From a virus (lineage: Duplodnaviria; Caudoviricetes), in the IMG/VR virus record IMGVR_UViG_3300025924_000001, positions 32,001 through 96,000 of that record: a stretch of DNA of 64,000 bases, one strand, 5' to 3'. The notes beneath the pieces were generated by a model that saw only the letters and a list, made by a program, of their open reading frames with translations, was not told the DNA's origin and made no database searches. Positions 1-64,000 of this stretch are shown in pieces. The first letter of the stretch is position 1. The number at the start of each line of letters is the position of its first letter. A program made the position numbers and the translations under genes.

Positions 1-1198
1 CGCTGCTCAACCCCTGACCGGACCTCAGCGTCATCTGAGCCACGTAGACCGTGTCCCACGCCTGAGGGTGGTTGTTGAGAACGAACCCAGCCGCGGCGAG
101 GGCGGCTCCGGTGGGTGCCTGCGCGGTGACGTTCGCGTTCGACCACCCGTTGGGTGTGACGGCGGTGGGGTTGCCGACGCTCGTGGAGATCAGGGAGCCG
201 CCGGCGGTGTACCAGTTGATCTCCACCGCGGTCTGGCTGTAGCCCTGTGGCGCGAAGAGCCAACCCGATGCGGTGTAGAAGCTGCTGCCGGTGACGGGTG
301 ACCGGTTTCCGGAGGAGGCGAGCAGGGTGACGTTGCTCGCCGTCCCGGCCGGCGTGATCTCGATCGCTGGCTGGCCGTTGAACGCGACGTTGGTTACGGC
401 AGCGGCTGACGCGTTGCTGACCGTCCAGCCGTCGAGCGCGGGGTTGTTCGTGAAGAACGGGTTGTAGTTGATCGCCTCCGGCAGGTAGAGCTTCGCCTCG
501 GAGACGTAGAACACGTTCGACGCCGCGGGCGTGCCGGTGAGCTGCACGGTGATCGAGGCCGTTACCGCACCCGATGGGGCGGTCGTCGTGTTCGTCGTCG
601 GCGTCCAGGTGTTCGCGGCCGCCGACTGAGCCGCACCGGTGACCGACGAGATCAGTGAGCCGCCGGCGTCGTAGAACGAGATCACCAGCGAGAACGCGGT
701 CGTCACGGCCTGGGTGAAGTACCCGTACGCCGACGCCGACACGGTGCCACCGGCTCGGGCCTGCACGCTCGCCTTGTTGGAGGTGATCCCCGCCGTCGCG
801 CTCGACCCGTTCGGCGTCACCCGCGCCGCGTAGCCCTGGGGAACGTGCGTCACCGCGCTCTGCACGCTGAGCGCGGAACCGGCGGCCAGCGTCCACGGTG
901 AGGACGCCCCGGTCGCGAAGTTGGGGTTGCCGTTCACCGCGAACGAGTCCTGCGTGGGGTCCGTGGGCGACACGACGACCGGCACCCAGTAGTTCGCCGC
1001 GTCATCGCTGACGCACATCGTGGAGGGAACCTGAGGGAAGGCTCCCCAGCCAACCGTCGCGACGAGCCAGTTGCCGCCGGTGATGCCGGTGATCGGGATG
1101 TTCAGTGCCTGGTTCGCGGGCGCGATGGTCGGTGACGTGCTGCCGTTGGGGTCAACGCTCCACGAGGAGCTCCACGTGTTGGGGTTCGTGACCGTCAC
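1..1198 (-). CDS. Minor tail protein with carbohydrate-binding-like repeats (partial, runs off window)
   Basis: GTG at 1198 overlaps the tape measure stop (GTGA). Manual translation VTVTNPNTWSSSW... contains repeated NGNPNFATG..W / NYNPFF..W motifs typical of CBM-like tail domains; position directly after tape measure. Confidence 0.65.
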   Translation of the reverse strand, partial: MTVTNPNTWSSSWSVDPNGSTSPTIAPANQALNIPITGITGGNWLVATVGWGAFPQVPSTMCVSDDAANYWVPVVVSPTDPTQDSFAVNGNPNFATGASSPWTLAAGSALSVQSAVTHVPQGYAARVTPNGSSATAGITSNKASVQARAGGTVSASAYGYFTQAVTTAFSLVISFYDAGGSLISSVTGAAQSAAANTWTPTTNTTTAPSGAVTASITVQLTGTPAASNVFYVSEAKLYLPEAINYNPFFTNNPALDGWTVSNASAAAVTNVAFNGQPAIEITPAGTASNVTLLASSGNRSPVTGSSFYTASGWLFAPQGYSQTAVEINWYTAGGSLISTSVGNPTAVTPNGWSNANVTAQAPTGAALAAAGFVLNNHPQAWDTVYVAQMTLRSGQGLSS

Positions 1199-4100
1199 GT
1201 CGTCCCCCTTCCGAACAGCGACAACCCGTTGGTGGGATTCCGGTTGTTGTACCGAAGCGTCTGCGTCTGGTTCACCGTGGCGAGCCGGCTCTCCGCGATG
1301 ACCGACCCCTCGACGTTGTTGTTGATGATGAGAACGCCACCGCCGGCGCCGGCAGCGAGCCCGGCGAGGCCACTGGGGATCCCGAGGGACCTCGGGTTGA
1401 GGCCGAGGTTGCCGCCGCGGGTGAGCTCCGACGCGATCGCGTTGACCGCGGATCGGATGGCGGGCATGCCGTTCAGCATGCCCATCGCGATGCCGGTGCT
1501 GAGGTGGATGCCGACCTCGTCGGCCATGCGCTTCGACGGTGAGCCGTGCTTGAACGCGTCCTTGAAGCCCTGAATCACGCCGGCCGCGAAGTTCATGATC
1601 TGGTCGTTCAGCCAGCCGGCAGCGTTCAGCATGCCGTGCACGAGGCCCTGAACGATCGCGAAGCCGGTGTTGATGAGCCAGGTGTTCGCGTTGCTCAGCA
1701 GGTTGAGGATCTTCCCGGGAAGGTCGCGGAACCACTTCCAGATGGCGTCGGCCGCCTGGTTGACGCCGTTGAGGAAGCCGGCGATGACCTCCATCGACCG
1801 GGCGAAGAGCCAGTTGCTGGCTCCCGTGAGGAAGTCGTCGATCCTCTTGGGCAGGTCGTTGAACCACTTCCAGAGCTCGAGAGCCTTCTTCTCGATCCCG
1901 TTCAGGAAGCCGTTGATCACGTCCTGGCCGTTCTTGTCGATCCAGTCCTTCGCGGTTGAGGTCGAGTCCTTGATCTTCTTAGGCAGGTCGACGCTGAAGT
2001 ACTTGACGACGGCCTCCGACGCCGACTTGATCCCGTCGATGATCGCCTGGCCGAGCTTGTTGCCCTCGCGCTGAATCGTTCCGACGAGCTCACCGAGCGC
2101 GTAGCCGATCTTGTAGGGCAGGTTGTTGAACGTGTCGATAACCAGCTTGCCGGCGTCGCTCGCCTTTCGCTGCAGCGTCCTCATCGCCTCGTCCCACTTC
2201 GAGCTGAGGCTGCTGCCAAGGCTGTTGAGGGCGTCACTGATCTTCTTCGGAAGACCCTGGGCCCACTGAATGAGGGACAGGCTCAGGTCGCCGAGCTTCT
2301 TCGGCAGGCTGACGAGCCACTCGCCAACCGCGGCCTCGTTCTTCATGAAGTCGGCGAAGCCCTTGCCGGCCTTGTCGAACGCCCACACGAGCCCCTCGAT
2401 CAGCTTGACCGAGATCAGGGTGATCACCTCGAGGAGGGGAACCATCTGCTTGACCAGGTCGGTGACGACCGGGATCAGTGGGGCAAGCGCTGGGATGATC
2501 TGCATCCACGCCTTACCGAGGTCCTCGAGCGCGGGCGACAGCTTCTTGATCATGTCAAGCGCCTCAGCGAGGAGGACCTTGACGAGCTGGGTGAGGGGTG
2601 GCAGCAGCGGCTTGATCGCCTCGACGAACGTCTTCATGTTCGTCCCGAGTTCCTCGCCGAACGCCTTCGCGATGTCGCTGATGAGCGGCAGCAGGGGAAT
2701 GATCGCCTTCGCGATGGCGTCGAGGCCGTCGAACAGTGCGCCGAGCGCCGGTGAGACCGCCGCGAGCACGTCGACGAGCAGCTCGCCGATCACCTTGACG
2801 AGGTCGCGGAACAGGTTAGCGAGCGGGGCCATCATCGGTTCCATGGCCTTGAAGGCCTCACCGATGACGACGACGACCTCCTTGAACGCCTCGCCGATCG
2901 CGTTGTTTCCCGACATGGACTTGAAGGTGCCGTCGAGCAGCTTCAGGAGGTCGATCATCGCCGGCATCATCACGTTGCCGATGCTGATGGCGGTCGCCTC
3001 GAGCTGAGCCTTGAACTTTGCGAACGCGAAGCTGAGGTTGCCCTGGACCTCGGAGAAGCCGAGAACGTCACCGTTCGCGTCCGTCGTCGCCGCACCCACG
3101 GCCTTGATCGCGTTGGTCAGCGAGTCGGCGCCGTCACCGGTTGCCTCCAGGGCCGCCTGCAGGCCGGGTGACGTGCCGATCAGCTTCTTCATCGCCTCGG
3201 GAACGGACTGCCCGACGGCGGCGGCGTTCTTCTCCGCAACCTGTCGCAGGTACTCGAGGGTGCCGGCGAGGCCGTCGGTGCCGAGGTGCTTCTTCACCTC
3301 GTCCTCCGAGGTGCCGAGCTCGGCGAACTCCTTCTTCATCTGCGTCGTGGGTGCGATGATGCTCTTGATCGCCGCGGCGACGTCCTGCGCGGCGCGCTGT
3401 GCGGTGGTGCCGTGGGCGGTCATCGCGGCCTCAACCGAGGCGACGTCGGCGAACGACAGGCCGACCGACGCGGCGATGGGCAGCACGGTGGCGAGGGACT
3501 TCGAGAAGGCGTCGAAGTTGGTCTTACCGAAGGAGATCGCCTCAACCATCTTGCTGGTGATGTCACCCGCGTCGCTGGCGGTGAGGTTGTAGTCCTTCAT
3601 GACCGTGGTGACGGCGTCCGCGACGTGGGACAGGTCGGCGCCCTCGTCCCTCGCGCCCTGCGCCGCGGCCTGCATCACCTTGAGACCATCCGCGGCGTGG
3701 TAGCCGGCGGACTCGATCGGGTACATCGCCTGAGCCATCTCGTTGGCCGTGAAGCCAACCTTCGTGGACATGTCCAGCAGGCCCTGGCTGACCAGGCCCA
3801 CGGCGCTCGACGACTCACCCGCGCTGGTCACGAGCCGGGTCACCGCGGCCTGGAAGTCACCGGCCATCGTGAGGCTCGCGGCACCGACCGCGGCGACCGC
3901 GAGGCCGGCCTTCTCCGCGATGGAACCGATGGAGGCTCCCGCGGCACCGAACGCCTCGCTCGAGCCCGCGGTCTTCGCGGCGGCTCCCTCGGACGCGGCC
4001 GCGGCCGCGTCCTGCGCCGCCGCGGCCGCGTCCGCGGCCTCACCGAGACGCGCGAGGGCGGCTGAGGCCTCGTCGGAGGACAGGACGATGCTCGCCGCGG

Positions 4101-4293
4101 CCTCGTCCATCGCGGCCGCGGCCTCGGTGGCGCCGGCGGTCAGCGCCTCCGAGAAGTCCGCGGCCATGGCCACGGTCTCGGTGATCGCGGCGTCGAGCTC
4201 CTCGAGGGACGCGATCGACGTCTGCAGGCTCTCCACCCACTGAGCCGTGTTGACGATCAGGTCGAGGACCGCGGGTGGAAGCTCCTCAGCCAA
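1195..4293 (-). CDS. Tape measure protein
   Basis: 1032 aa, Ala-rich helical, TP901-type core (AGDFQAAVTRL...), periodic Trp repeats, C-terminal GSPSKRM motif; follows tail chaperones. Confidence 0.92.
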   Translation of the reverse strand: MAEELPPAVLDLIVNTAQWVESLQTSIASLEELDAAITETVAMAADFSEALTAGATEAAAAMDEAAASIVLSSDEASAALARLGEAADAAAAAQDAAAAASEGAAAKTAGSSEAFGAAGASIGSIAEKAGLAVAAVGAASLTMAGDFQAAVTRLVTSAGESSSAVGLVSQGLLDMSTKVGFTANEMAQAMYPIESAGYHAADGLKVMQAAAQGARDEGADLSHVADAVTTVMKDYNLTASDAGDITSKMVEAISFGKTNFDAFSKSLATVLPIAASVGLSFADVASVEAAMTAHGTTAQRAAQDVAAAIKSIIAPTTQMKKEFAELGTSEDEVKKHLGTDGLAGTLEYLRQVAEKNAAAVGQSVPEAMKKLIGTSPGLQAALEATGDGADSLTNAIKAVGAATTDANGDVLGFSEVQGNLSFAFAKFKAQLEATAISIGNVMMPAMIDLLKLLDGTFKSMSGNNAIGEAFKEVVVVIGEAFKAMEPMMAPLANLFRDLVKVIGELLVDVLAAVSPALGALFDGLDAIAKAIIPLLPLISDIAKAFGEELGTNMKTFVEAIKPLLPPLTQLVKVLLAEALDMIKKLSPALEDLGKAWMQIIPALAPLIPVVTDLVKQMVPLLEVITLISVKLIEGLVWAFDKAGKGFADFMKNEAAVGEWLVSLPKKLGDLSLSLIQWAQGLPKKISDALNSLGSSLSSKWDEAMRTLQRKASDAGKLVIDTFNNLPYKIGYALGELVGTIQREGNKLGQAIIDGIKSASEAVVKYFSVDLPKKIKDSTSTAKDWIDKNGQDVINGFLNGIEKKALELWKWFNDLPKRIDDFLTGASNWLFARSMEVIAGFLNGVNQAADAIWKWFRDLPGKILNLLSNANTWLINTGFAIVQGLVHGMLNAAGWLNDQIMNFAAGVIQGFKDAFKHGSPSKRMADEVGIHLSTGIAMGMLNGMPAIRSAVNAIASELTRGGNLGLNPRSLGIPSGLAGLAAGAGGGVLIINNNVEGSVIAESRLATVNQTQTLRYNNRNPTNGLSLFGRGTT

Positions 4294-4711
4294 GGCTCAC
4301 CGCCTCCGAGATGATCTCGAGCGCGACCTGGTACGCCTCCACGGCGGCGAGCTCCCACGCGGGGATGAGGTAGGGACGCGACGGCACCTCGGTCGCGCCA
4401 CCGGGACCGGCGGTGCCGCCCAGCTCCTGGATGCGCGAGTACGCGGTCGTCGCACCGACCTGAACCGTGCCCGGCCCGAGGACCTTCACCTCGATGCTTC
4501 CCGCGAGCCGACCGGTGATCATCGACGGCGGCTCACCGGGCGGGGCGGGGCTCGGCGTTCCCGGTGCGTGCGAGGACCGGCTCAGCTGAGCTCTCGCCTC
4601 GCGCGCCACGGCCTCACCCATCGCCTCCGCGGCCGGCTCGGCGGCGGCGACACCCGCGGTCATGATCAGGCCAAGCGCGTCGATCGCACCCTTCGCGCCG
4701 CTCGTCGCCAC
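4286..4711 (-). CDS. HK97 gp10-like neck/tail-completion protein
   Basis: Motifs TGRLAGSI, YSRIQELGG, PSRPYL. Confidence 0.7.
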   Translation of the reverse strand: MATSGAKGAIDALGLIMTAGVAAAEPAAEAMGEAVAREARAQLSRSSHAPGTPSPAPPGEPPSMITGRLAGSIEVKVLGPGTVQVGATTAYSRIQELGGTAGPGGATEVPSRPYLIPAWELAAVEAYQVALEIISEAVSLG

Positions 4712-4717
4712 GGTCGG

Positions 4718-4981
4718 TCACCTCCTGGGTCCCATGCTTGTCTGGGTAGCTCGACGGCTGAGGAACTCGCTCGCCTCGTGCGCCGCCTCCTCGATCACGG
4801 GAAGCCAGTCCAGTGCCTCGAGCGGTAGGTTCTCAACCTGTTCGGGTGTCCAGCCGTAGACCTTCGCGTACCACCGCCACGTCAGCAGGATCGTCGGTAG
4901 GTCGCTGGGAAGGGGCACGTCCTGCTGTCCCTGCGCCAGGTAGAACGCGACGAGCTGCCGACGGGCGGACCTCAGTTTGGG
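4718..4981 (-). CDS. Tail assembly chaperone, -1 frameshift extension (lambda gpT-like)
   Basis: Open -1 frame from slippery C CCA AAC at 4975-4981; contains GWTPEQVENLP. Confidence 0.75.
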   Translation of the reverse strand, partial: PKLRSARRQLVAFYLAQGQQDVPLPSDLPTILLTWRWYAKVYGWTPEQVENLPLEALDWLPVIEEAAHEASEFLSRRATQTSMGPRR

Positions 4982-5292
4982 GCCTTGAAGTTCACCTTCT
5001 TCATCAGATCCGCGGTCTTCAGGTGAAGCTCGTTGTAGTCGTCGATGTCGAGGTCGGCGACCGCGTCGGCGCCGCCCTGCTCAGCCGGGATGGGAGCCTC
5101 GAGGGACCAGGCGGTGATGATGTTGGCCAGCAGCGAGTCGTGCATGCGGTCCGACAGGTCCGCGCCGACCTCCTGCCCCTGCTGGCCCTCCTTGACGGTG
5201 ATCCGAAGCGCGGCGTGCACCGCGGTTCGATCACGCCCCTTGAGGTTGTCCCTCATCTCAACCCAGTTGCCGCTGGGCAGCTCGACGCGCAT
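4972..5292 (-). CDS. Tail assembly chaperone (lambda gpG-like)
   Basis: 106 aa between tail tube and tape measure, AGGAG RBS, ends in a slippery heptamer. Confidence 0.8.
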   Translation of the reverse strand: MRVELPSGNWVEMRDNLKGRDRTAVHAALRITVKEGQQGQEVGADLSDRMHDSLLANIITAWSLEAPIPAEQGGADAVADLDIDDYNELHLKTADLMKKVNFKAPN

Positions 5293-5304
5293 AGCTCCTC
5301 CGAC

Positions 5305-6531
5305 CTAGTACGGTGCGTAGTTGTTGGTGACGATGACGGTGATGGGACCGAGGCCGCCCGAGCCGCCGACGTTGCTCGTGTTCGCGACGGTCTGCACGTC
5401 GTCGTCGTAGCCGACGAGGACGCCGCTTCGCGTGATCTTCGACTTGACGAACGCGGCCTGAGCGAGCACGAACGTGTAGTTGATGTGGTTCGTCCCGCTG
5501 AGGCCGTTGTCGACGTTGATGACCACGGACGGCTGAGTGTTGTTCAGGAACTGCAGGAGCGCGGTCTCGTCGTAGGCGACGCTGAAGTTCAGGGTCGCCG
5601 TGGCGTCCAGGGTGCCGCGGGCGATGATGTACGGGTTCTGGAAGCCCTGGTTGGTCCAGTAGACCTGCAGCTGGCGCTTGATGGCGACCGCCCACTGGCC
5701 GATGTCGTAGATGGCCGACGAGCCGATGGTGAGGTTGGTGCGCCAGGCGGGGATGGGGACCACGAAGTTCGTCGAGTTCGTCGGCGTCGACGCTGCCGGC
5801 TGGCTGATCCACGAGTTGCCGGTGACCTTCGCCATGAACAGGGCCTCGGCGCTGCCGGTGAAGTCGACCTGAGAGACGCAGAGGGACGGGTAGGAGCGAG
5901 CCCCCACGGTCGTCGTCAGCGCCGTGTAGTCCGTGGCGGTGTGGGTCGGCGGCTGACCGGTGCCGCTGTTGAGAAGGTTGAACCGGTGGGTGTAGGACCC
6001 GGTGACCGTCTGGACGGTCGCGTTGTTCGCGTGGTTGAACCGCAGCGGGTAGCCGGTGAACGTGATCGAGTTGCCGGCCGCGGCGGACAGCTTGACCACC
6101 TCAGCGAGGGTGCCGCTGTCGATCTGCACGTTCTGGTTGGCGGCGAAGCCGGCGGTCGTGCCCACCGTGACGTTCGTGTTGCCGGCAGACGAGGCGGCCG
6201 ACGTGTTGGAGGTGCCGCCGATCGCGGGCTGGCCACTGGTGGAAAGGTCGCCGAAGGCGTTGTCGAGGAAGTACCCGTAGACGTCGCCGAAGACGGGGCC
6301 GCCGTAGTTGAACGACGCGTCCTCGACGCCCTGGATCTCGGCATACATGAGGGCCATGTAGCCGCGGATCGCCTCATCCGGAAGGTACTTGATCAGGTCC
6401 TCAGGCTCGTACGTGCCCTTGTCGAGGGGGATGGTGACCACCGGGAGGACCGGGGTGCCAACGACCGTTTCACGGGCGATCCCCAGCCAGTTCTTGGTGG
6501 AGGGAGAGACGAAGGGGGGAACGTTGCTCAT
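5305..6531 (-). CDS. Major tail tube protein
   Basis: 408 aa beta-rich, N-terminal WLGIARETVVGT and YTHRF motif, strong RBS, upstream of chaperones. Confidence 0.8.
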   Translation of the reverse strand: MSNVPPFVSPSTKNWLGIARETVVGTPVLPVVTIPLDKGTYEPEDLIKYLPDEAIRGYMALMYAEIQGVEDASFNYGGPVFGDVYGYFLDNAFGDLSTSGQPAIGGTSNTSAASSAGNTNVTVGTTAGFAANQNVQIDSGTLAEVVKLSAAAGNSITFTGYPLRFNHANNATVQTVTGSYTHRFNLLNSGTGQPPTHTATDYTALTTTVGARSYPSLCVSQVDFTGSAEALFMAKVTGNSWISQPAASTPTNSTNFVVPIPAWRTNLTIGSSAIYDIGQWAVAIKRQLQVYWTNQGFQNPYIIARGTLDATATLNFSVAYDETALLQFLNNTQPSVVINVDNGLSGTNHINYTFVLAQAAFVKSKITRSGVLVGYDDDVQTVANTSNVGGSGGLGPITVIVTNNYAPY

Positions 6532-6595
6532 CGAGCTCCTCCGGTGGGGGTGAAGAGCGCCGCGCGCTCGCTGGCTGAGATCACACAGCTCCTCA

Positions 6596-7114
6596 TCAGG
6601 CCGCGAAGACCTCGTTGATGACGCACGTGATCAGGGCGTCGTATCGGTTGTAGCGCTGGTCGGTGAGGGCGCGCACGGTGATTTGATAGCTCATGTCCTC
6701 GCCGATGTCGATCAGGTAGCTCTCCCGGTTCGTCCACGGGTCGAGCAAAGCCGGCGTGGTGTCGGGGGCGAGCCGAAGCTTCTCCATCACCCAGTCGACC
6801 ATGCCGGGAAAGAGGGTGTCGGCCTCGGGGTCGTCGTCCTGACCGAACCACACGAGGTAGACGTCGAGGCGGTGCTGCTGGGTCTTGAGCCCGGAGGGCG
6901 AAGTCGCGGACGTCGCGCGGGGAACGGTGCCGCCGCGAGCTGGGTTGCGGTCCTCCCGACCGCGGGACGGCCACACGTACGCCTGAGGGATGTTCGCGTC
7001 AACGTTGGGGTCGGGCGGCGTGATCTGGCTCTGCAGCGGCGGCAGGTTCGTGATCGGCCACACCAGGCCGTTGATCAGGTCGTTGACGTAGACCTGGGTG
7101 GTATTGATCGGCAC
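6596..7114 (-). CDS. Putative tail terminator / head-tail connector protein
   Basis: 172 aa directly upstream of tail tube; synteny only. Confidence 0.5.
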   Translation of the reverse strand: MPINTTQVYVNDLINGLVWPITNLPPLQSQITPPDPNVDANIPQAYVWPSRGREDRNPARGGTVPRATSATSPSGLKTQQHRLDVYLVWFGQDDDPEADTLFPGMVDWVMEKLRLAPDTTPALLDPWTNRESYLIDIGEDMSYQITVRALTDQRYNRYDALITCVINEVFAA

Positions 7115-7132
7115 CGAACGCTCCCCTCAGCC

Positions 7133-7558
7133 TCACCGGCGCCGTCGGTGACGGCGGCCGTGGTAGCCCGCGTGCTTGCGGTGCGCGTGGTGAACGACGT
7201 GGGAGTGCTTGACGTGGTGGAAGCCGTGCTTCACGATGCGACGCTTGGTGTAGTGAGCCGCCTTGCGGTCCACGTGCGCGGCGCGTCGTCGCTGCCGCTG
7301 CGTGTGCTTGCGACGAGAGTAATGCTGACGCACGTCTCGGTGAGCGAACGCGTGACGGGTGCCGCGACGCTCCCGGTGGGGGTGCGGTCGACCAGCGACG
7401 CGGTGGACCCGCTGACCCCGGTGCGACGACGCTCGTCGGGACGCGGCTCCCCGGCCGCGGGCGAGCTGGTGACCGCGCAGCCGGCGCTTGAAGAGGTGAC
7501 GGCGACGCAGCGTGGTCTGCCTGGCGAACGAGGGCCGGTGGATTCGGAGGTACGCCAC
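7133..7558 (-). CDS. Arg/His-rich very basic protein
   Basis: GTG overlaps upstream TAG (TAGTG), codons end mostly in G/C, fills the gap in the operon. Confidence 0.65.
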   Translation of the reverse strand: MAYLRIHRPSFARQTTLRRRHLFKRRLRGHQLARGRGAASRRASSHRGQRVHRVAGRPHPHRERRGTRHAFAHRDVRQHYSRRKHTQRQRRRAAHVDRKAAHYTKRRIVKHGFHHVKHSHVVHHAHRKHAGYHGRRHRRRR

Positions 7559-8505
7559 TAGACCGTTCGCCGGAAGGGGTTCAGGAGCAGCTCGGCCTCA
7601 CCCGCGAGGTCGGCGGGGCTCTTCACGCCGGAGCCACCGCTGCCGCCGCCGGGAATGGACTGCACCGTGGTGGAGGTCGCGCCGCGGGTCAGGGCCATGG
7701 AGCTGCCGAACAGGATGACCGCCCAGATCGCGGACTGCGGCAGCGTCGACACCATGACCCCGCTGCCGTGCCCGTACTGCAGCGGCGCGGCGAGGGTGAG
7801 GGTGCCGGGTCCCGCGGTCGCGGAGGCGCCGGTGACGTGCACGACCTCCTGGTTGCCGGAGTCGAACACGGTGCCGGTCGCACCGGTGACGCCGAGCGCC
7901 TCCGACGTGATCGCCCAGCCCGTGCAGTCGTCGACGTTGAGGACCATCGCGCCGGCGGAGGTGGGCTGCGTCAGGGACGTGTGCGGCCAGCCGTTGACGT
8001 ACTGGCACTTGACGACGTAGCCGTTGCGGCCGAGCGCCCAGTTGATGTACGCGCCGGAGAAGACGATGGACTGGCCGCCCTCGCCCGCGGCGGACGGCGC
8101 GTTGGAGCCGTAGACGCCGATGACGGGGTGCTCGATGTCGTACGCCGTGGCTGGCACGGTGACGTAGCTGCGGGGGAAGGTGTTGGGGGAGACCGCGAGG
8201 CTGACGATCTGCAGGACCGGCCAGCGCTGCAGGATGAAGCGGCCGTTGCCGGTGCCGTTCTGGATCGTGATGCGGAAGTCAGGCCCCTGCTGGATCTCCG
8301 TGTCGAGGGTCGCGCGGAGAACCTGATTGCAGTACGTGTCGGCCTGCGCGGTCGCGCGGGCGCAGATGTTGGCCTGCTCCGCGAGCTGCTGCGCCGGCGT
8401 GGTGCCACGGCCTGGTGGGATCGTGGACCACGAGATGCCGGTGGGCGCGGACGTGAGCAGCTCGGGCGTGACGTAGGGGGTGAGGGGTCCAACGGGCAGC
8501 GTCAC
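7558..8505 (-). CDS. Putative head-tail adaptor
   Basis: PYVTPELL start, ATAQADTYC, YVNGW, AELLLNPFRR end are adaptor-like; start set at the GTGA overlap. Confidence 0.6.
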   Translation of the reverse strand: MTLPVGPLTPYVTPELLTSAPTGISWSTIPPGRGTTPAQQLAEQANICARATAQADTYCNQVLRATLDTEIQQGPDFRITIQNGTGNGRFILQRWPVLQIVSLAVSPNTFPRSYVTVPATAYDIEHPVIGVYGSNAPSAAGEGGQSIVFSGAYINWALGRNGYVVKCQYVNGWPHTSLTQPTSAGAMVLNVDDCTGWAITSEALGVTGATGTVFDSGNQEVVHVTGASATAGPGTLTLAAPLQYGHGSGVMVSTLPQSAIWAVILFGSSMALTRGATSTTVQSIPGGGSGGSGVKSPADLAGEAELLLNPFRRTV

Positions 8506-8690
8506 GTGATCACCGTCCTCTTGGGCTTGCACTTACGGCACAGGTAGCCGTCGCGGTCGGTGGTCCAGATCGCGTGCTTGACGCAGAGCGGGGTCTGGCA
8601 ACTCACGCACTGAGTGAACGGTTGGGTGGAGGCGGCGCGTCTGCCTCGTCGGATGGTGCCACACCGGCCGCAGACGCCCCGCCTCGACAC
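8502..8690 (-). CDS. Small zinc-finger protein
   Basis: CxxC, CxxC, CxxH, CxxC in 62 aa; coupled to next gene. Confidence 0.55.
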   Translation of the reverse strand: MSRRGVCGRCGTIRRGRRAASTQPFTQCVSCQTPLCVKHAIWTTDRDGYLCRKCKPKRTVIT

Positions 8691-8693
8691 CCT

Positions 8694-9350
8694 CTATCCA
8701 GCCTGAGTCAGCCGCTTGAGGAGCACGGCGCGAACGCCGGTGTCGGCCAGGCCGCGGTTCCGCGCGACCTGCCTCAGGTCCTTGACGGTGAGCTTGCTGA
8801 GGTCCTGAGCCTGCTCGCCACCGTCGTTGGGGTCGGCCGGCGTCGCGTCGTCCTCGAGCAGGTCGTCGACGAGCTCGGCGCGCTCGACCTCGAGCGCGTC
8901 GACCCGCGTTCGGGTGGGCGATGCGATGCCGGTGGGATTGTCCCTCGTTCCGTGCATCACCGGCTCAACGGTCAGGGCCGTGAGGGCCTTCGTGACCTCC
9001 GGGTTCAGGCCGGCGAACGCCGTGGTCATGATCGCCATCAGCTTCTGCATGCCCTCCTGGGAGGACGCGAGGCTGGCGATGGAGGCCTGCAGGCTCGAGG
9101 CGATGTTCTTCTCGCCGCGCTTCTCCTGGTTCTCGCGCAGGCGCACCTCGTCGGGGGTCTCCGGGATCTCCTCCGGGTCCACCGCCCAGTTCGGGTCGCC
9201 GCGCAGGTGGTTCTCGCAGGCGTGGCAGTCCAGCACCCACACCTTGACCGGTGAGCCGTGGGTCACCGGACGCGAGTGCGTGGCTCCACACCCCCCGTGG
9301 TCCCTCGACACGGCGACCCCCATGAGGTCGCTGCGTGCGTGCAGGGTCAT
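8694..9350 (-). CDS. Protein with C-terminal SAP-like DNA-binding motif
   Basis: LSKLTVKDLRQVARNRGLADTGVRAVLLKRL; AGGAGG RBS. Confidence 0.65.
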   Translation of the reverse strand: MTLHARSDLMGVAVSRDHGGCGATHSRPVTHGSPVKVWVLDCHACENHLRGDPNWAVDPEEIPETPDEVRLRENQEKRGEKNIASSLQASIASLASSQEGMQKLMAIMTTAFAGLNPEVTKALTALTVEPVMHGTRDNPTGIASPTRTRVDALEVERAELVDDLLEDDATPADPNDGGEQAQDLSKLTVKDLRQVARNRGLADTGVRAVLLKRLTQAG

Positions 9351-9365
9351 GCTTCCTCCTTTAAA

Positions 9366-9662
9366 TCAAACGGTACGAATCGGAATGCCTGTAAGGGGCA
9401 CCGCCAATACACACATACCAGTGTCAAACATGGTGACACGCTCGATTTTGATGATCGATCGCGTGATGGGATTGCGACATTCAGTCACATTTGGAAACAT
9501 TCCATTTGGAACCCGAATGACGCAAATTTCGTTGCGTCCGCCTTCCCACGCCGCTTTGCACGCTTCGGTGATCTCGTTCATGAAATCGGTTAGCGTATAA
9601 GGCGGAACGATTTCGTCCTGACTTCCATAGCGCACGCACGGGCTTCCGTCCAGGCTCACCAC
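9366..9662 (-). CDS. Hypothetical protein, low GC
   Basis: 98 aa ORF in a visibly AT-richer patch; overlaps upstream stop. Confidence 0.45.
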   Translation of the reverse strand: MVSLDGSPCVRYGSQDEIVPPYTLTDFMNEITEACKAAWEGGRNEICVIRVPNGMFPNVTECRNPITRSIIKIERVTMFDTGMCVLAVPLTGIPIRTV

Positions 9663-10279
9663 CGGTCACCGCGACCGGACGTGTTTCCTTGAACGCCGGG
9701 CGCGCCCACACCGTGGTGGTACCAGTACCATGTCCGACGGGGCACGTGGTGCACCCGCGCACCCAGCTGGCAGCAGTTCACGGTGAACTGGAAGTCCTCA
9801 CCGTAGACCTGCCCGTCAACCTCGTCGGCCTCGGGCGGGGTGAACCGGGCGGCCTGCGCGAGCTCGGTGCGAACGAGGGTGGTGACCGTCGTCTGGTGCG
9901 GGTCGGCGGGGTCGAACGGTCGGCCGAGGTGGCCGAGCGGGTCGATCTCCGGCCGGTCGTTGTTAGCGCCATCGCGCACCATGTAGTAGCTGTAGACGTA
10001 GTCGGCGTTCGTCTCGAGCGCGGCGCAGTACAGGATCTCGAGGTGGTTGGGCATGAACGCGTCGTCGTCGTCGAGAAACGCGACCCACTCGGTGCGGACC
10101 GCGTCGAGCGCCCGCTGCCGGGTGACGCCGGCACCGGCGTGGTTGACGTCCTGCGCGACCGACACGTTCCACGCGGGAAGGGTCTGCGTGCTGACCGACT
10201 GCAGGGCCCGGAGAAGGTGGTCTCGCCGCGGTGGGATCGTGGGGACGCAGACCGTGATGTCACCCTTGCCTGCCGCCAT
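9656..10279 (-). CDS. Glycosyltransferase, GT-A/GT2-like
   Basis: ITVCVPTIP, WVAFLDDDD, GEDFQF; ATG overlaps upstream TGA. Confidence 0.88.
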   Translation of the reverse strand: MAAGKGDITVCVPTIPPRRDHLLRALQSVSTQTLPAWNVSVAQDVNHAGAGVTRQRALDAVRTEWVAFLDDDDAFMPNHLEILYCAALETNADYVYSYYMVRDGANNDRPEIDPLGHLGRPFDPADPHQTTVTTLVRTELAQAARFTPPEADEVDGQVYGEDFQFTVNCCQLGARVHHVPRRTWYWYHHGVGAPGVQGNTSGRGDRW

Positions 10280-10923
10280 CACGTCGCGTCTCCCCTCACC
10301 GCGAGAACCACCTGGAACATCGACCACGTCTCGTGTCGAAGGATCACGTAGCCAGCCTGCTCCAGCAGCGACCGGTAGCCGTCCTGATCCCACGCCCAGG
10401 TGTGGTACCCGTAGTGTGACCGGTCGGTCTCAACGTGGGGGCTCGACGCGACCAGGTAGCGAGAGCGACGCGCGACCCGTCGAACGAACTCGTGCGGGTC
10501 GAGCAGGTGCTCCAGCATCTCCGTCGCGATCGCGAGGTCACCCCACGTCACCGACCGAGGATCGGTGACCACGTCCAGGTAGGAGACGTTGGTGAGGCCT
10601 CGCTTCGATCGTGCGGCTTCCACGTTGGCCGGCGCGAGGTCGTAGCCCCACGCCGTCCAGGGGAGAACAATCTCGCCCCTCGCGGCCTCCTCAGCCAGGC
10701 GGTCCGAGATCAGCTTCAGCAGTCCACCGTCGCCACAACCCAGGTCCACGACGGTTGAGGCACCGAGGCGCAGAATGGCGTACGTCGCGAGGTCGCAGGC
10801 GAGATCCAGTCGTCCCCGGTGCTCCGCCTGGTCCACGTGCGGGGCGCTCTCTCGATCCTCGTACCAGCCGGGCGTGGTCCACTCGGGAAGCGTTCCAGGC
10901 TCGAACAGCTGCCACTCGGTCAC
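10279..10923 (-). CDS. Class I SAM-dependent methyltransferase
   Basis: VVDLGCGDG, EMLEHLLDP. Confidence 0.85.
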   Translation of the reverse strand: MTEWQLFEPGTLPEWTTPGWYEDRESAPHVDQAEHRGRLDLACDLATYAILRLGASTVVDLGCGDGGLLKLISDRLAEEAARGEIVLPWTAWGYDLAPANVEAARSKRGLTNVSYLDVVTDPRSVTWGDLAIATEMLEHLLDPHEFVRRVARRSRYLVASSPHVETDRSHYGYHTWAWDQDGYRSLLEQAGYVILRHETWSMFQVVLAVRGDAT

Positions 10924-11486
10924 CGGGACCGCCAGCAGGCGTGAATCTGGTAGTCGTAGGTGAAGTGTGGTCGCAGCTTGAGCTCGATGGTTGAGTGAGG
11001 CTCCCAGCCGGCGCCGCGAAGCATCGCCTTGACGTCGTCGACGCCCCACCCCCAGTAGTGCTCAGGGTTGCCGTCGTCTGCCTCATCGATGGGGGTCGAC
11101 ACGATGAGGTGGTGGGCGCGGCCGTGGATCCGACGAAGGACCGCGTCGGGGTCGTCGAGGTGCTCGATCGTCTCGGAGCAGATGAAGAGGTCGACCCCGC
11201 CGAGCTCCTCGAGGGTCTCCTCGATCGGCCCCACGTGAAGGTAGCCGGGCGCGTAGTCACCGAAGCTCTTGGTCACGCCCCGAAGCGACTCGAGGATCGC
11301 ACCGTCGCCGCAGGACAGGTCGGCGGCGGACGTGCAGCCGTGCTGGTCAATGACCCACTGCGCGAGCTCGGCGGTGACCCGCACGCGAACGAGGTGATCG
11401 GCCCAGCGCGTGTGGTTGTGCGGCGTCGCGTAGATCCGGGCGAGCTCGGCGTCGGAGTGCTTGGGACGCAACCGAACGCGGGTCAC
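10920..11486 (-). CDS. Class I SAM-dependent methyltransferase
   Basis: AADLSCGDG, DLFICSETIEHLDDP, VSTP. Confidence 0.8.
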   Translation of the reverse strand: MTRVRLRPKHSDAELARIYATPHNHTRWADHLVRVRVTAELAQWVIDQHGCTSAADLSCGDGAILESLRGVTKSFGDYAPGYLHVGPIEETLEELGGVDLFICSETIEHLDDPDAVLRRIHGRAHHLIVSTPIDEADDGNPEHYWGWGVDDVKAMLRGAGWEPHSTIELKLRPHFTYDYQIHACWRSR

Positions 11487-12154
11487 AGGGCGTTCCTCAT
11501 CGTCGCGAGGTCGTCGTTGAGCTGGGTCACGCAGTACGTCTGATAGGCCGCCTGGTCGCGGTTGAACATGGTTCCCGTGTTCACGGCCTGGTAGCGCTCG
11601 TCGTTCTCGGCCTTGCCCACGATGGGGTGCAGGTGCTCGATGACGACGTCGTTGAGGTACGCGAGCCGACCGAGGCCGTAGCCCCAGTCCTTCCACACGT
11701 TGTCGACGTAGAGGTGCCTCAGCGTGGGCGGGGCCATGTAGCCGAGGGCCTGAACCAGCCGGGCGTCGAGCGCGACCGCGGTGGGCAGGTTGATCCCGTG
11801 CACGAGGTCGTTACCGTAGGCGACGCCACCGCCCATGAGAGCGATCGCGTCGACGAGCCGGGCGTCCCAGCCCTCGGTGCGCGGCACGTGGTCGTCGCCG
11901 AGGAACGCGAGGCAGGTGCTGTCCGCGGCGTGTCGCGCGACGAGCTGGTTGAGCGCGCCCACCATGCCGGGTCCCGCGGGCTCAACGACGGTGACCGGCG
12001 CGGCCTTGCGGTAGGCGTCGAGGTCCTCGTCATCGGCGTCGACGCCGAGCACGAGCTGCGTGTCGGCGCGGTTGAGCGCGGTCATCGCCTCCGCGAGGCG
12101 GATCGCGTTCGCGACGCGGCCTCGGGTGGGCACGAGAACGGTGAGATCGGTCAT
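11483..12154 (-). CDS. Glycosyltransferase, GT-A/GT2-like
   Basis: LTVLVPTRGR, FLGDDH, HLYVD, IEHLHP. Confidence 0.8.
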   Translation of the reverse strand: MTDLTVLVPTRGRVANAIRLAEAMTALNRADTQLVLGVDADDEDLDAYRKAAPVTVVEPAGPGMVGALNQLVARHAADSTCLAFLGDDHVPRTEGWDARLVDAIALMGGGVAYGNDLVHGINLPTAVALDARLVQALGYMAPPTLRHLYVDNVWKDWGYGLGRLAYLNDVVIEHLHPIVGKAENDERYQAVNTGTMFNRDQAAYQTYCVTQLNDDLATMRNAL

Positions 12155-13068
12155 ACCAGTGACCTTAACGCACGGCTGATGCCGTCCTCGAGGGTGACCT
12201 TGGGAGCGTAGAACTTGAGCATCTCGGTGGGGTCGCCGACGCGGCTGGTGACCCCCACGGGCGCCTCGGTGAGGTGCTTGAGCTGGGGGCTGTAGCCGGC
12301 CGCCGTGGTGACGAGGCGCGCGAGCTCGTTGAACGACGTCGCGCGGCCGGTGCACAGGTTGACGGTGTCGGTGAAGCCCTGATCGACCGCGGCGAGGACC
12401 GCGCCGACAACGTCGTCGACGTGGATGAAGTCGCGAAGCTGCTCCCCGTTGCCCCAGACCTCGAACGGGTCATCTCGACGCAGGGCCCGGTGAATGAACG
12501 ACGGGAAGGGGTAGTCGAGGTCCTGATCGGTGCCGTAGCCGCTGAACGGTCGAAACACGTGGACCCGCAGGCCAGCGGCTCGTGCGTGCTCAGCGAGCAC
12601 CTCGCCGGTCAGCTTGGCCCAACCGTAGGTGAGGTCGGGCCTGCCGAACGCGTCATCCTCATGGTTGATCCACTTCTCGATCAACGGCATGCCGCGCATG
12701 AGGTCGTTCTCCCACGCCCGCGGCGAGAGGCCCTGCAGGTTCGTGGGGTAGGCAGCGGAGCTCGAGAAGTAGACGACCGCGCCGGGTTGGGTTCGCAGCG
12801 CCCACTGGAAGAGCTCGGCGTCGATCGCGAGGTCGACGGCGACCCTCAGCGGCGCGCCCTCGATCGTCGTGCGGCCACCGACCACGGCGGCGCAGTGGAT
12901 GACGAGGTCGTAGTGCCGCGAGTTGAAGCGGAAGAAGTCGCGGGCGTCGACGCGGTAGGCGTCCCGGACGTCGAAGCCGGTGACCGAGTAGCCGAGGGCG
13001 GTCAGTCGGTTCAGCATGTGACGGCCGATGAAGCCCTGATGACCGGTGACCAGCGCCCGCTTGCTCAC
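12151..13068 (-). CDS. NAD-dependent nucleotide-sugar epimerase/dehydratase
   Basis: LVTGHQGFIG Rossmann motif, FSSSAAY, YGWAK (YxxxK), RDFIHVDD. Confidence 0.9.
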   Translation of the reverse strand: MSKRALVTGHQGFIGRHMLNRLTALGYSVTGFDVRDAYRVDARDFFRFNSRHYDLVIHCAAVVGGRTTIEGAPLRVAVDLAIDAELFQWALRTQPGAVVYFSSSAAYPTNLQGLSPRAWENDLMRGMPLIEKWINHEDDAFGRPDLTYGWAKLTGEVLAEHARAAGLRVHVFRPFSGYGTDQDLDYPFPSFIHRALRRDDPFEVWGNGEQLRDFIHVDDVVGAVLAAVDQGFTDTVNLCTGRATSFNELARLVTTAAGYSPQLKHLTEAPVGVTSRVGDPTEMLKFYAPKVTLEDGISRALRSLV

Positions 13069-14048
13069 GTCAGCAGCACCCTCTCCCACCGCCACAGGTT
13101 GTCCTCGATCAGGCTATTCGCAGCGACGTAGCTGCGGGCGTGCGCGCTCATCTTCTCGCGGAGCCGCGCGTCACCGAGCAGCTCGCGCAGGTAGATCGCC
13201 CACTCGTGCGGTCGGTCCACCAGGAAGCCGGTCTCGCCGTGACGAACGTAATCCGCGTAGGGGCCGCAGTTCGACGCGATGATGGGGATGCCGAGCGCGC
13301 CGTACTCCATCGCCTTCAGCGCCGACTTTGACTTGTTGAACAACGACGGCCGTAGGGGAGCGAGGCCGAGGTCGAAGTCGATCGACCGCAGGTAGTCGTC
13401 GATCTCGCCGTGCCACTCCGAGTGGCGCCACAGGTTCTTGGGCCACTTCTCGACGAGGTTGTGACCCATGATGTGCAGCTCCGCCTGGGGCACGCGAGTG
13501 AGAAACCGCCGCAGCTCGCTGCTGAGCTCGGTCCAGTCACCGACGTGCGTGGCGCTGCCCGCGTAGCCGACCGTCACGCGGTCGCTGACGTGCTCCCGCT
13601 CGTGGTCGATGAGCCAGCTCGAGACGTGGTTCGGGATCACCTCGATGGGCGCGGTGGTGTACTCGCTGAGCCGGTTCGCGAGGTGATCCGTCGTCGTCGT
13701 CACGACGTCGGCGACCGCGAGGTTCCGCTTGGCTCGTTCCTGCATCTCAGGCTTGAAGAAATTGTGCGCGATCGCGTTCGAGCCCTCGATGTTCCATAGG
13801 TCGTCATCGAACTCGAGAACGACCTTGACACTGCCCTTGCGGGCCGTCCTCTGGATCCACTCCGTGGGTCCCTCGAGGACCACGCGCTGCGCGATCACGA
13901 CGTCGACGTTGCCGAGCGCGACGTCCGCGGGCATGCTGCCATCGTAGAAGACGTCGTAGCCACGGGCCTTGAGCGCGTTGAACGGCTGCTTGACCCGATA
14001 GTAGCCGCAGCCGCTGTGGTCGCAGAGCCAGCCGAAGACGCGGGTCAC
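13065..14048 (-). CDS. Glycosyltransferase, GT-B/GT4-like
   Basis: GCGYYR, EFDDDLW, VGYAGS.TH, FNKSKSALKAMEYGALGIPIIAS, ETGFLV. Confidence 0.85.
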   Translation of the reverse strand: MTRVFGWLCDHSGCGYYRVKQPFNALKARGYDVFYDGSMPADVALGNVDVVIAQRVVLEGPTEWIQRTARKGSVKVVLEFDDDLWNIEGSNAIAHNFFKPEMQERAKRNLAVADVVTTTTDHLANRLSEYTTAPIEVIPNHVSSWLIDHEREHVSDRVTVGYAGSATHVGDWTELSSELRRFLTRVPQAELHIMGHNLVEKWPKNLWRHSEWHGEIDDYLRSIDFDLGLAPLRPSLFNKSKSALKAMEYGALGIPIIASNCGPYADYVRHGETGFLVDRPHEWAIYLRELLGDARLREKMSAHARSYVAANSLIEDNLWRWERVLLT

Positions 14049-14386
14049 GGCTCGCTGACCGTTCTCACCGGCTCACGGGGCACCCAACGGCCGCGCGTCT
14101 CCCAGCTGTGCCTGATCCACTGCCACCACGAGCCATCCGTCGTGACGGTGATCTCACCGCAATCACCGTCCTGGTCGGGGTATCGGCTGACCATGAACGC
14201 GTGGGCCCAGTTCTGGGTGTACCGACAGTCGCTCTCGCGGCAGACCCACCCGTTGAGAACAGGAATCAGGGGGCCGTGGTCCGAGTCAATCCCACACGTG
14301 AACGGGTGAAAGTGGCCGCGCCGCTGAAAGGCGTCGAGGGCGTCGACCACCTCGCGGGACCACGGTGCGTAGACCTTGACGCTCAC
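14045..14386 (-). CDS. Hypothetical protein
   Basis: Coupled ORF (GTGA overlaps), HPFTC and YTQNWAH motifs. Confidence 0.6.
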   Translation of the reverse strand: MSVKVYAPWSREVVDALDAFQRRGHFHPFTCGIDSDHGPLIPVLNGWVCRESDCRYTQNWAHAFMVSRYPDQDGDCGEITVTTDGSWWQWIRHSWETRGRWVPREPVRTVSEP

Positions 14387-14670
14387 TCGTCATCCTCCGT
14401 GACGGTGGCTTCACCGCACCTGGGGCACTCGTGGCTCCACGCGTTCCACAGTCGAGCGCACGCGACGCACCAGCGACCGCGCTTGGTTCCGAGGAAGCCG
14501 CGGAAGCCGCCGGCGAACGCGAGGCCGCCCTCGCCGCCGACCTGCTTCTGAACCGCGGTCGCGTGGCGGTCCGAGACCTCGACGCTGCCGCGACTGTTGC
14601 GCGTGTACCGGGTGCCGTCCTCCATGTTGAGGCCGTCGCAGCCCGGCGGGAGGTTGACGCGGACGCTCAC
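14383..14670 (-). CDS. Hypothetical zinc-ribbon protein
   Basis: CxxC...CPRC; coupled ORF. Confidence 0.6.
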   Translation of the reverse strand: MSVRVNLPPGCDGLNMEDGTRYTRNSRGSVEVSDRHATAVQKQVGGEGGLAFAGGFRGFLGTKRGRWCVACARLWNAWSHECPRCGEATVTEDDE

Positions 14671-14891
14671 TCGTCGACCTCATCATCGACGGTGAAGGTC
14701 AGAGTGTACGCCTTGCCGACCTCGAACAGGTTGGCGTCCTTGACGGAGATGTTGACCGACAGCGTGGGGGTCGCGGCGGCCCACGCCTTGTTGCGGCCGT
14801 CGGCGTAGTCGACACCGAACTCGAACGCGGCGCCCTCGCTGCCCCAGATCTTCTTGCTGTTACACTTGACCTTCGCGGTCACCTGAGCCAT
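14667..14891 (-). CDS. Hypothetical protein
   Basis: MAQVTAKVKC... with GAGG RBS. Confidence 0.6.
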   Translation of the reverse strand: MAQVTAKVKCNSKKIWGSEGAAFEFGVDYADGRNKAWAAATPTLSVNISVKDANLFEVGKAYTLTFTVDDEVDE

Positions 14892-14907
14892 CGTCGCCCT
14901 CGATTCG

Positions 14908-15483
14908 CTAAAAGTTGATGTGCTTCGGGTGGCAGTCACCGCGAACCACCCTCACCGGGATCCCGAGGCGCTTGGCGAGACGGTGCATGTTCAGGTCCAC
15001 GTAGGGGTAGTGCCACTCCTTGAGGCCCTCGATCACCGCCGCATCCACGAGTCGCCGCGGTAGGTAGGTGAAGCAGAAGGTGAACCAGTCGGGGTCGTCG
15101 ACGTCGGTCTGCCAGAGCCTGATCGTGTCCTGTCCGGTGGCTCCCGGTGACGGCTCCTTGCGGTGACCCCAGACCCAACTCGGCAGGTGGGTCGAGCGCG
15201 GCCACAGCTTCGCGGGGGCGGTCCACACCGAGGTGGTGTCTCGACCCACGTGAGAGATCATCGCTCCCAGGTCGGTGGGCTCGATCGCGACGTCCGAGTC
15301 GAGCAGCAGCATGCCGACGTCCGCGGGGGTCGCCATCTGTCGCCACGCGGAGGCGAGCACGAGGCCCTTGCGCCCCTTGGGGTGCGCCGGCTCCGGGTTG
15401 ACCTCGATGACGTGAAACGGGTGCTCGACGCTGGGGATCGTGCGGCCTCGCCACGCGACCTTGACGCAGATGAGATTGACCAC
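14908..15483 (-). CDS. Putative GT-A-fold protein
   Basis: Hydrophobic strand followed by DSD (DxD), C-terminal His; start uncertain. Confidence 0.45.
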   Translation of the reverse strand: MVNLICVKVAWRGRTIPSVEHPFHVIEVNPEPAHPKGRKGLVLASAWRQMATPADVGMLLLDSDVAIEPTDLGAMISHVGRDTTSVWTAPAKLWPRSTHLPSWVWGHRKEPSPGATGQDTIRLWQTDVDDPDWFTFCFTYLPRRLVDAAVIEGLKEWHYPYVDLNMHRLAKRLGIPVRVVRGDCHPKHINF

Positions 15484-15610
15484 GGCGCCGGCGGCACTCG
15501 TCTCCGGACCTGTCACGCGACGCTCCCAGCTCGGGATTGAAGCGACGGCTCTCCCGTCGGCTTCACTATATCGCGTACCAAGATGGCGGAGACGAGATGC
15601 CGTCGGGCTG

Positions 15611-15895
15611 TTATCGAGGTGTCGTGAGAACGTAGCCAACGGTGCCCGACACGGCACCGCTGGCCACCGTGACGTACAGGTCCGTCGTCGACCCGGCTCC
15701 CTGACCGGTCAGCTTGATGGACTGACCGTTGGGGATGGGGCAACCGTTGCTCGACGACACCCGGCTGCTCGTGCCGAGGAACACGACGGCGCCGGCGTTG
15801 TTGCTGATGACCAGGTCGTACACGTCCCCCGGCGCGGACACCAGGAGAACCCCACTTCCGCTCACGGGGATCGCGACGTTCGTGATGACGGCCAC
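15611..15895 (-). CDS. Small beta-rich virion protein (decoration-like, paralog 3)
   Basis: ISNNAGAVVFLG...VSSSNG motif shared with two neighbours. Confidence 0.55.
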   Translation of the reverse strand: MAVITNVAIPVSGSGVLLVSAPGDVYDLVISNNAGAVVFLGTSSRVSSSNGCPIPNGQSIKLTGQGAGSTTDLYVTVASGAVSGTVGYVLTTPR

Positions 15896-15897
15896 GG

Positions 15898-16401
15898 CTA
15901 CGACGTTCCCGCGACCGTCTTCACGGTTCCCGTCGAGGCCCCGGTCACCACCGCCACGGCGGCCCCGGCACGGTGGTCGTAGACCACCGCCGCGGCCAGC
16001 GTGAGGTGAGTGCTGTCCGGGATCGACGCGATGGTGCCGACCTCGCTGGTGCCACCGGTGCCGACCTGCACGAGGTTGCCGGCCGCGAAGTTCGCCGTCG
16101 TGCCGACGCTGATGTTGCTGGTCAGGCCGCCGGTTGCCGCCGCGGTCAGGTTGGTCGTCGCCGTGCCGCTGACGGTGACGCCGCCCGCGGCCGCGTAGAT
16201 CGCGTTGACGCCGTTCGCGAAGCTGAGCTCCGTCTGCGGCGGCAGCGCGAGGCCGCTCGAGGCGGTGACGCCGGCACCGCCGACGTACACCGTCGACGGC
16301 CCGGCGTTGAAGACCACGACGTGTGGCCTGCCGACGCTCGCGGGAGTGTAGACCTGGACCGGCGCCGCTCCCACGGGCGTGTAGATGGAACGGCTGGCCA
16401 C
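15898..16401 (-). CDS. Small beta-rich virion protein (decoration-like, paralog 2)
   Basis: VFNAGPSTVYVG...VTASSG motif plus an inserted module. Confidence 0.55.
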   Translation of the reverse strand: MASRSIYTPVGAAPVQVYTPASVGRPHVVVFNAGPSTVYVGGAGVTASSGLALPPQTELSFANGVNAIYAAAGGVTVSGTATTNLTAAATGGLTSNISVGTTANFAAGNLVQVGTGGTSEVGTIASIPDSTHLTLAAAVVYDHRAGAAVAVVTGASTGTVKTVAGTS

Positions 16402-16402
16402 G

Positions 16403-16756
16403 TCACACCACCGACGGGTTGGACGCCAGCGCGGCGAGGATGGTCGCGGACTGCCCGTTGGCGACCGCGGCGTACAGGTTGTTGACGAGGCCCTGAACGG
16501 TCAGCTGCTCGCCCGGGTTGAGCTGAATGCCCGCGGCCGTGGCGGTGATGCCGGAGGCACCCAGGTAGGCGGTGTTCGGCCCCGTGTTGATCACGGTGTA
16601 GGCCTGCTGGGCCGGCGTGGACGTCTGGAAGTTCCAGGTGTAGCTCTTGCCGCCGTGGCTGACGTTGCCGCCGGTGACGGCGAAGACCTGGGTGGCACCC
16701 GACACGCTGACCGTGGTGTTCTGAAGCTGGGGGTAGTCCCCCTCGAAGATTGCCAC
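16403..16756 (-). CDS. Small beta-rich virion protein (decoration-like, paralog 1)
   Basis: VINTGPNTAYLG...ITATAAG motif; directly after capsid gene; AAGGA RBS. Confidence 0.55.
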   Translation of the reverse strand: MAIFEGDYPQLQNTTVSVSGATQVFAVTGGNVSHGGKSYTWNFQTSTPAQQAYTVINTGPNTAYLGASGITATAAGIQLNPGEQLTVQGLVNNLYAAVANGQSATILAALASNPSVV

Positions 16757-16823
16757 TTTCGTTCCTTTCGAGGACGAAGGTCGAGGAAGGCGCGACGGCT
16801 CGTGAGAGCCGTCGCGCGACCGA

Positions 16824-18629
16824 TCACGTGTAGGGAGTGGTGCTGGTCTTCTGCAGGCCGGCCAGGTGCGCGGAGTACTGCGGCGCGTGAGCCACCATCG
16901 CCCCGTACAGGAAGATGCTGTAGCGGAAGGTGGCGTCGATGACCGGCCACGCGATGGACACGTAGTCCTGGACCGTGGTCATCTCCCAGGCGTTCGCGAC
17001 GTTCGTCCACGTCTGCGGGAGCTGGTAGGTCATGAGGTCGGCGTTGCCCTGCTTGTACCAGGGGTGAACGACCATCTTCATGATCGAGCGGGTGAACGGG
17101 TTGCGGAACTCGTCGACCGCGGCACCGGTCTGGATGCCACCGGTCTCCGACTGCTGGATGAACAGACGGTAGTTGGTGGCGGAGCCCTGCGCGATGACGT
17201 CGTCGGACAGGTTCGCGATGTCGGTCGCCGAGCTGAGCAGCTCGGCCGGGTCGGCCTTGAACGCGCCGGGGTTGTTGGACGAGCTGTCCCACAGCGCCTT
17301 CAGGGTCGTGTTGATGACGTTGTAGTTCAGCGTCGAGCCGACCGCGTTGTTGACGTAGCCGCCCTGCCAGCCGGACGGGTAGATGCCAGCGTTGGCCGAC
17401 ACGCCGGCGAGCGTCGGGATGACGCCCTCCATGCGGGTGCCCTTGCCGGTGCCGGTGTCGGCGGCCGGGACGGCGACCGTGGTCGCGGCGGTGCCCTGCA
17501 GGGTGAAGCGGGTGCCGCCGACCTGAGCCTGCTGCAGGAAGTAGCCGGCGCTCGCGTTGTTGGTGTAGATGTTCGTGAACAGCGCGCCCGCGACCGTGGG
17601 GATGGTCACGTCCACGACCTGGCCGGCGCCGACGGTGACGCTGTTGCTCGCCACGGACGGGGCGGTCTCACCCCAGTAGTTGCCGGCGGTGATCTCGACG
17701 GTCAGGGTGCCGGTGGTGAACGCGGTCTCGTTGCTGCCCGCGGTCCGGAGCGTGATGGTCGGCGCGGCCGGCGCGGCCAGGTTGATCGAGGTGCCCGCGA
17801 TCATCTGGTACTCCTCGCCGAGCATCATCTCCTGGAGGAGGATGAGGTTCGCGAGGGCCGAAACGTCCTCGAATCCCTGGCCACTGAACTGGGCCAGCCA
17901 GGACAGCTGCTCGGTGATGCCGAAGAACCGGTAGGGCACGTTGAGGGTGACCTCGGTCTGGCTACCCGACGGCGGCAGGTTCAGCGGCCAGGAGCTGAAC
18001 GAGCCCCCGGACGTGACCAGCTCGTCGATCGAGATGTCGAGGACGCCCTGCCCGCCGGTCTGGGAGCCGCTGATGCCAGTGAAGACGCGCTCGATGCGGC
18101 TGAGACCCTGACCCGCAGGACGGGGGAACTTGTTGCGGTACAGGGTGTAGACGGGGTAGATCAGTCGGGACGGCGCGAGCAGGTCGAACGGCACGAGGCC
18201 GTAGATGCTGCCGATGCCGAGGTTGCCGGCGGTGAAGCTCTTGTCCGCGCCGGGGATGCCCTGCAGCAGCTGGCCGATCTGCTCCCCGATGGACGGCGCG
18301 GTCAGCGCCGTCTTCAGGTTGCCGAACTGGTTGAGGAAGCCCTGGTTCATGGACTTCACGACCGAGCTACGGTTCTGGTAGCCCTGCATCGTCGCGGTGC
18401 GCAGGTCCAGGGCGGCCTGGTGCGCGCGGTAGGTGATGTCGGCCTGGTCCTCCAGCGGCTTGTTGGAGCCGATGGTCGCGAGGCCGGCGCCCTTCACCAG
18501 GTTCGGCAGCTGCGCCTTGATCGCGTCGCCGGTGGTGTTGCAGCGCGAGACGGTGTCCTGCAGGCCCGCCTTGAGCTCGTTCATGTCCGTGGGCGTCTGG
18601 GTGTCGGCGCCCTCGAGGAGTGCAGCCAC
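16824..18629 (-). CDS. Major capsid protein (probable)
   Basis: 601 aa directly after protease/scaffold, strong codon bias, EMMLGEEYQMIAG helix and MVVHPW motif resemble the HK97 fold; central Thr-rich insertion. Confidence 0.7.
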   Translation of the reverse strand: MAALLEGADTQTPTDMNELKAGLQDTVSRCNTTGDAIKAQLPNLVKGAGLATIGSNKPLEDQADITYRAHQAALDLRTATMQGYQNRSSVVKSMNQGFLNQFGNLKTALTAPSIGEQIGQLLQGIPGADKSFTAGNLGIGSIYGLVPFDLLAPSRLIYPVYTLYRNKFPRPAGQGLSRIERVFTGISGSQTGGQGVLDISIDELVTSGGSFSSWPLNLPPSGSQTEVTLNVPYRFFGITEQLSWLAQFSGQGFEDVSALANLILLQEMMLGEEYQMIAGTSINLAAPAAPTITLRTAGSNETAFTTGTLTVEITAGNYWGETAPSVASNSVTVGAGQVVDVTIPTVAGALFTNIYTNNASAGYFLQQAQVGGTRFTLQGTAATTVAVPAADTGTGKGTRMEGVIPTLAGVSANAGIYPSGWQGGYVNNAVGSTLNYNVINTTLKALWDSSSNNPGAFKADPAELLSSATDIANLSDDVIAQGSATNYRLFIQQSETGGIQTGAAVDEFRNPFTRSIMKMVVHPWYKQGNADLMTYQLPQTWTNVANAWEMTTVQDYVSIAWPVIDATFRYSIFLYGAMVAHAPQYSAHLAGLQKTSTTPYT

Positions 18630-18669
18630 GGTGGTTCCCTTCCGGAAAGCAGCGGTTAGCGGTTGTGAT

Positions 18670-21570
18670 CTACTTGAAACCGGTCATCTTCTTCAGCTCC
18701 CGCCACGCAACTTCCCGCTGCATCGGGTCGGGGTCGTTCCGCCACTGGTGGTGCAGTGCCTGGAACACGGACTCCTGAGCGCGCTCCGCGCGGCTCACGG
18801 ACGGCAGCACCTCCGGTGCCACCGCCTTGTTGATCTGGTCGAACGCGACGCCGCGGTAGGGACCCACCGGGTCCGGCTGCTCGGCGAGCGCCTCCAGCTT
18901 CTTGCGGGTCTTCTTGAGGTCCTTCCGAAGGTCGGCGACCTCGGCGTCTCGGGCCGCGTTGACGTCGGCGACGGCCTTCGTGATCATCTCCTGGACGGTC
19001 ACGAGGTCGAGGGTGACGGCCTTGGTGACCTCGGTCGTGACGGTCTTCTCGGCCTCAACGACCTCGGTCGCCGCGGCCTCGACCCTCACCTTCTTGGGCT
19101 TGGCGGCCTTGGCCGCACCGGCACCGTGCGGTGCTGGGCCGCCGACCCCCACCGGCACCGGACGAGAGCCCGGCAGCGAGCCGCCGTAGGGGCTGCCGCT
19201 GGGCGCGGTTGGGCAGAGGTCGGGGAAGGTCTGCGCGATGTGGTCGTGCATGGCCAGCATGGCCTGCCGCGCGTTGTCCTTCATCGCGTTGGTGTAGTAG
19301 GTGCGGGTGGGGACGCCGGTCACCGACGGTGGGCTCACCGGTCGCATCGGGTTGCTGCCGCTCGCGGGTGTCTCGGAGGCGCGACCCGCGGTGAGGTAGC
19401 CGTGGTTGAACTGCGCCGCGGAGATCGACCCGAACGGGTTGGGCGCGGTGTTGGGGCCGCCGTGGCCCGGCGACGCGGCCTCGTGACCGGCCGTGACGAG
19501 CGGACGGTTGTAGGAGCGGCCGTTCATCGAGCCCGGGGCGGGGAAGGTGCCGGGACCGGGGTTCGCGTCGCGGAACTCCTTGTACAGCTCCGACTTCGCC
19601 TCGAGCAGGTAGCGCGGGTCGGTTCCCTTGAGGGTGACCACGTGCTGCCACAGGTCGTTCGCCTTGCGGGCCTGGTCGAGCGGCGCGGACGCGGCCATCT
19701 CGAAGGCCTTGCGCTGCCAGTGGTTCGGGTCGAGGCTGGACAGGTCGTAGCTGGGGTAGCTCTTCGCGACGTCGTCTGGGTGGAAGCACGGGCAGGTCAG
19801 GTCGTGCAGCACGCCGTAGTCCGCGGGAACGTTGAGCATCTTCAGCCGCATCGACGCCGAGCCCTCGTGGTCGCCGGGGAAGATGAGGTCCGCGGTCTTC
19901 ACGCTCGAGTCGGGAACGGTGGGCAGCTTCGCGTCGTGCTCGAGGGCCTCGATCGCGGGGCCGTCCGGCTCGCGGTGCGCCGGCACCGGGTCGGCGTCCT
20001 CGGTCTCCTCGACGCCGTCGGTGGGCGTCGCCTTCTTCTCGGCCTTCACCTTCTTGCCCTTGTGGCTCGCCCGGATCTTGCCGCCGGTGGCCTCGTCGTC
20101 ATCCCCACCGTCGCCGTTCTCACCGCCGGCGGCCTTGACCTTGCTGTCCGCCTCCGGCAGGTAGCCGGGGTGGGCCTTGCCGCAGGACGGGCAGAACTTC
20201 TCGCCCTTGTCGAGCTGGTAGCCGCAGCCGAGGCACGTGAAGTCGTGGTTCTTCTTGACCGCGAGCGCGCCCTTGAGCTTGCCGCCGCACTCGGGGCAGA
20301 AGTTGTGCTCGGCGTGCAGGTTCGCCCCACAGCCGGGGCACATGACCTTGTCCTTCTTCTCGACGGTGACGACCTTCTCGACGGTCGGCTCGACGGCCTT
20401 CTCGCCGTCGTCGCACTTCTCCGTCTCGTTCTCGTCCTCGTCGTCGGCCTTGGCGCTGCCGGCGCCGCCGGTCCCGGCACCGGCGGTGCCGCCGCCGGCC
20501 TCACCCGCGCCGGCGCTGCCGCCGCTCGTGCCGCTGCCGCCACCGGTGGAGCCGGCCTTCGCCTCGTCGGGCTCCTCGTCCTTCGTGGCGTCCGGCTCGT
20601 CCATGGTCTTCGCCTCGGTGACGTCGTCCTCGACGGTGTCGACGTCGATCACCTTCTCGCTGTCGCTCATGCCGAGCTCCTTCTTCCAGCTCTCGGGGAG
20701 CCGGGCCACGAAGGCGGCACCCTTGCGTCGGGCGATGCGAATGATGCTGCTCTTCAGGTCCTCGGGCGACTTGTTGTCGTCGCCGGCGCGGCCGATCGAG
20801 GTCGCGGCGTCGTGCACGTCCTGAGGGGTGACGATGGGGAAGGAGCGGTCGGTGCCCGCGAAGTCACCGGCGGGGATCGCGTCGCGATCGGTGCCGCCAC
20901 CCACGTTGGGGTCCACGTCGCGCTTCACGACGCCCTCGTGACCGGTGAGTGCCTTAGCGACGTCGGCCGGGGTGACGCGCTCACCCTCGTACGTGACGCC
21001 GCGCTTCACGACGATCTCGGTGACGTCGCCCAGCATCTTGCCCACGAACTCGGGGTCACCGTCGGCGCCGGCGGCCTTCACGAGCTGGAACTTCGAGTTG
21101 AAGTTGCTGCCGCGGTCGACGAGGCTGATCTCACTGATCTTGGTGAGGCCGTCGCGGCGGCCGCGGATGATGCCGTTCATGGCCTTGCCGGTGGGGTCCG
21201 GCACGATGTCCGGGTGCGTGATGCCCACCGAGTAGCAGGTCAGGACGCCCTTGCGAACGAGCTCCTTGGCCACGGGCTCCACGACGAGGGACTTGACCCA
21301 GTGCCCGTCGGGGGTCGCCTCCACCTCGAGGCCCCTGCCGGCCGGGTCCCGGCGAGCCTGGTGCTGCACCCGCACGTTGCCGCCGGTCTCGAGCCACTCG
21401 TGGATCGCCTTCGCGGACCAGTCCTGGTCGACGATCTGCAGGTCGCTGTCGACGGTGCCGTCGGTGGCCTTGCCGTAGACGATGAGGTCGCCGTCGGCCG
21501 TCTCCTCGGTCTTCTCGATGGGGAACGAGAAGTAGGTCAGCTCGCCGTCGGGGGTGAGGGTTGCGGCCAC
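18670..21570 (-). CDS. Prohead protease fused to zinc ribbons and scaffold-like region
   Basis: YGKATDGTVD, QH, YSVG, EISLVDRGSN (HK97 protease motifs); four CxxC motifs in tandem; C-terminal coiled coil. Confidence 0.8.
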   Translation of the reverse strand: MAATLTPDGELTYFSFPIEKTEETADGDLIVYGKATDGTVDSDLQIVDQDWSAKAIHEWLETGGNVRVQHQARRDPAGRGLEVEATPDGHWVKSLVVEPVAKELVRKGVLTCYSVGITHPDIVPDPTGKAMNGIIRGRRDGLTKISEISLVDRGSNFNSKFQLVKAAGADGDPEFVGKMLGDVTEIVVKRGVTYEGERVTPADVAKALTGHEGVVKRDVDPNVGGGTDRDAIPAGDFAGTDRSFPIVTPQDVHDAATSIGRAGDDNKSPEDLKSSIIRIARRKGAAFVARLPESWKKELGMSDSEKVIDVDTVEDDVTEAKTMDEPDATKDEEPDEAKAGSTGGGSGTSGGSAGAGEAGGGTAGAGTGGAGSAKADDEDENETEKCDDGEKAVEPTVEKVVTVEKKDKVMCPGCGANLHAEHNFCPECGGKLKGALAVKKNHDFTCLGCGYQLDKGEKFCPSCGKAHPGYLPEADSKVKAAGGENGDGGDDDEATGGKIRASHKGKKVKAEKKATPTDGVEETEDADPVPAHREPDGPAIEALEHDAKLPTVPDSSVKTADLIFPGDHEGSASMRLKMLNVPADYGVLHDLTCPCFHPDDVAKSYPSYDLSSLDPNHWQRKAFEMAASAPLDQARKANDLWQHVVTLKGTDPRYLLEAKSELYKEFRDANPGPGTFPAPGSMNGRSYNRPLVTAGHEAASPGHGGPNTAPNPFGSISAAQFNHGYLTAGRASETPASGSNPMRPVSPPSVTGVPTRTYYTNAMKDNARQAMLAMHDHIAQTFPDLCPTAPSGSPYGGSLPGSRPVPVGVGGPAPHGAGAAKAAKPKKVRVEAAATEVVEAEKTVTTEVTKAVTLDLVTVQEMITKAVADVNAARDAEVADLRKDLKKTRKKLEALAEQPDPVGPYRGVAFDQINKAVAPEVLPSVSRAERAQESVFQALHHQWRNDPDPMQREVAWRELKKMTGFK

Positions 21571-21585
21571 ACGGCTTCCTTTCCG

Positions 21586-24500
21586 TCAGTCCGTCGTCTT
21601 GTTGAGGTGATCGCTGCCGTGGTGAATCTGGAACGAGTGCGCCTCGTCCCACGGCCCGACCACGGAGTGGACGGTGCCGACGTACGCGTTGAGGGGCTTG
21701 CCGAGGCGCTGGGCGGCCAGGGCGCGGTGGTGACCGTCGATCACCTTGAGCTTGGGGTCACCGGGGGTGTCGACGAGGATCGCGGGGTGCAGGGTTTCGC
21801 CGGCCCTCAGTCGCTCCACGAAGCGGTCGACGGCGGCGGCCTCGTGGTGAGCCGCCCACCGAGCCTCGTTGCTGAAGTCGAGCAGGCTCGTGGGGACGTC
21901 GGTGGGGCCAACCCACCTCGCGTCGTCAACCCACGCGTAGCCCTCAGCGCTGAAGTTCCGGCTCATCAAGGCCGCGACCTCGTCGGCGGTCGCCGATCGC
22001 GTCCCATCCAGGTAGGTGTCTCGACCCAGCGCGCTGAGCACGAGCTGCAGGTCGTCACGGAGCTCGGCGCGAACCGAGGGGTTGTCGACCAGGTGAGCCG
22101 GGTCCCACCACGCGAGCGCCTCAACCTGGTCCCCGTCGGGGTCGTCGGGGTTGGTGACGCGGTCGCGGCCGTCGAAGATCGGCACGTCGGCCTCGGACGC
22201 AACCTCGTAGACGAAGCCCAGCCAGCGACCGCTCTCCGTTCCCCAACCGGGAACGAACCGCCCGACGGGGAGGACGCAGCCGGTCTCCTCCTGCCACTCC
22301 CGAACCGCGGCGCTGCGCGGCTGCTCACCGGGTTCCAGGCAGCCGCCGGGAAACTCCCACGTGCCGGCGGCCCGGTCGGGCGGCTCAGTTCCGACGAGGT
22401 CGGACACGCTCTGGTCACCGTAGGGCACGTCGTGGCTGATGGAGCCGTCGGCGTGGGACCACCAGTCACCGCTGTCCAGCCCCCACGCGAGCGGCAGACC
22501 GCAGGGGCAGTGCGTGGGACCAACCGCGCGCTGCAGCATGAGCACGCGACCGGTGTCGGCGGCGCGCACCGCGAGCCCGGCGGCGACGCAGGCGCCCTTG
22601 GTCGCGGTGCGACCCTCCCACCGGTCGCACACGTCGATCAGGTCGATCGAGCCCCACACGAGGTCGCACTCGTGGGTGTCGAGGTGGAACATCACGCAGG
22701 TGCCGCAGGATCGAGCGCGGCTCTCAGCCGGCCGGTAGTGAACCGACTCCTTGGACACCTTGACGCGCTTGCCGAGATCGCTCACGCTCGGCGCGCGGCC
22801 CCGGTCGTTCACGTCACCGGGAACGTCGCTGATCGCGGCCTGGCCGGCGCCGTGGCCACCCTGCGGCCAGTAGCCAGTGGGTCGCGCGTCGACGTCGGTT
22901 TGGTGGCCCTGGGTCAGGGGTACCCGGTCGTCGCGACCGCCGGAGGGGTGATGCGCTTGAGATCGGTCGGAACCATCGTAGAAGCCACCCATGTAGCCGT
23001 TGGGCGGCTGTGAGGTCCACCGTGGGGGCTCACCCCCGGCCGTGCCTCCCGGGACCCCACCGGGCACCTCGGTGCCGTCTCCCAGGTGCCGGACCGGGGA
23101 TCGACCGCCGCCGCCGGCCGCGTTGAGCGGCACGGCCGAGTCGATCCAGCTCTCCTGACCGTTGAGGCTGACCACGCGGCGGGTCGCCTTGACCACGCGG
23201 ATCGCGTCGTCGATCTCCAGGCCCTCAGCCAGGTGCTGAGCGATGCGAGCGAGCGCCGCCTGGTTGACGTTCCGCGGCACCCACGTGCTGACCTGCCGGC
23301 CCTTCTTGACGTGACGGCTCAAGGCCTCGAGCTCGCTGCTCACGGCCTTCGCGAGGGACGCCGCGTCCGCCTTCTTTGCGGGCGCGGCGGCCTGCGGCTT
23401 GGCCGCGGAGCGCGGCGGCGTCTTCTGGTCGCCGGTCGCCGAGGCGTGACCCGGCGTCTCGGGGTGCTGCGGTGCCGCTGCCTGGGTCGGAACGTCGGCC
23501 TGGCCGGTGCTCTGGGTCTGGGCGGTGCCGGTCGCGGTGACCGGCAGCTCCGGCTTCAGGCCCGACAGGGAGAGCTGGCCGGGGTCGCCGACACCGGGCT
23601 CGTCGGTCGTGCCAGCGGTGACCGCACCGAACGGCACGGGACCGTTCTTGCTGAGGAAGACGGGGCCGCTCGTCTCCGGTAGGCCCCACGGTTGCAGGTT
23701 GAGCTTGTCGCGGGCCTCGTCGACGCTGCGCAGCCCGTTCTCGACCTGCTTGATGAGCAGGTCGGTGATGAGGGCCTCGTCCTCCTCCGCCTCGAGGCCC
23801 TCGAAGACGAACTGCATGTCGTCCTGGCCACAGACGTACTCGAGGATGTTGTTGATGATGTCCGCGATGAACATGAGCGTCGGCTTGGTTGCCTTGCGCT
23901 CGCCCACGTTCTCGGCCATCTTCGCCATCTGGTGGGACGCGCCGGGCGACATCGACGTGCTGACCTTGGGGGCGATGCCCAGCTCCATGGGCATGATGTC
24001 GAACGCCATGCAGACCTGGGTCATGACGATCTCGTCGAACGCGTCGGCGAGCTGGACGCCGCGCTGCGGCTCCACCTTCGTCCCCGGCGGCAGAACAATG
24101 ATCTTATGGTGCCAGGCGGGGTCGCCGGCGAACGCGTTGAGCGCGTCCTGCAGCTCCCGAATCTGGTTCGGCGTCATGTTCTCGTCGCCGGGCGACATGT
24201 AGACGGCCGGGACGGTGCCCTCACGGAAGTAGTCGAGCTGGTAGCCCTGCTTCTGCAGCCCGGACAGAACGGGGATCATCGCGCGTTCGATGGGCGGGAA
24301 GCCGTACGGCGTCCACCGGCGAGGAACCATCGGCACATACAGCAGCTGGTCGCCCCGGAACTGACCGACCTCGCTGCCGCGGAGGCCGCCATCCTGGATG
24401 TCCATGTCCGTCAGCATTTTGATGAAATCGCTGCGGGGGACGCCGTAGAGGTACTGCTGGTAGGCCGGCGCCGGCGGAGCCGGGTAGCCGCCGTGCATGT

Positions 24501-25212
24501 CGTAGAGCGGGCGGATGGTCGGGCCGCTGATCAGGTTCAGGCTGTCGAGGTCGCTGCCGAGCAGGCCCTTCCGCATGCCACGGCCGCGCTTCGGCCGGAG
24601 GAACAGGGACAGGGCGTCGAACACGAACACCTCCTCGAGGAAGGCGTCGATGAACGTGCTCCAGCTGTAGTAGTCCGGGTCGGGCCGCTTGAAGAACTTC
24701 TTGGCCTTGGCGCGGCGCTCACCGAAATCCTTGAACCACGCCTTGTCGCCGCGGTTTGCCTTGGCGGCCTCCTGCGTGGGCAGGATGTCCCACTCGAGGC
24801 CGCGGATCTCCGACTTGCGAAGCTGAATGCAGGCCCGGGCCACGGAGTAGAGATCGGCGAGGGTCCGCAGGGTACTGAAGCTAGCGAGCTTGAGGCCCTC
24901 CGAGCCGGGCGTGCCGACGGGGAGGTTCCACCCGACGCGGTACTCCTCGCGGCGAGGGTCGGCGCGGCCGGACGCGGGATCCGGCTCGTCGACCGGCACC
25001 GGCAGGATCGGGCTGAACGGCCCGAACGCGCCCTGCGTGAAGGTCGCGGTTGGCCGTGGCAGGAAGCCGGCGTAGGCGTTGGCGTAGCCGTGCTGGTCAG
25101 CCAGCTGCATCGCGAGCGGTGAGATCGCGCCGGTGCCCTGCGGCGGTGGCGTGGGTCGGGCGCCGCCGGGTGAGTACCGCGCGGCGCGCAGGATGGACCT
25201 AGTTGACGCCAC
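21586..25212 (-). CDS. Portal protein with C-terminal HiPIP-like, Nudix and ParB/Srx-like domains
   Basis: Portal motifs (VARACIQLR, YGFPPIE, YFREGTVP, SVDEARDKLNL); Nudix box GGCLEPGEQPRSAAVREWQEETG; VIDGHHRALAA. Confidence 0.85.
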   Translation of the reverse strand: MASTRSILRAARYSPGGARPTPPPQGTGAISPLAMQLADQHGYANAYAGFLPRPTATFTQGAFGPFSPILPVPVDEPDPASGRADPRREEYRVGWNLPVGTPGSEGLKLASFSTLRTLADLYSVARACIQLRKSEIRGLEWDILPTQEAAKANRGDKAWFKDFGERRAKAKKFFKRPDPDYYSWSTFIDAFLEEVFVFDALSLFLRPKRGRGMRKGLLGSDLDSLNLISGPTIRPLYDMHGGYPAPPAPAYQQYLYGVPRSDFIKMLTDMDIQDGGLRGSEVGQFRGDQLLYVPMVPRRWTPYGFPPIERAMIPVLSGLQKQGYQLDYFREGTVPAVYMSPGDENMTPNQIRELQDALNAFAGDPAWHHKIIVLPPGTKVEPQRGVQLADAFDEIVMTQVCMAFDIMPMELGIAPKVSTSMSPGASHQMAKMAENVGERKATKPTLMFIADIINNILEYVCGQDDMQFVFEGLEAEEDEALITDLLIKQVENGLRSVDEARDKLNLQPWGLPETSGPVFLSKNGPVPFGAVTAGTTDEPGVGDPGQLSLSGLKPELPVTATGTAQTQSTGQADVPTQAAAPQHPETPGHASATGDQKTPPRSAAKPQAAAPAKKADAASLAKAVSSELEALSRHVKKGRQVSTWVPRNVNQAALARIAQHLAEGLEIDDAIRVVKATRRVVSLNGQESWIDSAVPLNAAGGGGRSPVRHLGDGTEVPGGVPGGTAGGEPPRWTSQPPNGYMGGFYDGSDRSQAHHPSGGRDDRVPLTQGHQTDVDARPTGYWPQGGHGAGQAAISDVPGDVNDRGRAPSVSDLGKRVKVSKESVHYRPAESRARSCGTCVMFHLDTHECDLVWGSIDLIDVCDRWEGRTATKGACVAAGLAVRAADTGRVLMLQRAVGPTHCPCGLPLAWGLDSGDWWSHADGSISHDVPYGDQSVSDLVGTEPPDRAAGTWEFPGGCLEPGEQPRSAAVREWQEETGCVLPVGRFVPGWGTESGRWLGFVYEVASEADVPIFDGRDRVTNPDDPDGDQVEALAWWDPAHLVDNPSVRAELRDDLQLVLSALGRDTYLDGTRSATADEVAALMSRNFSAEGYAWVDDARWVGPTDVPTSLLDFSNEARWAAHHEAAAVDRFVERLRAGETLHPAILVDTPGDPKLKVIDGHHRALAAQRLGKPLNAYVGTVHSVVGPWDEAHSFQIHHGSDHLNKTTD

Positions 25213-25402
25213 CGGTGACCCCCGTCTCAGCCTCGGCCCAGAGCTCGCGCTGCAGCCGTCGCGCCGTGACCTTGACCTCGTTCTTGAGCGCCTTCGCGCT
25301 CGCGTACCCCAGCGCCCTCGCGATCTCGGCCCACGTGGCGCCCCGCTCCTGCGCGTCGTTGATCAGGCGCAGCTTGAGCATGAGCTCGTCACGTGGGGTC
25401 AC
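25199..25402 (-). CDS. Small HTH protein
   Basis: AQERGATWAEIARALG. Confidence 0.6.
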   Translation of the reverse strand: MTPRDELMLKLRLINDAQERGATWAEIARALGYASAKALKNEVKVTARRLQRELWAEAETGVTGGVN

Positions 25403-25412
25403 GGGGCTCCTC

Positions 25413-26183
25413 TCACGAGCAGTAGGCGTAGAACGTGGGGCCGATCGCGGTGGGCGCGATGTAGGTGGTCGTTCCCACGGTTCCGGGCGTGCTCAACCCG
25501 GTGCTGCTGGTGCCGCCGAGCAGCGGCGTCGGCACGTTGGCGCCGGTGATGAACTGAGCTGAGGGGCTGAACGTGGGCGCGAGGACGCTCGGCCTCGTCC
25601 CGGAGAAGTTGAACATGAGCCCGATGTAGTGCTGACCCGTCGTGCGAGACTGGTATTGGCTGGCGAGTGCGAGCTTGTACCACGTGTTCGCGGCGACCGG
25701 CGTCGTCAGCTGGTCCGCGGTCACGGCCCGCAGCTGATAGGACGAGTTGAGGATGCAGGCCCACCAGTTGAGGGGACCGACGCCGGAGGTTGAGCCGGTG
25801 CAGAACCCGATGTTGCTCAGGGTCATGCCGGCGGTGAGGGTGATCGACATGAGGTACAGGGTGGCGTTGTTGGGGGTGCTCGGCACGCCGACCGTGTAGC
25901 GGTGGCAGGTCTCGGTGATCGCACCCGGCGTCGGCGCGGACTGATCGAGCGAGGGTGACTGCATCGTGTAGACGGCGCCGGTGCTGTCCTTGACGAACAG
26001 GCCGCCGCCGTACGCGAAGACCACGCTTCCATCCGGCGTGCCAGGCTGGGTCGGCAGGTTCGGCAGGTAGTGCTGCTGCGAGGTGAAAGCGGTGCCCGGT
26101 CGCACCTGAACGTCGTTGTCGAACCAGGTTCCCGACTTGATGAGCTGCGTGCCGGGAGGCGCGCTGCTGTCGGCTCCGCTCAC
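25413..26183 (-). CDS. Beta-rich putative virion protein
   Basis: 256 aa, Thr/Gly/Ser rich; C-terminal part resembles the C-terminus of 26524-27924. Confidence 0.55.
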   Translation of the reverse strand: MSGADSSAPPGTQLIKSGTWFDNDVQVRPGTAFTSQQHYLPNLPTQPGTPDGSVVFAYGGGLFVKDSTGAVYTMQSPSLDQSAPTPGAITETCHRYTVGVPSTPNNATLYLMSITLTAGMTLSNIGFCTGSTSGVGPLNWWACILNSSYQLRAVTADQLTTPVAANTWYKLALASQYQSRTTGQHYIGLMFNFSGTRPSVLAPTFSPSAQFITGANVPTPLLGGTSSTGLSTPGTVGTTTYIAPTAIGPTFYAYCS

Positions 26184-26524
26184 GGTTCCTCGGTCTCCTC
26201 GCTGGGATCGTCGACGTCCTCGGGATAGACCACGCGGCTCGCGTCCCAGGTCGGCCAGTACGTGAACTCGGTGACGTCACCGTCGCCGTTGAGCTTGCCG
26301 CTCGCGAGCCTGGGGCACGCGGGGGTTGAGGAGCCGGCGTGGATGCCGGCGCAGAAGCGGCAGAGGCCGCCGTCGGCGGCGACCTTCTCGAGCTCCTCGC
26401 GCTCAGCCCGGCTGATCGGCAGGCGAGGTTGGCTGCCGAGCAGGCGCTGTGCGCTGCTGACCGCGGCGAGCGCGGCGAGGTCGAGCTGCGAGTGCGGTGA
26501 GGGGCTCGCGCCGGGCATCGTCAT
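26180..26524 (-). CDS. Hypothetical protein
   Basis: ATG overlaps upstream TGA; CRFCAGIH...CPR motif. Confidence 0.55.
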   Translation of the reverse strand: MTMPGASPSPHSQLDLAALAAVSSAQRLLGSQPRLPISRAEREELEKVAADGGLCRFCAGIHAGSSTPACPRLASGKLNGDGDVTEFTYWPTWDASRVVYPEDVDDPSEETEEP

Positions 26525-27924
26525 CAGTACGCTCCCACGAGGGGAATGAAGCCGGTGTTGGTGCCGACGCTGGTTGGGTTGAATGACGCCGGTAAACCAG
26601 ACTGGCCGTTGAGATAGAACGAGCGACGGTTGCCGGCGTTGCTGACGCCGAGGCCGAGCCACGGGGCGTTGAGGTCGTTGGCGCCGAGCGCGTACGGGAC
26701 GTTGACGCCCGTGAAGCCACCGAGGATGTAGAGGATGTAGACGAAGCGGCCGGTTCCCTGCGCGGCGACCGTGGTGATGCCGCCGCTGGTCCAGCCCGCG
26801 AGGTTCCACAGGTTGTTGTCGTTGGGCGACACCTGCAGCTGCGTGCCGCTGTCGTTGTAGATGCCGAGCTGGTTGGGCACCGCGGAGGAAGAGTAGGTGC
26901 CACCGGTCCGCACGGCCGCGACGAGCGTTGACAGCGCGGTGTTGGCCGGCACGTAACACCGCGCACCGAAGACGGTGCCGCTGGCGAGACCGGAGATGTT
27001 CTGGAACAGCATCGGGTCATCGCTCGCGGTCAGCAGGCCATAGCCGCTGAGGGGGTAGACGGGTCCACCGGCCGCGGCTGGTGCGGCCCACTTGACGCCG
27101 ACGGTCTGAGCGGCGTCCGCGGTGAGGACGAAGGTGTCGGTGCCGACCGGGAGGTGGACGGGCGCGCCGCCACTGATCGCGACGATCAGGTCACCCTTGG
27201 CGGTGAGGAGCGTGTTCTCGATGGCGTTGACGATGCGGCTGTCGTTGCCGGCCGCCACGGTTCCACCCGTGGTTCCCACGTTCAGGGTTGCGGCCCCACC
27301 GAGCCCCAGGCTGCCTCGGGCCCCGGTGACGCTGACGACGTCCGACAAGTTGTTGGCTGCCTGCAGGGACCCAGTGATGCGAGAGTCGTTCCCGGCTGCG
27401 ACCGTCCCAGCGGTCGTACCGACGCTCAACACCGCAGCGCCGCCGAGACCGAGGTTCGCGCGAGACCCGCTCGGACTGGCCACGTCGGACAGGTTGTTCG
27501 CGGCCTGGAGCGCGCCAGTGATGCGGCCGTCGTTGCCGGCGGCCGCAGTGCTCGAGCTCGTGCCGAGCTGGTAGAGCTGGTACCAGATCGCGGCGTTGGT
27601 CACGACGCTCTCGGCGACGAAGTACGCGGACGTGCTCGTGTTGAGCCACACCGACGTGATCGAGTAGCCCTGGGTGCCGTCGTCCGTCGCGGTGGGGTTT
27701 CGCGTCGCGGTGAAGTTGTTCTGAACGCCACTTCCGCCGCCGAACGGGGTGGGTGCCGGCCAGGCGCCGTTGGCCTTGGGACCATAGAACACGGACGTGT
27801 TGGACGTGTTGAGGTAGAAGTCGCCGTTGAAACCGAGCGAGTTGCTGGGGGCTCCCACCCCGGACAGCCAGCCGGTGCCGCGGGGACCGGAGGTGCCAGC
27901 GGTCGTGATGGTGACGTTGACCAC
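26524..27924 (-). CDS. Tail-fibre-like repeat protein
   Basis: Repeats of AAGNDxRI and [10 protein letters not shown]...R..LGLG, G.GAP...G.NGDFYL motif, KGDLIVA repeat. Confidence 0.7.
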
Positions 27925-27936
27925 CCGTGGTCCTCC

Positions 27937-28311
27937 CTAGGGCTGCGCGACCGTGCGGCCGTAGAAGACGCCGGCGACGAGCGCCGTGGCGTCGCTCAGG
28001 TTGGGGTCCATCCAGAGCGTGTAGCTCGCGCCGTACTCCGAGAGCAGGTTGGTCGCCGTGGGGGTCAGAACGACCTGCAGGGTCGACGTGCTGCTCGTGA
28101 CGGTGATCGTGCCGGCGCTCGTGGAGGCGGTGCTGTTGACGAGGAAGACGGTTGCGCCGGACTGGTTGCTGCGAACGACGAGCTCAAACGTCTTGTTGGT
28201 GATGTTCGTCAGGGAGCCGTCGTCGTTGGTGACCTGGTAGCTCTGCGCCCACTGCGAGCCGATGGGTGCGATGGCCTGGAAGAAGTTGGGCAGGGGAGCC
28301 GGCTGGGTCAC
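27937..28311 (-). CDS. BppU-like/Ig-like virion protein
   Basis: SYQVTNDDGSLTNITNKTFELVVR...GTITV...LTPTAT pattern; GTGA overlap with terL. Confidence 0.5.
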   Translation of the reverse strand: MTQPAPLPNFFQAIAPIGSQWAQSYQVTNDDGSLTNITNKTFELVVRSNQSGATVFLVNSTASTSAGTITVTSSTSTLQVVLTPTATNLLSEYGASYTLWMDPNLSDATALVAGVFYGRTVAQP

Positions 28312-29810
28312 GCGGCCTCCTCGATGCCGGCCCCGCAGTGCGGGCACTTGTCGCGGGCGACGCCGCCGCTGGTCTTGGTGAACGGCTTCTCGCACCGGTG
28401 GCACTTGACGACGCCGTAGGCGTCGAGCCACGAGCCGCCGATGAGGTCCTTGAGGTCGTAGAACGCCCAGACGCAGGCGTCCATTCGGTCCGGGGACTCG
28501 GGGTCACCCGGCGCCCAGGTACACATCTCGTCCTCGAGCTGGGGGAAGATCCCCACGTGGTGGATGCGGTGCTGCTCGTAGAGGGCGGAGACGGGCTCGG
28601 CGCGGGTGTTCTTGCCGCGGCTCGCCCGCACCGATCGGAACGACACGTTGTTGTCGACGGCGCGAAGGACCGTGCCGATGTAGTCGCCGCCGTTGTTGAC
28701 CTCGGCGACGATCCGGTCGGCCTCGAACTCGTGGTAGGCGTCCACGGCGCGGCGCATGCACTGCTGTGGGGTGCCGCGCATCGTGTAGTCGGCGAGGACG
28801 TAGCCGTTTCCCTCGCGGTCCGCGGCCGCGACGACGATGCCGGTGAGGTCGCTGGTCTCGCCGCTCGTGACGGAGGGGTCGACGCCGACGACGACGCGCA
28901 CCAGGTCGAGGTTCTCGCGGGCCTCAACGGGTAGACGGTCGTTCTCGAGCCACTCGCGCTTCCACAGGGCGTTGTCCCGGTTCTCGAGGATCTCGGCGTC
29001 GAGCTCCTGCAGGCCGAGCTGGGTGCCGAGCATCGGGGCGATGACGTTGGCCTTGTAGCTGTCGCTGAGGTTCTCGAGGTTGTCGACGGTGCGGCCGCGG
29101 GTGACGATGACGTTGTCGCGCTGCATGAGCCCCGGCGTCGCGAGCTTCGTGTCGGAGACACGGAGCAGGGCCACGGGGCGGGGCGTGGTGGCGACGACGA
29201 TCCGGCTCACGTAGTCGAGCGGCCAGTCGGGGCGGCGGGGAAGGCGGGTCGCGATGGTCAGGTTGGACCACGTGGTGTCGGCCGCGGTGCCCTTGTGGGC
29301 GTCGGCCCAGAAGCAGGACTCGTCGCCCCACCCGAAGTGAAACTGCGGACCGCGGAGCTGCCAGGGCTTCTCCGCGGAGTACGTGAAGAACTTGCTGCCG
29401 TTCTCGAGGTAGAGCTCACCGAGGGAGCGGTTCCACGCGCCGTTGATCTTGCCGCCGCGGAGCTCGGTCTGCTTGAAGCAGTTGAGCAGCCCCGAGTCGC
29501 CCTCGATCATGGTGTCGCGGGTGTCGCCGATGGTGCGGGCGACGAGCGCGATGCGGCAGCCGGGGTACCGCCGGGCCTTCTCCGCCATGAGCTCGGCGGC
29601 GGTGCGGGACTTGCCCCAGCCACGGCCGGCGAGGATCAGCCAGACGAACCAGTTTCCCTCGGGCTCGAGCTGGTCGGGGCGGGCGGTCTCGCGCCAGGTG
29701 CGCTTGTGACCGTCACCGTTGTCGATGTCGGTCTTCTTCTGCTGCAGCTCGCGGAGGCGACGCAGCTTGTCGAGCTTGACCTCCAGGAGAGTGTCGACCA
29801 CGGCGCTCAC
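28308..29810 (-). CDS. terL: Terminase large subunit
   Basis: AGRGWGKS Walker A, LRGPQFHFGWGDE Walker B, GVDPS, EVNNGG, SPDRMDA nuclease motifs. Confidence 0.95.
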   Translation of the reverse strand: MSAVVDTLLEVKLDKLRRLRELQQKKTDIDNGDGHKRTWRETARPDQLEPEGNWFVWLILAGRGWGKSRTAAELMAEKARRYPGCRIALVARTIGDTRDTMIEGDSGLLNCFKQTELRGGKINGAWNRSLGELYLENGSKFFTYSAEKPWQLRGPQFHFGWGDESCFWADAHKGTAADTTWSNLTIATRLPRRPDWPLDYVSRIVVATTPRPVALLRVSDTKLATPGLMQRDNVIVTRGRTVDNLENLSDSYKANVIAPMLGTQLGLQELDAEILENRDNALWKREWLENDRLPVEARENLDLVRVVVGVDPSVTSGETSDLTGIVVAAADREGNGYVLADYTMRGTPQQCMRRAVDAYHEFEADRIVAEVNNGGDYIGTVLRAVDNNVSFRSVRASRGKNTRAEPVSALYEQHRIHHVGIFPQLEDEMCTWAPGDPESPDRMDACVWAFYDLKDLIGGSWLDAYGVVKCHRCEKPFTKTSGGVARDKCPHCGAGIEEAA

Positions 29811-29842
29811 CCCCGCTGTTGACCTGAAGTCAGCCTAGATCG

Positions 29843-30394
29843 TTAGGTCAGGTTGATCCGCTTGGCCTCCGCGAGCTCCGCCTCGAGCTTCGCGATCTCC
29901 GCGTCGACGCTGTCGACGGTGAGGATCTCGGCCTTGGTGGGCGCGTCGAGCCCGAGGAGCCGCGCGCGCCGTTCCTTGATCTTGAGGATGCGGTCGACGA
30001 TCTCCATCAGGAGGCGCTTGTCCGGGACCGCGAACCCCTCCTCATCGACGATGATCCGACCCTGCTGCACGAGGCGGGGGTTGGCCTGCAGCTCGCGCCA
30101 GCAGATCGCCTCGAGCTCGTCGTAGCTCTGCAGCTCGAGCGCCCGGGTCTCATCCGCGGCGAATCGCACGGCGCGGGCCATGGCTCGCTTGACCGCGGCG
30201 CCGGCGCGGTCCGGTGAGGGACCGCTCTCTCGCTTGCCGTCGACCCACAGCTCGAGCCGTACCGCGATCTGCTCGAGGGACCAACCGAGCGCCTTGAGGC
30301 GCGCGGCCTCGGAGTCACGGGCGCGGCCGTAGCTGTCGACGGGGCCGATGGGCAGGGGGACCAGGAGCTGGTCGTCACCGTTGCGGTCGCTCAC
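29843..30394 (-). CDS. Terminase small subunit (probable)
   Basis: N-terminal HTH (LGWSLEQIA), RRARLLGLDAP motif, directly upstream of terL; GAGGAGG RBS. Confidence 0.7.
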   Translation of the reverse strand: MSDRNGDDQLLVPLPIGPVDSYGRARDSEAARLKALGWSLEQIAVRLELWVDGKRESGPSPDRAGAAVKRAMARAVRFAADETRALELQSYDELEAICWRELQANPRLVQQGRIIVDEEGFAVPDKRLLMEIVDRILKIKERRARLLGLDAPTKAEILTVDSVDAEIAKLEAELAEAKRINLT

Positions 30395-30426
30395 CGGGCC
30401 TCCTCGTTGGTCGTTCAGTTGACACA

Positions 30427-30467
30427 GGACAGCCCCACCTCTCGGGGGTGGAGAGGTGGGGCTGTCC
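30427..30467. terminator. Strong hairpin between rpf-like gene and terS
   Basis: GGACAGCCCCACCTCTC / GAGAGGTGGGGCTGTCC inverted repeat. Confidence 0.6.
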
Positions 30468-30486
30468 CGTTGAGCCGTCGCGATCC

Positions 30487-31212
<726 letters not shown>

Positions 31213-31406
31213 TCACCCGCTGACGTCGCCATCGACGCGCTGGGGTGCTGACCGCAACCACCGGCTTCCGTGTCTCGTGAGACAGGTCACCTCTTGGCGA
31301 TAGTATACCTCGTCACAACGGACGTTGCCATCAACCGGTGCTTGCGGTCCAAAACCTACCAACCATTGAAGATCAAGTAAACAGTTGAGGTACGATTAAT
31401 ATCAAA

Positions 31407-31697
31407 TCAGTCCGCGACGCCCGTGAGGGCTGCGATCTTGTCGTACGCCTCGATCAGGTTCTCAGCCAGGTAGACCCGGATGTGTCGCCGCCTCGACCCG
31501 TTGTGGCGCTTCCCCGCCGGCTCCAGACCTGCCAGGTGGATCAGGTTCCGAACCTGGCCCTCGGTGAGCCTCGGCGGCCCGAGCAGGCTGGCCGCGTCGA
31601 ACACCGACCAGTACCTGGGATCGAGCAGGGGAACGACCTCGAGGTCCCTGGAGGACCAGCCGCGTCGCGGCTGGTTGGTCTTGTCTTCATCACTCAC
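31407..31697 (-). CDS. Hypothetical, possible HTH protein
   Basis: WSVFDAASLLG...QVRNLI; coupled to upstream gene. Confidence 0.5.
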   Translation of the reverse strand: MSDEDKTNQPRRGWSSRDLEVVPLLDPRYWSVFDAASLLGPPRLTEGQVRNLIHLAGLEPAGKRHNGSRRRHIRVYLAENLIEAYDKIAALTGVAD

Positions 31698-32359
31698 GAT
31701 GCGATCCCTACGTTGACGTCGTCGATGGTGGGCGGCGGAAGCCCCACGCTGCCGTCACGCCAGGCGAGAACCCAGCCCTGGATGACCGGCGAGTAGTCCA
31801 TGCGCGCGACCGGGCGGCGGTCGTCGCCGTCGCGGCAACCCGGGTTGACGCACCGGACCTCACCGCGGCTGGACCAGAAGCGCAGGGTGAGCTGGCCGCA
31901 GTAGGGGCACCGTGCCTCCGCCTGGCCGACGTTTCGGGGAAGCCGTTGAGGCAGGTCCCGCTCGCCGAGGACGATGAGGGAGCGCGCGCACCAGCCGCCC
32001 AGCTCACGGGCCGGCTCGAAGAGCCAGTCGTCGTGGATGGCCTCGGCGAGGCTCACGATCGCTCGCAGGGCGAAGATCGTGTTCGCGTCGTCCCCACCGC
32101 GCCGCAGCCAGCTCATGCCGGCGAGGTCGCGCAGGTCGTTCTCGAGGTAACGCGCCGTCGCGTGGATCTCGAGAACGAGGTGGGCGACGGGGGCGTTCCA
32201 CGGTGGCTGCGAGTGGTCGATCCGACCGGTGCGACCGCGGCCGCCGAGGCGGCTCGTGGGCGTCGCGATGATCGCGTCGAGGCGGTCGACGAGGGTGACG
32301 GCGTCGGTGACCGCGGCGCTCAGCCGCTCCCGAACGGTCGATCTTACGGGCTCCACCAT
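31694..32359 (-). CDS. Hypothetical zinc-binding phage protein
   Basis: 221 aa, SQPPWN and CPYC...C..P.C motifs. Confidence 0.6.
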   Translation of the reverse strand: MVEPVRSTVRERLSAAVTDAVTLVDRLDAIIATPTSRLGGRGRTGRIDHSQPPWNAPVAHLVLEIHATARYLENDLRDLAGMSWLRRGGDDANTIFALRAIVSLAEAIHDDWLFEPARELGGWCARSLIVLGERDLPQRLPRNVGQAEARCPYCGQLTLRFWSSRGEVRCVNPGCRDGDDRRPVARMDYSPVIQGWVLAWRDGSVGLPPPTIDDVNVGIAS

Positions 32360-32650
32360 GGTGCGATAGTATCATCGCACTGGTTTTCTCAGCTGAGATC
32401 AACGTTACCGTTCGATACCTGACCCTGGACACGACGATGGGGCCGGGTTGACCCGACCCCACCGTCTCTACGCTGAGACCATCATACCACCAGTTGAGGT
32501 TCCCCTACCAGCGGCTCGCTCGCCGCAGCAGCCAGAGCCAGAACCCCAACCGACGGTGTCGACCGCGACGGTGTCGCCGTCGCAGGGGCGGCAGGACCTG
32601 GCACTTCGGGAACGTGCAGCCACCGGCGCACCAGGTGGAGCACCGGGGGT

Positions 32651-34399
32651 TCACCCCTCCCACGGCCACCGCCCCGCCTGCCGGTCCTCCCACGGCCACC
32701 GCCCCGCCTGCCGGGCCTCGAGGGTCGGGATCAGACCGAACGTCGCGTCGGTCAGGCCGCCGAGCTCGTAGCGGTTGGTGCCCGGCTGCGTCGGCAGCGC
32801 GGACGCCGTGTAGGCGGCGACGTTGAAGGCGTAGATCGGCACGCCGCGGGGCGCCGAGGCGTCGACGTCACCGATGTGGTAGCCGTGCATGACGTTGCCG
32901 AACGTCTGCAGGTCGGTGAGGATGATGACCCGTCGGTGGTCGTCCCGCAGGGTCTCGCTCACGGCCCGGGCGATCTCGGTGCCGCCGCCGACGCTGCCGA
33001 TGCTCTTCCGGAACGTCTCCACGGCCCGCAGCAGGCTCGTGCCGCGGTCGACGCCGGTGACGTGGAACTGCCGGTTCGCGAAGCCCCACAGGTCGACGCC
33101 GGCGGGGTTCCGGATCTTCAGGGCGAGCCCAAAGATCGCGGCCGCGGTCGCGTAGTCCATCTTCGACTTGCTGGACAGCTCGCCGTAGGTCATCGAACCG
33201 GAGGTGTCGACGAGCACGAGCGTCCGCCCGTCGAGGATCGGCACGTTCGCGAGCGAGTGGCTCAGGGCCTGCTCCAGGGCGTGACCCCACCGCAGGGACT
33301 GCACCTCCCGGTAGGCGGACCAGAACCGGAACGGCAGTTGCCGGCTCCGCTTGACCTGCTCCGGGTCGGCGAGCCGCGTGATCAGCGGCCCGGCCACGGA
33401 GTCCGGGACCCCGGCCTCGTCGAGGTTGCGAAGGTTCCGCAGCAGGGCCATGTAGCCCATGGTCGGTGCGGCGAGCTGCCAGATCTCGGCGTTGGTGATC
33501 GGTTCAACCCTGGTCGGCTTCTCACCGAGCCACGGCTTGAGCCACTCCCACTGCCCGACCATCGCACCCTGGATCAGGTCCAGGGAGACCTGGTTGCCTC
33601 GCAGGGCACCCCAGGCGAGCTCGTGCCGCTCGTCGGGCGCGTAGCGCGACAGGGTGTGCCGCAGGTGGACCTTGGTCAGGGACTCCGGCGGCTCCGCGTC
33701 GTCGCGACCCTGCCGCGCTGTGATCGCCCACCGGAACAGGTCGTCCTGCCACGAGCGCTCGGCACCGGGGACGCGGACGTTCGCGTGGGTCAGCTCGAGC
33801 ACGTCACCGAACCGGACGGCCTTGGCCTCACCGTCGTAGCGCAGGAACGCGGCCTCGTCGTAGAGGCGGGTGACGGCGTCGGCGACGCCGCGCTTGACCG
33901 GCTTCGGCAGCCGGAGCTGCGCGGTGCCGTCGTCGCGGATGACGCCCCAGCGGTGCTTCCAGTAGGCGAGCAGCTCGCCGGGCTCGTCCGCGCGCTGCAG
34001 GACGGACGTGATGAGCTCGCGGTTGCCGTCACCAACCTTGCCGGCAGCGAGCCGCGCGTGCACGGCCTCCGCGGCGAGCAGCAGGGACGCGGTGCGGATG
34101 TTGCCCGGGCCGCGCAGCCAGGAGAGGAAGGCACGCACCCACGGCCACGTCTCATCGTCGGTCGCGAGGCCGCGCACGAGCTCGCGGAGCCGGTCCGTGC
34201 CCTCATCCGCGGTCTCGTAGAACGCCTTCTCGCCGGCGAACCGCGTGGTTGCGCGGAGGAACAGCTCCGATCGAGCGTCGCGCGTGTAGCCCGGGGCGCC
34301 CTCGTGGGTCACGGTGTCGGGGGTCGAGCTGACCGTCCGCAGCGGGCCGCCGGGGGCGACGCGTCGCGGCTGGGTCGCTGCCTTGTTGAATCCTGCCAC
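32651..34399 (-). CDS. Ro60/Rsr TROVE-vWA RNA-binding protein
   Basis: THEGAPGY..D.RSELF, RADEPGELLAY, KPVKRGVADA, MGYMALLRNLRN, SRQLPFRF, MIDAS LVDTSGSM, GGT, IILTD; GTG at 34399 has GAGGAG RBS. Confidence 0.93.
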   Translation of the reverse strand: MAGFNKAATQPRRVAPGGPLRTVSSTPDTVTHEGAPGYTRDARSELFLRATTRFAGEKAFYETADEGTDRLRELVRGLATDDETWPWVRAFLSWLRGPGNIRTASLLLAAEAVHARLAAGKVGDGNRELITSVLQRADEPGELLAYWKHRWGVIRDDGTAQLRLPKPVKRGVADAVTRLYDEAAFLRYDGEAKAVRFGDVLELTHANVRVPGAERSWQDDLFRWAITARQGRDDAEPPESLTKVHLRHTLSRYAPDERHELAWGALRGNQVSLDLIQGAMVGQWEWLKPWLGEKPTRVEPITNAEIWQLAAPTMGYMALLRNLRNLDEAGVPDSVAGPLITRLADPEQVKRSRQLPFRFWSAYREVQSLRWGHALEQALSHSLANVPILDGRTLVLVDTSGSMTYGELSSKSKMDYATAAAIFGLALKIRNPAGVDLWGFANRQFHVTGVDRGTSLLRAVETFRKSIGSVGGGTEIARAVSETLRDDHRRVIILTDLQTFGNVMHGYHIGDVDASAPRGVPIYAFNVAAYTASALPTQPGTNRYELGGLTDATFGLIPTLEARQAGRWPWEDRQAGRWPWEG

Positions 34400-34432
34400 G
34401 TTCCTGACTCCTCTTCCTCGTTGGTCAGACAA

Positions 34433-34476
34433 CACGAGACCCTCAGCTCGACAGGGAGTGAGCTGAGGGTCTCGTG
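34433..34476. promoter_or_regulatory. 17-bp perfect hairpin between ncRNA array and Ro60 start
   Basis: CACGAGACCCTCAGCTC / GAGCTGAGGGTCTCGTG. Confidence 0.55.
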
Positions 34477-34548
34477 GTGGTGTGGTTCACCCCGTCACGG
34501 GTCAACCACGGTGCTCGTCACGGCGACTGATTGGACGAGGTCACGCCG

Positions 34549-34622
34549 TTGCGGGGACGGGATTTGAACCCGCGACCTGTGGGTTATGAGCCCAACGCGC
34601 TACCGAGCTGCGCCACCCCGCT
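34549..34622 (-). tRNA. tRNA-Met(CAT), initiator-type
   Basis: Cloverleaf, GGG-CT-CAT-AA-CCC anticodon arm, 1:72 mismatch, TTCAAAT T-loop; CCA not encoded. Confidence 0.9.
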
Positions 34623-34628
34623 AGGGCT

Positions 34629-34732
34629 TCGTGAGCTGGACCGGGACGAGACCTGAGGTTGACGATCGGCAATGAGGCGCAACCAATTTGCGAAGTAGCC
34701 GGTCGTCAGCGCACCGTCCCGGTCGCTCACGA
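34629..34732 (-). ncRNA. Y-RNA-like unit A (short)
   Basis: Terminal stem GACCGGGACG/CGTCCCGGTC, CGGTGCG, GGCTACTTC, GGTCTCG motifs. Confidence 0.7.
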
Positions 34733-34734
34733 GG

Positions 34735-34823
34735 TTCACCACGAGACCGGAGGTTGGCTGACGGACCGTCGCTACCGATTAAGAGTCGATTGAAGTATCC
34801 GTCGGCCTTCGCACCGTGGTGAA
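34735..34823 (-). ncRNA. Y-RNA-like unit B (short, Lys anticodon-like hairpin)
   Basis: TTCACCACG/CGTGGTGAA stem, CGGTGCGAAG, GGATACTTC, CGGTCTCG. Confidence 0.75.
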
Positions 34824-34840
34824 GATCATGTAGTTGTGGG

Positions 34841-34985
34841 TCGTCGCGAGACCGAGGCCGCTCACGGTTGATTCAGTAACGTGCTACCGATTACACTACA
34901 GCCCGAGGGGCCGACGGGACTCGAACCCGTACCTCAACCTTACGAGGGTTGTATTGAAGTAGCCGCTCGCTTCGCACCGCGACGA
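34841..34985 (-). ncRNA. YrlA-like Y RNA unit C
   Basis: Shared scaffold plus permuted tRNA domain: T arm ACGGG-TTCGAGT-CCCGT, loop-closed acceptor stem, D arm GTGT-AATCGGTA-GCAC. Confidence 0.82.
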
Positions 34986-34997
34986 TGAAGTTGTGGC

Positions 34998-35132
34998 TCA
35001 CCTCGAGACCGAAGCGCCGATCGGGGTATGCCGCTTGGCCGCTGCGGCTAACGACCGGGGTTGAGACCGGTCGATGGGATTCGAACCCACGATTCCACCA
35101 GGAAGTACCCGCTCAGCTTCGCACCGAGGTGA
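34998..35132 (-). ncRNA. YrlA-like Y RNA unit D
   Basis: Shared scaffold; T arm GTGGG-TTCGAAT-CCCAT, closed acceptor CGACCGG/CCGGTCG, D-like arm. Confidence 0.8.
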
Positions 35133-35162
35133 AGTTGTCGTGAGGGGTTGCCCTCTCACTCG

Positions 35163-35236
35163 TGGCTACCGCTGGGTTCGAACCAGCGACCTCCCCGGTT
35201 TCAACGGGGCGCTCTCCCAGCCTGAGCTAGGCAGCC
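35163..35236 (-). tRNA. tRNA-Phe(GAA)
   Basis: Cloverleaf, CCCCG-TT-GAA-AC-CGGGG. Confidence 0.9.
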
Positions 35237-35240
35237 AGGT

Positions 35241-35342
35241 GCACGATGCGGGGTCATCCCCCGCTTGAGCTCGTCTCATGGCCGAGCCCTTTCAGCGGTA
35301 CAGGAACTCGAGTACTTGTCAGCTGAAGGTTCGCCGTCGTGC
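35241..35342 (-). ncRNA. Unassigned multibranch structured RNA
   Basis: GCACGA/TCGTGC closing stem with three internal hairpins, between two tRNAs. Confidence 0.4.
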
Positions 35343-35352
35343 CGGCACCCCG

Positions 35353-35423
35353 TACCCCACGCCGGGATTGAACCGGCGCCAGCCGCTTGAGGGGCGGCCG
35401 TGCTACCACTACACCAGTGGGGC
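35353..35423 (-). tRNA. tRNA-Glu(CTC), atypical (C33)
   Basis: Cloverleaf, GCCGC-CC-CTC-AA-GCGGC. Confidence 0.75.
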
Positions 35424-35427
35424 GTGC

Positions 35428-35544
35428 GTTGATGTTGCTAAGCTGAATAGTACCACCAGGTGGGAATTGAACCCCGACCGCCCGTACGTTGCGGCTCCAT
35501 CCAGGAGGGAATTGAACCCCGACATCAGCTAGTTCAACATCAAC
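35428..35544 (-). ncRNA. Unassigned RNA with twin T-loop repeats
   Basis: 10-bp terminal stem, inner AGCTGA/TCAGCT stem, two copies of GTCGGGGTTCAATTCCCwCCTGG. Confidence 0.6.
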
Positions 35545-35569
35545 TTGCGACGGCGTACGACCGTCACCG

Positions 35570-35641
35570 CGCCGGAGACGGGGATTGAACCCGCGACCTC
35601 TCCCTCGACAGGGGAGCGCTCTTCCATTGAGCTACTCTGGC
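35570..35641 (-). tRNA. tRNA-Asp(GTC)
   Basis: Cloverleaf, CTCCC-CT-GTC-GA-GGGAG; one A:C mismatch in acceptor stem. Confidence 0.87.
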
Positions 35642-35645
35642 TTGA

Positions 35646-35791
35646 CCTCACCGAGACCGAGTGATCGCTCCCGGTTCCTATTGACTCATGCTCTGCCAAC
35701 TGAGCTACCGACTGCCTAGGCCGAAGGACGGGATTCGAACCCGTGACCCTGAGTTCCGCTGAAGTATCCGAGTGCGTTCGCACCGGTGAGG
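35646..35791 (-). ncRNA. YrlA-like Y RNA unit E
   Basis: CCTCACCG/CGGTGAGG stem, GGTGCGAA, GGATACTTC, T arm ACGGG-TTCGAAT-CCCGT, D arm GCTC-AGTTGGCA-GAGC, ACTCA/TGAGT stem. Confidence 0.82.
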
Positions 35792-35858
35792 CTCGTGCTG
35801 ATCGCTGGTTGAGCCGGCGAGCGTCGGGGGGTCTTAAACCCGCCGGTTGAACTGGCGA

Positions 35859-35956
35859 TGGTGAAACCGTACCATCCGTCGTCGAGCGCTGTCCAGGGCT
35901 ATTCTCAACAACTTTTACTGTTTACAAGCGACCCTCAGCGTGGTACGGTTTCACCA
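35859..35956. promoter_or_regulatory. Divergent promoter pair
   Basis: Minus: TGGACA-N18-TACGGT; plus: TTTACA-N17-TACGGT; both share TGGTACGGTTTCACCA. Confidence 0.7.
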
Positions 35957-35985
35957 GTCAAGGCGACCGAGCGAGGAGCGAGAGC

Positions 35986-36249
35986 GTGAACGAGGGCAGT
36001 GAGGTCTACCTGAGAACCGACGCGAGGCGTCGGACCATGGGCATCATCGTCAAGGACCTGGGCGGCAAGCCGGGCAAGCGTCGGTTCACGGTCGCGTGGA
36101 TCGACACCGGCGGCAAGCCCACCGATCACCTGGAAGCGGACCTCGTCGAGGTTCCGAGCGCGATCAACACCGTGACCGGCAACGTTGCCGGCAACGTCAT
36201 CCAGACGAGCACCTTCAACGGCTCCATCACCTTCAACCAGCGCGGCTGA
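35986..36249 (+). CDS. Hypothetical protein
   Basis: GAGGAG RBS, first gene after promoter. Confidence 0.65.
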   Translation: MNEGSEVYLRTDARRRTMGIIVKDLGGKPGKRRFTVAWIDTGGKPTDHLEADLVEVPSAINTVTGNVAGNVIQTSTFNGSITFNQRG

Positions 36250-36284
36250 ACGACGTCAACCGAGTGGAACAGGAATGAGGAACC

Positions 36285-36740
36285 ATGAGCGATGACCAAC
36301 TGAGGCTCGGCACCCGCATCAGGGTCAATGACACAAACCGTCTCGAGAGCCTGCACGGTCTCAAGGGAACGATCGTCGCCACGCAGCCTGGTGGCTCGTA
36401 CCTCGCGTGGATCGACGAGGAGGCTGAGGTGTTCGACTTCAACCGAGGCGAGATCGACGTCCACGTCGAGCCGACGGTCGTGCGGATCCGGAGTCGCGAT
36501 CGGCTGCTCGAGCTGAAGGCTCAGCTGGGCGTCCGGGACGACTGGCACGAGCCGAGCGAGCGGCTCGTGACCGCCGAGGTTCGAGGCAAGTGCTTCGACA
36601 ACGCCGGCACTTGGGGCCGGAGCGACCTTCGTGGGAAGAGCCACGAGGAGGTGCACATCGTGCTTCGTCAGGACGGCGACGAGGTCGCGATCGTCAACCT
36701 CGCGACCCTGTTCGCGTTCGCGACGGGCTACGAGGGATGA
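36285..36740 (+). CDS. Hypothetical protein
   Basis: GAGGA RBS, 151 aa. Confidence 0.65.
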   Translation: MSDDQLRLGTRIRVNDTNRLESLHGLKGTIVATQPGGSYLAWIDEEAEVFDFNRGEIDVHVEPTVVRIRSRDRLLELKAQLGVRDDWHEPSERLVTAEVRGKCFDNAGTWGRSDLRGKSHEEVHIVLRQDGDEVAIVNLATLFAFATGYEG

Positions 36741-36979
36741 GGCGTGGCGTCGCGATCCTGGACTGCGGCCGGAAGGCCGTGACGGTCACGTCGACCGGCG
36801 GCGTCTACGAGGGAACCTGGTCGGGGGCCTTCTCCCGAGACAAGGCGATCAACCTGATCGCGAGCGCCGGCTGGCGCGAGGCTCCCGGTGAGGACTGGAC
36901 GGTGTCACCGGCGGACAACGGGTTCAGCCTCAACGTAATCCACGACCTGGTCTTGGTCGCGGTTCGGCGAGGTCGATGA
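36737..36979 (+). CDS. Hypothetical protein
   Basis: ATGA overlap. Confidence 0.55.
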   Translation: MRRGVAILDCGRKAVTVTSTGGVYEGTWSGAFSRDKAINLIASAGWREAPGEDWTVSPADNGFSLNVIHDLVLVAVRRGR

Positions 36980-37163
36980 GGAAGAGGGGAGGTTGGGGCG
37001 CGCGCCCTGACCTCCCCTCTCGCCGTCGAGAAGCAGAGCGATGATCATCGTCAGGAAGACGACCAGCATCGTCAGCACCCACTCAACCGCGCCCACCCGA
37101 CACGTCCCCCGCTCGTTCCAGCTTCCTCAACCGTGATCAAGCTTAGCGGGTGGCTGGGCTCAA

Positions 37164-37805
37164 TCACCACCGGGGCTTGGACCGCACCCGGTTGACCTCC
37201 TGAAGGACGGCGAGCGGCTGGGTGAGGTCCCGACTGGTGTCGAAGAGGTCCTGCCAGCAGCCGGCGCCGAACCCCACCGCGACCGCGTTCAGCAGGCTGA
37301 TCCGTCGCTCCTCGTCGAGGTGGACCCACTCGACGTGCGACTTGTCGGGGTCGTAGACGACGTTCACGGCTCCCGAGTCGCCGATGGAGATCTCGACGTC
37401 GTGCCGCTCATCGACGACCGTCTCGACGTGGTACTCCTGAAGGAGCTCGTGGTCGAGGAGACCGTCGCTTACGTGGGTGATCCGGTAGGGCAGCTGCTCG
37501 GGGTCGGTCGCGCTGGCGCAGACGATGAGGAACCCCACGTCGCGCTGGTCGCTCTCGACGTTGACCGCGACCGCGAGGTGCGGCGCGCCCACGAGGTGGC
37601 TCACCTCGGTCGCGGGAACGGTCACGACCGCGGTGAGGTCACCCGCGTCGTCGAGGCTGAGGGCGGCCTCGCCCACGAGCTCGTCCCACAGGGTCTTGAC
37701 GGGAACGGACGGCTGGGGGATCGCAACGCCGCCGGCGAGGTTGGCCGTGCGGTCGGCGTGCTCACCCCGCAGGGCGACGCCGCGAAGGGTCAGGTAGTCG
37801 GTCAC
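37164..37805 (-). CDS. Hypothetical protein
   Basis: 213 aa, GTGA overlap. Confidence 0.55.
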   Translation of the reverse strand: MTDYLTLRGVALRGEHADRTANLAGGVAIPQPSVPVKTLWDELVGEAALSLDDAGDLTAVVTVPATEVSHLVGAPHLAVAVNVESDQRDVGFLIVCASATDPEQLPYRITHVSDGLLDHELLQEYHVETVVDERHDVEISIGDSGAVNVVYDPDKSHVEWVHLDEERRISLLNAVAVGFGAGCWQDLFDTSRDLTQPLAVLQEVNRVRSKPRW

Positions 37806-38233
37806 GAGAGCCTCACGTGGATGTCGGTGTCGGGGTCGCAGTGGTAGGCGGCGCAGATGCGGTGGTAGCCCTCGACGATGGTCGGGGGTCGGCCGCGGAG
37901 GACGAGCACGGGGCTGAGCTTGACGCCGTTAGCGATCTGACTGAGCTCGCCGGTGACGTGGGGGTCCTCGCGCTTGAGGATCGGCAGGCTCGCGGCGCGC
38001 AGCAGGTCCACCGTTTTCCACGTGCGCGTGGCGCACGGCTCGAGAAGACCGCCGAGAACGAGCGCCGCCACGTCGTCATCCATCAGAAGCGCGAGGAACT
38101 TTCGCGCCGCGAGAACCGCGTCCTTGGTCGGTTCAGCTCGCCAGCGAGGGAGCCGGGAGGTGAGGGGGTCAGGGACCCGTCGCGCGGTCCGGCTCTCGCG
38201 CTTAACCACGGTTTCGTCGCTCGCCGAGCTCAA
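37802..38233 (-). CDS. ParB/Srx-like small protein
   Basis: LSPVLVLRG...IVEGYHRICAA; start uncertain. Confidence 0.55.
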   Translation of the reverse strand: MSSASDETVVKRESRTARRVPDPLTSRLPRWRAEPTKDAVLAARKFLALLMDDDVAALVLGGLLEPCATRTWKTVDLLRAASLPILKREDPHVTGELSQIANGVKLSPVLVLRGRPPTIVEGYHRICAAYHCDPDTDIHVRLS

Positions 38234-38387
38234 CGAGGTAGGTGATCGCCTGTCGCTCCGTCCAGCCGCCCTTCATCAGGGCCGTGAGGATCTCGTGCAT
38301 CGCGATCGCGTCCGACACCAGCTTCGACACCTCACCAGTCTCGAAGCCACTGAGGTCGTCCGGGATCTCATCGCGGTTCTCAGGCAC
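38202..38387 (-). CDS. Hypothetical protein
   Basis: GGGAGG RBS; AMHEILTALMKGGWTERQAI. Confidence 0.55.
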   Translation of the reverse strand: MPENRDEIPDDLSGFETGEVSKLVSDAIAMHEILTALMKGGWTERQAITYLVELGERRNRG

Positions 38388-39042
38388 CAGCCGCCTCCCT
38401 CGCGGGTCGCCGACGGCCCTTGCCGCGGTTGGGGTAGGCGGTGAGGACGTCCGCGTTGAAGAGGTCGCGGGGCTCGACGTTGAGGAGCGCGCAGGCGCGG
38501 GTCACGAGGGACTCTGCCGGCAGGCAGCCGCCGTAGGCCCACGCGATGTAGTTCCCCTGGTTGAAGCCGTCGACGGGCAGGTTGAGCGCGTTGGCTTCCT
38601 CCGTGAAGCGGCGCGCGGTGTAGCCGCGGTCGCGCACGAGCTCGCGGATCGGCTGCCAGCCCCACTTCGTGCGGTTCGGGTTGGGCGCGCGGTGACCGGT
38701 GCGGTGCGGTGAGAGCTCGGTCTCCACCCACGCGACGAACCGGGAACGCTCGGGGTCACCGTTGAGGCTCGCGAGCTGGCGGACGCCATCGGTGGTCAGC
38801 AACACGGAGCGCTCGAGGTTGCCGCCGTCATAGATGGCGAGCTCGACCCGCTCCTCGGTGCTGACGGTGTCGAGCTCCTCGGTGGTCGCGCCGATCGCGA
38901 GGCAGGCGTCGATCGCGTGAACGAGAACCCGTCCCGAGCTCTCGTTCGACGGGTCGACAGCGACGTACCGCACGGACAGCAGGTTGAGGGGGTAGTTGGC
39001 GGTGAGGCTGGTGGGCGGTGGCTGAGACATCTCGTCATTCAT
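38380..39042 (-). CDS. BRO-N-like + C-terminal HTH regulator
   Basis: LLTTDGVRQL...RFVAWV (BRO-N-like); RACALLNVEPRDLF (XRE-like). Confidence 0.6.
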   Translation of the reverse strand: MNDEMSQPPPTSLTANYPLNLLSVRYVAVDPSNESSGRVLVHAIDACLAIGATTEELDTVSTEERVELAIYDGGNLERSVLLTTDGVRQLASLNGDPERSRFVAWVETELSPHRTGHRAPNPNRTKWGWQPIRELVRDRGYTARRFTEEANALNLPVDGFNQGNYIAWAYGGCLPAESLVTRACALLNVEPRDLFNADVLTAYPNRGKGRRRPAREAAGA

Positions 39043-39100
39043 GGTGGTACCCTACCAGTGATGCGAGGTTGATGACAACGGTGTTCATCCAAGTTTGTTG

Positions 39101-39129
39101 TTTACATCTCACCCCACGGGTGGTACGGT
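39101..39129 (+). promoter_or_regulatory. Promoter TTTACA-N17-TACGGT
   Basis: Exact copy of the motif at 35921-35949. Confidence 0.7.
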
Positions 39130-39166
39130 ACTTCCAGGAACGAGGAACCACGGAAGGGAGCCCCAG

Positions 39167-39532
39167 GTGAGCAACAGGGCAGAGCGCACCCGCCTCCGGA
39201 AGCTGCGACGGCTCCAGGAGCAGGCCAACCGCCGCGCGAACCGCACGCACCGGCTGACTCACAGCGGCCGCCCGCAGGCGGCGCGGATCTGGCTCGAGGA
39301 GGTCGGCGTCTCCAGCGAGACCGCGAAGCGGTTCGCGTCGGCGTTCTCGCTCGGCGTTCAGCCGACCGAGATCGGCACGACCGAGATCAAGACGCACCCT
39401 CACTCCCGCTTCACCAAGACCGTGCCGGTGAAGAGGTACGATCGCACCACGTTTCTCGCGCGGCTGCGCCAGTACCGACCCAAGGACCCGACCGCGGCGA
39501 GCGAGTTCGACCGCGCCGCAGCTGCCTACTAG
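39167..39532 (+). CDS. Hypothetical basic protein
   Basis: GGGAG RBS after promoter. Confidence 0.6.
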   Translation: MSNRAERTRLRKLRRLQEQANRRANRTHRLTHSGRPQAARIWLEEVGVSSETAKRFASAFSLGVQPTEIGTTEIKTHPHSRFTKTVPVKRYDRTTFLARLRQYRPKDPTAASEFDRAAAAY

Positions 39533-39675
39533 ATAAGGAGCGTCGACGATGCCGACCGCGCTGAGCGCCAAGCTGAAGAAGCTGAAGACCGACGGGATGT
39601 CCCGGGTGGGACGCCGCCGGGGAACGAAGAGCGTGCGCCACGGGCGCACCAAGGTCAACGCGAAGAAGCGCTGAC

Positions 39676-40152
39676 GTGAGCCAGAACGCGAGCGCCGACC
39701 TCGTGTTCGGGGTGCCGCTCGGCGGCAGCGACGAGGGCTGGCTGCTGACCGGGCCCAAGGACCGGTGGGGTGAGGTTCGGCTCGAGGCCGAGCACCTGCC
39801 GTGGCTCACCCCCGCCGAGGCTGAGGAGTTCGACAACCTCGGCTACGGCGAGATCCTCGAGCTCGGTCTCGCGCACCTCGCGACCCTGACGAGCCCCACC
39901 TCCGGGGACCCGCTGAGCCTGGGTCTCACGGTTCACTACCACGGCTACGAGCTCAACTCGTTCGCCCTCGTGCTCCGGGAACCGCAGTACAACGTGTCGT
40001 GGGGCGGCACGACCCACGTCGACTACCAGCTGCTTCGGGACACGAGGCACCTCGGCGCCCACCACCTGCTGTTCGCGGAGGCCTTCGCGGCCCTCAACCT
40101 CCAGCCCGAGGACCCCGAGCCGCGGTGGTTCATGACCTGCGAGTACTGCTAG
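39676..40152 (+). CDS. Hypothetical protein
   Basis: 158 aa, typical codon usage. Confidence 0.6.
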   Translation: MSQNASADLVFGVPLGGSDEGWLLTGPKDRWGEVRLEAEHLPWLTPAEAEEFDNLGYGEILELGLAHLATLTSPTSGDPLSLGLTVHYHGYELNSFALVLREPQYNVSWGGTTHVDYQLLRDTRHLGAHHLLFAEAFAALNLQPEDPEPRWFMTCEYC

Positions 40153-40160
40153 GAGGCAGC

Positions 40161-40430
40161 GTGCCCCGACCCCGCCACCACGCCGTTCGCCACACCGAGC
40201 TTCCCGCCTGGTGGCGAAAGGCGAGCCGGGTGAAGACCGACTACGAGGTTCAGGTGGAGCCGCCCGACGGCCCCTGGCGCCCGGTCAAGCGCAAGCAGCA
40301 CGACCGGGATCACGGGATCGTGCTGTTCACGTTCGAGGACGACACGCAGCTGCGCGTCGCCAGCGAGGACAAGATCATGGCTCGGCGCATCGCGCCCGAG
40401 ACCGCACCCGAGGAAGGACCCGAGGAATGA
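40161..40430 (+). CDS. Hypothetical protein
   Basis: AGGAGG RBS. Confidence 0.55.
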   Translation: MPRPRHHAVRHTELPAWWRKASRVKTDYEVQVEPPDGPWRPVKRKQHDRDHGIVLFTFEDDTQLRVASEDKIMARRIAPETAPEEGPEE

Positions 40431-41029
40431 AGCTGACCCGCCGCCAGCGCACGCTGGCGATCCTGACCGCGGTGGGCGTCCTGCCCATCGCCCTGATGGC
40501 CGATTCGTGCGGCTCGAGCACCGCGCAGAACAAGTCGCAGGCCGTCATCGACCAGGCGTCCCAGGCCGCGCAGGACGCGGTGCCGTACCCGCTGGACGCG
40601 ATGAAGCGCAGCGGTTGGACCGAGCGCAAGCTGCTCACCGAGAACTTGCTGCGCGAGACCGACCCGAACGCCATCCACTACGTCTACTGGTTGACCATGG
40701 ACGGCCGGTTGATCGCTCAGTACACGATCAAGGGCAAGGTCTTCGACCCGAACTCGCAGCTGACCAACACGCAGTCGATCACCTACGCGACGACCAGCTC
40801 CACGCCCGAGGTTGTGGACGCCCCCGGCGACAACGGCACGTGGGGTCCCGAGCCGTTCTGCTACGGCTTCTTCCTGACCTCCGGCGCGGAGAAGAAGCTG
40901 CCGTGCCAGGGGCTCGTCGAGGACTCGGACACGCCGGAGACCTTCAGCACCCCGCCGATCCTGACCTACGACGTCAACCAGAAGTCGCCGATCGACAAGG
41001 GCAACCTGGCTGGAATGGGTGGTCACTGA
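40427..41029 (+). CDS. Putative lipoprotein
   Basis: MKLTRRQR, hydrophobic stretch, ADSC lipobox-like Cys. Confidence 0.6.
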   Translation: MKLTRRQRTLAILTAVGVLPIALMADSCGSSTAQNKSQAVIDQASQAAQDAVPYPLDAMKRSGWTERKLLTENLLRETDPNAIHYVYWLTMDGRLIAQYTIKGKVFDPNSQLTNTQSITYATTSSTPEVVDAPGDNGTWGPEPFCYGFFLTSGAEKKLPCQGLVEDSDTPETFSTPPILTYDVNQKSPIDKGNLAGMGGH

Positions 41030-41508
41030 TGAACGACGACTTCGCCGAGCGGCACCCGGTCGCGTACGTGCTGACGTGGGTGTTCAGCATCATCTTCGTC
41101 GTGTTCGTGATCGCCGCGGTGATCATGGGTATCAAGACCAGCTTCTCGTACTGGTGGGGCCAGCAGGGCGCGCAGCAGGAGAAGAACTCGTCGTCGAACT
41201 GGACGTCGGCGCAGGTCTCGTTCCACCGACAGGCGAACGACTACGACGGCTACCTCAAGAAGATCGCGCAGGCCAGGCAGGCCCTCGCCGACTTCGACAA
41301 GCTGCACCCGAACCTCGCCGGCGAGGACGGCCTCGTGGGGATGCAGGACACGCAGGCCCGACAGTCCCTGACGGTCAACCTGACCGGCGTCCAGCAGCAG
41401 TGCGTCAACACCGTCAACGACTACAACACGGCGTCGGAGGGCTTCCTGACCGCGGACTGGAAGGACGCCGACCTGCCGTCCCGGCTCGACGCGAGCGCCT
41501 GCGGCTGA
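41029..41508 (+). CDS. Single-pass membrane protein with coiled coil
   Basis: TGATG overlap; N-terminal TM; C...VNDYN motif. Confidence 0.6.
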   Translation: MNDDFAERHPVAYVLTWVFSIIFVVFVIAAVIMGIKTSFSYWWGQQGAQQEKNSSSNWTSAQVSFHRQANDYDGYLKKIAQARQALADFDKLHPNLAGEDGLVGMQDTQARQSLTVNLTGVQQQCVNTVNDYNTASEGFLTADWKDADLPSRLDASACG

Positions 41509-41926
41509 GGGAGGTTGACGTGCCTGATCAGCTGCGATTCGTGTCGGTGCAGCCGAACACGTGGACGGTGGTGACGGAGGTGGGCGTCGAGGTGATGCAC
41601 GACAGCTCCCAGATCGAGAACGCCCACGTGCTCTACGACTCCCTTCACCTTCCCACGACGCTGACCCGAGAGGGGTACCGAACGCCCTCCTGGTACGTCC
41701 GGGCGGTGGGGTCGTGAGCCCCTGGAAGTGGTGCCTGCGGCGAATGAAGCGGATCGCGGCAGCTCTTCGTGACGAGCGAGCGCACAACCGGCACCTCGCG
41801 CGAACCAACGAGAAGCTGACCAGTCAGAACGATACCCTCCGGTTGAAGCTGATCGACCTGGGGATCAACCCCAACGAGGTTGACGACCCCGACGACCGAG
41901 AGAGACCGATCTAGACACCTACCACG

Positions 41927-41959
41927 ACGAGGGGCGGGCCCGAGCGGCCCGCCCCTCGT
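41927..41959 (+). terminator. Hairpin terminator
   Basis: ACGAGGGGCGGGCC / GGCCCGCCCCTCGT. Confidence 0.65.
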
Positions 41960-42027
41960 TGTATCTCTGCAAGTTAATGTGATATTGTAAACTCCTATCG
42001 GAACGGAAGCGAGGAAGGAGAGAACCC

Positions 42028-43272
42028 GTGAACCTGTCCGACCTGGAGGCCATCCTGGGCGTCCTCAACCCGTGGCTGATCGGCCTCGCGTACGGCGCGC
42101 TGGGACTGCTCGCGCTGTGGTTCATCCGCTCCACGGTGAGGTCGCTCGCGGCGTGGACGCACCGTGCGCGCTCGGTCGAGACCACGGTCGCCGGCACCCG
42201 GGTGTTCTACGTCGCGGCCCTCGCCGGCATGCTCGTGTCCCTGAACACGAGCTGGAACTACTTCGGCTCGGTGCTCGGCGTGATTGACGTCGTGGAGCGC
42301 GGCGTCATGTTCTTCGTGCTCGAGCTCGCGCAGGTTGCCTGCGGCTGGGGGATGCGTTCCTCCATCCGCGAGCACGGCAAGCCCGGCCCGGCTCGACTGA
42401 TCGCGTGGTTCCTCTGCGCGATCTCCGCGTACATGGCGTGGAGCCTGAGCGGCGTCTGGGTCGGCGTCGCGCGAGTGGTGCTCGGACCCGTCCTGAGCCT
42501 CGTGATGCTTCACCTCGCCCTGGGCATCGAGATCCGCAGCCTGCGGGTCAAGACCGACTCAGTCTGGGTCCGCGTCGCTCGAGAGCTGCGGGAGCGCCTG
42601 CTCGCGTTCCTGGGGTTGAGCGACGAGGAGCGTGACGCGAGGACGATCGCTCGTCAGCGAGCCCTCCTGAAGGCGACCCGCATCCGCATGACCGGTGACG
42701 GCTCGGAGCGGTCGCAGCGACGCTTCATCGAGCAGCTCGCGCGCGCGGACGTCGCGAACGACGCCGAGGCGCTCGAGAGCTTCGTCAACTCGATGAAGCT
42801 CGCGGCGAACGCGAGTGCGGTGTTTGACCTGCGGTACCCGATGCCATTTCAGGTGACACCTGATGGTGCCAACGAGGTGGACGTGGCACCTGACACTGAC
42901 ACTGACACTGACACCGAGGAAGTGACACCCACCGAGGTTGACACCGAGGAAGTGGCACCTGACACCTGGCTATCGGGTGACACTGACACTGACACTGACA
43001 CTGACACTGACACTGACACTGACACTGACACTGACACTGACACTGACACTGACACTGACACTGACACTGACACTGGCAAAGTGCCGACGGCACCGGTGTC
43101 ACTGGCACCTCGAAGTGGCAGGGCTCAGGCTGAGGTCGACACCATCCTCGAGCTGATTCGAGACCAGGGCGTGGACGCGATCTCCATCGAGGTCGTCAAG
43201 ACGAAGCTTGGTCTCAAGCACTCAACCGCGGCGCGTCGCCTTCGCGCCGCGAGGGATCAGCTGGCATCCTGA
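42028..43272 (+). CDS. Multi-TM protein with (DT)n linker and C-terminal HTH (DUF2637/Spd-like)
   Basis: About five hydrophobic segments, acidic repeat, ISIEVVKTKLGLKHSTAARRLRAAR. Confidence 0.65.
   Translation: MNLSDLEAILGVLNPWLIGLAYGALGLLALWFIRSTVRSLAAWTHRARSVETTVAGTRVFYVAALAGMLVSLNTSWNYFGSVLGVIDVVERGVMFFVLELAQVACGWGMRSSIREHGKPGPARLIAWFLCAISAYMAWSLSGVWVGVARVVLGPVLSLVMLHLALGIEIRSLRVKTDSVWVRVARELRERLLAFLGLSDEERDARTIARQRALLKATRIRMTGDGSERSQRRFIEQLARADVANDAEALESFVNSMKLAANASAVFDLRYPMPFQVTPDGANEVDVAPDTDTDTDTEEVTPTEVDTEEVAPDTWLSGDTDTDTDTDTDTDTDTDTDTDTDTDTDTDTDTGKVPTAPVSLAPRSGRAQAEVDTILELIRDQGVDAISIEVVKTKLGLKHSTAARRLRAARDQLAS
42979..43074. repeat. (GACACT)16 perfect hexamer tandem repeat
   Basis: Counted directly. 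Confidence 0.95.
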
Positions 43273-43277
43273 CACCG

Positions 43278-43312
43278 GGTGCCACCTGCCACGATCAGTG
43301 GCAGGTGGCACC
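43278..43312. terminator. Hairpin built from TGCCA/TGGCA motifs
   Basis: GGTGCCACCTGCCAC / GTGGCAGGTGGCACC. Confidence 0.6.
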
Positions 43313-43383
43313 TCAGCGCGTGGCACCGACGACGTGACTTCCACCTTCATCAGTTGATGTGATATGGTGGTACCACCGAGGAG

Positions 43384-44952
43384 GTGATGACGGTGAGCGA
43401 GGAGCTCGAGAACGACGAGACGAGGGTGTTCGCGACCGCGGCCCCGGTTGAGGCGTCTGACCTGGTCGAGGACTCGACCGCCTCAATCAAGGAGCCTGCG
43501 ACCGCGTCCCAAGAGACCGGGATCGACAGGCCACCGGGTCCCGCGACGACCGTCAAGGCTCGGTCGAGCGCCGGTCGCCCCACGTGGCACCTGTCCCTGA
43601 CGCTGGGCCTGGTGATCGCCCTGGTCGGCGGCATCCTGCTGTGGATGCAGTCACCGGAGCTGGCCCTGCTGGTCGCCGGCGGCCTGATCATCCTGGTTGG
43701 TCTCGCGCTCGCCCTGTGGTACCTCTTCGGTTCCGGTACGCTGAGCCGTCGGGGTGCCACGGCTCGGCGAGATGCCAACCGCGGTGGCACGCCGGGTGCC
43801 AACCGCGGTGGCAGTGCCAGTGACACCGGTCGAGGTAGTGCCAACCGCCGTGGCAGTGCCAACCGTGAGGATGGCACCAGCCGACGGCGACGCGGTGACA
43901 CCGGTGATCGCGGTGACACCCGATCGCGGCGACCGGGACGCGGTGACACCGACCGTGGTGCCACGGGTGCCAACCGGCGTGCCAATCGAGATGGCACTAC
44001 CAACCGGGGTGCCAACGGCAATCGGAACGGTGCCAACTCAGGTGCCAACGGTAATCGGAACGGCGGTGGCAAACCGGCGGCACCGGGTGCCACGAGGCCG
44101 AGCCAGCCGGCCGGTGGCAAGCCGCCGACAGACCGGAAGCCGAACGCGAACGGCGGTCGGCAACCCCTCGTCGGCGACCAGGCGGCGAGTCGGCCCGACC
44201 GTCTCACGGCGGCTGACCGGCGAGCTCAGCGGCGGCGAGCCGCCGGGTACCCGCAGTCCAGGGTCATCACGTGCGGCGGTCGGCCTCCGCTGGCCGCCGT
44301 GAAGACGACCAAGAAGACGGATGAGACGGCCGACGCTGATAAGAAGCGGGTAAGGTTGAAGCCTCTGCGGTGGCGCAGTCGGTCCGGTAAGCTGCCGGTC
44401 CCGAAGCCGCCGCGAGCGACGACGACGAGCGCCCCACCCAAGGCGGCACCGGTGAGACCGACGACGACGACGAAGCCCCAGGTCAAGCCCGACGAGAGGG
44501 TTGAGTGGCCGAACGTGGACCACGACCAGGTGGCGAGCCAGCCGCCGCCGCGGATCACCGTCCCCCGTCGAGCGGTGAGGCTTGAGCCGCGGTACCACGG
44601 TCGCGCGGGTGAGCCGAACTGGCCGACGACCGACCCCGACCGACCGACACCGACACCGAGCATTCCCGACCAACGGAACAGGAGAGGTACCGTGAGCAAC
44701 CCCGATCTGCTGACCCGGGCCGCCCGGGAGCAGCACTTCAGCGACTCCGCGACCGCCGCGGTGAGCGCCGCACAGGCGAAGGACACCCAGGCGAACCAGC
44801 TACTGGCCCTGGCCGGCGAGCTGGATGGCGTGGAGGGCATGGAGCGGGTTCAGGAGGAGCACTACCGGGCCGCGGCCGCGGCCGCGCACGACGCGGAGGT
44901 TCGCCGGGGGAAGGCCGCGATCTACGGCTTCCTGAGCGAAAACCCCGCCTGA
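43384..44952 (+). CDS. Two-TM protein with long low-complexity region (plasmid transfer/spread-like)
   Basis: Two TM segments, ANR/GDT repeats, helical C-terminus. Confidence 0.6.
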   Translation: MMTVSEELENDETRVFATAAPVEASDLVEDSTASIKEPATASQETGIDRPPGPATTVKARSSAGRPTWHLSLTLGLVIALVGGILLWMQSPELALLVAGGLIILVGLALALWYLFGSGTLSRRGATARRDANRGGTPGANRGGSASDTGRGSANRRGSANREDGTSRRRRGDTGDRGDTRSRRPGRGDTDRGATGANRRANRDGTTNRGANGNRNGANSGANGNRNGGGKPAAPGATRPSQPAGGKPPTDRKPNANGGRQPLVGDQAASRPDRLTAADRRAQRRRAAGYPQSRVITCGGRPPLAAVKTTKKTDETADADKKRVRLKPLRWRSRSGKLPVPKPPRATTTSAPPKAAPVRPTTTTKPQVKPDERVEWPNVDHDQVASQPPPRITVPRRAVRLEPRYHGRAGEPNWPTTDPDRPTPTPSIPDQRNRRGTVSNPDLLTRAAREQHFSDSATAAVSAAQAKDTQANQLLALAGELDGVEGMERVQEEHYRAAAAAAHDAEVRRGKAAIYGFLSENPA

Positions 44953-44962
44953 TTTCACCCTC

Positions 44963-44997
44963 GCTCGACCCCCGACCAGGTAGGTCGGGGGTCGAGC
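44963..44997. terminator. Hairpin
   Basis: GCTCGACCCCCGACC / GGTCGGGGGTCGAGC. Confidence 0.6.
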
Positions 44998-45027
44998 CCG
45001 TTCCGGAACGAGGAAGAGGAACCGATC

Positions 45028-47214
45028 GTGGTCCCCCACAAGGTGTTCTTGCCGGTCGCGGGCTCCCTGCTGACGCTCGCCCTGAGCCTCGGCCTGCTCG
45101 TGACGCGGGTCTCGACGCCGCTCGCGGTCACGGGCACCGTGGTCGCGACCGGGCTCGCCGTGCTGCTGGGCGAGCGTCTGGTTCACGTCGCGGACTCGCT
45201 GTCGCACCTCACCCTGGACGCGAAGAGCCTCGCGTTTCGCCTGGTAGCGGTCGCGGTGGTGGGCGATGGGACCGTCGCGGTAACCCTCGAGATCGTGGGC
45301 TTGACCGAGCTGCCCCGCGCCCTGCTGTGGCAGCTCGGCCTCACCGCGGCGCAGGTTGTCGTCGCGGTGATCGCGGACGAGTACCTGTCGCGGGTACGGC
45401 CGCGGCTACGGCAGGTGTCGTGGGAGCGCCGACAGGTTCGAGAGCGCGACCAGGCGGTCGCGCGACGGGACGCGGAGATCGAGGTGGGCGCCGGCGAGGC
45501 CCTGGTCAAGCGCGAGTCGGTGACCCCGGCTCCCACCGAGAGCCACGACATCCGGGTCATGCGCCTGGCGCTCAAGAAGGTGAAGCTCGGCTGGCTGGTG
45601 ATCCTGGACCGGCGGCCCCTGAGCGACGCTCGGGGCCTCTTCGGCATCCAGTTCGACGTCCAGATCACGGCCGAGGCGATGAGCCACAAGGGGCGGCGAA
45701 CGCTGCCGACGGAGGCGGCGGAGCCGATCGCCGTGGCCCTCTCGGAGCTGCTCAACCAGGTGATCGAGAGGAGGTGGGTGGGGATCCAGCGACTTCCCCG
45801 GGCCGGTGGGTACGCGATCACCGTGACCACGCAGGACGTGATGGCCCGGGTCTACCCCTTCGAGGACGAGCTGGAATGGGCGAGCGTTCAGGACCTGGTC
45901 CTGATCGGGTACGGCCTGGACGCTCAGCCGGTTTACCTGCTGCTGCGGCAGCACGGCCAGTTCCTGGGGAAGAGCCGGTCGGGCAAGTCCTCGCTGATCA
46001 ACTGCGTGCTCGCGTACCTGACCCGTTGCCGCGACGCCGTGGTCTGGATCTGCGGCACCGAGAAGCTCTACGACATGCTGGCCGGCTGGCTGGAGATCTA
46101 CCTCGACGAGGACGAGGAGATGCCCTTCGACTGGGTCATGGCCGGCCCGCAGGACACCGCGGAGTGCCTCGCGGCCCTGATGCGCGTGGCTCGGTACCGA
46201 CAGTCGCTGCGGCTCAGCCAGCGGCTGAACCTGCCGGACATCATCTGCGTTCTCGACGAGGCCTCGTTCGCGCTGCGCAACACGACGATCACGGCCGAGT
46301 TCGACGGCCGTGACCTGACGATGTCGACGCTCTGCGGCATGATCACGCAGGGCGCGGGCTCGGCGGGCTGCTGGCTCGAGTACTCCACGCAGCGGGACAC
46401 GAACGACCAGCTCGGTCCCGCCGGCGGCGACATCCAGGCGCAGACGGGGTTTACCGCGGCGTTCGGCAGCCAGGACAACCTGTCCCTGGGGCGGCAGCTC
46501 GGGGACTTCAAGCTGCCGCCGCCGGCGCACAAGGGTGAGTTCTACCTGAAGAACGACGCCGCGGAGGCTCCCTACCCGGTGCTGACGAAGGGCCGCTACC
46601 TGCAGGAGGATGACCCGAGCAAGCCTCGGCTGCACGACGGGTTGACGGTGAGCTCGGTGTCGTGGTCGCGTCGATCGTTCAAGGTCCACCTCGACGAGGG
46701 GTCGGCGCGCGCCGCGGGGGAGCTCTACGTGGCGCGGCCGACGCGGGTCACGGAGCGGTTCCTGGACTACCTCGCGAGCCCCACGTCCGTGGCTGCGCCG
46801 CTGGACATCGTGGGTGCCCGTCGGGCCGTGGCCCCCGCGCCGGCGCTCGACGCGGTGGACGCGGACGCCGCTGACCTCGCGCAACGAATGGGGTTCGACT
46901 TCGCGTCCCTTCCCGGCGCGCAGAAGGAGGCCTACCGGGAGGTGGTACGAGAGCTGCAGACGGCCACGGAGCCGCGAGCGGACCCCGCTCAGGCAGCTTC
47001 CAGTGGGCCGCCGCGGTCCGGTCGGGCGGAGCAGGTGGAGTGGGTGCTGCGCGAGGCGGGGACGCCGCTCACGTCGCGGGAGATCCTCGACGAGCTCCGG
47101 TCCGTCGGCGTCGAGGTCAAGAGCGAGGGGTCGGTGCACAACCTGCTTGGTAGGCTCGTGAGTGACGGGGTCATCGTGAAGGTGAACGGTCGCTTCCAGC
47201 TCCCGGACTGGTAA
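45028..47214 (+). CDS. FtsK/SpoIIIE-family (TraB-like) DNA translocase
   Basis: N-terminal TMs, Walker A GKSRSGKS, Walker B ICVLDE, STQR motif, C-terminal winged HTH. Confidence 0.78.
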   Translation: MVPHKVFLPVAGSLLTLALSLGLLVTRVSTPLAVTGTVVATGLAVLLGERLVHVADSLSHLTLDAKSLAFRLVAVAVVGDGTVAVTLEIVGLTELPRALLWQLGLTAAQVVVAVIADEYLSRVRPRLRQVSWERRQVRERDQAVARRDAEIEVGAGEALVKRESVTPAPTESHDIRVMRLALKKVKLGWLVILDRRPLSDARGLFGIQFDVQITAEAMSHKGRRTLPTEAAEPIAVALSELLNQVIERRWVGIQRLPRAGGYAITVTTQDVMARVYPFEDELEWASVQDLVLIGYGLDAQPVYLLLRQHGQFLGKSRSGKSSLINCVLAYLTRCRDAVVWICGTEKLYDMLAGWLEIYLDEDEEMPFDWVMAGPQDTAECLAALMRVARYRQSLRLSQRLNLPDIICVLDEASFALRNTTITAEFDGRDLTMSTLCGMITQGAGSAGCWLEYSTQRDTNDQLGPAGGDIQAQTGFTAAFGSQDNLSLGRQLGDFKLPPPAHKGEFYLKNDAAEAPYPVLTKGRYLQEDDPSKPRLHDGLTVSSVSWSRRSFKVHLDEGSARAAGELYVARPTRVTERFLDYLASPTSVAAPLDIVGARRAVAPAPALDAVDADAADLAQRMGFDFASLPGAQKEAYREVVRELQTATEPRADPAQAASSGPPRSGRAEQVEWVLREAGTPLTSREILDELRSVGVEVKSEGSVHNLLGRLVSDGVIVKVNGRFQLPDW

Positions 47215-47367
47215 CCGTCAGTTACGGCTTCATGTTTCATATGAAGCCGAGGGGTACCCCCGAGACGGCCTTCTCGCCAGGTCGGAGGCTTCACTTCGGC
47301 TTCACCTTCACATGTGAATTCACATGTGAAGTCACGCAGCGTGACAACGAGACGAGAGGAGAGGCCC

Positions 47368-48138
47368 GTGTGCCTCGGACGAACCCACGCGGTGGGTGGG
47401 GTGACGCTGGGCCTCACGGCGGCCGACCTGGTTGGGAACGTGAGCCTGGTCCAGGCGCTCGCCGGCGCGGCCGTGGCCGCCGGTGCGGCCCTGCTCAACG
47501 ACCTCGACACGCCGTCGAGCACCGTGAGCCACGCGCTGGGGCGGTCCACCCAGCGCCTAGCGAGCGGTGTTCAGCGGCTGTCTCGCGTCGTTTTCGAGCT
47601 GACCGCGACGCCGGCGGACCACCGGTACGCGTCACCCACGCATCGGGCCCTGACGCACACCCTCCTCTTCGCCGTCGCACTGGGGGTTGGGACCTGGGCG
47701 ACGGCGCGGTGGGTCCCCCTCGGGGCCGGCCTGGTCGCCCTCGTGGTCGCCGTGCCGGCGCTGCGCCTGGTGGACCGTCGGCTGCGCGGGGTGAGCCTGC
47801 TCCTGACGGCGCTGGGGGTCGCGGCGCTCGTGACCGCGGCCGCGCCGAGCGCGGTCACGGTGGGGGTCGCGGTGGGGGCTGGGGCGCTCAGCCACGACCT
47901 GCTCGACGGGTGCACCACGATGGGCGTCCCCCTGCTGTGGCCGCTCAAGCTGCGGGGCATGCGGTGGCGGCGGCTGGGGCTGCCGCGGTTCCTGCGGTTC
48001 CACACCGGAGGCCCGGTCGAGCCGTGGGTGCTGTGGCTGCTCGTCGTCATCACCGTGGGGCTCACGCCCCCAGTCCTCAGCTGGCTCGAGGTTGCCGTCA
48101 CACAGCTCATCAATTTAGCTGTTTACATTTGGGGCTGA
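47368..48138 (+). CDS. YdjM-like membrane metal-dependent hydrolase
   Basis: GRTH, LNDLD, HRALTH, SHDLLD..T..GVPLLWP. Confidence 0.85.
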   Translation: MCLGRTHAVGGVTLGLTAADLVGNVSLVQALAGAAVAAGAALLNDLDTPSSTVSHALGRSTQRLASGVQRLSRVVFELTATPADHRYASPTHRALTHTLLFAVALGVGTWATARWVPLGAGLVALVVAVPALRLVDRRLRGVSLLLTALGVAALVTAAAPSAVTVGVAVGAGALSHDLLDGCTTMGVPLLWPLKLRGMRWRRLGLPRFLRFHTGGPVEPWVLWLLVVITVGLTPPVLSWLEVAVTQLINLAVYIWG

Positions 48139-48150
48139 GGATGGTATGGT
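48122..48150 (+). promoter_or_regulatory. Promoter TTTACA-N17-TATGGT
   Basis: Recurrent motif. Confidence 0.65.
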
Positions 48151-48195
48151 TTTCTCAGCGGCTGGAAAACCGGCCAGATGAGAGGAAGACCAACC

Positions 48196-48480
48196 GTGGA
48201 CAAGATCATCCAGAACCTGGGCCCCGTCATCAGCATCGAGATCACCTGGGGAAGCGAGGACAAGATGCCGATGGTGGAGGGAGTTCTGATCGTCAAGACC
48301 GAGACCGAGGTGGAGAGCGGCAACGGGTGGGCCACCTACCGGGTCACCGCGCCGCTCGTGAACCTCGTGCACTGGGTCGCTGAGCACTACAACATGCTGG
48401 ACAAGACGACGGCTCACAACCTGGCTGACGTCTTCATCGACGCCGAGTTCGCGAAGGTCACCACCGCGTTCGGCGGGTGA
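48196..48480 (+). CDS. Hypothetical protein
   Basis: GAGGA RBS; followed by hairpin at 48486-48522. Confidence 0.6.
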   Translation: MDKIIQNLGPVISIEITWGSEDKMPMVEGVLIVKTETEVESGNGWATYRVTAPLVNLVHWVAEHYNMLDKTTAHNLADVFIDAEFAKVTTAFGG

Positions 48481-48561
48481 GAGCCGGCACCTGGAGCCGC
48501 CTAAGGAGCGGCTCCAGGTGCCGAACTACCAGGAACGACCGACCGAGGGAGAGGATCAAGC

Positions 48562-48897
48562 TTGAGCAAGCACGGAGACTACGCGAGCCGGAAGCTCGAC
48601 CAGTGGCAGCCGAAGGGGCTCGGCGGCAAGATCGTGAAGGGCGTCGCGCAGGGTGCCCGGGCGGTGGACCGCGTCGCGAGCCGCGACCCCCACAACGCGA
48701 CCGACGGCGACCCCACGCGCTGCCACATGCGCGCCCGCAGGAACGGCAAGGAGTGCAACACCAAGCTGAACGACAAGCAGCAGCGTGAGGGGCACTGCGG
48801 GAACCACGTCTGCGCGAAGGAGTACATCGCGTACACCAGCGACCCACGCTTCAACGAGTACCGGGACTCCACCCACCGGCAGGTCAAGCGTTGGTGA
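48562..48897 (+). CDS. Hypothetical Cys/His protein
   Basis: GAGGA RBS; followed by hairpin at 48905-48942. Confidence 0.55.
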   Translation: MSKHGDYASRKLDQWQPKGLGGKIVKGVAQGARAVDRVASRDPHNATDGDPTRCHMRARRNGKECNTKLNDKQQREGHCGNHVCAKEYIAYTSDPRFNEYRDSTHRQVKRW

Positions 48898-48945
48898 GGT
48901 AGAGCGAGGCGCGGCCGGGGTGGGGATGCCGGCCGCGCCTCGTTG

Positions 48946-48974
48946 TTTACAGCAAGATGTTGATGAGATACGGT
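48946..48974 (+). promoter_or_regulatory. Promoter TTTACA-N17-TACGGT
   Basis: Recurrent motif. Confidence 0.7.
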
Positions 48975-49004
48975 GAGGTCAAGGAACGAGGAAACGGAGA
49001 TCCC

Positions 49005-49370
49005 ATGAGCGTCAACTACTACGCGTGCGAGAACGACACCCCATCCATCGAGGACGGCCTTCACATCGGCAAGAGCTCCACTGGCTGGGACTTCCTGTGG
49101 CGCGGCCACGAGAAGCTGAACCTGGTGAATCGGGAGAACTGGGAGAGCTACCTCGACCAGCTGGGGATCACCATCGTTGCGGAGCACGGCGTGACGTACA
49201 CGCTCGGTGAGTTCATGCTGAAGATCGTGGACGACCGGCCAATCGACGAGGTACGGCAGCACGCGCACTACTGGCTGCGGCACGGCCGGGACTCGGTCGA
49301 CAACTCGCTGCTGATCACGAACTGGGTCGACGAGGGCGGCTACCCGTTCTGCGGCGTGGAGTTCTGCTGA
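49005..49370 (+). CDS. Hypothetical phage protein
   Basis: MSVNYY...LHIGKSSTGWDF...EF motif pattern. Confidence 0.65.
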   Translation: MSVNYYACENDTPSIEDGLHIGKSSTGWDFLWRGHEKLNLVNRENWESYLDQLGITIVAEHGVTYTLGEFMLKIVDDRPIDEVRQHAHYWLRHGRDSVDNSLLITNWVDEGGYPFCGVEFC

Positions 49371-49902
49371 TGTGGGGCGGCGGGTGGGTCGTGGTCCGTA
49401 GCTCGAGAGGCCGGTTCGTCCGACGGGTCCGGGCCTCGTCGAGCGATCACGCCGAGCACCTCAAGCGCGACCTCGAGCAGAGCTACGACCCCACGCACGT
49501 CGTGACGATCGAGATGGACGAGCGATGACCGGCGACTCACTGCTCGGCGGCCTGCAGCTCGCGTCCGTGATCTTCGCGTTCGTGGTCATCGGCCTCGTGC
49601 TGGCGGTGATCGCCGTGGTTGTCGTCTCGGTGATCGTGGCAACCGTGCGGATGCGGCGTGACCGGCGTCGCCACGAGCGGCTGCTTAACCATGGTCGCCG
49701 GCGACGGTGAGCTCCGCCGCGGCCTGAACCGGGCCGCGGCGGAGTTCCTGCGCGAGATGGCTGACCTCGTGGAGGCGAACGACGCGTACAACCTGAGTTG
49801 GGAGCGACGAACCGACTTCCCGTGGCTGTTGGTTGGACGTCGAGCTGACGAGACGCCGCTCCGGGAAACCTGGGTCATCCAGATTGACGTGCAGCGCGAG
49901 GT

Positions 49903-51054
49903 CTAGTCGCGGTGCCAGCCGCCGAGCCGGGGGTAGATGACGGCTGGGTTCACGCGATCGAGGTGACGCCTCGCGGTCGCGAGGATCCCGTCGATGACCT
50001 CGTTCGTGAGGTAGTGAGGCTCGAGGCCGAGGGCCTCGAGCCCGGTGTGCGTGACGCGATAGTGGTGGCCCATCTCCTCGACGCGGTCACTGACGAAGTG
50101 AGCGACGGTCGCACCGGGCACGCGGCTCGCGACGGCCTCCGCGACGTCGAGGATCGAGATGGACTGGGTGAGCTGGTTGAAGACCCGGAACTCCCCCGGC
50201 TCCGCGGGGTTGAGGCACGCCAGCTCGAGGCACCGCACCGCGTCGCGCAGGTTGATGAAGCCGCGGGTCTGCGAGCCGTCACCGTAGACGGACAGCTCCA
50301 CCCCGAGCGCGGCCTGGACCGCGAAGCGGTTGAGCGCGGTGCCGAAGATCGCGTCGTAGTCGAACCGGGTCGCGAGGTCGGGGTGACGCTGGGTCTGGTC
50401 GGTGTCGACGCCGTAGACGACGCCCTGGTTCAGGTCGGTGACGCGGAGGTTCCAGGCACGGCACGCGAACTCGAGGTTGTGCGAGTCGTGCACCTTGCTG
50501 AGGTGGTACCACGAGCCGGGGCGCTTCGGGTACAGCACGCGGTCGGTGCGACCCTTGTGCGTGACGTCGAGCCAGCCCTCCTCGATGTCGAGGTTGGGGG
50601 TGCCGTACTCGCCGAGGCTTCCGAGCTTGATGACGTGAATGCTGGGGTTGACCGCGTGAACGGCGTGGATCAGGTTGAGGGTGCCGATCACGTTGACGTA
50701 CTGCGTGTAGGTGGCCTGCCGCGAGCCGAGCATGGAGTACGGCGCGGAGCGCTGCTCGGCGAGGTGGATCACGGCGTCTGGCCCGAACTGGACGAGGGCG
50801 CGCTCGAGGTCGCCGGCCCGCGTGGTGTCGCCGCGGTAGAGGTGCAGCCACTCGTCGTGCGCGTCGTGCCAGGCGTCGATGCGGTTCATGAGGGTCTCAA
50901 TGGGCACGAGGCTACTCGTGCCCAGCTCGCGGTCGAGGTCGCGGCGCGCGAGGCTGTCGAAGATTCCCACCTCGAAGCCGGCCGCGGCGAGGTGCAGGAC
51001 GGTGGGCCAACCGAGAAAGCCGTCGCCACCGAGAACGAGGACGCGCACGGACAC
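49903..51054 (-). CDS. sqdB: UDP-sulfoquinovose synthase
   Basis: GGDGFLGWPT, HLAEQRSAPYSM, KLGSLGEYGTPN.DIEEG, YHLSKVHDS, TDLNQGVVYG, RFDYDAIFGTALNRF are SqdB/SQD1/Agl3 signatures. Confidence 0.88.
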   Translation of the reverse strand: MSVRVLVLGGDGFLGWPTVLHLAAAGFEVGIFDSLARRDLDRELGTSSLVPIETLMNRIDAWHDAHDEWLHLYRGDTTRAGDLERALVQFGPDAVIHLAEQRSAPYSMLGSRQATYTQYVNVIGTLNLIHAVHAVNPSIHVIKLGSLGEYGTPNLDIEEGWLDVTHKGRTDRVLYPKRPGSWYHLSKVHDSHNLEFACRAWNLRVTDLNQGVVYGVDTDQTQRHPDLATRFDYDAIFGTALNRFAVQAALGVELSVYGDGSQTRGFINLRDAVRCLELACLNPAEPGEFRVFNQLTQSISILDVAEAVASRVPGATVAHFVSDRVEEMGHHYRVTHTGLEALGLEPHYLTNEVIDGILATARRHLDRVNPAVIYPRLGGWHRD

Positions 51055-51103
51055 CTCCGGGGGTCAAGTTGCTGTCGTGGTACAGTCTACATCACGAACA
51101 GGG

Positions 51104-51133
51104 TTTACATCAAGCGGTTGGTTGTGATACGGT
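51104..51133 (+). promoter_or_regulatory. Promoter TTTACA-N18-TACGGT
   Basis: Recurrent motif. Confidence 0.65.
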
Positions 51134-51161
51134 TTCTCCAGGAACGATGGAAGGAGGAACC

Positions 51162-52579
51162 GTGAGCTACCTGGTCAACGAGCTGGTGCCGCTGCCGCGG
51201 CGGCTCTCCCCGGACAAGCCGAGCTGCGGCGTCATCCGTGAGGTGAACCTGAGCGGCGCCTGGGGCCACTACGCCCGGGTGGAGGTCGCGAGCGAGCTGC
51301 ACCTTCTCTCCTTCGAGGAGCTCGAGGCCGCGGCCGCGAGCCACCTCCGGCAGCTGGGGGTGCTGTGATCGAGCTGACGCCACCGAACGGGTGTCGCCAC
51401 TGCGGCATCGTTCGAACCGAGCACATGAACCTGTGGACCAAGGAGGCCGGGTGGCACACGTGGACGGAACCGAGCGACCGGATGCGGAAGGAGCGGATGA
51501 TCGCGCGCCGGGCGCTGCGAACGGGGACGCTGTGGCGGCGGTGGGGCAGGACGAGCTGACGATCGAGGACATCCTGATCGACGCGGCGCTGAACCACAGC
51601 GCTCGAGGGTGGGGCTACGAGAGCTGGCCGGCCTACGTTCGTGAGGAGCACGCAACCGGGAACGCCAAGCGATCATTCACCATTCACGAAGGCATCTGCG
51701 ACGCCGTTCGCGGCGTCGTGCCCCTCGTGGAGGAGCAGTACGGCATCCTCGAGACCGAGAACGACGACCTGCAGGGCGAGCTGAACGACGTGCGTCAGGT
51801 GCTCGCGGAGCTCAGCGTGCCGGTGAACCCCCTGATGTCGCTGCGACGGCAGGTCAAGTACACGATCAAGAACCTGCGTGCTGAGCTTCAGGCGATCCGC
51901 ACCAAGCTCCGCGAGGCAGGCGTCGACGGCACCCAGTACGAGGACGTGAGCACCCTGGACTGCGTCCAGCAGCTCGTGGACGCTCGCGATGCCGCGGTGG
52001 TGAACCGGAGGCGCTGCCACCAACGGCACCTGGACCTGGAGGGAAACGAGACCGTGATCGAGGGAGATGACGAGGCGTGATGACCGAGACCGACTGGATC
52101 TGGCTGACCGTGATCGTCGCCATCCTCACGATGGGAAACCTCCTGAGGGTGCTGATCGAGCGGCTGCTTCCCAAGCAGAAGAAGGACAACCGATGACCGA
52201 GGTTGAGTTCATCAAGAGGGTGCTCGCGGCGTTCAGCGACTGGTGGAAGGAGGACGTCGGTTGGCGCGTCGACGAGGACGGCGTCCATTTCTTCGCGCTG
52301 GTCAGCGACGTGTTCTGGTGGGGCAGCGCCGACGGCGAGGACATCCTCCCTGAGGACCTGCAGCTGCTGGAGAGGTGCAAGGCCGACCTCGTCGCGCTCG
52401 AGGGCTCGGAGCCGACCTGCCTTTCGGAGCTGTACGCGGCCCGGAAGCGAGGGATGCGGCCGCAGGGAGCGTGGTACGCGGGCTTGGATCCGAGCGTTTA
52501 CCACCTGTTCGACGCCTGTGGCCCGGCTCGGGACGTGGGCCTGGGAAACCCCCGGCGGCACCCCGATGAGGAGGTCTAG
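51162..52579 (+). other. Run of small hypothetical genes (51162-51368, 51365-51559, 51541-52080, 52193-52579)
   Basis: Coupled ORFs with RBS; no recognisable family. Confidence 0.55.
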
Positions 52580-53508
52580 TGACCGAGGAGCTTTCGCCGC
52601 GAGAGGTGATGGCCGTCATCATCGAGCGGTTCATGCGTCGAGAGATCGGTGGGGCCGTGATCGGCAGCCCCGACGTGCTCGACGCGATCCGCGACCAGGC
52701 CAAGGAGCTCACGACGTGGCTCGACGACGCCGGCCTGCTGCGCCGAGCCGCGACGGAGGAGGCCGCGCGTGGCCTGATCTACGTAGAGCTGCGGGACGAG
52801 CCCGCGACGTCGACCCGGGAGATCACGCCCGACGTGTCGGTTGACCTGAACGACGACTTCGAGGTCGTGGGCGTGGAGGTGATCCCGGCGGCGACGGTCA
52901 CGGTGGACGGCGTGCCGGTGACGGTGGACCGGGTCAACCTGACCGAGCTCCCCACAGACCTCTACGATCCCGAGCCGAGCGAGCACCCGCGCGAGGACCG
53001 CGTCGGCGCGCTGCGGGTGTTCAGCGGTGATCACCTGTACCTCAAGCTGGCGCAGCCCAAGGACGAGCCGTGGCACTGCGTGTACGTCGCGGGGCCCCAG
53101 CGGTTCGACGGCTGGCAGAGCGACGAGGACATGGTCGGCACGAAGCTGCTCGACCACGTGCCGGTGGAGCTCGCGTTCCCGGCCAGCCCCGAGGCGGAGG
53201 TCGACGCCGTCGCGCGGGCCCTGCACCGCCACGGCATCCTGAAGAAAACCTGCACCGACAGCTGGCACTACTGGACGACGCACCGTCACCAGGCGTACCT
53301 CGCGCTGCTCGCCGCGCCGCGCCGCGAGACCATCACGCGGGCGCAGCTGAACGTGATCGTGGACGAGTTCAGCCACGCGTGCCCGACCTGCCCCGAGGAC
53401 GAGCGCGAGTGGGTGGTCAACGTGAGTGACCTTCCCGAGATCATCGCCCGGGTGTCCGGGCAGGCAGTTGAGAGCGAACCGATGAGTGAGGAGAGCAACC
53501 GTGGCTAA
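52579..53508 (+). CDS. Mosaic protein with DUF2283-like segment
   Basis: IYVELRDEP...TREITPDVSVDLNDDFEVVGVEVI. Confidence 0.55.
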   Translation: MTEELSPREVMAVIIERFMRREIGGAVIGSPDVLDAIRDQAKELTTWLDDAGLLRRAATEEAARGLIYVELRDEPATSTREITPDVSVDLNDDFEVVGVEVIPAATVTVDGVPVTVDRVNLTELPTDLYDPEPSEHPREDRVGALRVFSGDHLYLKLAQPKDEPWHCVYVAGPQRFDGWQSDEDMVGTKLLDHVPVELAFPASPEAEVDAVARALHRHGILKKTCTDSWHYWTTHRHQAYLALLAAPRRETITRAQLNVIVDEFSHACPTCPEDEREWVVNVSDLPEIIARVSGQAVESEPMSEESNRG

Positions 53509-53739
53509 GACCGGGGAATACCAGTTCGTGCCGCTGACGAAGGGTCAGCTGTACGCGTACGCGAAGGACCTGCAGCGCGCCAACAAGCGGCTGTCGTGGA
53601 AGGACGCCCTGGAGCTCGCGACCCAGCACGAGGCGGATCGAGTCCAGAACTACGCTCAGATCGACGAGAACCTGAGCCGCAAGCGTGGACAGAAAAGGGA
53701 CTGACGGCCCGATCGCGACGAGGGAAGGCAGGTCACCGA

Positions 53740-53976
53740 GTGGGTCAGAAGAAGTACGTTCGCGAGCTAAACGAGCTCGCGGCGAGGTACGGGTTCGGTG
53801 AGGCGGAGCTGACCCGGGGCGGTCACCTCGTGGTTCAGCACCTGACGAACCACCGCAAGGTCTTCGCCGGCTCAACGCAGATGGGCTTCCGGGAGATGCT
53901 GAACTTCGAGACGACGATGCGACGTGTGGCACAGCTACCGCCGCTCAAGCCGGGTGAGCCGGACGAGGCTCGATAG
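53740..53976 (+). CDS. HicA-like small protein
   Basis: RELNELAARYGF...TRGGHLVVQH pattern. Confidence 0.4.
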   Translation: MGQKKYVRELNELAARYGFGEAELTRGGHLVVQHLTNHRKVFAGSTQMGFREMLNFETTMRRVAQLPPLKPGEPDEAR

Positions 53977-53978
53977 GG

Positions 53979-54007
53979 TTTACAACGAGGCGCTCACCTG
54001 ATAGGAT
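53979..54007 (+). promoter_or_regulatory. Promoter TTTACA-N17-TAGGAT
   Basis: Recurrent motif variant. Confidence 0.6.
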
Positions 54008-54040
54008 TGTCTCAGCAAGGAACGAGGAACGGAGGAACCG

Positions 54041-57000
54041 ATGACCGACACACGGGACACCGCGAACGAGGCGGCCGCCCACGGCCACTTCGACGTTCGC
54101 GCCTACGGCCAGGTGTGGCTCGAGGTCTGCCCCGAGCTGGGAACCGTGAGCCTCGTCAGTCGGGTGACCGAGGACGAGATCTGCCTGGAGGTTGACCTGA
54201 TCGACGAGGTCATCACCGCGTTCACCTCCGTCCGTGAGCTGCTGAACGTCGACCCGAGGGAGAAGAAGAAGTGACGGATCGTCAGATCGCGAAGCCCCTG
54301 CCGTTGGAGCTGCGGGCGGCGGTCGACGTCGCGAGCCGCGTGCCCGGCGCCGGCAGGGTGCACGTCACCGACTACGCGGTGTGGGTGGACGGCGCGGAGC
54401 GCTGGGTGTGCCCCAAGTGCCTCAGCGTCTGGGCGAACCACGAGCTGCGCGCCCACCACTACTGCCCGAACCGGCGGTGCGACCACCCGGTCGCGCCCTG
54501 AGGAAGAGATGAGGAACGAATGAGCTTCACTGAGCGAGCCGCGCGAGGCGCGGCTCGGTTCGACCAGGTTCGACCCGGCTGGTCCAGTGGGATCAACCCG
54601 GGAACCGTGGACGTGCGCTCCTTGAACCGGTGCCCCGCCGGCCAGGTGTTCGGCTCCTTCAGCGTCGCGCTCAAGGAGCTGGGGATCAACGGTCAGGATC
54701 AGGAGACCATCGTCGAGCTGGGCCTGGACGTCCACCCGCACGAGAGCACCCGAAACGGCTACGCGGCGCTCTCCGCGGCGTGGGAGAGCGAGATCAACGA
54801 GCGGGTGAACCGCCGGTGAGCGAGGAGCTGATTCCCGTGAACCGGGAGCTGACCGCCGCGGTGCCCCTCGTCGTGAACCACCTGCGCGAGCTGAACCGAG
54901 ACCCCAAGCTGCCCGTCGCCGAGTGCCTCGGCCGGGCGCGGCTGCTGACCGCGGTCGACATCCGCGTCGAGTTCAAGAGCGATCCCAAGCTGCGCGCCGC
55001 GTTCCTGGAGGTCCTGCTCGTCTCGGACGCCGAGATCAAGGAGGTGAGCCGTGGCGCGCGGTGAGCCCAAGCGTCGGCCCACCCGGGACGAGCTGACTCA
55101 GGCCGCGAGCGTCGCGTGGGCGCTGTCCGGGGCGACGAACGTGACCGTGACCGAGTTCGCGGCGTACGCTCACGGAATCGAGGCGTGGGTGTGCCCGCAC
55201 TGCCTCGAGGTCACCGACGTGAGCCAGCGGATGCCGCTCGCGCCCGCGAACTGCGAGAGCTGCGGCGCGCTGCTGCAGCCGTGAGATGAGGGAGGGTGAG
55301 CCGGTGACGCTCGAAGAGGGTCCCCTGACCTACCAGGGGGTTCAGGTGGGTTTTGAGATACGGGAGGCGGACGGCTCGTGGCACCGGGTGACGGGCCACA
55401 CGGTCAGCCGCGGGGGCGGCATCACGCTTCAGCTCGTCGACGCCAGGACGGGGCAACCCAGCGAGGTAAGCGGGCCACCGACCACCGTGGTGACGGCGCG
55501 GTGGCCGGCGTGGTAGCCCCGGGCGAGAACCCGAAGGTTCGAATCTCGAAGCCGACATGCCAGCACGTGGCGAGGGGTTACGTGTGCTGGCCGGCGACGT
55601 TCGACCGCGGCCAGCCGCACGCCTCCACCCACACCTGTGACCGCGCGGCCTGCATCGAGGACGCCGCCCTGTGGGTGGCGGCTCACACGGGCCACCGCGG
55701 TGAGTTCCACCCGTTCAGCTAGGAACGACGAAACCAGACCGAGAAAGACGAGACGAGGGAGACGAGCATGGTGGCGTGGGGACCGCGTGAGGTCGAGTGG
55801 CAGCCGACGACGTCGCGCGACGTTCTGGCGAGGCAGATCAAGCCGGGTGACATCGTGCAGAACAGCACGATGTCCTCGTGGTGGAAGATCGTCAAGATCA
55901 GCCGAGCGGATGGCCTCATCGAGATGGAGGGCTACCAGGTGCTGGGGTCGAACGAGCGGGGCAAGCTGATCATCGGCTCGATTCCCGGCAACCTGACGGC
56001 GGCGAGCAACGAGTCCCGGACCATCGGCTTCGCGTGAGCGTGAGTCCCGGGCGAGCGGTTGGCTCGCCCGGGGCCCTCGAGCACGACGGAGCGAGAGGAG
56101 GACCGCGGTGGAGAGTCGGATCACCCGTCAGGACGTCACCTTCGGGATGACCGTTCCCGAGACGGGAGCGGTGATGGCGGCGTTTGAGATCACGCTGCGA
56201 ACTCAGGACGGTCGCAGCCACCGGTTCTCGTACGGTGGTCGGGTGAGTGAGATGCTCGCGGGCCCGATCAGCGTCACCACGGCGACGATGCTCACGGTCG
56301 AGAGCCGACCGTCACCGCCGAGCTTGCGGCGGCAGCTGACGACGACGCTATGGGACAATCGGAACGCGACCCTGGATGATCAGGTGGCGGCGCTGCTGGA
56401 AGCGATCAGCGAGCGACCGAGCCTGCTGGATGACCTCGAGGAGCTGACGAGCGGTGACCGTGACTGACCACGTCGTCATCGACGGTCGAAACCCCCGGCT
56501 GATGGAGGAGGTGCGGTCGCGGCTGACCTACCTGCGTGAGCTGCACCTCGCCCAGCTCGGTGGGGCTCGTCGAGCCGGCAAGGCAACCGCGCGGCGCGTC
56601 ATCTCGATGACGTACGCCCTGGAAACGGTGGCGCGGTTGCACTACCACGAGGAGGGAACCGACGCGGTTCACTGGGTCACGTGCGAGCTGTGCTACACGG
56701 AGAGCGCGTGCCCCACCCTGCGGCAGGTCGCCGCGGGCGTGGGGATCCAGGTACCGTGAGCGAGCGACGAGAGGAGACGGTGACGTGAGGGTGGTCAAGG
56801 GAGCGTTCGTGGGACTGAGCGTGACGCCGCACCAGTTCTGCAACGACTGGGTGATGGTGAAGGAGTGGCCGAAGGAGGTGTTCTCGCCGCTCATGCTGCG
56901 GCTCGAGTCGGCGGAGGAGCACGACTTCTTTCGGAACGACCCCGAGCCGGGGGTCTTCTGGGACCTGTTCGACATCGCCCGGGACGGCTGCTTCGTGCGG

Positions 57001-57709
57001 AAGGTCACGCGGTGAGCAAGTTCAAGGTGGAGCGGTACTGCCTATGCGGTGCCGAGATGATCATCGAGAGCGACGGCCTCAGCGTCATCCGGGACACCGA
57101 CGTCGAGTTCACGCGACGGCACACCGGCGTCGGTCACGTGCCGTGCACCAAGCGGCAGGCCGCGAGGGCTCGCCGGCGGCAGCTGATCCGGGACGCGGAG
57201 GAGCTGGGACGCGATGAGTGACGACGCGAACGATTGGACCACGGCTCGGCACGACTTCTGGGGCCTGCCGAACGGTGATGTGCTGCAGAGCCACGACGTG
57301 ACCGCGTGCGACGGCTTTCCGTGCCCCCTGCACGACCCGTCGGACCACCCGCTTCGGTACGCGCCGCTGAACTGGCGATCGGACCGCTACCTCATGGAGC
57401 GAATCTGCCCGTGTGGGGTCGGCCACCCCGACCCGGACCACCTGATCCACGTGAGCCGGCTCTACAGCGAGGGCGTCGCGTGGGGTCAGAGCACCCACGG
57501 CTGCTGCCCGCGAGGGTGCTGCCGTGCCTGACGCCGACCACGAGGAGTTCGCGGCGGAGGCGAGTCGACCCGCAGGCTACACCGACCTCGGGCTGTCGGA
57601 CAAGGTGGGCTGGGACGTTCACGGTCACGTCTACGTCAACGACGAGCGGTGCTGCTGCCGCTGGTGGTTGACGCGATACCTGAACCGAGCGGTGGGGTGC
57701 CACCTGTGA
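54041..57709 (+). other. Run of about 14 small coupled hypothetical genes, several Cys/His-rich
   Basis: Head-to-tail ORFs with GTGA/ATGA overlaps (e.g. 54041-54274, 54271-54501, 54520-54819, 55051-55284, 55768-56037, 57214-57531). Confidence 0.55.
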
Positions 57710-57798
57710 ACCCGAGCTAACCCTGGCCAAAAGTGTTTACAACTGGTACGATTGCAGTAGTTGATCGGAACCAGGAACCGAACGAAAGGAGCACGAGA

Positions 57799-58059
57799 AT
57801 GGCGAGCGTGGAGCAGGTACAGGGCCAGATCGGCCTGGCCAAGGAGCAGGCCGACCGCGGCCTGACGGCGCTGCAGGAGGCTGAGACCCAGATCACCCAG
57901 GCCCAGCAGTCCTTCCAGGAGGCCGCGCAGGGCAGCAACCAGTCCGAGGCCAGCGACGTGAACAACGCATTCACGCACGCCCTGCAGAAGATCAGCGAGG
58001 CGCGGGACACGACCATGGCCGCGGTCAGCAACGCCGAGTCCTACGCGGGTCGGCTGTGA
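57799..58059 (+). CDS. WXG100-like helical hairpin protein
   Basis: 86 aa, two amphipathic helices around AQGS, C-terminal Y; AAAGGAG RBS. Confidence 0.5.
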   Translation: MASVEQVQGQIGLAKEQADRGLTALQEAETQITQAQQSFQEAAQGSNQSEASDVNNAFTHALQKISEARDTTMAAVSNAESYAGRL

Positions 58060-58391
58060 ACGCCGGCGAGGGTGCGATCGCGACGGTCACGCGGTCGTCG
58101 GAGCGAGAGCGGGTCGAGCGCGGCGCGGCGCTGCTGAGCGAGCGCCGCCCCGACTGGTACTGGAACGTCAACCTGAGCGACCTCGACATCCAGAGCCTCA
58201 AGCGGTGCGTGCTCGGGCAGCTGTACGGCGGCTACAACGTGGGGCTCAGCGAGCTCAACCTGCGAGCCTACAACGAGGACCGTCACCACGGCTTCGACGC
58301 GTACGCCGAGAACTACTCGAGGGAGGCCCTCCTGGTTCTCACCGACGAGTGGTGTCGAGTGATCACCGAGCTGCGGGCCGCGAACCCGTGA
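58056..58391 (+). CDS. Hypothetical protein, paralog of 54520-54819
   Basis: Shared RGAA...RP.W...D..SL.RC..GQ..G. Confidence 0.6.
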   Translation: MNAGEGAIATVTRSSERERVERGAALLSERRPDWYWNVNLSDLDIQSLKRCVLGQLYGGYNVGLSELNLRAYNEDRHHGFDAYAENYSREALLVLTDEWCRVITELRAANP

Positions 58392-58792
58392 GCGCTCAGG
58401 GTGCGGCGGACGGCCTGCCAACGTGCGACACCTGTGGATCACTCGCGGTCTGGAACGAGACGCTGGGCTGGGTTCACAGCACCGAGCGGTGGCCCCACGG
58501 CGTGCCGCCGCACCTGAACCGTTTCGGCCACGAGGCGACCGCGGTCGCGTGGGTGAGGGGCGAGAGCCGTGGCTAAGATGAAGGCCCGCGTGCGCTGCCC
58601 GTTCTGCAACAAGCCAAACGTCGTCGTGACGATCAGCGCCCGTGAGCGCGGCACCGCCGTCGTCACGAGCCTGCACACGCACACCGGGTTCTACGTCGAT
58701 GAGCGCACCGGCGAGCCGCTGCGCTGCACGGGCGTCGGCAAGTCAATCAGGAATCAGGACCTGCCCCCGATGAACGAGTGGGAGGAGTGGTG

Positions 58793-59020
58793 ATGAGCGA
58801 TCTGCGAGGATCCGACGAGGCGTTCCACGTCAGCAGCTACTGTCAGGATGGTGGCTGCGTGGCCGCGACCCGGGTCGTGACCCTCGACGGTGAGGAGCGC
58901 GTTCACCTGTTCAGCACCGTCGACGGCGGCAACACGTTCACGCGAAACGAGTGGGACGCGTTCGTCGCCGGCGTCGTGAACGGTGAGTTCGACTGGCACC
59001 GCCTGGGCGTGACGCCGTGA
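58793..59020 (+). CDS. DUF397-like protein
   Basis: SSYC..GGCV...FTRNEWDAFVAGV..GEFD. Confidence 0.75.
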   Translation: MSDLRGSDEAFHVSSYCQDGGCVAATRVVTLDGEERVHLFSTVDGGNTFTRNEWDAFVAGVVNGEFDWHRLGVTP

Positions 59021-59367
59021 CGCAGGACGAGGCGTTGCTGGCGTGGCTGCGGGTCGCGCTGACCGCGGCGCGTGAGCTGACTGAGCAGCTCAGCGCGAAC
59101 GGTCGACCCGACCCGCTGTACCGGTTCGAGGACGGTCGGTCGGGTCCAAGCCTCGGTCCCCGGGCGTTCCTCGACGGGGTCAAGGTCGACGAGGCGCTCG
59201 TCGCGGAGCACACCACCGGCGGCAAGCCGTGGTGCTCCCGCTGCGTTCCCGACCGCGACGCGCTCGGTGAGCCCCCGGCCGCGGTGGGACCGTGCCGGAC
59301 GCTCGTGTTCGTGGCCGCCCGGTACCGCAGCGTGATCCCCGGCTGGCGTGGGGAGTGGGCGACGTGA
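59017..59367 (+). CDS. DUF6221-like actinophage protein
   Basis: LLAWLR...PCRTL...A.Y...PGWRGEW. Confidence 0.5.
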   Translation: MTQDEALLAWLRVALTAARELTEQLSANGRPDPLYRFEDGRSGPSLGPRAFLDGVKVDEALVAEHTTGGKPWCSRCVPDRDALGEPPAAVGPCRTLVFVAARYRSVIPGWRGEWAT

Positions 59368-62300
59368 CCCGGGAGGACGGTGGCTCAACGGGCGACGCGT
59401 GCCTCGCCCACGGCGTTCACGAGCCGCTCGGCTCGGACGGGGTGCGCTGCCCGAGCTGCCGTCACGGCTACGCGACCGAGTCGGAGCTGGTCGACGCGTA
59501 CAACCGGGACGTCGTGTGGCTGCTGAACCGGGTTCGAGAGCCCGGCAAGCCGCCCCTGCGAACCGCGCCGAGCGCCCTCTACGTGTCGATCTGCCCGGTC
59601 TGCGGGTCCGAGCTGACCCCGCCCCGGCGGCTGCCGTGATCCTGGTGTGGGCGTACGTCGCCGGTGCGATCGGCTACCTCGCGTCGCGGGTCGTCTACGT
59701 GGCGCAGGAGCCTGGCCAGCTCGCGAACCTGCTGAACACGGTCGACGCCCTGCCGCTGCCGCGGTGGGTCGGCCGCACCATCGTGGTGGGGATGCTGGTC
59801 CTGATGAGCGCCGGTTGGCCGGTGAGCGTCGCGTTCCAGTTCCTGGGACGCGGCAAGCGGAACGGAACGAGGGGAGAGAACGAGTGAGCGTGGAGACCGC
59901 GATCCTCAGCCAGCTGCTGCGGGGCATGGCGCGCCGCAGCACGTACTGGCGACGCCAGCGGAACCACGCGCTCGGCAAGCGCGACCAGGCGTTGCGCGAC
60001 ACCCGCAGTGCGCTCGCCGCGACCGGGAACGCGCTCGGCCTGCGCGTGGTGGCGCACCCCAGTGACCTTCGTCGTGCGGCCCTGGAGCTGCGCGCGAACC
60101 TGCTTGAGCGGGACGAGCGGCTTCGGCAGTGCTACGACGCGATCACGACACTTCTCGGGGACGGCGGGGACGGACCGGCCGCGCGTCGCGAGGCCGAGCT
60201 GCTCGAGGTCGGGGTTGAGGACCTCAGTCACGAGGAGCTGCGCGGCCTGGTTGCGGAGCTTCGGGAGGCGCTCGACACGTGCCGCGAGCTGAACCGGGGC
60301 TGGGCGCGGTACGGCGAGCGAGTCCGCGAGGAGCGGCGCAGCCACGCGGAGCTGACCCGGGAGCTGCGCGAGCTTAAGGCGGAGCGAGAGGGTGAGGCAC
60401 GATGACCGACGCTCAGTTGGAGCGCGCGACCGAGGCGGTGCGGCGCTGCCACGGACCCAACGCCGAGGTGGAACCGACCGCATCCACCGAGTTCTACCGC
60501 TACGTGGCGGCTGAGGCGCTTCGGGCGGCGCGGCCGACGAGCGTGCACGACCGTGCCGTCGCGGCGCTCGCCGCGTGGCTGAACGGCTCCGACCACGAGG
60601 TGGAGAACCACCTGTACCACGCCGCGGAGGCCGCGCTGCGGCTGCTGAACCGCGAGGAGCTCGGCTGGCTCGGGGTTCACCTCGAGGCACGAGCCGAGAC
60701 GTCCCTGCACGAGGATGAGGAGACACCGTGACGAGGCACCACCGGGCCCGGATCGAGACGGCCTCCCGGAACCTGCGTAGCGCGCGGTGCGTGGGCGGCC
60801 CGCACCACGGTGAGCGCCGCCTGCTCGCGGCGGGCGAGACGTCCCTCGTGGTTCCCGGGTGGACGACGTTCCGGTACGAGCTGCGCGAGACGACCCGCGG
60901 TGAGGCGGTCCTGGAGTGGTCCTTCGTGCACCAGCCGAGCGAGGACGAGGGGCGGCGCTGAGCGTGCGGATCAGGCACACGGCCGCGGTCGCGCGGCACC
61001 CCTGGCCCGAGGGCACGTTCCTGCAGGGCGGCGAGCGCGGCCTCGTGCTCACGGTGGAGGGCTCCTACCGCACCGCATTCGTGGAAGGGTCCCCGCCGGA
61101 TGGCCCAGGGCCGGGGACGTTTCTGCGCGGCGAGGGCGCGACGCTCAGCGAGGCGGAGGACGCCTGCTGGGCGAGGTACCAGGCAATCGTCACCTGTCCA
61201 GCGCACCCGAGCCACGGGCCGTTCGAGCGCCGACACTACCGCAACGGCGCGGGGTTCTGCGAGCGGTGTGGCAGCTGGTTCTCGAGGGTGCTACCGCCGC
61301 TGGGTGAGAGCCAGGCTTACGGGCTGAGCGCCTTGGAGCGCGCCCTGACCGACGTGACCGGGGAGGCCGCCGTCGAGCTGCTGCGGCGGTACGCCGCCCC
61401 GGATGATGAGGAGCCGACCGGTGACCCTGGAGCGGTGTGAGGTCTGCGGCGGCGCGAACGTCACCTACGCGGCGTTCAGCGGCGGCCGCGAGTACTGGTG
61501 CGGAACCTGCGAGAGCAACCACCCGTGGCCCGAGGAGCAGCTGCCGCCGCGGCTCAAGCTGCTGCGGGCGGGCCGCCACGCGGAGCTGCGCGAGCTGATG
61601 CACCGCGAGCTGCACGACGCGCCCCAGGGCGTGAACGCGATCCGCACCTACTACCAGTGGCTGCGGTCCAGCGACGAGATCGAAACCAACGAGACGAGGG
61701 AGACGACGTGACGAAGCAAGCGAGCGAGGGCCAGGGCAACGAGCGGGGCGACGAGGGCGCCCCCGGCAGCGGCAAGGTCGGCGCGATCCGGGGCACGACC
61801 CGCGTGGTCGTGCACAACGCCAAGCACCTGGCCGGCAAGGCCAAGGGCAAGCTCGGTGGGACCGGCAAGTGAGCGAGAACCGGCACGGCTCGGCGACCGT
61901 CGAGCTGCACGACTGCCACGGTGACCCGGGTTGCTGCGGGTCGCCGGGCGACGCAACCGAGGGGGACGAGTGAGCGAGAAAACGATGCGACAGCCAGCAG
62001 CTGAGACCGCTCGGGAGGTACTGGATGAGGTACGGGAGAGCCTGCGCTACCGTGACAGTTGGGTAAGCCGGGACCGCGAGACCGAGCTGAAGCTGAGGCT
62101 CGCGGGCGAGCTGACGCGCCTCGCTCTCCTGGAGCTCGAGGTGGCCCGCGACGCACGAGCCGCGACGTGGCCGGGTCCGACCGCGTTCCTTGGGACGGGG
62201 CTGCCGACGTGAGCGGCGCCTGGGACGGGACCCGAATCCTGCGCTGCCAGGACGGGCCGTGGCACGGTGAGGAGCGCGTGTGGTCCGGGGAGGACCTCGA

Positions 62301-62830
62301 GGTGGAGGGCCGCACGGACGGGCTCTACGTGGCGTGGCCGAGCCGGGACCCGAACCGCCTGATCTGGTCGATCGAGCGGCGGCCGGGGTGGAACCGGTGA
62401 GCGCCGTCGACGCCCGTCCCGAGACGGAGCTGGCGGACGCCCTGTGGCGAGCCGCCGCAACCGCGATGTACGGAGCGGCGCACGGTCCCGCGACGAGCCG
62501 CAAGGCACGGCTCGCCACGGCTGCAGTCCTGCGTGAGCTCGCCACGGAGTCACGGCGGGCTGAGTCGAACGCGCACGAGTGGCTGAGCGGGCTCGCGACG
62601 GCCGTGACGACGGGGGAGGACCGGTGAGCGCGCCTGACGCGCCGTACCTGACCGTCGGTCGGCTCCGGGCGCGGCTCGCGGAGCTCGAGGCGGCGTTCCC
62701 GGAGCAGGACGTGAACGAGTGGGCGGTGGGCGCGGGAACGCCGACGTCGTTTCAGCTCGGCAGCGGTGACGTCGTCCACGTCAACCTGCCGCACCTGCGC
62801 TGCGTGGAGGTGCGGCTTCTTGAGCTCTAG
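59364..62830 (+). other. Run of small coupled hypothetical genes
   Basis: GTGA-overlapping ORFs, several with CxxC motifs. Confidence 0.5.
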
Positions 62831-63248
62831 CGGTGAGACCGAGTGCGCCCGCTGCGGGGACTGCTGCGACCCCGTGACCGTGAGCTTCCACGTGGAGACG
62901 TACGCGCCGCGTCGGCTCGCCGAGCCGGACCTGAGCCCCGAGGCCCGCGAGAACTGCGAGTTCATGCTCGCGCACTGGACGACCACGGCCAGCCTCGTCC
63001 GGGAGGGCGAGGCTGGCGAGGTGACGGTCGGGTACGAGGTGCGGTGCGACGCGTTCGACCCGGCGGCGCGGCTCTGCGGGGCGCACGAGGCGCGGCCCCC
63101 GGTGTGCCGGGACTTCCCGTGGTACGGCCGCGCCGTGGACGACGTCGAGGGCCGCGCGGTCGTGGCGGACGGCCTGTCGCCGCGGTGCTCGTTCAACCGG
63201 GACGTGCCCGGCCGCACGTTCCTTCCCCTGACGGTGGTGACCCGGTGA
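62820..63248 (+). CDS. YkgJ/CxxCxxCC cysteine-cluster protein
   Basis: CARCGDCC...CDAFD...LCGAHEARPPVCRDFP. Confidence 0.8.
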   Translation: MSSSGETECARCGDCCDPVTVSFHVETYAPRRLAEPDLSPEARENCEFMLAHWTTTASLVREGEAGEVTVGYEVRCDAFDPAARLCGAHEARPPVCRDFPWYGRAVDDVEGRAVVADGLSPRCSFNRDVPGRTFLPLTVVTR

Positions 63249-63634
63249 CGGAGACGAAGGTGGAGGCGGAAGTGGAAGCGGAATCGAAGACGGAAGTGGA
63301 GCCGACGGTGACGCCGACCGAGGACGAGCGTGAGCTGGCCCGGCGGGTCCTCGCCGCGCCCCTCGACGAGCGCGCGGCCGGGATCGGCGGCGCGACGACG
63401 GTGCGCGGGTACCTGGTGGCGCTGCTGTGGACGCTGTGGGACGAGAACGAGGGCTTCTCCCCGAAGCGCCCGTTCGGGGACAGCAACTGGGAGCTCGACC
63501 TTCACGGGTCGCTGTGGGCGGCCGGCCTCGTCCGCGGCGAGACCGACGAGGACGGTGACCTGGCGGACGTCGACGAGGACGAGGCGGACCGCCTGGTGCG
63601 GCTCGCGATCCGGGAGCTGGGTGAGCCGACGTGA
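63245..63634 (+). CDS. Hypothetical phage protein
   Basis: TVRGYL..LL.TLW.E.EGFS.KRPFG.S.W motif. Confidence 0.6.
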   Translation: MTETKVEAEVEAESKTEVEPTVTPTEDERELARRVLAAPLDERAAGIGGATTVRGYLVALLWTLWDENEGFSPKRPFGDSNWELDLHGSLWAAGLVRGETDEDGDLADVDEDEADRLVRLAIRELGEPT

Positions 63635-63864
63635 CCGTCTACCGCCGCGTGGTGAACCAGAACGTGGGCAACCAGACCGTCGTGGAGACCCTCGAGTGCG
63701 GGCACGACCTGACCCTGTACCGCCAGGTCCGGGGCGGCCGCGTGACCTGGGCCACGACGCGCGGCCAGGCGACGGGCCTGAGCACGAAGAGCCGGGAGTG
63801 CGAGCCGTGCACCGCCGAGGCGGCGCGCGCCGACGAGGAGCGGACGCGGGGGTGGCGCGAGTGA
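63631..63864 (+). CDS. Hypothetical protein
   Basis: LECGH...C..C; GTGA overlap. Confidence 0.5.
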   Translation: MTVYRRVVNQNVGNQTVVETLECGHDLTLYRQVRGGRVTWATTRGQATGLSTKSRECEPCTAEAARADEERTRGWRE

Positions 63865-64000
63865 GCGACGGGAGGCACCCCTACACGTGCGCGCGGTGCG
63901 GGGCGCGGGGCGTGCGGATCTTCCGCCCCGGCGGGACCTTCTTCCGGCCGGCGGACCTGCGGTGCGCGGAGTGCGTGGTCCTGGGGTCGGGCGCGGACCC

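Follow-up and report, generated by a model that had tools for sequence, protein, structure and literature searches.

A putative TraB/clt-type DNA-translocation module in the genome of a tailed actinomycete phage

Why should a phage which builds its own virions carry genes arranged like the transfer genes of an actinomycete plasmid? This question is raised by a 64,000-nt stretch of viral DNA (the window), in which an initial annotation had recognized a plasmid-type conjugation module. The window is part of the complete genome of an uncultured tailed actinomycete phage, a contig of 111,864 bp (about 112 kb) whose ends overlap by 127 bp, so that it closes on itself. Tape measure, portal and large terminase genes are present: The module does lie in a virion-encoding genome, as first proposed. 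Replication genes are of the phage type (PolA, D5-type primase-helicase, SNF2, nuclease and thymidylate-synthase-like genes), and nucleotide-modification genes are also carried. By its gene content, the genome looks like that of a lytic phage. Its nearest relatives are found in Pseudonocardiaceae, which suggests a mycelial host.

The initial annotation had also suggested a check of the rest of the genome for replication, partition and integration genes. The complete genome has been searched with four profiles, Phage_integrase and Resolvase (tyrosine and serine recombinases), AAA_31 (ParA) and ParB_N, none of which gives a match. GntR domains (TraR-type regulator) are also absent genome-wide at E ≤ 0.1.

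The three membrane proteins and the gene which follows them

The module contains three consecutive ORFs, P0001, P0002 and P0003, whose coordinates have been verified (Table 1). The series of a membrane protein with a helix-turn-helix (HTH), a low-complexity membrane protein and a membrane-anchored FtsK-like ATPase with a winged helix had been correctly described, except that P0002 has two transmembrane (TM) helices and not one. Third-position GC is high in all three genes (0.80, 0.80 and 0.92). Gene order is maintained among relatives whose protein identity lies between 35% and 87%, and as far as the plasmid-phage pZL12. None of the three proteins reaches significance with Pfam or NCBIfam models, and the only family match among them is PHROG 31069, "FtsK/SpoIIIE-like" (1e-10). 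To judge from their sequence, the two motifs upstream of P0001 and P0002 may act as promoters; related motifs are also found at 48964 and 51123.

Table 1. Features of the module and its surroundings (positions in the window)
Feature	Position	Strand	Basis and remarks
GC-rich hairpin, 17-nt arms, 5-nt loop	41924..41962	+	Ends preceding gene, just 5' of module; inverted repeat I15, 94% complementary
Promoter-like motif AGTTAATGTGATATTGT	41972..41988	+	About 40 nt 5' of P0001 start; a near-identical motif precedes P0002
P0001, 414 aa, polytopic membrane protein with C-terminal HTH, pZL12.73c homologue	42028..43272	+	Translation, AlphaFold, hhalign, hmmsearch
Perfect (TGACAC)x16 microsatellite	42978..43075	+	Encodes Thr-Asp repeat of P0001; Tandem Repeats Finder, 16.3 copies, 100% matches
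Hairpin, 15-nt arms, separating P0001 and P0002	43278..43312	+	Sequence inspection
Second copy of promoter-like motif, AGTTGATGTGATATGGT	43352..43368	+	5' of P0002
P0002, 522 aa, membrane hairpin, basic disordered tail, short helical C-terminal domain	43384..44952	+	Translation, TM and charge analysis
Hairpin, 14-nt arms, separating P0002 and P0003	44964..44996	+	Sequence inspection; promoter motif absent after hairpin
P0003, 728 aa, TraB-like putative dsDNA translocase	45028..47214	+	Walker motifs, AlphaFold, Foldseek, hhalign
clt-like element, whole	47225..47335	.	Starts 11 nt past P0003 stop; two inverted short-repeat blocks
Block 1, palindrome CGGCTTCATGTTTCATATGAAGCCG	47225..47249	.	Both arms altered together in relative L024
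Central short GC palindrome GGGGTACCCC	47251..47260	.	Between Blocks 1 and 2; conserved in L024
Block 2, three CTTCAC direct repeats leading into a perfect 26-bp palindrome of two TTCACATGTGAA units	47288..47335	.	Repeat searches
YdjM-family membrane metal-dependent hydrolase	47368..48138	+	Pfam PF04307, 2.9e-18; PHROG 20744, 2.6e-32

P0003 combines an FtsK-like ATPase with four TM helices and, at the C-terminus, a winged helix (helix-helix-helix-strand-strand). Its motifs are Walker A GKSRSGKS, Walker B VLDEAS and an FtsK-like TQRD. The AlphaFold model has a pLDDT of 88, and its best Foldseek matches in the PDB are FtsK motor domains (2iut, 2ius and 6t8b, E about 1e-14), followed by the conjugation coupling protein TcpA, EccC and HerA. 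The family comprises 832 representative clusters at E ≤ 1e-3; the Gly and Lys of Walker A, the Glu of Walker B and the Gln of the TQR motif are invariant across 44 homologues. Weak winged-helix profile matches are found in family members (RPA32 C-terminal domain, 0.005; PadR, 1.9e-4). P0003 does not match Pfam FtsK_SpoIIIE (PF01580), and one of 23 homologues does so, with an E of 0.22. pIJ101 Tra matches this model at 9.3e-10, but pZL12.71c is missed like P0003, so a match is not strictly required of TraB/Tra translocases.

The phylogenetic analysis proposed in the initial annotation gives a mixed answer. The P0003 family groups with an Actinoalloteichus prophage and phage PIS136, and the neighbours of this group are an S. 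anulatus phage-plasmid, pZL12.71c, pSQ10 Tra and Hiyaa gp102: It lies with translocases of actinomycete mobile elements. Lentzea FtsK and EccC are placed apart, although the support of the separating clade is only 82/76, and pIJ101 Tra, which has a long branch, is placed opposite. With the family profile, pZL12.71c and pSQ10 Tra score 34–35 bits, Lentzea FtsK 10 and EccC 3. We have also considered P0003 as a chromosomal FtsK/SpoIIIE, which is rejected by the 10-bit score, the separate place in the tree and a single-site, unskewed motif.

The N-terminus of P0001 has five long helices in the AlphaFold model, of which the hydropathy scan detects four. A helical cytoplasmic part follows, then an acidic Thr/Asp tract, which is disordered, and at the C-terminus a bundle of three helices, which we interpret as an HTH (pLDDT of 96–97, 71 for the whole model). 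The microsatellite coding for the Thr-Asp repeat is missing in all eight relatives examined. P0001 and 36 homologues do not match DUF2637 (PF10935) at E ≤ 0.01, and a search of the six-frame translation of pIJ101 with the P0001-family HMM finds nothing. The S. anulatus protein at the equivalent position does match DUF2637 (7e-34); of this protein, only the C-terminal HTH tail resembles that of P0001, with 34% identity over 56 residues, which is not significant by hhalign.

In P0002, the two TM helices are adjacent (about residues 67–108, with segments at 67 and 89). The tail (residues 116–440) is of low complexity, rich in Gly, Arg, Asn and Pro, with a net charge of +42. Proteins of this design occupy the same position in seven other relatives. 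The Spd membrane proteins of the initial annotation have not been recognized here: Comparison of P0002 with pZL12.72c gives a BLASTP E of 3.0, and a profile of eight middle proteins gives a probability of 58% over just 23 columns with pZL12.72c and of 12.7% with pIJ101 SpdB. Since the diversity of Spd proteins prevents their assignment by homology even within plasmids (PMC4447253), this lack of homology says little about function. P0002 may be called Spd-like by position only.

The YdjM gene is a conserved follower of the module, found at the same position in L024; in L036, L030 and the Actinoalloteichus prophage it lies close to the module genes. The alignment with L024 indicates that it probably starts at the GTG at 47368, not at 47314.

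A repeat element downstream of P0003

The motif of Block 2 has two matches, with 0.01 expected, and its six TTCAC/GTGAA copies in 40 bp are the densest cluster of the genome. CTTCAC is found 41 times in the forward and 46 times in the reverse orientation genome-wide: There is no orientation skew, unlike KOPS. The element is conserved in the family. Two inverted repeat blocks, 39–71 nt apart and starting at most about 35 nt past the stop codon, are present in 14 of the 23 non-redundant loci, 15 if we include the variant form in the window, and absent from the other eight. Inverted-repeat scores at the family loci are 10–29, and those of shuffled sequences are at most 10.

The repeat unit differs between lineages, and both blocks share one unit within each genome. 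For example, L024 and the window differ jointly in the unit of both blocks. CTCAC repeats are found at five loci, and in all five the recognition helix of the pump protein contains A[V/C][Y/F]N. They include L028, whose protein is in other respects nearest to P0003. The repeat unit appears to track the recognition helix of the winged helix, a possible covariation which comprises about three independent lineages. As RNA, the repeat region folds strongly into four hairpins (z = -6.3). This fold and its position 5' of the YdjM gene mean that it could also be a terminator or operator.

A proposed function and its alternatives

The initial annotation had seen here the architecture of a TraB translocase with membrane partners. 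The domains, the FtsK fold, the homology and synteny with pZL12.73c and pZL12.71c and the clt-like element downstream support this. We propose that the whole stretch is a TraB/clt-type module for site-specific DNA translocation, used by a tailed phage for virion-independent spread, and we would give this proposal an even chance of being correct. P0003 would be a membrane-anchored motor with FtsK fold, presumably hexameric, whose winged helix would dock on the repeat element. It would then pump double-stranded phage DNA across a membrane or septal barrier. P0001, P0002 and the YdjM-type hydrolase may be accessories on the envelope side, as Spd proteins are for plasmids. In this way, replicating phage DNA would probably reach adjacent hyphal compartments or cells, with no virions involved. 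DNA binding to the element, translocation, its direction and cell-to-cell spread are what we infer. A stable plasmid state is left out of the explanation because maintenance and integration genes have not been found. The idea of a conjugating phage is not new, since there is experimental precedent in Streptomyces plasmid-phages; both plasmid-phages which conjugate and actinophage genes of the FtsK type have been published.

The initial annotation had gone further and suggested a conjugative phage-plasmid. In its full form, such an element would persist as a plasmid prophage and use both TraB-type conjugation and virions to move between strains, as pZL12 and pFP4 do. The evidence from the module fits this suggestion equally. 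The terminal overlap closes the contig, and relatives of the pump are found in circular-plasmid records of cultured strains, such as pZL12 and a 94-kb S. anulatus replicon which also has a terminase. However, such an overlap is equally expected from the assembly of a circularly permuted or terminally redundant phage, the replication genes have a lytic-phage profile, and neither ParA (AAA_31), ParB_N, recombinases nor GntR are found in the complete genome, which makes a phage-plasmid improbable. We also consider it unlikely that the pump serves to manipulate the host, by interfering with or replacing FtsK/SffA-type segregation and septation, or by loading phage genomes into spores, in which the phage would outlast dormancy. 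In published commentary, ftsK, parB, ssgA and whiB have been listed as actinophage genes which may manipulate development (PMC10117723; PMC13587820). Lytic Streptomyces phages such as Jay2Jay have a lone FtsK-like gene without membrane partners, and directional loading into a forespore would likewise be served by a site-specific winged helix whose cis site lies in the phage DNA. On the other hand, the P0003 family is nearer to mobile-element translocases than to chromosomal FtsK, its conserved partners and adjacent cis element match the tra/clt layout of plasmids, and CTTCAC does not show the skew of KOPS.

A pump acting in the envelope during infection would also be membrane-anchored and have a single specific candidate site on phage DNA. 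It might drive a T5-like second step in the entry of a long genome, once an early segment has been expressed, or exclude superinfecting DNA. The genes lie in the non-structural arm and are preceded by phage-type promoter motifs, which agrees with this. Nevertheless, neither T5 A1/A2 nor known exclusion or defence proteins show homology, with no PADLOC match, and the module is also present in prophages of the temperate, integrating kind and in plasmid-phages, whose published phenotype is transfer; this role is very improbable. There is also a small chance that the repeats are only a terminator and operator for the genes beside them, and that the three proteins, as unrelated membrane morons, have no joint function. 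The four hairpins lie between the pump and YdjM genes, and other hairpins separate P0001, P0002 and P0003. But the gene order is retained as described above, and each arm consists of copies of one short unit. This unit is the same in both blocks of a genome and changes between genomes, which a terminator does not need.

Within the proposal of a TraB/clt-type module, a more specific possibility, which we advance tentatively and with some doubt, is that a virulent phage, by means of a TraB-like pump and a clt-like site of its own, pushes its replicating genomes through hyphal cross-walls into the compartments beside them. The phage is large and has apparently modified DNA, and neither an integrase nor a partition system or kil-kor regulator has been detected in it. 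If this is true, infection could travel along the mycelium with neither lysis nor virions, a bacterial parallel to the cell-to-cell movement systems of plant viruses. The repeat unit and the recognition helix would then be a matched pair, which would bar related phages from mobilising each other.

Comparison with known systems

pZL12 is reportedly the subject of Zhong et al. 2010, J Bacteriol 192:3747. In this Streptomyces plasmid-phage (phage ZL12, GQ919031), genes 73c, 72c and 71c share the three-gene order of the module, also inside a virion-encoding genome. Their products have 398, 766 and 725 aa, compared with 414, 522 and 728 aa for P0001, P0002 and P0003. Identity is only about 25%, but P0001 is homologous to pZL12.73c (hhalign probability 97.4%, E 9.5e-12; hmmsearch 79 bits) and P0003 to pZL12.71c (probability 95.8%, E 7.8e-9 over 405 columns; 34 bits), the only match of the P0003 family within pZL12. 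pZL12.71c has the design of P0003, with an N-terminal hydrophobic region, an ATPase and a C-terminal winged helix. pZL12.72c and P0002 are unrelated in sequence and have in common their position and a membrane anchor with a long tail. Downstream of pZL12.71c we have seen a hairpin only, and no repeat array. pZL12.80 is a GntR regulator 5' of the module, a gene without counterpart in our phage. pZL12, like pSLE1, carries ParA/ParB, and a rep locus is reported for it (PMC4487206); AAA_31 ParA and ParB_N are not found in our complete phage genome. Conjugal transfer of pZL12 has been published (PMC3583192, PMC4170104). Genes 71c–73c are probably its tra genes, as suggested by a secondary citation and by 71c being its only FtsK-like gene.

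FtsK-fold ATPase genes are also found in the genomes of cultured tailed actinophages: PIS136 gp41 (Saccharomonospora), Hiyaa gp102 and Jay2Jay gp111 (Streptomyces), and P1312 (Thermobifida). Of the cultured phages, PIS136 is most closely related (89 bits). Unlike P0003, the proteins of these phages reach or approach Pfam FtsK_SpoIIIE, or are annotated by it. The closest homologue from a cultured strain (172 bits) is found in pGBA129-24a of Actinoalloteichus sp. GBA129-24 (NZ_CP016078), a prophage recorded as a plasmid. As in the window, a YdjM-like hydrolase is near and repeats, of the CGGTAG type, follow the pump gene. On the other hand, this temperate siphophage of 59 kb carries a gene of the recombinase family (503 aa, the size of a large serine recombinase), and a P0001-family gene is absent. 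This element integrates, since an identical protein is also recorded on a 7.2-Mb chromosome.

TraB/Tra proteins of Streptomyces conjugative plasmids have a TM region, an FtsK-like ATPase and a winged helix, with adjacent genes for membrane proteins (PMC4447253, PMC3583192). P0003 shares these three domains with pSVH1 TraB, pIJ101 Tra/KilA and pWTY27 TraA. In sequence it barely resembles pIJ101 Tra, which reaches 4 bits with the family HMM and an hhalign probability of 86.8% confined to the ATPase core. The module is carried by a 112-kb tailed phage instead of a plasmid or AICE, and this phage has no GntR-type TraR/KorA, the regulator which forms a kil-kor pair with traB; a divergent GntR/UTRA regulator is found 5' of the module in distant relatives (L025 and L005) and in pZL12, as in traR-traB. 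In both cases membrane-protein genes adjoin the pump gene, although those of the window are not recognisable Spd homologues. The conjugative-type plasmid pSQ10 has four CGTTAC and five GTAACG copies at the same place as the window element. The clt of pWTY27, which has been experimentally defined, comprises 16 bp of traA and the next 159 bp, with 7-bp direct repeats and, in addition, inverted repeats (PMC3583192). As in the clt of TraB systems, to which their winged helix binds, direct and inverted short repeats lie beside the pump gene in the window, directly downstream of it as in pWTY27.

The module proteins and their family

The module consists of three consecutive genes, P0001, P0002 and P0003 (the putative pump), all with a third-position GC of coding type. 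P0001 begins with four to five transmembrane (TM) helices and a confidently modelled helical cytoplasmic part. A disordered Thr/Asp tract follows (net charge -29), and the C-terminus is a three-helix bundle (pLDDT 96-97). P0002 has a membrane hairpin of two helices (residues 67-108, approximately), then a tail rich in Gly, Arg, Asn and Pro (net charge +42); a short helical stretch ends the protein. P0003 has four TM helices. It also shows both Walker motifs (A and B) and a TQRD motif like that of FtsK, and it ends in a winged helix. The initial annotation (a TM+HTH protein, a TM low-complexity protein and a TM-FtsK-wHTH ATPase in series) is correct, except that P0002 has two TM helices, not one.

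Positions of the main features (window coordinates unless marked as genome)
Feature	Position	Strand	Remarks
P0001	42028-43272	+	
P0002	43384-44952	+	
P0003 (pump)	45028-47214	+	
(TGACAC)x16	42978-43075		perfect microsatellite in P0001
GTGCCAAC x7, GTGACACC x4	43752-44042		inside P0002 coding region
clt-like element, block 1	47225-47249		palindrome CGGCTTCATGTTTCATATGAAGCCG, 3' of P0003 stop codon
Short GC palindrome	between blocks 1 and 2		3' of P0003 stop codon
clt-like element, block 2	47288-47335		CTTCAC x3 running into a perfect 26-bp palindrome, two TTCACATGTGAA units
YdjM-family membrane metal-dependent hydrolase	47368-48138		3' of pump gene; start probably GTG at 47368, not 47314
Promoter-like motif AGTTRATGTGATATKGT and relatives ending GATACGGT	41972-41988, 43352-43368, 48964, 51123		usually directly after a hairpin
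NAD-dependent sugar epimerase/dehydratase genes	49903-51054, 12151-13113	-	
GTGCACCC x4 and GTGGCACC x4, clustered	genome 105562-105655 and 103343-103385		beside D5 primase-helicase gene

Pfam, NCBIfam and PADLOC scans give no match for the three proteins, apart from NCBIfam MSCRAMM adhesin matches of the Thr/Asp tract, which we dismiss as low-complexity; scans of the neighbours are likewise unproductive. We have also rejected P0001 as a member of DUF2637. The sole family match is PHROG 31069 ('FtsK/SpoIIIE-like', 1e-10), and none of 50,697 phage records is matched by the 5.3-kb stretch in blastn. A profile search of PDB sequences finds only a weak winged-helix match, so a fold search was needed. 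The top match of the AlphaFold model of P0003 (pLDDT 88) is to FtsK motor domains (E ~1e-14), followed by the conjugation coupling protein TcpA, EccC/EssC and HerA.

P0003 has 45 close relatives in a 90%-clustered database, all without Pfam domains, in contigs of up to 128 kb. With a profile search the family grows to 832 representative clusters (E<=1e-3); 124 of these reach E<=1e-30, about a hundred of them in full length. No variation is seen in the Gly and Lys of Walker A, the Glu of Walker B or the Gln of the TQR motif. The contigs we have inspected are phage-like, with portal, WhiB, DpdA or DUF5131 close by. The gene layout is kept down to 31-35% identity. A polytopic membrane protein comes first, in some loci with a tiny two-TM protein after it; next are a membrane-hairpin protein of 490-700 aa with a long tail and the pump, and the series ends with either a YdjM hydrolase or a small two-TM protein. 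The hydrolase also follows the pump in the L024 locus, and is found near it in two other relatives (L036 and L030) and in an Actinoalloteichus prophage.

The P0001 family proper is confined to the closest relatives, with at least 56% identity. Cellular homologues differ in context. Around one chromosomal copy in Lentzea there are no mobile-element genes; on a Pseudonocardia plasmid a copy adjoins conjugation-type genes (AAA_10 and NlpC/P60), and in Mycolicibacterium one is found within a plasmid-like region. The family is tied to mobile elements, yet it is no strict partner of TraB. The microsatellite in P0001, which encodes a Thr-Asp repeat, is present in none of the eight relatives checked, which suggests that slippage has expanded it recently; its length is likely to vary.

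A hairpin and the motif AGTT(A/G)ATGTGATAT(T/G)GT are found upstream of both P0001 and P0002, while only a hairpin precedes P0003. The non-structural genes seem to be organised in cassettes of hairpin and promoter. A scan for sigma-70 and terminator consensus sequences gave nothing informative.

The repeat element downstream of P0003

In Streptomyces plasmids, TraB binds a clt site formed by short direct repeats (PMC4447253). The mapped clt of pWTY27 includes the final 16 bp of traA and the following 159 bp; it contains direct repeats of 7 bp as well as inverted ones. A clt-like element is found after P0003: TTCAC/GTGAA appears six times in 40 bp, more densely than anywhere else in the genome (expectation, 0.25 per 120 bp). 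A pair of inverted arms (10-29 nt each, 39-71 nt apart), starting within ~35 nt of the stop codon, is present in 14 of the 23 non-redundant family loci with downstream DNA. Counting the variant form of the window, the element is found in 15 loci and absent from eight. Inverted-repeat scores are 10-29, those of shuffled sequences 10 at most. A single short unit makes up each arm: CTCAC, ACAAAC, CACCT, CACAC, CAACC or TGTCATA. In the Nocardiopsis plasmid pSQ10, CGTTAC x4 / GTAACG x5 follow the FtsK/SpoIIIE gene.

The unit seems to vary with the recognition helix of the winged helix, only about three independent lineages being behind this covariation. In all five CTCAC loci the helix begins with A[V/C][Y/F]N. 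One of them, L028, has the protein otherwise closest to that of the window, which instead has a His in the recognition helix and TTCAC as its unit. The region may also be a terminator or an operator: it folds well as RNA (z = -6.3) and precedes the YdjM gene. When the window is compared with L024 (62% protein identity), both blocks switch unit together and the palindromes are retained, the pattern that would be expected of a protein recognition site.

We reject a dif/Xer-type role for the palindrome, since no tyrosine recombinase is found in the genome. In P0002, GTGACACC includes TGACACC, which is also the unit repeated directly (7 bp) in the clt of pWTY27. This likeness is probably a coincidence, and GTGACACC probably a coding repeat for Gly-Ala-Asn-Arg tracts; coding repeats are the simplest explanation for all the 8-mer clusters in P0001 and P0002 (GTGCCAAC, GTGACACC and TGACAC x16).

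Genome, lifestyle and likely host

The IMG/VR virus record has 111,864 bp, is rated 100% complete, and has an exact terminal overlap of 127 bp and ~68% GC; the window is its bases 32001-96000. That the genome encodes virions is borne out by the minus-strand arm, with genes for a tape measure protein, a portal fusion, the large terminase and tail fibre-like proteins. Beyond the window there are a family A DNA polymerase, a D5-type primase-helicase, an SNF2 helicase, a PD-(D/E)XK nuclease, thymidylate-synthase-like and C5 methyltransferase-like enzymes, and an ADP-ribosyltransferase. The GTGCACCC and GTGGCACC clusters are possible origin iterons. The phage also has two sugar epimerase/dehydratase genes.

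The initial annotation proposed a conjugative phage-plasmid and suggested looking for rep, par and int genes. This proposal is unsupported for this genome: a search of its whole length finds neither a tyrosine or serine recombinase nor a partition domain (AAA_31 ParA, ParB_N), and the replication genes are phage-type. Such a gene content points to a lytic phage. The module may nevertheless spread replicating DNA between compartments, with no need of a plasmid state.

The two nearest relatives of P0003 from cultured organisms are found in an Actinoalloteichus element and in Saccharomonospora phage PIS136. The former, 'plasmid' pGBA129-24a of Actinoalloteichus sp. GBA129-24 (NZ_CP016078; loci L058/L009; 59 kb), is filed as a non-mobilizable plasmid. 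Its genes (a 503-aa recombinase-family protein, terminase, portal, capsid, tape measure, lysin and holin) identify it as a complete temperate siphophage. An identical copy of its pump protein is recorded on a 7.2-Mb chromosome, which suggests that the record is the excised circular form of an integrated prophage. The hosts of both relatives and the best cellular homologues of P0001 belong to Pseudonocardiaceae, so we infer that the host of this phage is likely of the mycelial Pseudonocardiaceae type.

Comparison with plasmid-phages and translocases

In a tree of the ATPase core (25 sequences, LG+C20), the P0003 family pairs first with the Actinoalloteichus prophage (98/96); PIS136 is added next (91/79). 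A wider clade adds the S. anulatus phage-plasmid, pZL12.71c, pSQ10 Tra, Hiyaa gp102 and Jay2Jay gp111. Family-HMM bits, in the order of the tree, are 172, 89, 68, 35, 34, 30, 13, 10 (FtsK), 4 (pIJ101 Tra) and 3 (EccC). In this phylogeny with TraB and FtsK, as proposed initially, Lentzea FtsK and EccC stand apart from the wider clade, though the split has a support of only 82/76, and pIJ101 Tra is a long branch on the FtsK side. Plasmid Tra proteins from elsewhere and the FtsK proteins of chromosomes are about equally close to pIJ101 Tra, so 'TraB' is a class defined by architecture and function, not a tight sequence family.

The Streptomyces plasmid-phage pZL12 has the same gene order as the window: 73c (membrane protein, 398 aa), 72c (766 aa) and 71c (FtsK-like, 725 aa). 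The P0001 family matches 73c (probability 97.4%, E 9.5e-12, 186 columns; 79 bits with hmmsearch), and the P0003 family matches 71c, its sole match within pZL12, from the ATPase through the winged helix (probability 95.8%, E 7.8e-9, 405 columns). No relationship is detected between the middle genes, P0002 and 72c. A divergent GntR/UTRA regulator is found upstream in pZL12 and in two family loci (L025 and L005), as in traR-traB; unlike pZL12, the genome of the window has none. Both pZL12 and pFP4 are published as conjugating plasmid-phages; we infer that 71c-73c are the tra genes of pZL12.

Streptomyces anulatus 'plasmids' of 90-94 kb, reached via a weak plasmid match, carry a terminase and genes for a DUF2637 protein, a large protein and an FtsK-like protein, in this order. 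S. anulatus NBC_01417 plasmid unnamed2 (L010, CP109520) and five to six other Streptomyces 'plasmids' of 86-99 kb appear to be pZL12-like phage-plasmids in which a terminase adjoins such a three-gene module. MOB-suite types them as non-mobilizable; TraB-type transfer falls outside its model.

The features described in the initial annotation are confirmed, and its interpretation is supported in part; support does not extend to the phage-plasmid state. The best supported reading, to which we give an even chance, is a site-specific membrane DNA translocase of the TraB/clt type, with envelope accessories, that would move phage DNA without virions. If the module works as its architecture indicates, tailed phages of filamentous actinomycetes would gain a second, particle-free route of spread, which would change our view of plaques and host range, of how hyphal development contains phages, and of gene flow in antibiotic producers. 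A large family without Pfam coverage (832 clusters) can now be recognised as TraB-like, and a candidate loading site of 110 bp is defined. Cultivable relatives are pZL12, the S. anulatus plasmids and the Actinoalloteichus prophage.

PMC4170104 (citing Chen et al. 2012) describes plasmid-phages which conjugate and propagate as episomes, and also make infective particles. Conjugating plasmid-phages are already known, and FtsK-like translocases are routinely annotated in actinophages. Our analysis adds the negative result for maintenance genes, the size of an unannotated family, the quantified homology with pZL12.73c/71c, and a conserved repeat element whose unit varies between lineages.

What the first reader, a model, noticed from the sequence alone, without database searches (positions are those of the whole stretch)
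42840..44095. DNA-level TGRCA(C) motif array spanning two genes and their intergenic region
Seen: dozens of TGACAC/TGGCAC/GTGCCA/GTGTCA copies in both orientations, including (GACACT)16, the intergenic palindrome at 43278-43312 and GGTGCCAAC repeats at about 43750-44095. They encode different peptides (DT, VAP, GAN, GGT) with atypical codons, so the constraint appears to be on DNA. Inference: a cis-acting binding array (clt/TRS- or centromere-like) hidden in coding sequence and bound by the adjacent HTH or TraB wHTH.
Basis: partly seen in the sequence, partly recalled or inferred. Interest (0 to 1): 0.75.

Follow-up and report, generated by a model that had tools for sequence, protein, structure and literature searches.

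The report
Phage DNA-pump docking-word array
A 112-kb soil phage has written about fifty copies of the 7-letter DNA word TG(G/A)CACC into two membrane-protein genes and the gap between them, just upstream of a plasmid-type DNA pump gene; related phages keep an array at the same spot with a different word, so it is most likely a protein docking site like the transfer sites of Streptomyces plasmids.

Summary
53 of the window's 91 TGRCAC/GTGYCA copies lie in 42840-44095. This is the strongest local hexamer array on the whole 111,864-bp phage genome.

The word is TG(G/A)CACC. It occurs in both orientations and three codon phases, and it builds a perfect 15-bp-arm intergenic palindrome. Keeping the peptides and redrawing codons from the phage's own usage predicts about 2 copies where 45 stand, so the constraint is on DNA.

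Two smaller clusters of the same word lie elsewhere on the genome and recur at the same places in a relative. Relatives keep an array at the same spot with another word: GAGACC, CGGGACG, CCGGACG or CGGACA. Arrays also flank related pump genes in Saccharomonospora phage PIS 136 and Amycolatopsis plasmid pAmyja1.

The downstream gene folds as an FtsK/TraB-type translocase with a winged helix. TGACACC is the repeat that the pump TraA footprints in the transfer locus of plasmid pWTY27.

Best reading: a clt-like docking array for this membrane translocation module. Whether the pump's winged helix or the upstream DUF2637 protein's helix-turn-helix reads it is unresolved, and binding is untested. A centromere reading finds no ParA.

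This scan has noted the same kind of array on other DNA (at least eight other notes).

The parts
42028..43272 (+). Gene 1 (414 aa): N-terminal multi-helix membrane domain of the DUF2637 kind, disordered acidic linker (residues ~269-362), C-terminal three-helix HTH
   Evidence: Translation. AF2 model m3cedb2a47202: helices to residue 266, pLDDT below 50 for residues 269-362, pLDDT above 90 for 362-414. Syntenic distant homologs hit Pfam DUF2637 above threshold. P0001 itself has no Pfam hit.
42842..43120 (.). Array part 1, inside the linker-coding part of gene 1: about 35 TGRCA(C) copies, nearly all forward, including the perfect tandem (GACACT)16 at 42978-43075
   Evidence: Recoding test. This protein segment is only 30% identical to L001 and 12% to L003, against 67% and 65% for the membrane domain.
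43111..43269 (+). Coding region of the C-terminal HTH of gene 1 (residues 362-414), candidate reader
   Evidence: AF2 pLDDT above 90, helices 362-380, 387-394 and 398-413. Local Foldseek alignments of 43-57 columns (rmsd about 1.6-4 A, none significant) to TetR, AsnC/Lrp, DeoR and sigma region 4 DNA-binding domains.
43262..43327 (.). Intergenic cluster of 7 word copies, with a perfect palindrome at 43278-43312 made of two copies facing two copies
   Evidence: The equivalent spacers of L001 (three TGCCAC facing three TGGCA) and L003 (GGTCTC-AT-GAGACC palindrome plus three more copies) are built from each lineage's own word.
43384..44952 (+). Gene 2 (522 aa): membrane helix, basic Gly/Arg/Asn/Thr-rich low-complexity middle, conserved helical C-terminus
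   Evidence: Translation. Homologs in L001 and L003. No Pfam or NCBIfam hit.
43755..44094 (.). Array part 2, inside the low-complexity middle of gene 2: 24 copies of the 5-base core TGRCA, 13 reverse and 11 forward; one further copy at 43585
   Evidence: Recoding test: 19 hexamer copies observed against 1.4 expected.
45028..47214 (+). Gene 3 (728 aa): TraB/FtsK-type membrane DNA translocase
   Evidence: AF2 model mab9a820d33cf, pLDDT 76: N-terminal long helices 4-149, an alpha/beta ATPase core, Walker A GKSRSGKS. Best Foldseek hits are the FtsK motor domains 2iut and 6t8o (E 7e-10 to 1e-9, probability 1.0), then the conjugation coupling protein TcpA.
47023..47199 (+). [quoted passage not shown]
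   Evidence: AF2: helices 666-677, 683-692 and 700-712, then strands 717-719 and 722-724. The third helix is SEGSVHNLLGRLV.

Best explanation
The stretch is a clt-like docking array. It holds about fifty copies of the asymmetric word TG(G/A)CACC, laid over the parts of two membrane-protein genes that encode disordered, fast-evolving peptide, and over the spacer between them. The array marks phage DNA for the membrane DNA-translocation module encoded on the spot: a DUF2637-type membrane protein with an HTH tail, a basic membrane protein, and a TraB/FtsK-type pump with a winged helix. I take the pump's winged helix as the slightly more likely reader. In that case many flexibly tethered winged helices would bind the dense array and concentrate pump hexamers on this DNA, as TraB does at the repeats of a plasmid clt. 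The two small satellite clusters would act as clt-like secondary sites.

Shown here: the DNA-level constraint; the change of word between lineages at a fixed place; the fold and domain order of the pump; and the identity of the word with an experimentally footprinted clt repeat.

For: 1. The constraint is on DNA. Observed counts exceed peptide-preserving recoding by 10- to 40-fold only inside the array. An unbiased maximum-excess hexamer test gives 27.3 against a null maximum of 10.6. The word occurs in three phases and both orientations, and the non-coding spacer holds 7 copies.

2. The place is kept and the word changes. L001 uses TGRCAC, L003 GAGACC, L006 CGGGACG, L007 CCGGACG and L019 CGGACA, each above its recoding null.

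3. Arrays can be non-coding and lie beside the pump gene. In plasmid pAmyja1, 36 of the locus's 48 CGGGGA copies (many as CGGGGAC) fall within 1.2 kb of unannotated DNA right after the TraB-like gene. In L004, CGTCTC arrays lie downstream of it.

4. The pump has the TraB plan of membrane helices, FtsK-type motor and winged helix.

5. TGACACC is the four-fold direct repeat of the pWTY27 clt that purified TraA protects from DNase I (PMC3583192). TraB of pSVH1 reads 8-bp repeats through helix 3 of its winged helix and also binds clt-like clusters elsewhere on the chromosome.

6. Satellite clusters of the same word lie at contig 2837-3228 and 103323-103392; the latter is five direct repeats in 50 bp plus one inverted copy. 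They recur at matching places in relative G002, and cluster A there sits in otherwise unalignable DNA. Relative G001 has a satellite cluster of its own word inside its dCMP deaminase gene.
Against: No binding data exist.

The main array has mixed orientation and irregular spacing and lies upstream of the pump gene inside other genes. Described clt loci have 3-9 mostly direct repeats, at or next to the tra gene in pWTY27 and close to korB in pIJ101.

The pump's recognition helix differs between the window (SVHNLL) and L001 (SVRNLL) although they share the word. P0012 has the window's helix but comes from a contig whose gene-1 linker is of the Glu-Thr type seen with GAGACC; that pairing rests on matching contig lengths and the word is inferred from peptides only.

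Arrays were not detected beside five ~40%-identical pump genes in bacterial genomes or in L005.

The wHTH of pWTY27 TraA could not be compared, because the record is not in the collections.
Confidence: 0.45

Rival explanations
1. The same array is read by the C-terminal HTH of the DUF2637-type membrane protein whose own gene carries it. This would be an sps/SpdA-like arrangement. Many membrane-anchored copies, each on a long flexible acidic linker, would bind the irregular array and tether this part of the phage genome to the membrane beside the pump, or stabilise its inheritance. The pump would then need no sequence-specific loading here.
For: In seven lineages (window, L001, L003, L006, L007, L019, PIS 136) the array overlaps the 3' half of this gene. 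Mixed orientation and irregular spacing suit independently tethered monomers. The first residue of the recognition helix is H, Q or F in TGRCAC-type proteins and R or K in Glu-Thr/GAGACC-type ones, including the outgroup L004. In the inferred P0012/P0056 pair the HTH, not the pump helix, follows the linker type. There is precedent for a plasmid spread protein binding a site inside its own gene: SpdA2 and sps of pIJ101 (PMC4170104). The HTH is modelled at pLDDT above 90.
Against: The H/Q/F versus R/K contrast is one event on the tree. In L004 and pAmyja1 the arrays lie after the pump gene, while the gene-1 linker there carries none or one. The only experimental binder of TGACACC is a TraB-family protein. 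The HTH fold matches are not significant.
Confidence: 0.3
2. The array is an operator or silencing array. A phage or host transcription regulator coats the 1.25 kb and the satellites to hold the potentially toxic pump module off, as the TraR/KorA kil-kor control does on plasmids. On this reading the function is regulation, not DNA docking for transport.
For: The intergenic palindrome lies just before a conserved leader of gene 2. traB-traR pairs form kil-kor systems on plasmids. A GntR-family gene lies beside the module in pAmyja1.
Against: Fifty sites spread through coding DNA far exceed any operator need. No sigma-70-type promoter-like site was found in 42700-45100. No regulator gene was identified next to the module in the window.
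Confidence: 0.08
3. The array is a functionless by-product. Replication slippage and local duplication in DNA that encodes tolerant low-complexity peptide multiplied whatever unit was there.
For: The perfect (GACACT)16 tandem and imperfect 12- and 18-bp tandems exist. The linkers are hypervariable in length. L023 shows a one-orientation, one-frame repeat that looks like this. The recoding null cannot exclude copying of codons by duplication.
Against: Duplication cannot make inverted copies, yet gene 2 has 8 reverse and 6 forward 7-mers. Copies have unrelated flanks. The same word fills the non-coding spacer as a palindrome and forms satellite clusters tens of kb away in unrelated sequence. Non-coding arrays exist in pAmyja1. 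Seven lineages each show an array with their own word.
Confidence: 0.07
4. The array is a set of replication-origin iterons or a partition centromere.
For: Iterons inside a coding region are known (lambda ori in gene O; own knowledge). Actinophage parS sites are arrays of short repeats (own knowledge).
Against: No ParA-type ATPase is found in the complete genome. Cumulative GC skew turns at about 24-26 kb and about 98 kb, not at 75 kb. No replication initiator gene was seen next to the array.
Confidence: 0.05

Closest known systems
[quoted passage not shown]
   Same: The word is identical: four 7-bp repeats of TGACACC, protected by the purified TraB-family translocase. The locus also holds inverted repeats, overlaps a coding region (16 bp of traA) and lies beside the pump gene.
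   Different: pWTY27 has four direct copies in 175 bp of mostly non-coding DNA after the gene. Here there are about fifty copies in both orientations across 1.25 kb, inside two upstream genes and their spacer, plus two satellite clusters, on a virion-type phage genome. The two pumps could not be compared because the pWTY27 record was not available.
clt / TRS of pSVH1 (8-bp repeats read by helix 3 of the TraB winged helix; clt-like clusters on the chromosome) and clt of pJV1 (nine 9-bp direct repeats)
   Same: These are short asymmetric words in clusters, read by a C-terminal winged helix on a membrane FtsK-type hexamer. Secondary clusters elsewhere on the replicon are also bound. The words differ between elements.
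   Different: Copy number is 5-10 times lower, there is no overlay on long coding stretches, and the elements are plasmids, not phages. The pump here is so diverged that Pfam FtsK_SpoIIIE does not score it; only the fold does.
sps, the palindrome bound by SpdA2 inside the spdA2 gene of pIJ101 (PMC4170104)
   Same: A DNA site for a plasmid spread or stability protein is hidden in that protein's own coding sequence. Copies form palindromes.
   Different: sps is one to three copies of a conserved 12-bp palindrome shared by many plasmids. Here the word is asymmetric, lineage-specific and present in dozens of copies. Gene 1 is a DUF2637-type membrane protein, not a SpdA homolog.
KOPS / SRS words read by the gamma winged helix of FtsK / SpoIIIE (own knowledge)
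   Same: Seven- to eight-base asymmetric words are read by a winged helix flexibly attached to the same motor fold.
   Different: KOPS are dispersed and strand-polarised over a whole chromosome to steer the motor. Here the words are concentrated in three clusters and are not polarised.

Membership tests
clt locus of actinomycete conjugative elements | Cluster of short (5-9 bp) repeated words | tested here: met
   28 TGRCACC copies plus 16 TGACACT in 1.26 kb; Markov simulation maximum 6.
clt locus of actinomycete conjugative elements | Lies beside a gene for a TraB/FtsK-type membrane translocase with a C-terminal winged helix | tested here: met
   The array ends 930 bp before gene 3. FtsK motor fold at E 7e-10, N-terminal membrane helices, three helices plus a hairpin at the C-terminus.
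clt locus of actinomycete conjugative elements | Mostly direct repeats in a compact (50-200 bp) stretch at or next to the tra gene | tested here: not met
   The main array is 1.25 kb, of mixed orientation, and lies inside two upstream genes. Only satellite cluster C (contig 103344-103392) has five direct repeats in 50 bp.
clt locus of actinomycete conjugative elements | Bound specifically by the cognate Tra protein | not testable with these tools
   Only indirect evidence: the same word is footprinted by TraA of pWTY27.
clt locus of actinomycete conjugative elements | Required in cis for conjugal transfer of the replicon | not testable with these tools
   The phage is uncultured and there is no genetic system.
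clt locus of actinomycete conjugative elements | Carried by a plasmid or an integrating conjugative element | tested here: not met
   The replicon is a complete virus record of 111,864 bp with direct terminal repeats. Earlier notes describe portal and other virion genes; I did not re-test those.
sps / SpdA system | Site inside the binding protein's own gene | tested here: met
   About 35 copies lie in the linker-coding part of gene 1, which ends in an HTH.
sps / SpdA system | Conserved 12-bp palindrome CGTCACGTGACG and a SpdA-family protein | tested here: not met
   The word is TGRCACC and differs between lineages. Gene 1 belongs with DUF2637 proteins.
ParABS centromere | Partner ParA-type ATPase on the replicon | tested here: not met
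   PF13614 and PF01656 have no match in the complete genome, while all 14 control genomes matched.
FtsK/SpoIIIE/TraB translocases (gene 3) | Pfam FtsK_SpoIIIE at the gathering score | tested here: not met
   No Pfam or NCBIfam family at E<=0.01. A relative (L006) scores 16.5 bits against a cut-off of 24.
FtsK/SpoIIIE/TraB translocases (gene 3) | Motor-domain fold with a Walker A loop | tested here: met
   Foldseek hits 2iut, 6t8o, 6t8b and 2ius at probability 1.0; GKSRSGKS is invariant in 15 homologs.
DUF2637 (gene 1) | Pfam PF10935 at the gathering score | tested here: inconclusive
   P0001 itself has no hit. Syntenic gene-1 proteins of L007, L019 and L023 score 37, 24.8 and 29.1 bits against a cut-off of 22.8. 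One sequence homolog of P0001 is named a DUF2637 domain-containing protein.

The most novel reading that the evidence does not exclude
Tailed actinophages and phage-plasmids carry a plasmid-type double-stranded-DNA pump together with a private 'address label', and the word evolves like an incompatibility or specificity code. On this reading the label lets the pump or its membrane partner pick out phage DNA and move or anchor it between hyphal compartments or cells without virions. Writing the label into disordered-linker codons of the module's own genes keeps label and reader genetically inseparable.
Probability: 0.2. Interest if true: 0.85.

Novelty: new variant of a known kind. Interest (0 to 1): 0.62.

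Why it matters
If the array is a docking site, it is a clear natural case of a second code laid over protein-coding DNA. The peptide is free to vary (12-30% identity between relatives) while the DNA word is kept and is even swapped wholesale between lineages.

It would also tie a conjugation-type DNA pump to a virion-forming phage through a recognisable cis site. That makes the question of what such pumps do in phages directly testable, because the word, the two candidate readers and natural specificity variants (TGRCACC, GAGACC, CGGGACG, CCGGACG, CGGACA, GGAACC, CGGGGAC) are now in hand.

Practically, such arrays explain odd codon usage and 'low-complexity' genes in actinophage annotation. 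They also offer a simple signature for finding these modules.

Tried and rejected
The contigs behind the graded homologs P0004-P0019, including the informative P0012/P0056 pair, could therefore not be read.
- The pWTY27 record GU226194 is not in the plasmid collection, so its TraA winged helix could not be compared.

Searches that found little:
- A single-protein scan of viral contigs found nothing; the alignment-based scan did.
- Megablast of the module against plasmids gave no match.
- The profile of the pump against PDB sequences gave only insignificant hits; the fold search was needed.
- The search with gene 2 returned only four homologs, because low-complexity words swamped the candidate list.
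- Bacterial-genome relatives (Amycolatopsis, Kutzneria plasmid, Stackebrandtia, Nocardioides) and L005 showed no array by my scan.

Tests and ideas that failed:
- A statistic requiring one exact hexamer in both orientations was confounded by common GC-rich hexamers and was dropped. It was replaced by the maximum-excess test.
- I considered that the true site is the 9-bp palindrome GGTGNCACC. Rejected: only 6 of its 18 contig copies are in the array, whereas the asymmetric 7-mer has 28 of 65.
- The apparent array of L023 (GGCCAAG) is nearly all one orientation and one frame. I do not count it as a DNA-level array.
- Covariation of the word with either recognition helix could not separate the two readers.
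- Origin reading: GC skew gives no turn at the array.
- Promoter/terminator scan: no sigma-70-type promoter-like site was found, and the palindrome was not among the terminator-like sites listed; it is followed by no run of T.
- TGGCAC also resembles the -24 element of sigma-54 promoters. Dismissed, because actinobacteria lack sigma-54 (own knowledge) and the word occurs on both strands.
Full report
**What is there**

The window is bases 32001-96000 of a single 111,864-bp contig, which the collection classes as a complete virus record with direct terminal repeats. Three plus-strand genes fill 42028-47214.

- Gene 1 (42028-43272) encodes membrane helices, a long acidic stretch with (Asp-Thr)n, and a short helical C-terminus.
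- Gene 2 (43384-44952) encodes one membrane segment, a basic Gly/Arg/Asn/Thr-rich middle and a helical C-terminus.
- Gene 3 (45028-47214) encodes N-terminal hydrophobic helices, a GKSRSGKS loop and a C-terminal helical domain.

None of the three scores in Pfam, and NCBIfam gives only spurious Ser-Asp repeat matches.

TGRCAC and GTGYCA occur 91 times in the window, and 53 of these lie in 42840-44095.

Aligning all copies gives the word TG(G/A)CACC. C follows the core in 80% and then 67% of array copies, against 37% and 45% elsewhere on the contig.

Of 65 copies of that 7-mer on the contig, 28 are in the array, and none of these is in the perfect tandem. Third-order Markov simulations never gave more than 6 per 1260 bp. 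A scan of every hexamer over the whole contig ranks this array first.

**The constraint is on DNA**

I kept the peptides of both genes and redrew each codon from the usage of 60 other genes of the same phage. Results:

| Segment | Expected copies | Observed copies |
|---|---|---|
| Gene-1 linker, 42838-42975 | 0.35 | 11 |
| DT tandem | 0.32 | 15 |
| Gene-2 middle, 43732-44100 | 1.4 | 19 |

The remaining parts of both genes match expectation. The codons that make the word are rare in this phage: ACT 2%, ACA 2%, GCA 4%, CCT 5% and GGT 18%.

The word sits in three codon phases and both orientations and spells nine different tripeptides. Gene 2 holds 6 forward and 8 reverse 7-mers. The non-coding spacer holds seven copies, four of which form the palindrome.

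The array lies on the least conserved protein segments. The gene-1 linker is 30% identical to L001 and 12% to L003, against 67% and 65% for the membrane domain. The gene-2 middle is 42% and 17% identical, against 65% and 42% for its N-terminus. AlphaFold models the linker (residues 269-362) as disordered.

**Satellites**

The same word forms two smaller clusters elsewhere on the contig.

- Cluster A is at contig 2837-3228, with 15 core copies, beside an HNH-like ORF.
- Cluster C is at contig 103323-103392, with one inverted copy followed by five direct copies spaced 12, 9, 12 and 9 bp.

Relative G002 (the record of L001, 111,341 bp) has its main array at 75.3-76.3 kb and satellites at 1.0-2.3 kb and 101.0-101.1 kb, which are the same three places. 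Around cluster A the flanks align at 76-81% identity, but the segment that holds the cluster does not align at all; both versions are nonetheless full of the word.

**Relatives change the word, not the place**

Homologs of gene 3 form a graded series from 87% to about 30% identity. Alignment-based scans fetched 7 viral and 16 metagenomic loci.

| Locus | Word | Detail |
|---|---|---|
| L001 (62% identical) | TGRCAC | (Ser-Asp)n tandem in place of (Asp-Thr)n; spacer with three copies facing three |
| L003 (56%) | GAGACC/GGTCTC | In the gene-1 linker (as Glu-Thr), in five spacer copies including a perfect palindrome, and in gene 2 (as Glu-Thr forward and Arg-Ser-Arg or Gly-Leu reverse) |
| L006 | CGGGACG | Often as the palindrome GGGACGTCCC |
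| L007 | CCGGACG | |
| L019 | CGGACA | |

Because I chose each word after seeing it, I also ran an unbiased test: the largest excess of any hexamer over the recoded mean, compared with the same statistic in recoded sequences. The window, L001, L003, L006, L007, L019 and L023 exceed their nulls, and L005 does not. On inspection the L023 repeat is nearly all one orientation and one frame, so I discount it.

G001, the record of L003, has a satellite cluster of GAGACC inside its dCMP deaminase gene and the next ORF. This is ordinary, not low-complexity, coding sequence.

**Arrays need not be coding**

- In the L004 lineage, CGTCTC/GAGACG arrays lie downstream of the pump gene, largely outside ORFs.
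- In plasmid pAmyja1 of Amycolatopsis japonica DSM 44213, 36 of the locus's 48 CGGGGA copies (many as CGGGGAC, both orientations) fall within 1.2 kb of unannotated DNA right after the TraB-like gene, while the gene-1 homolog upstream carries one.
- In plasmid pGBA129-24a of Actinoalloteichus, CCGTCC/CGGACG copies fill a gene-2-like region upstream.
- In the cultured Saccharomonospora phage PIS 136, 40 of 62 GGAACC copies fall in 1.2 kb, in and after a DUF2637-like, HTH-tailed ORF that diverges from its annotated FtsK/SpoIIIE gene.
- Five bacterial-genome relatives at about 40% identity showed no array by my scan. The feature is therefore frequent but not universal.

**The proteins**

With a 15-sequence alignment, gene 3 folds at mean pLDDT 76. 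The model has long N-terminal helices, an ATPase core and a C-terminal three-helix-plus-hairpin domain. Its best structural matches are FtsK motor domains (E 7e-10 to 1e-9, probability 1.0), then the conjugation coupling protein TcpA and the type VII ATPases. This is the TraB plan.

Gene 1's C-terminal 52 residues fold with pLDDT above 90 into three helices. They align locally, but not significantly, with TetR, AsnC, DeoR and sigma region 4 DNA-binding domains. Its distant syntenic counterparts are DUF2637 proteins by Pfam's own cut-off. Its sequence homologs abound in Pseudonocardiales and mycobacterial genomes and plasmids. I found no published function for DUF2637.

**What is known**

- TraB-family pumps of Streptomyces plasmids assemble on a cis-acting locus of transfer made of short repeats, which they read with helix 3 of a C-terminal winged helix. 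They also bind clt-like clusters elsewhere.
- The clt of pWTY27 contains four direct repeats of TGACACC. Purified TraA shifts the DNA and protects all four (PMC3583192). That is one of the two forms of the word here. I estimate by rough reckoning, not by test, that an exact match to one of the few known clt words by chance is of the order of 1 in 100.
- SpdA2 of pIJ101 binds a palindrome inside its own gene (PMC4170104). This is the precedent for a site hidden in the binder's own coding sequence.
- I found no paper describing such arrays in phages, within the limits of the held library.

**Which domain reads the word?**

For the pump:
- The pWTY27 match.
- The arrays directly after the pump gene in L004 and pAmyja1.
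- The clt-like five direct repeats of cluster C.
- The shared helix AVYNLL in L003 and L004, which share the core GAGAC although the proteins are only 40% identical.

For the gene-1 HTH:
- The array sits in that gene in seven lineages.
- The spacing and orientation are irregular.
- Its recognition helix starts with H, Q or F in TGRCAC-type proteins and with R or K in Glu-Thr/GAGACC-type ones, including L004.
- P0012 carries the window's pump helix but seems to pair with a Glu-Thr-type gene 1. That pairing is inferred from equal contig lengths, and the word from peptides.

Each contrast amounts to one or two events on one tree, so I cannot separate the readers. I put the pump at 0.45 and the HTH at 0.30.

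**Other readings**

- Slippage alone cannot give inverted copies, spacer palindromes, satellites in unrelated DNA or non-coding arrays.
- A centromere lacks its ParA.
- The GC skew gives no sign of an origin here.
- An operator role for the palindrome in front of gene 2 remains possible as an added function.

**Earlier notes of this scan**

After I had found the satellites, the notebook of the scan showed that the same stretch had been noted as 'recurring 28 kb away'. At least eight other genomes carry notes of word arrays in DUF2637-like, Spd or TraB genes of actinophages and phage-plasmids, with follow-ups split between the two readers. These are unverified AI notes. They agree with what I measured, and they prompted me to weigh the gene-1 HTH more seriously. 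I do not count them as evidence.

**Verdict**

- I class the feature as a new variant of a known kind: a clt-type recognition array that is about ten times larger than described ones, mixed in orientation, overlaid on coding sequence and carried by a tailed phage.

Noticed in passing
window 3371-4571: Second-highest local hexamer excess on the contig: CGCGGC, 28 copies in 1.2 kb (542 on the contig). It may be a low-complexity coding stretch.
   Followed up: no
window 43340-43392; L001 5370-5411: A ~50-nt leader before gene 2 (TCATCAGTTGATGTGATA...ACCACCGAGGAGGTGATGACGGTG) is almost identical in the 62%-related phage, although the surrounding spacer differs. It is a candidate promoter/leader directly after the palindrome.
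   Followed up: partly
contig 2681-3248 (outside the window, L024): Satellite cluster A lies beside an HNH-endonuclease-like ORF (minus strand, 2681-2968). It sits in a segment that does not align with relative G002 although both flanks do (76-81% identity).
   Followed up: partly
contig 103323-103392 (outside the window, L025 2824-2893): Satellite cluster C consists of one inverted and five direct TGRCACC copies spaced 12, 9, 12 and 9 bp, inside the small-gene cassette region noted by others. Its coding status is unclear. G002 has only an inverted pair plus a hairpin at the matching place.
   Followed up: partly
L004 8915-9025: Immediately after the TraB-like stop codon, (ACTCAC)n and (GTGAGT)n runs face each other across a GC-rich spacer. 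This is a second kind of repeat, distinct from the CGTCTC arrays further on.
   Followed up: no
L031 (Saccharomonospora phage PIS 136, JX006077) 1395-2790: A GGAACC/GGTTCC array lies in and after a minus-strand DUF2637-like, HTH-tailed ORF (2073-3539). The deposited annotation has overlapping ORFs PIS_044 and PIS_045 here.
   Followed up: partly
L030/L037 (plasmid pAmyja1, NZ_CP008954): The 92.5-kb 'plasmid' carries a GH25 lysozyme and a LamG-like jellyroll gene next to the TraB-like module, plus a GntR regulator upstream. It may be a phage-plasmid.
   Followed up: no
L026 2618-3115 (G001 14617-15114): The relative's dCMP deaminase gene (HAE and PCxxC motifs intact) carries a dense cluster of that phage's word GAGACC/GGTCTC, several copies as inverted pairs. 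The homologous gene in this contig (10858-11322) has no cluster.
   Followed up: partly
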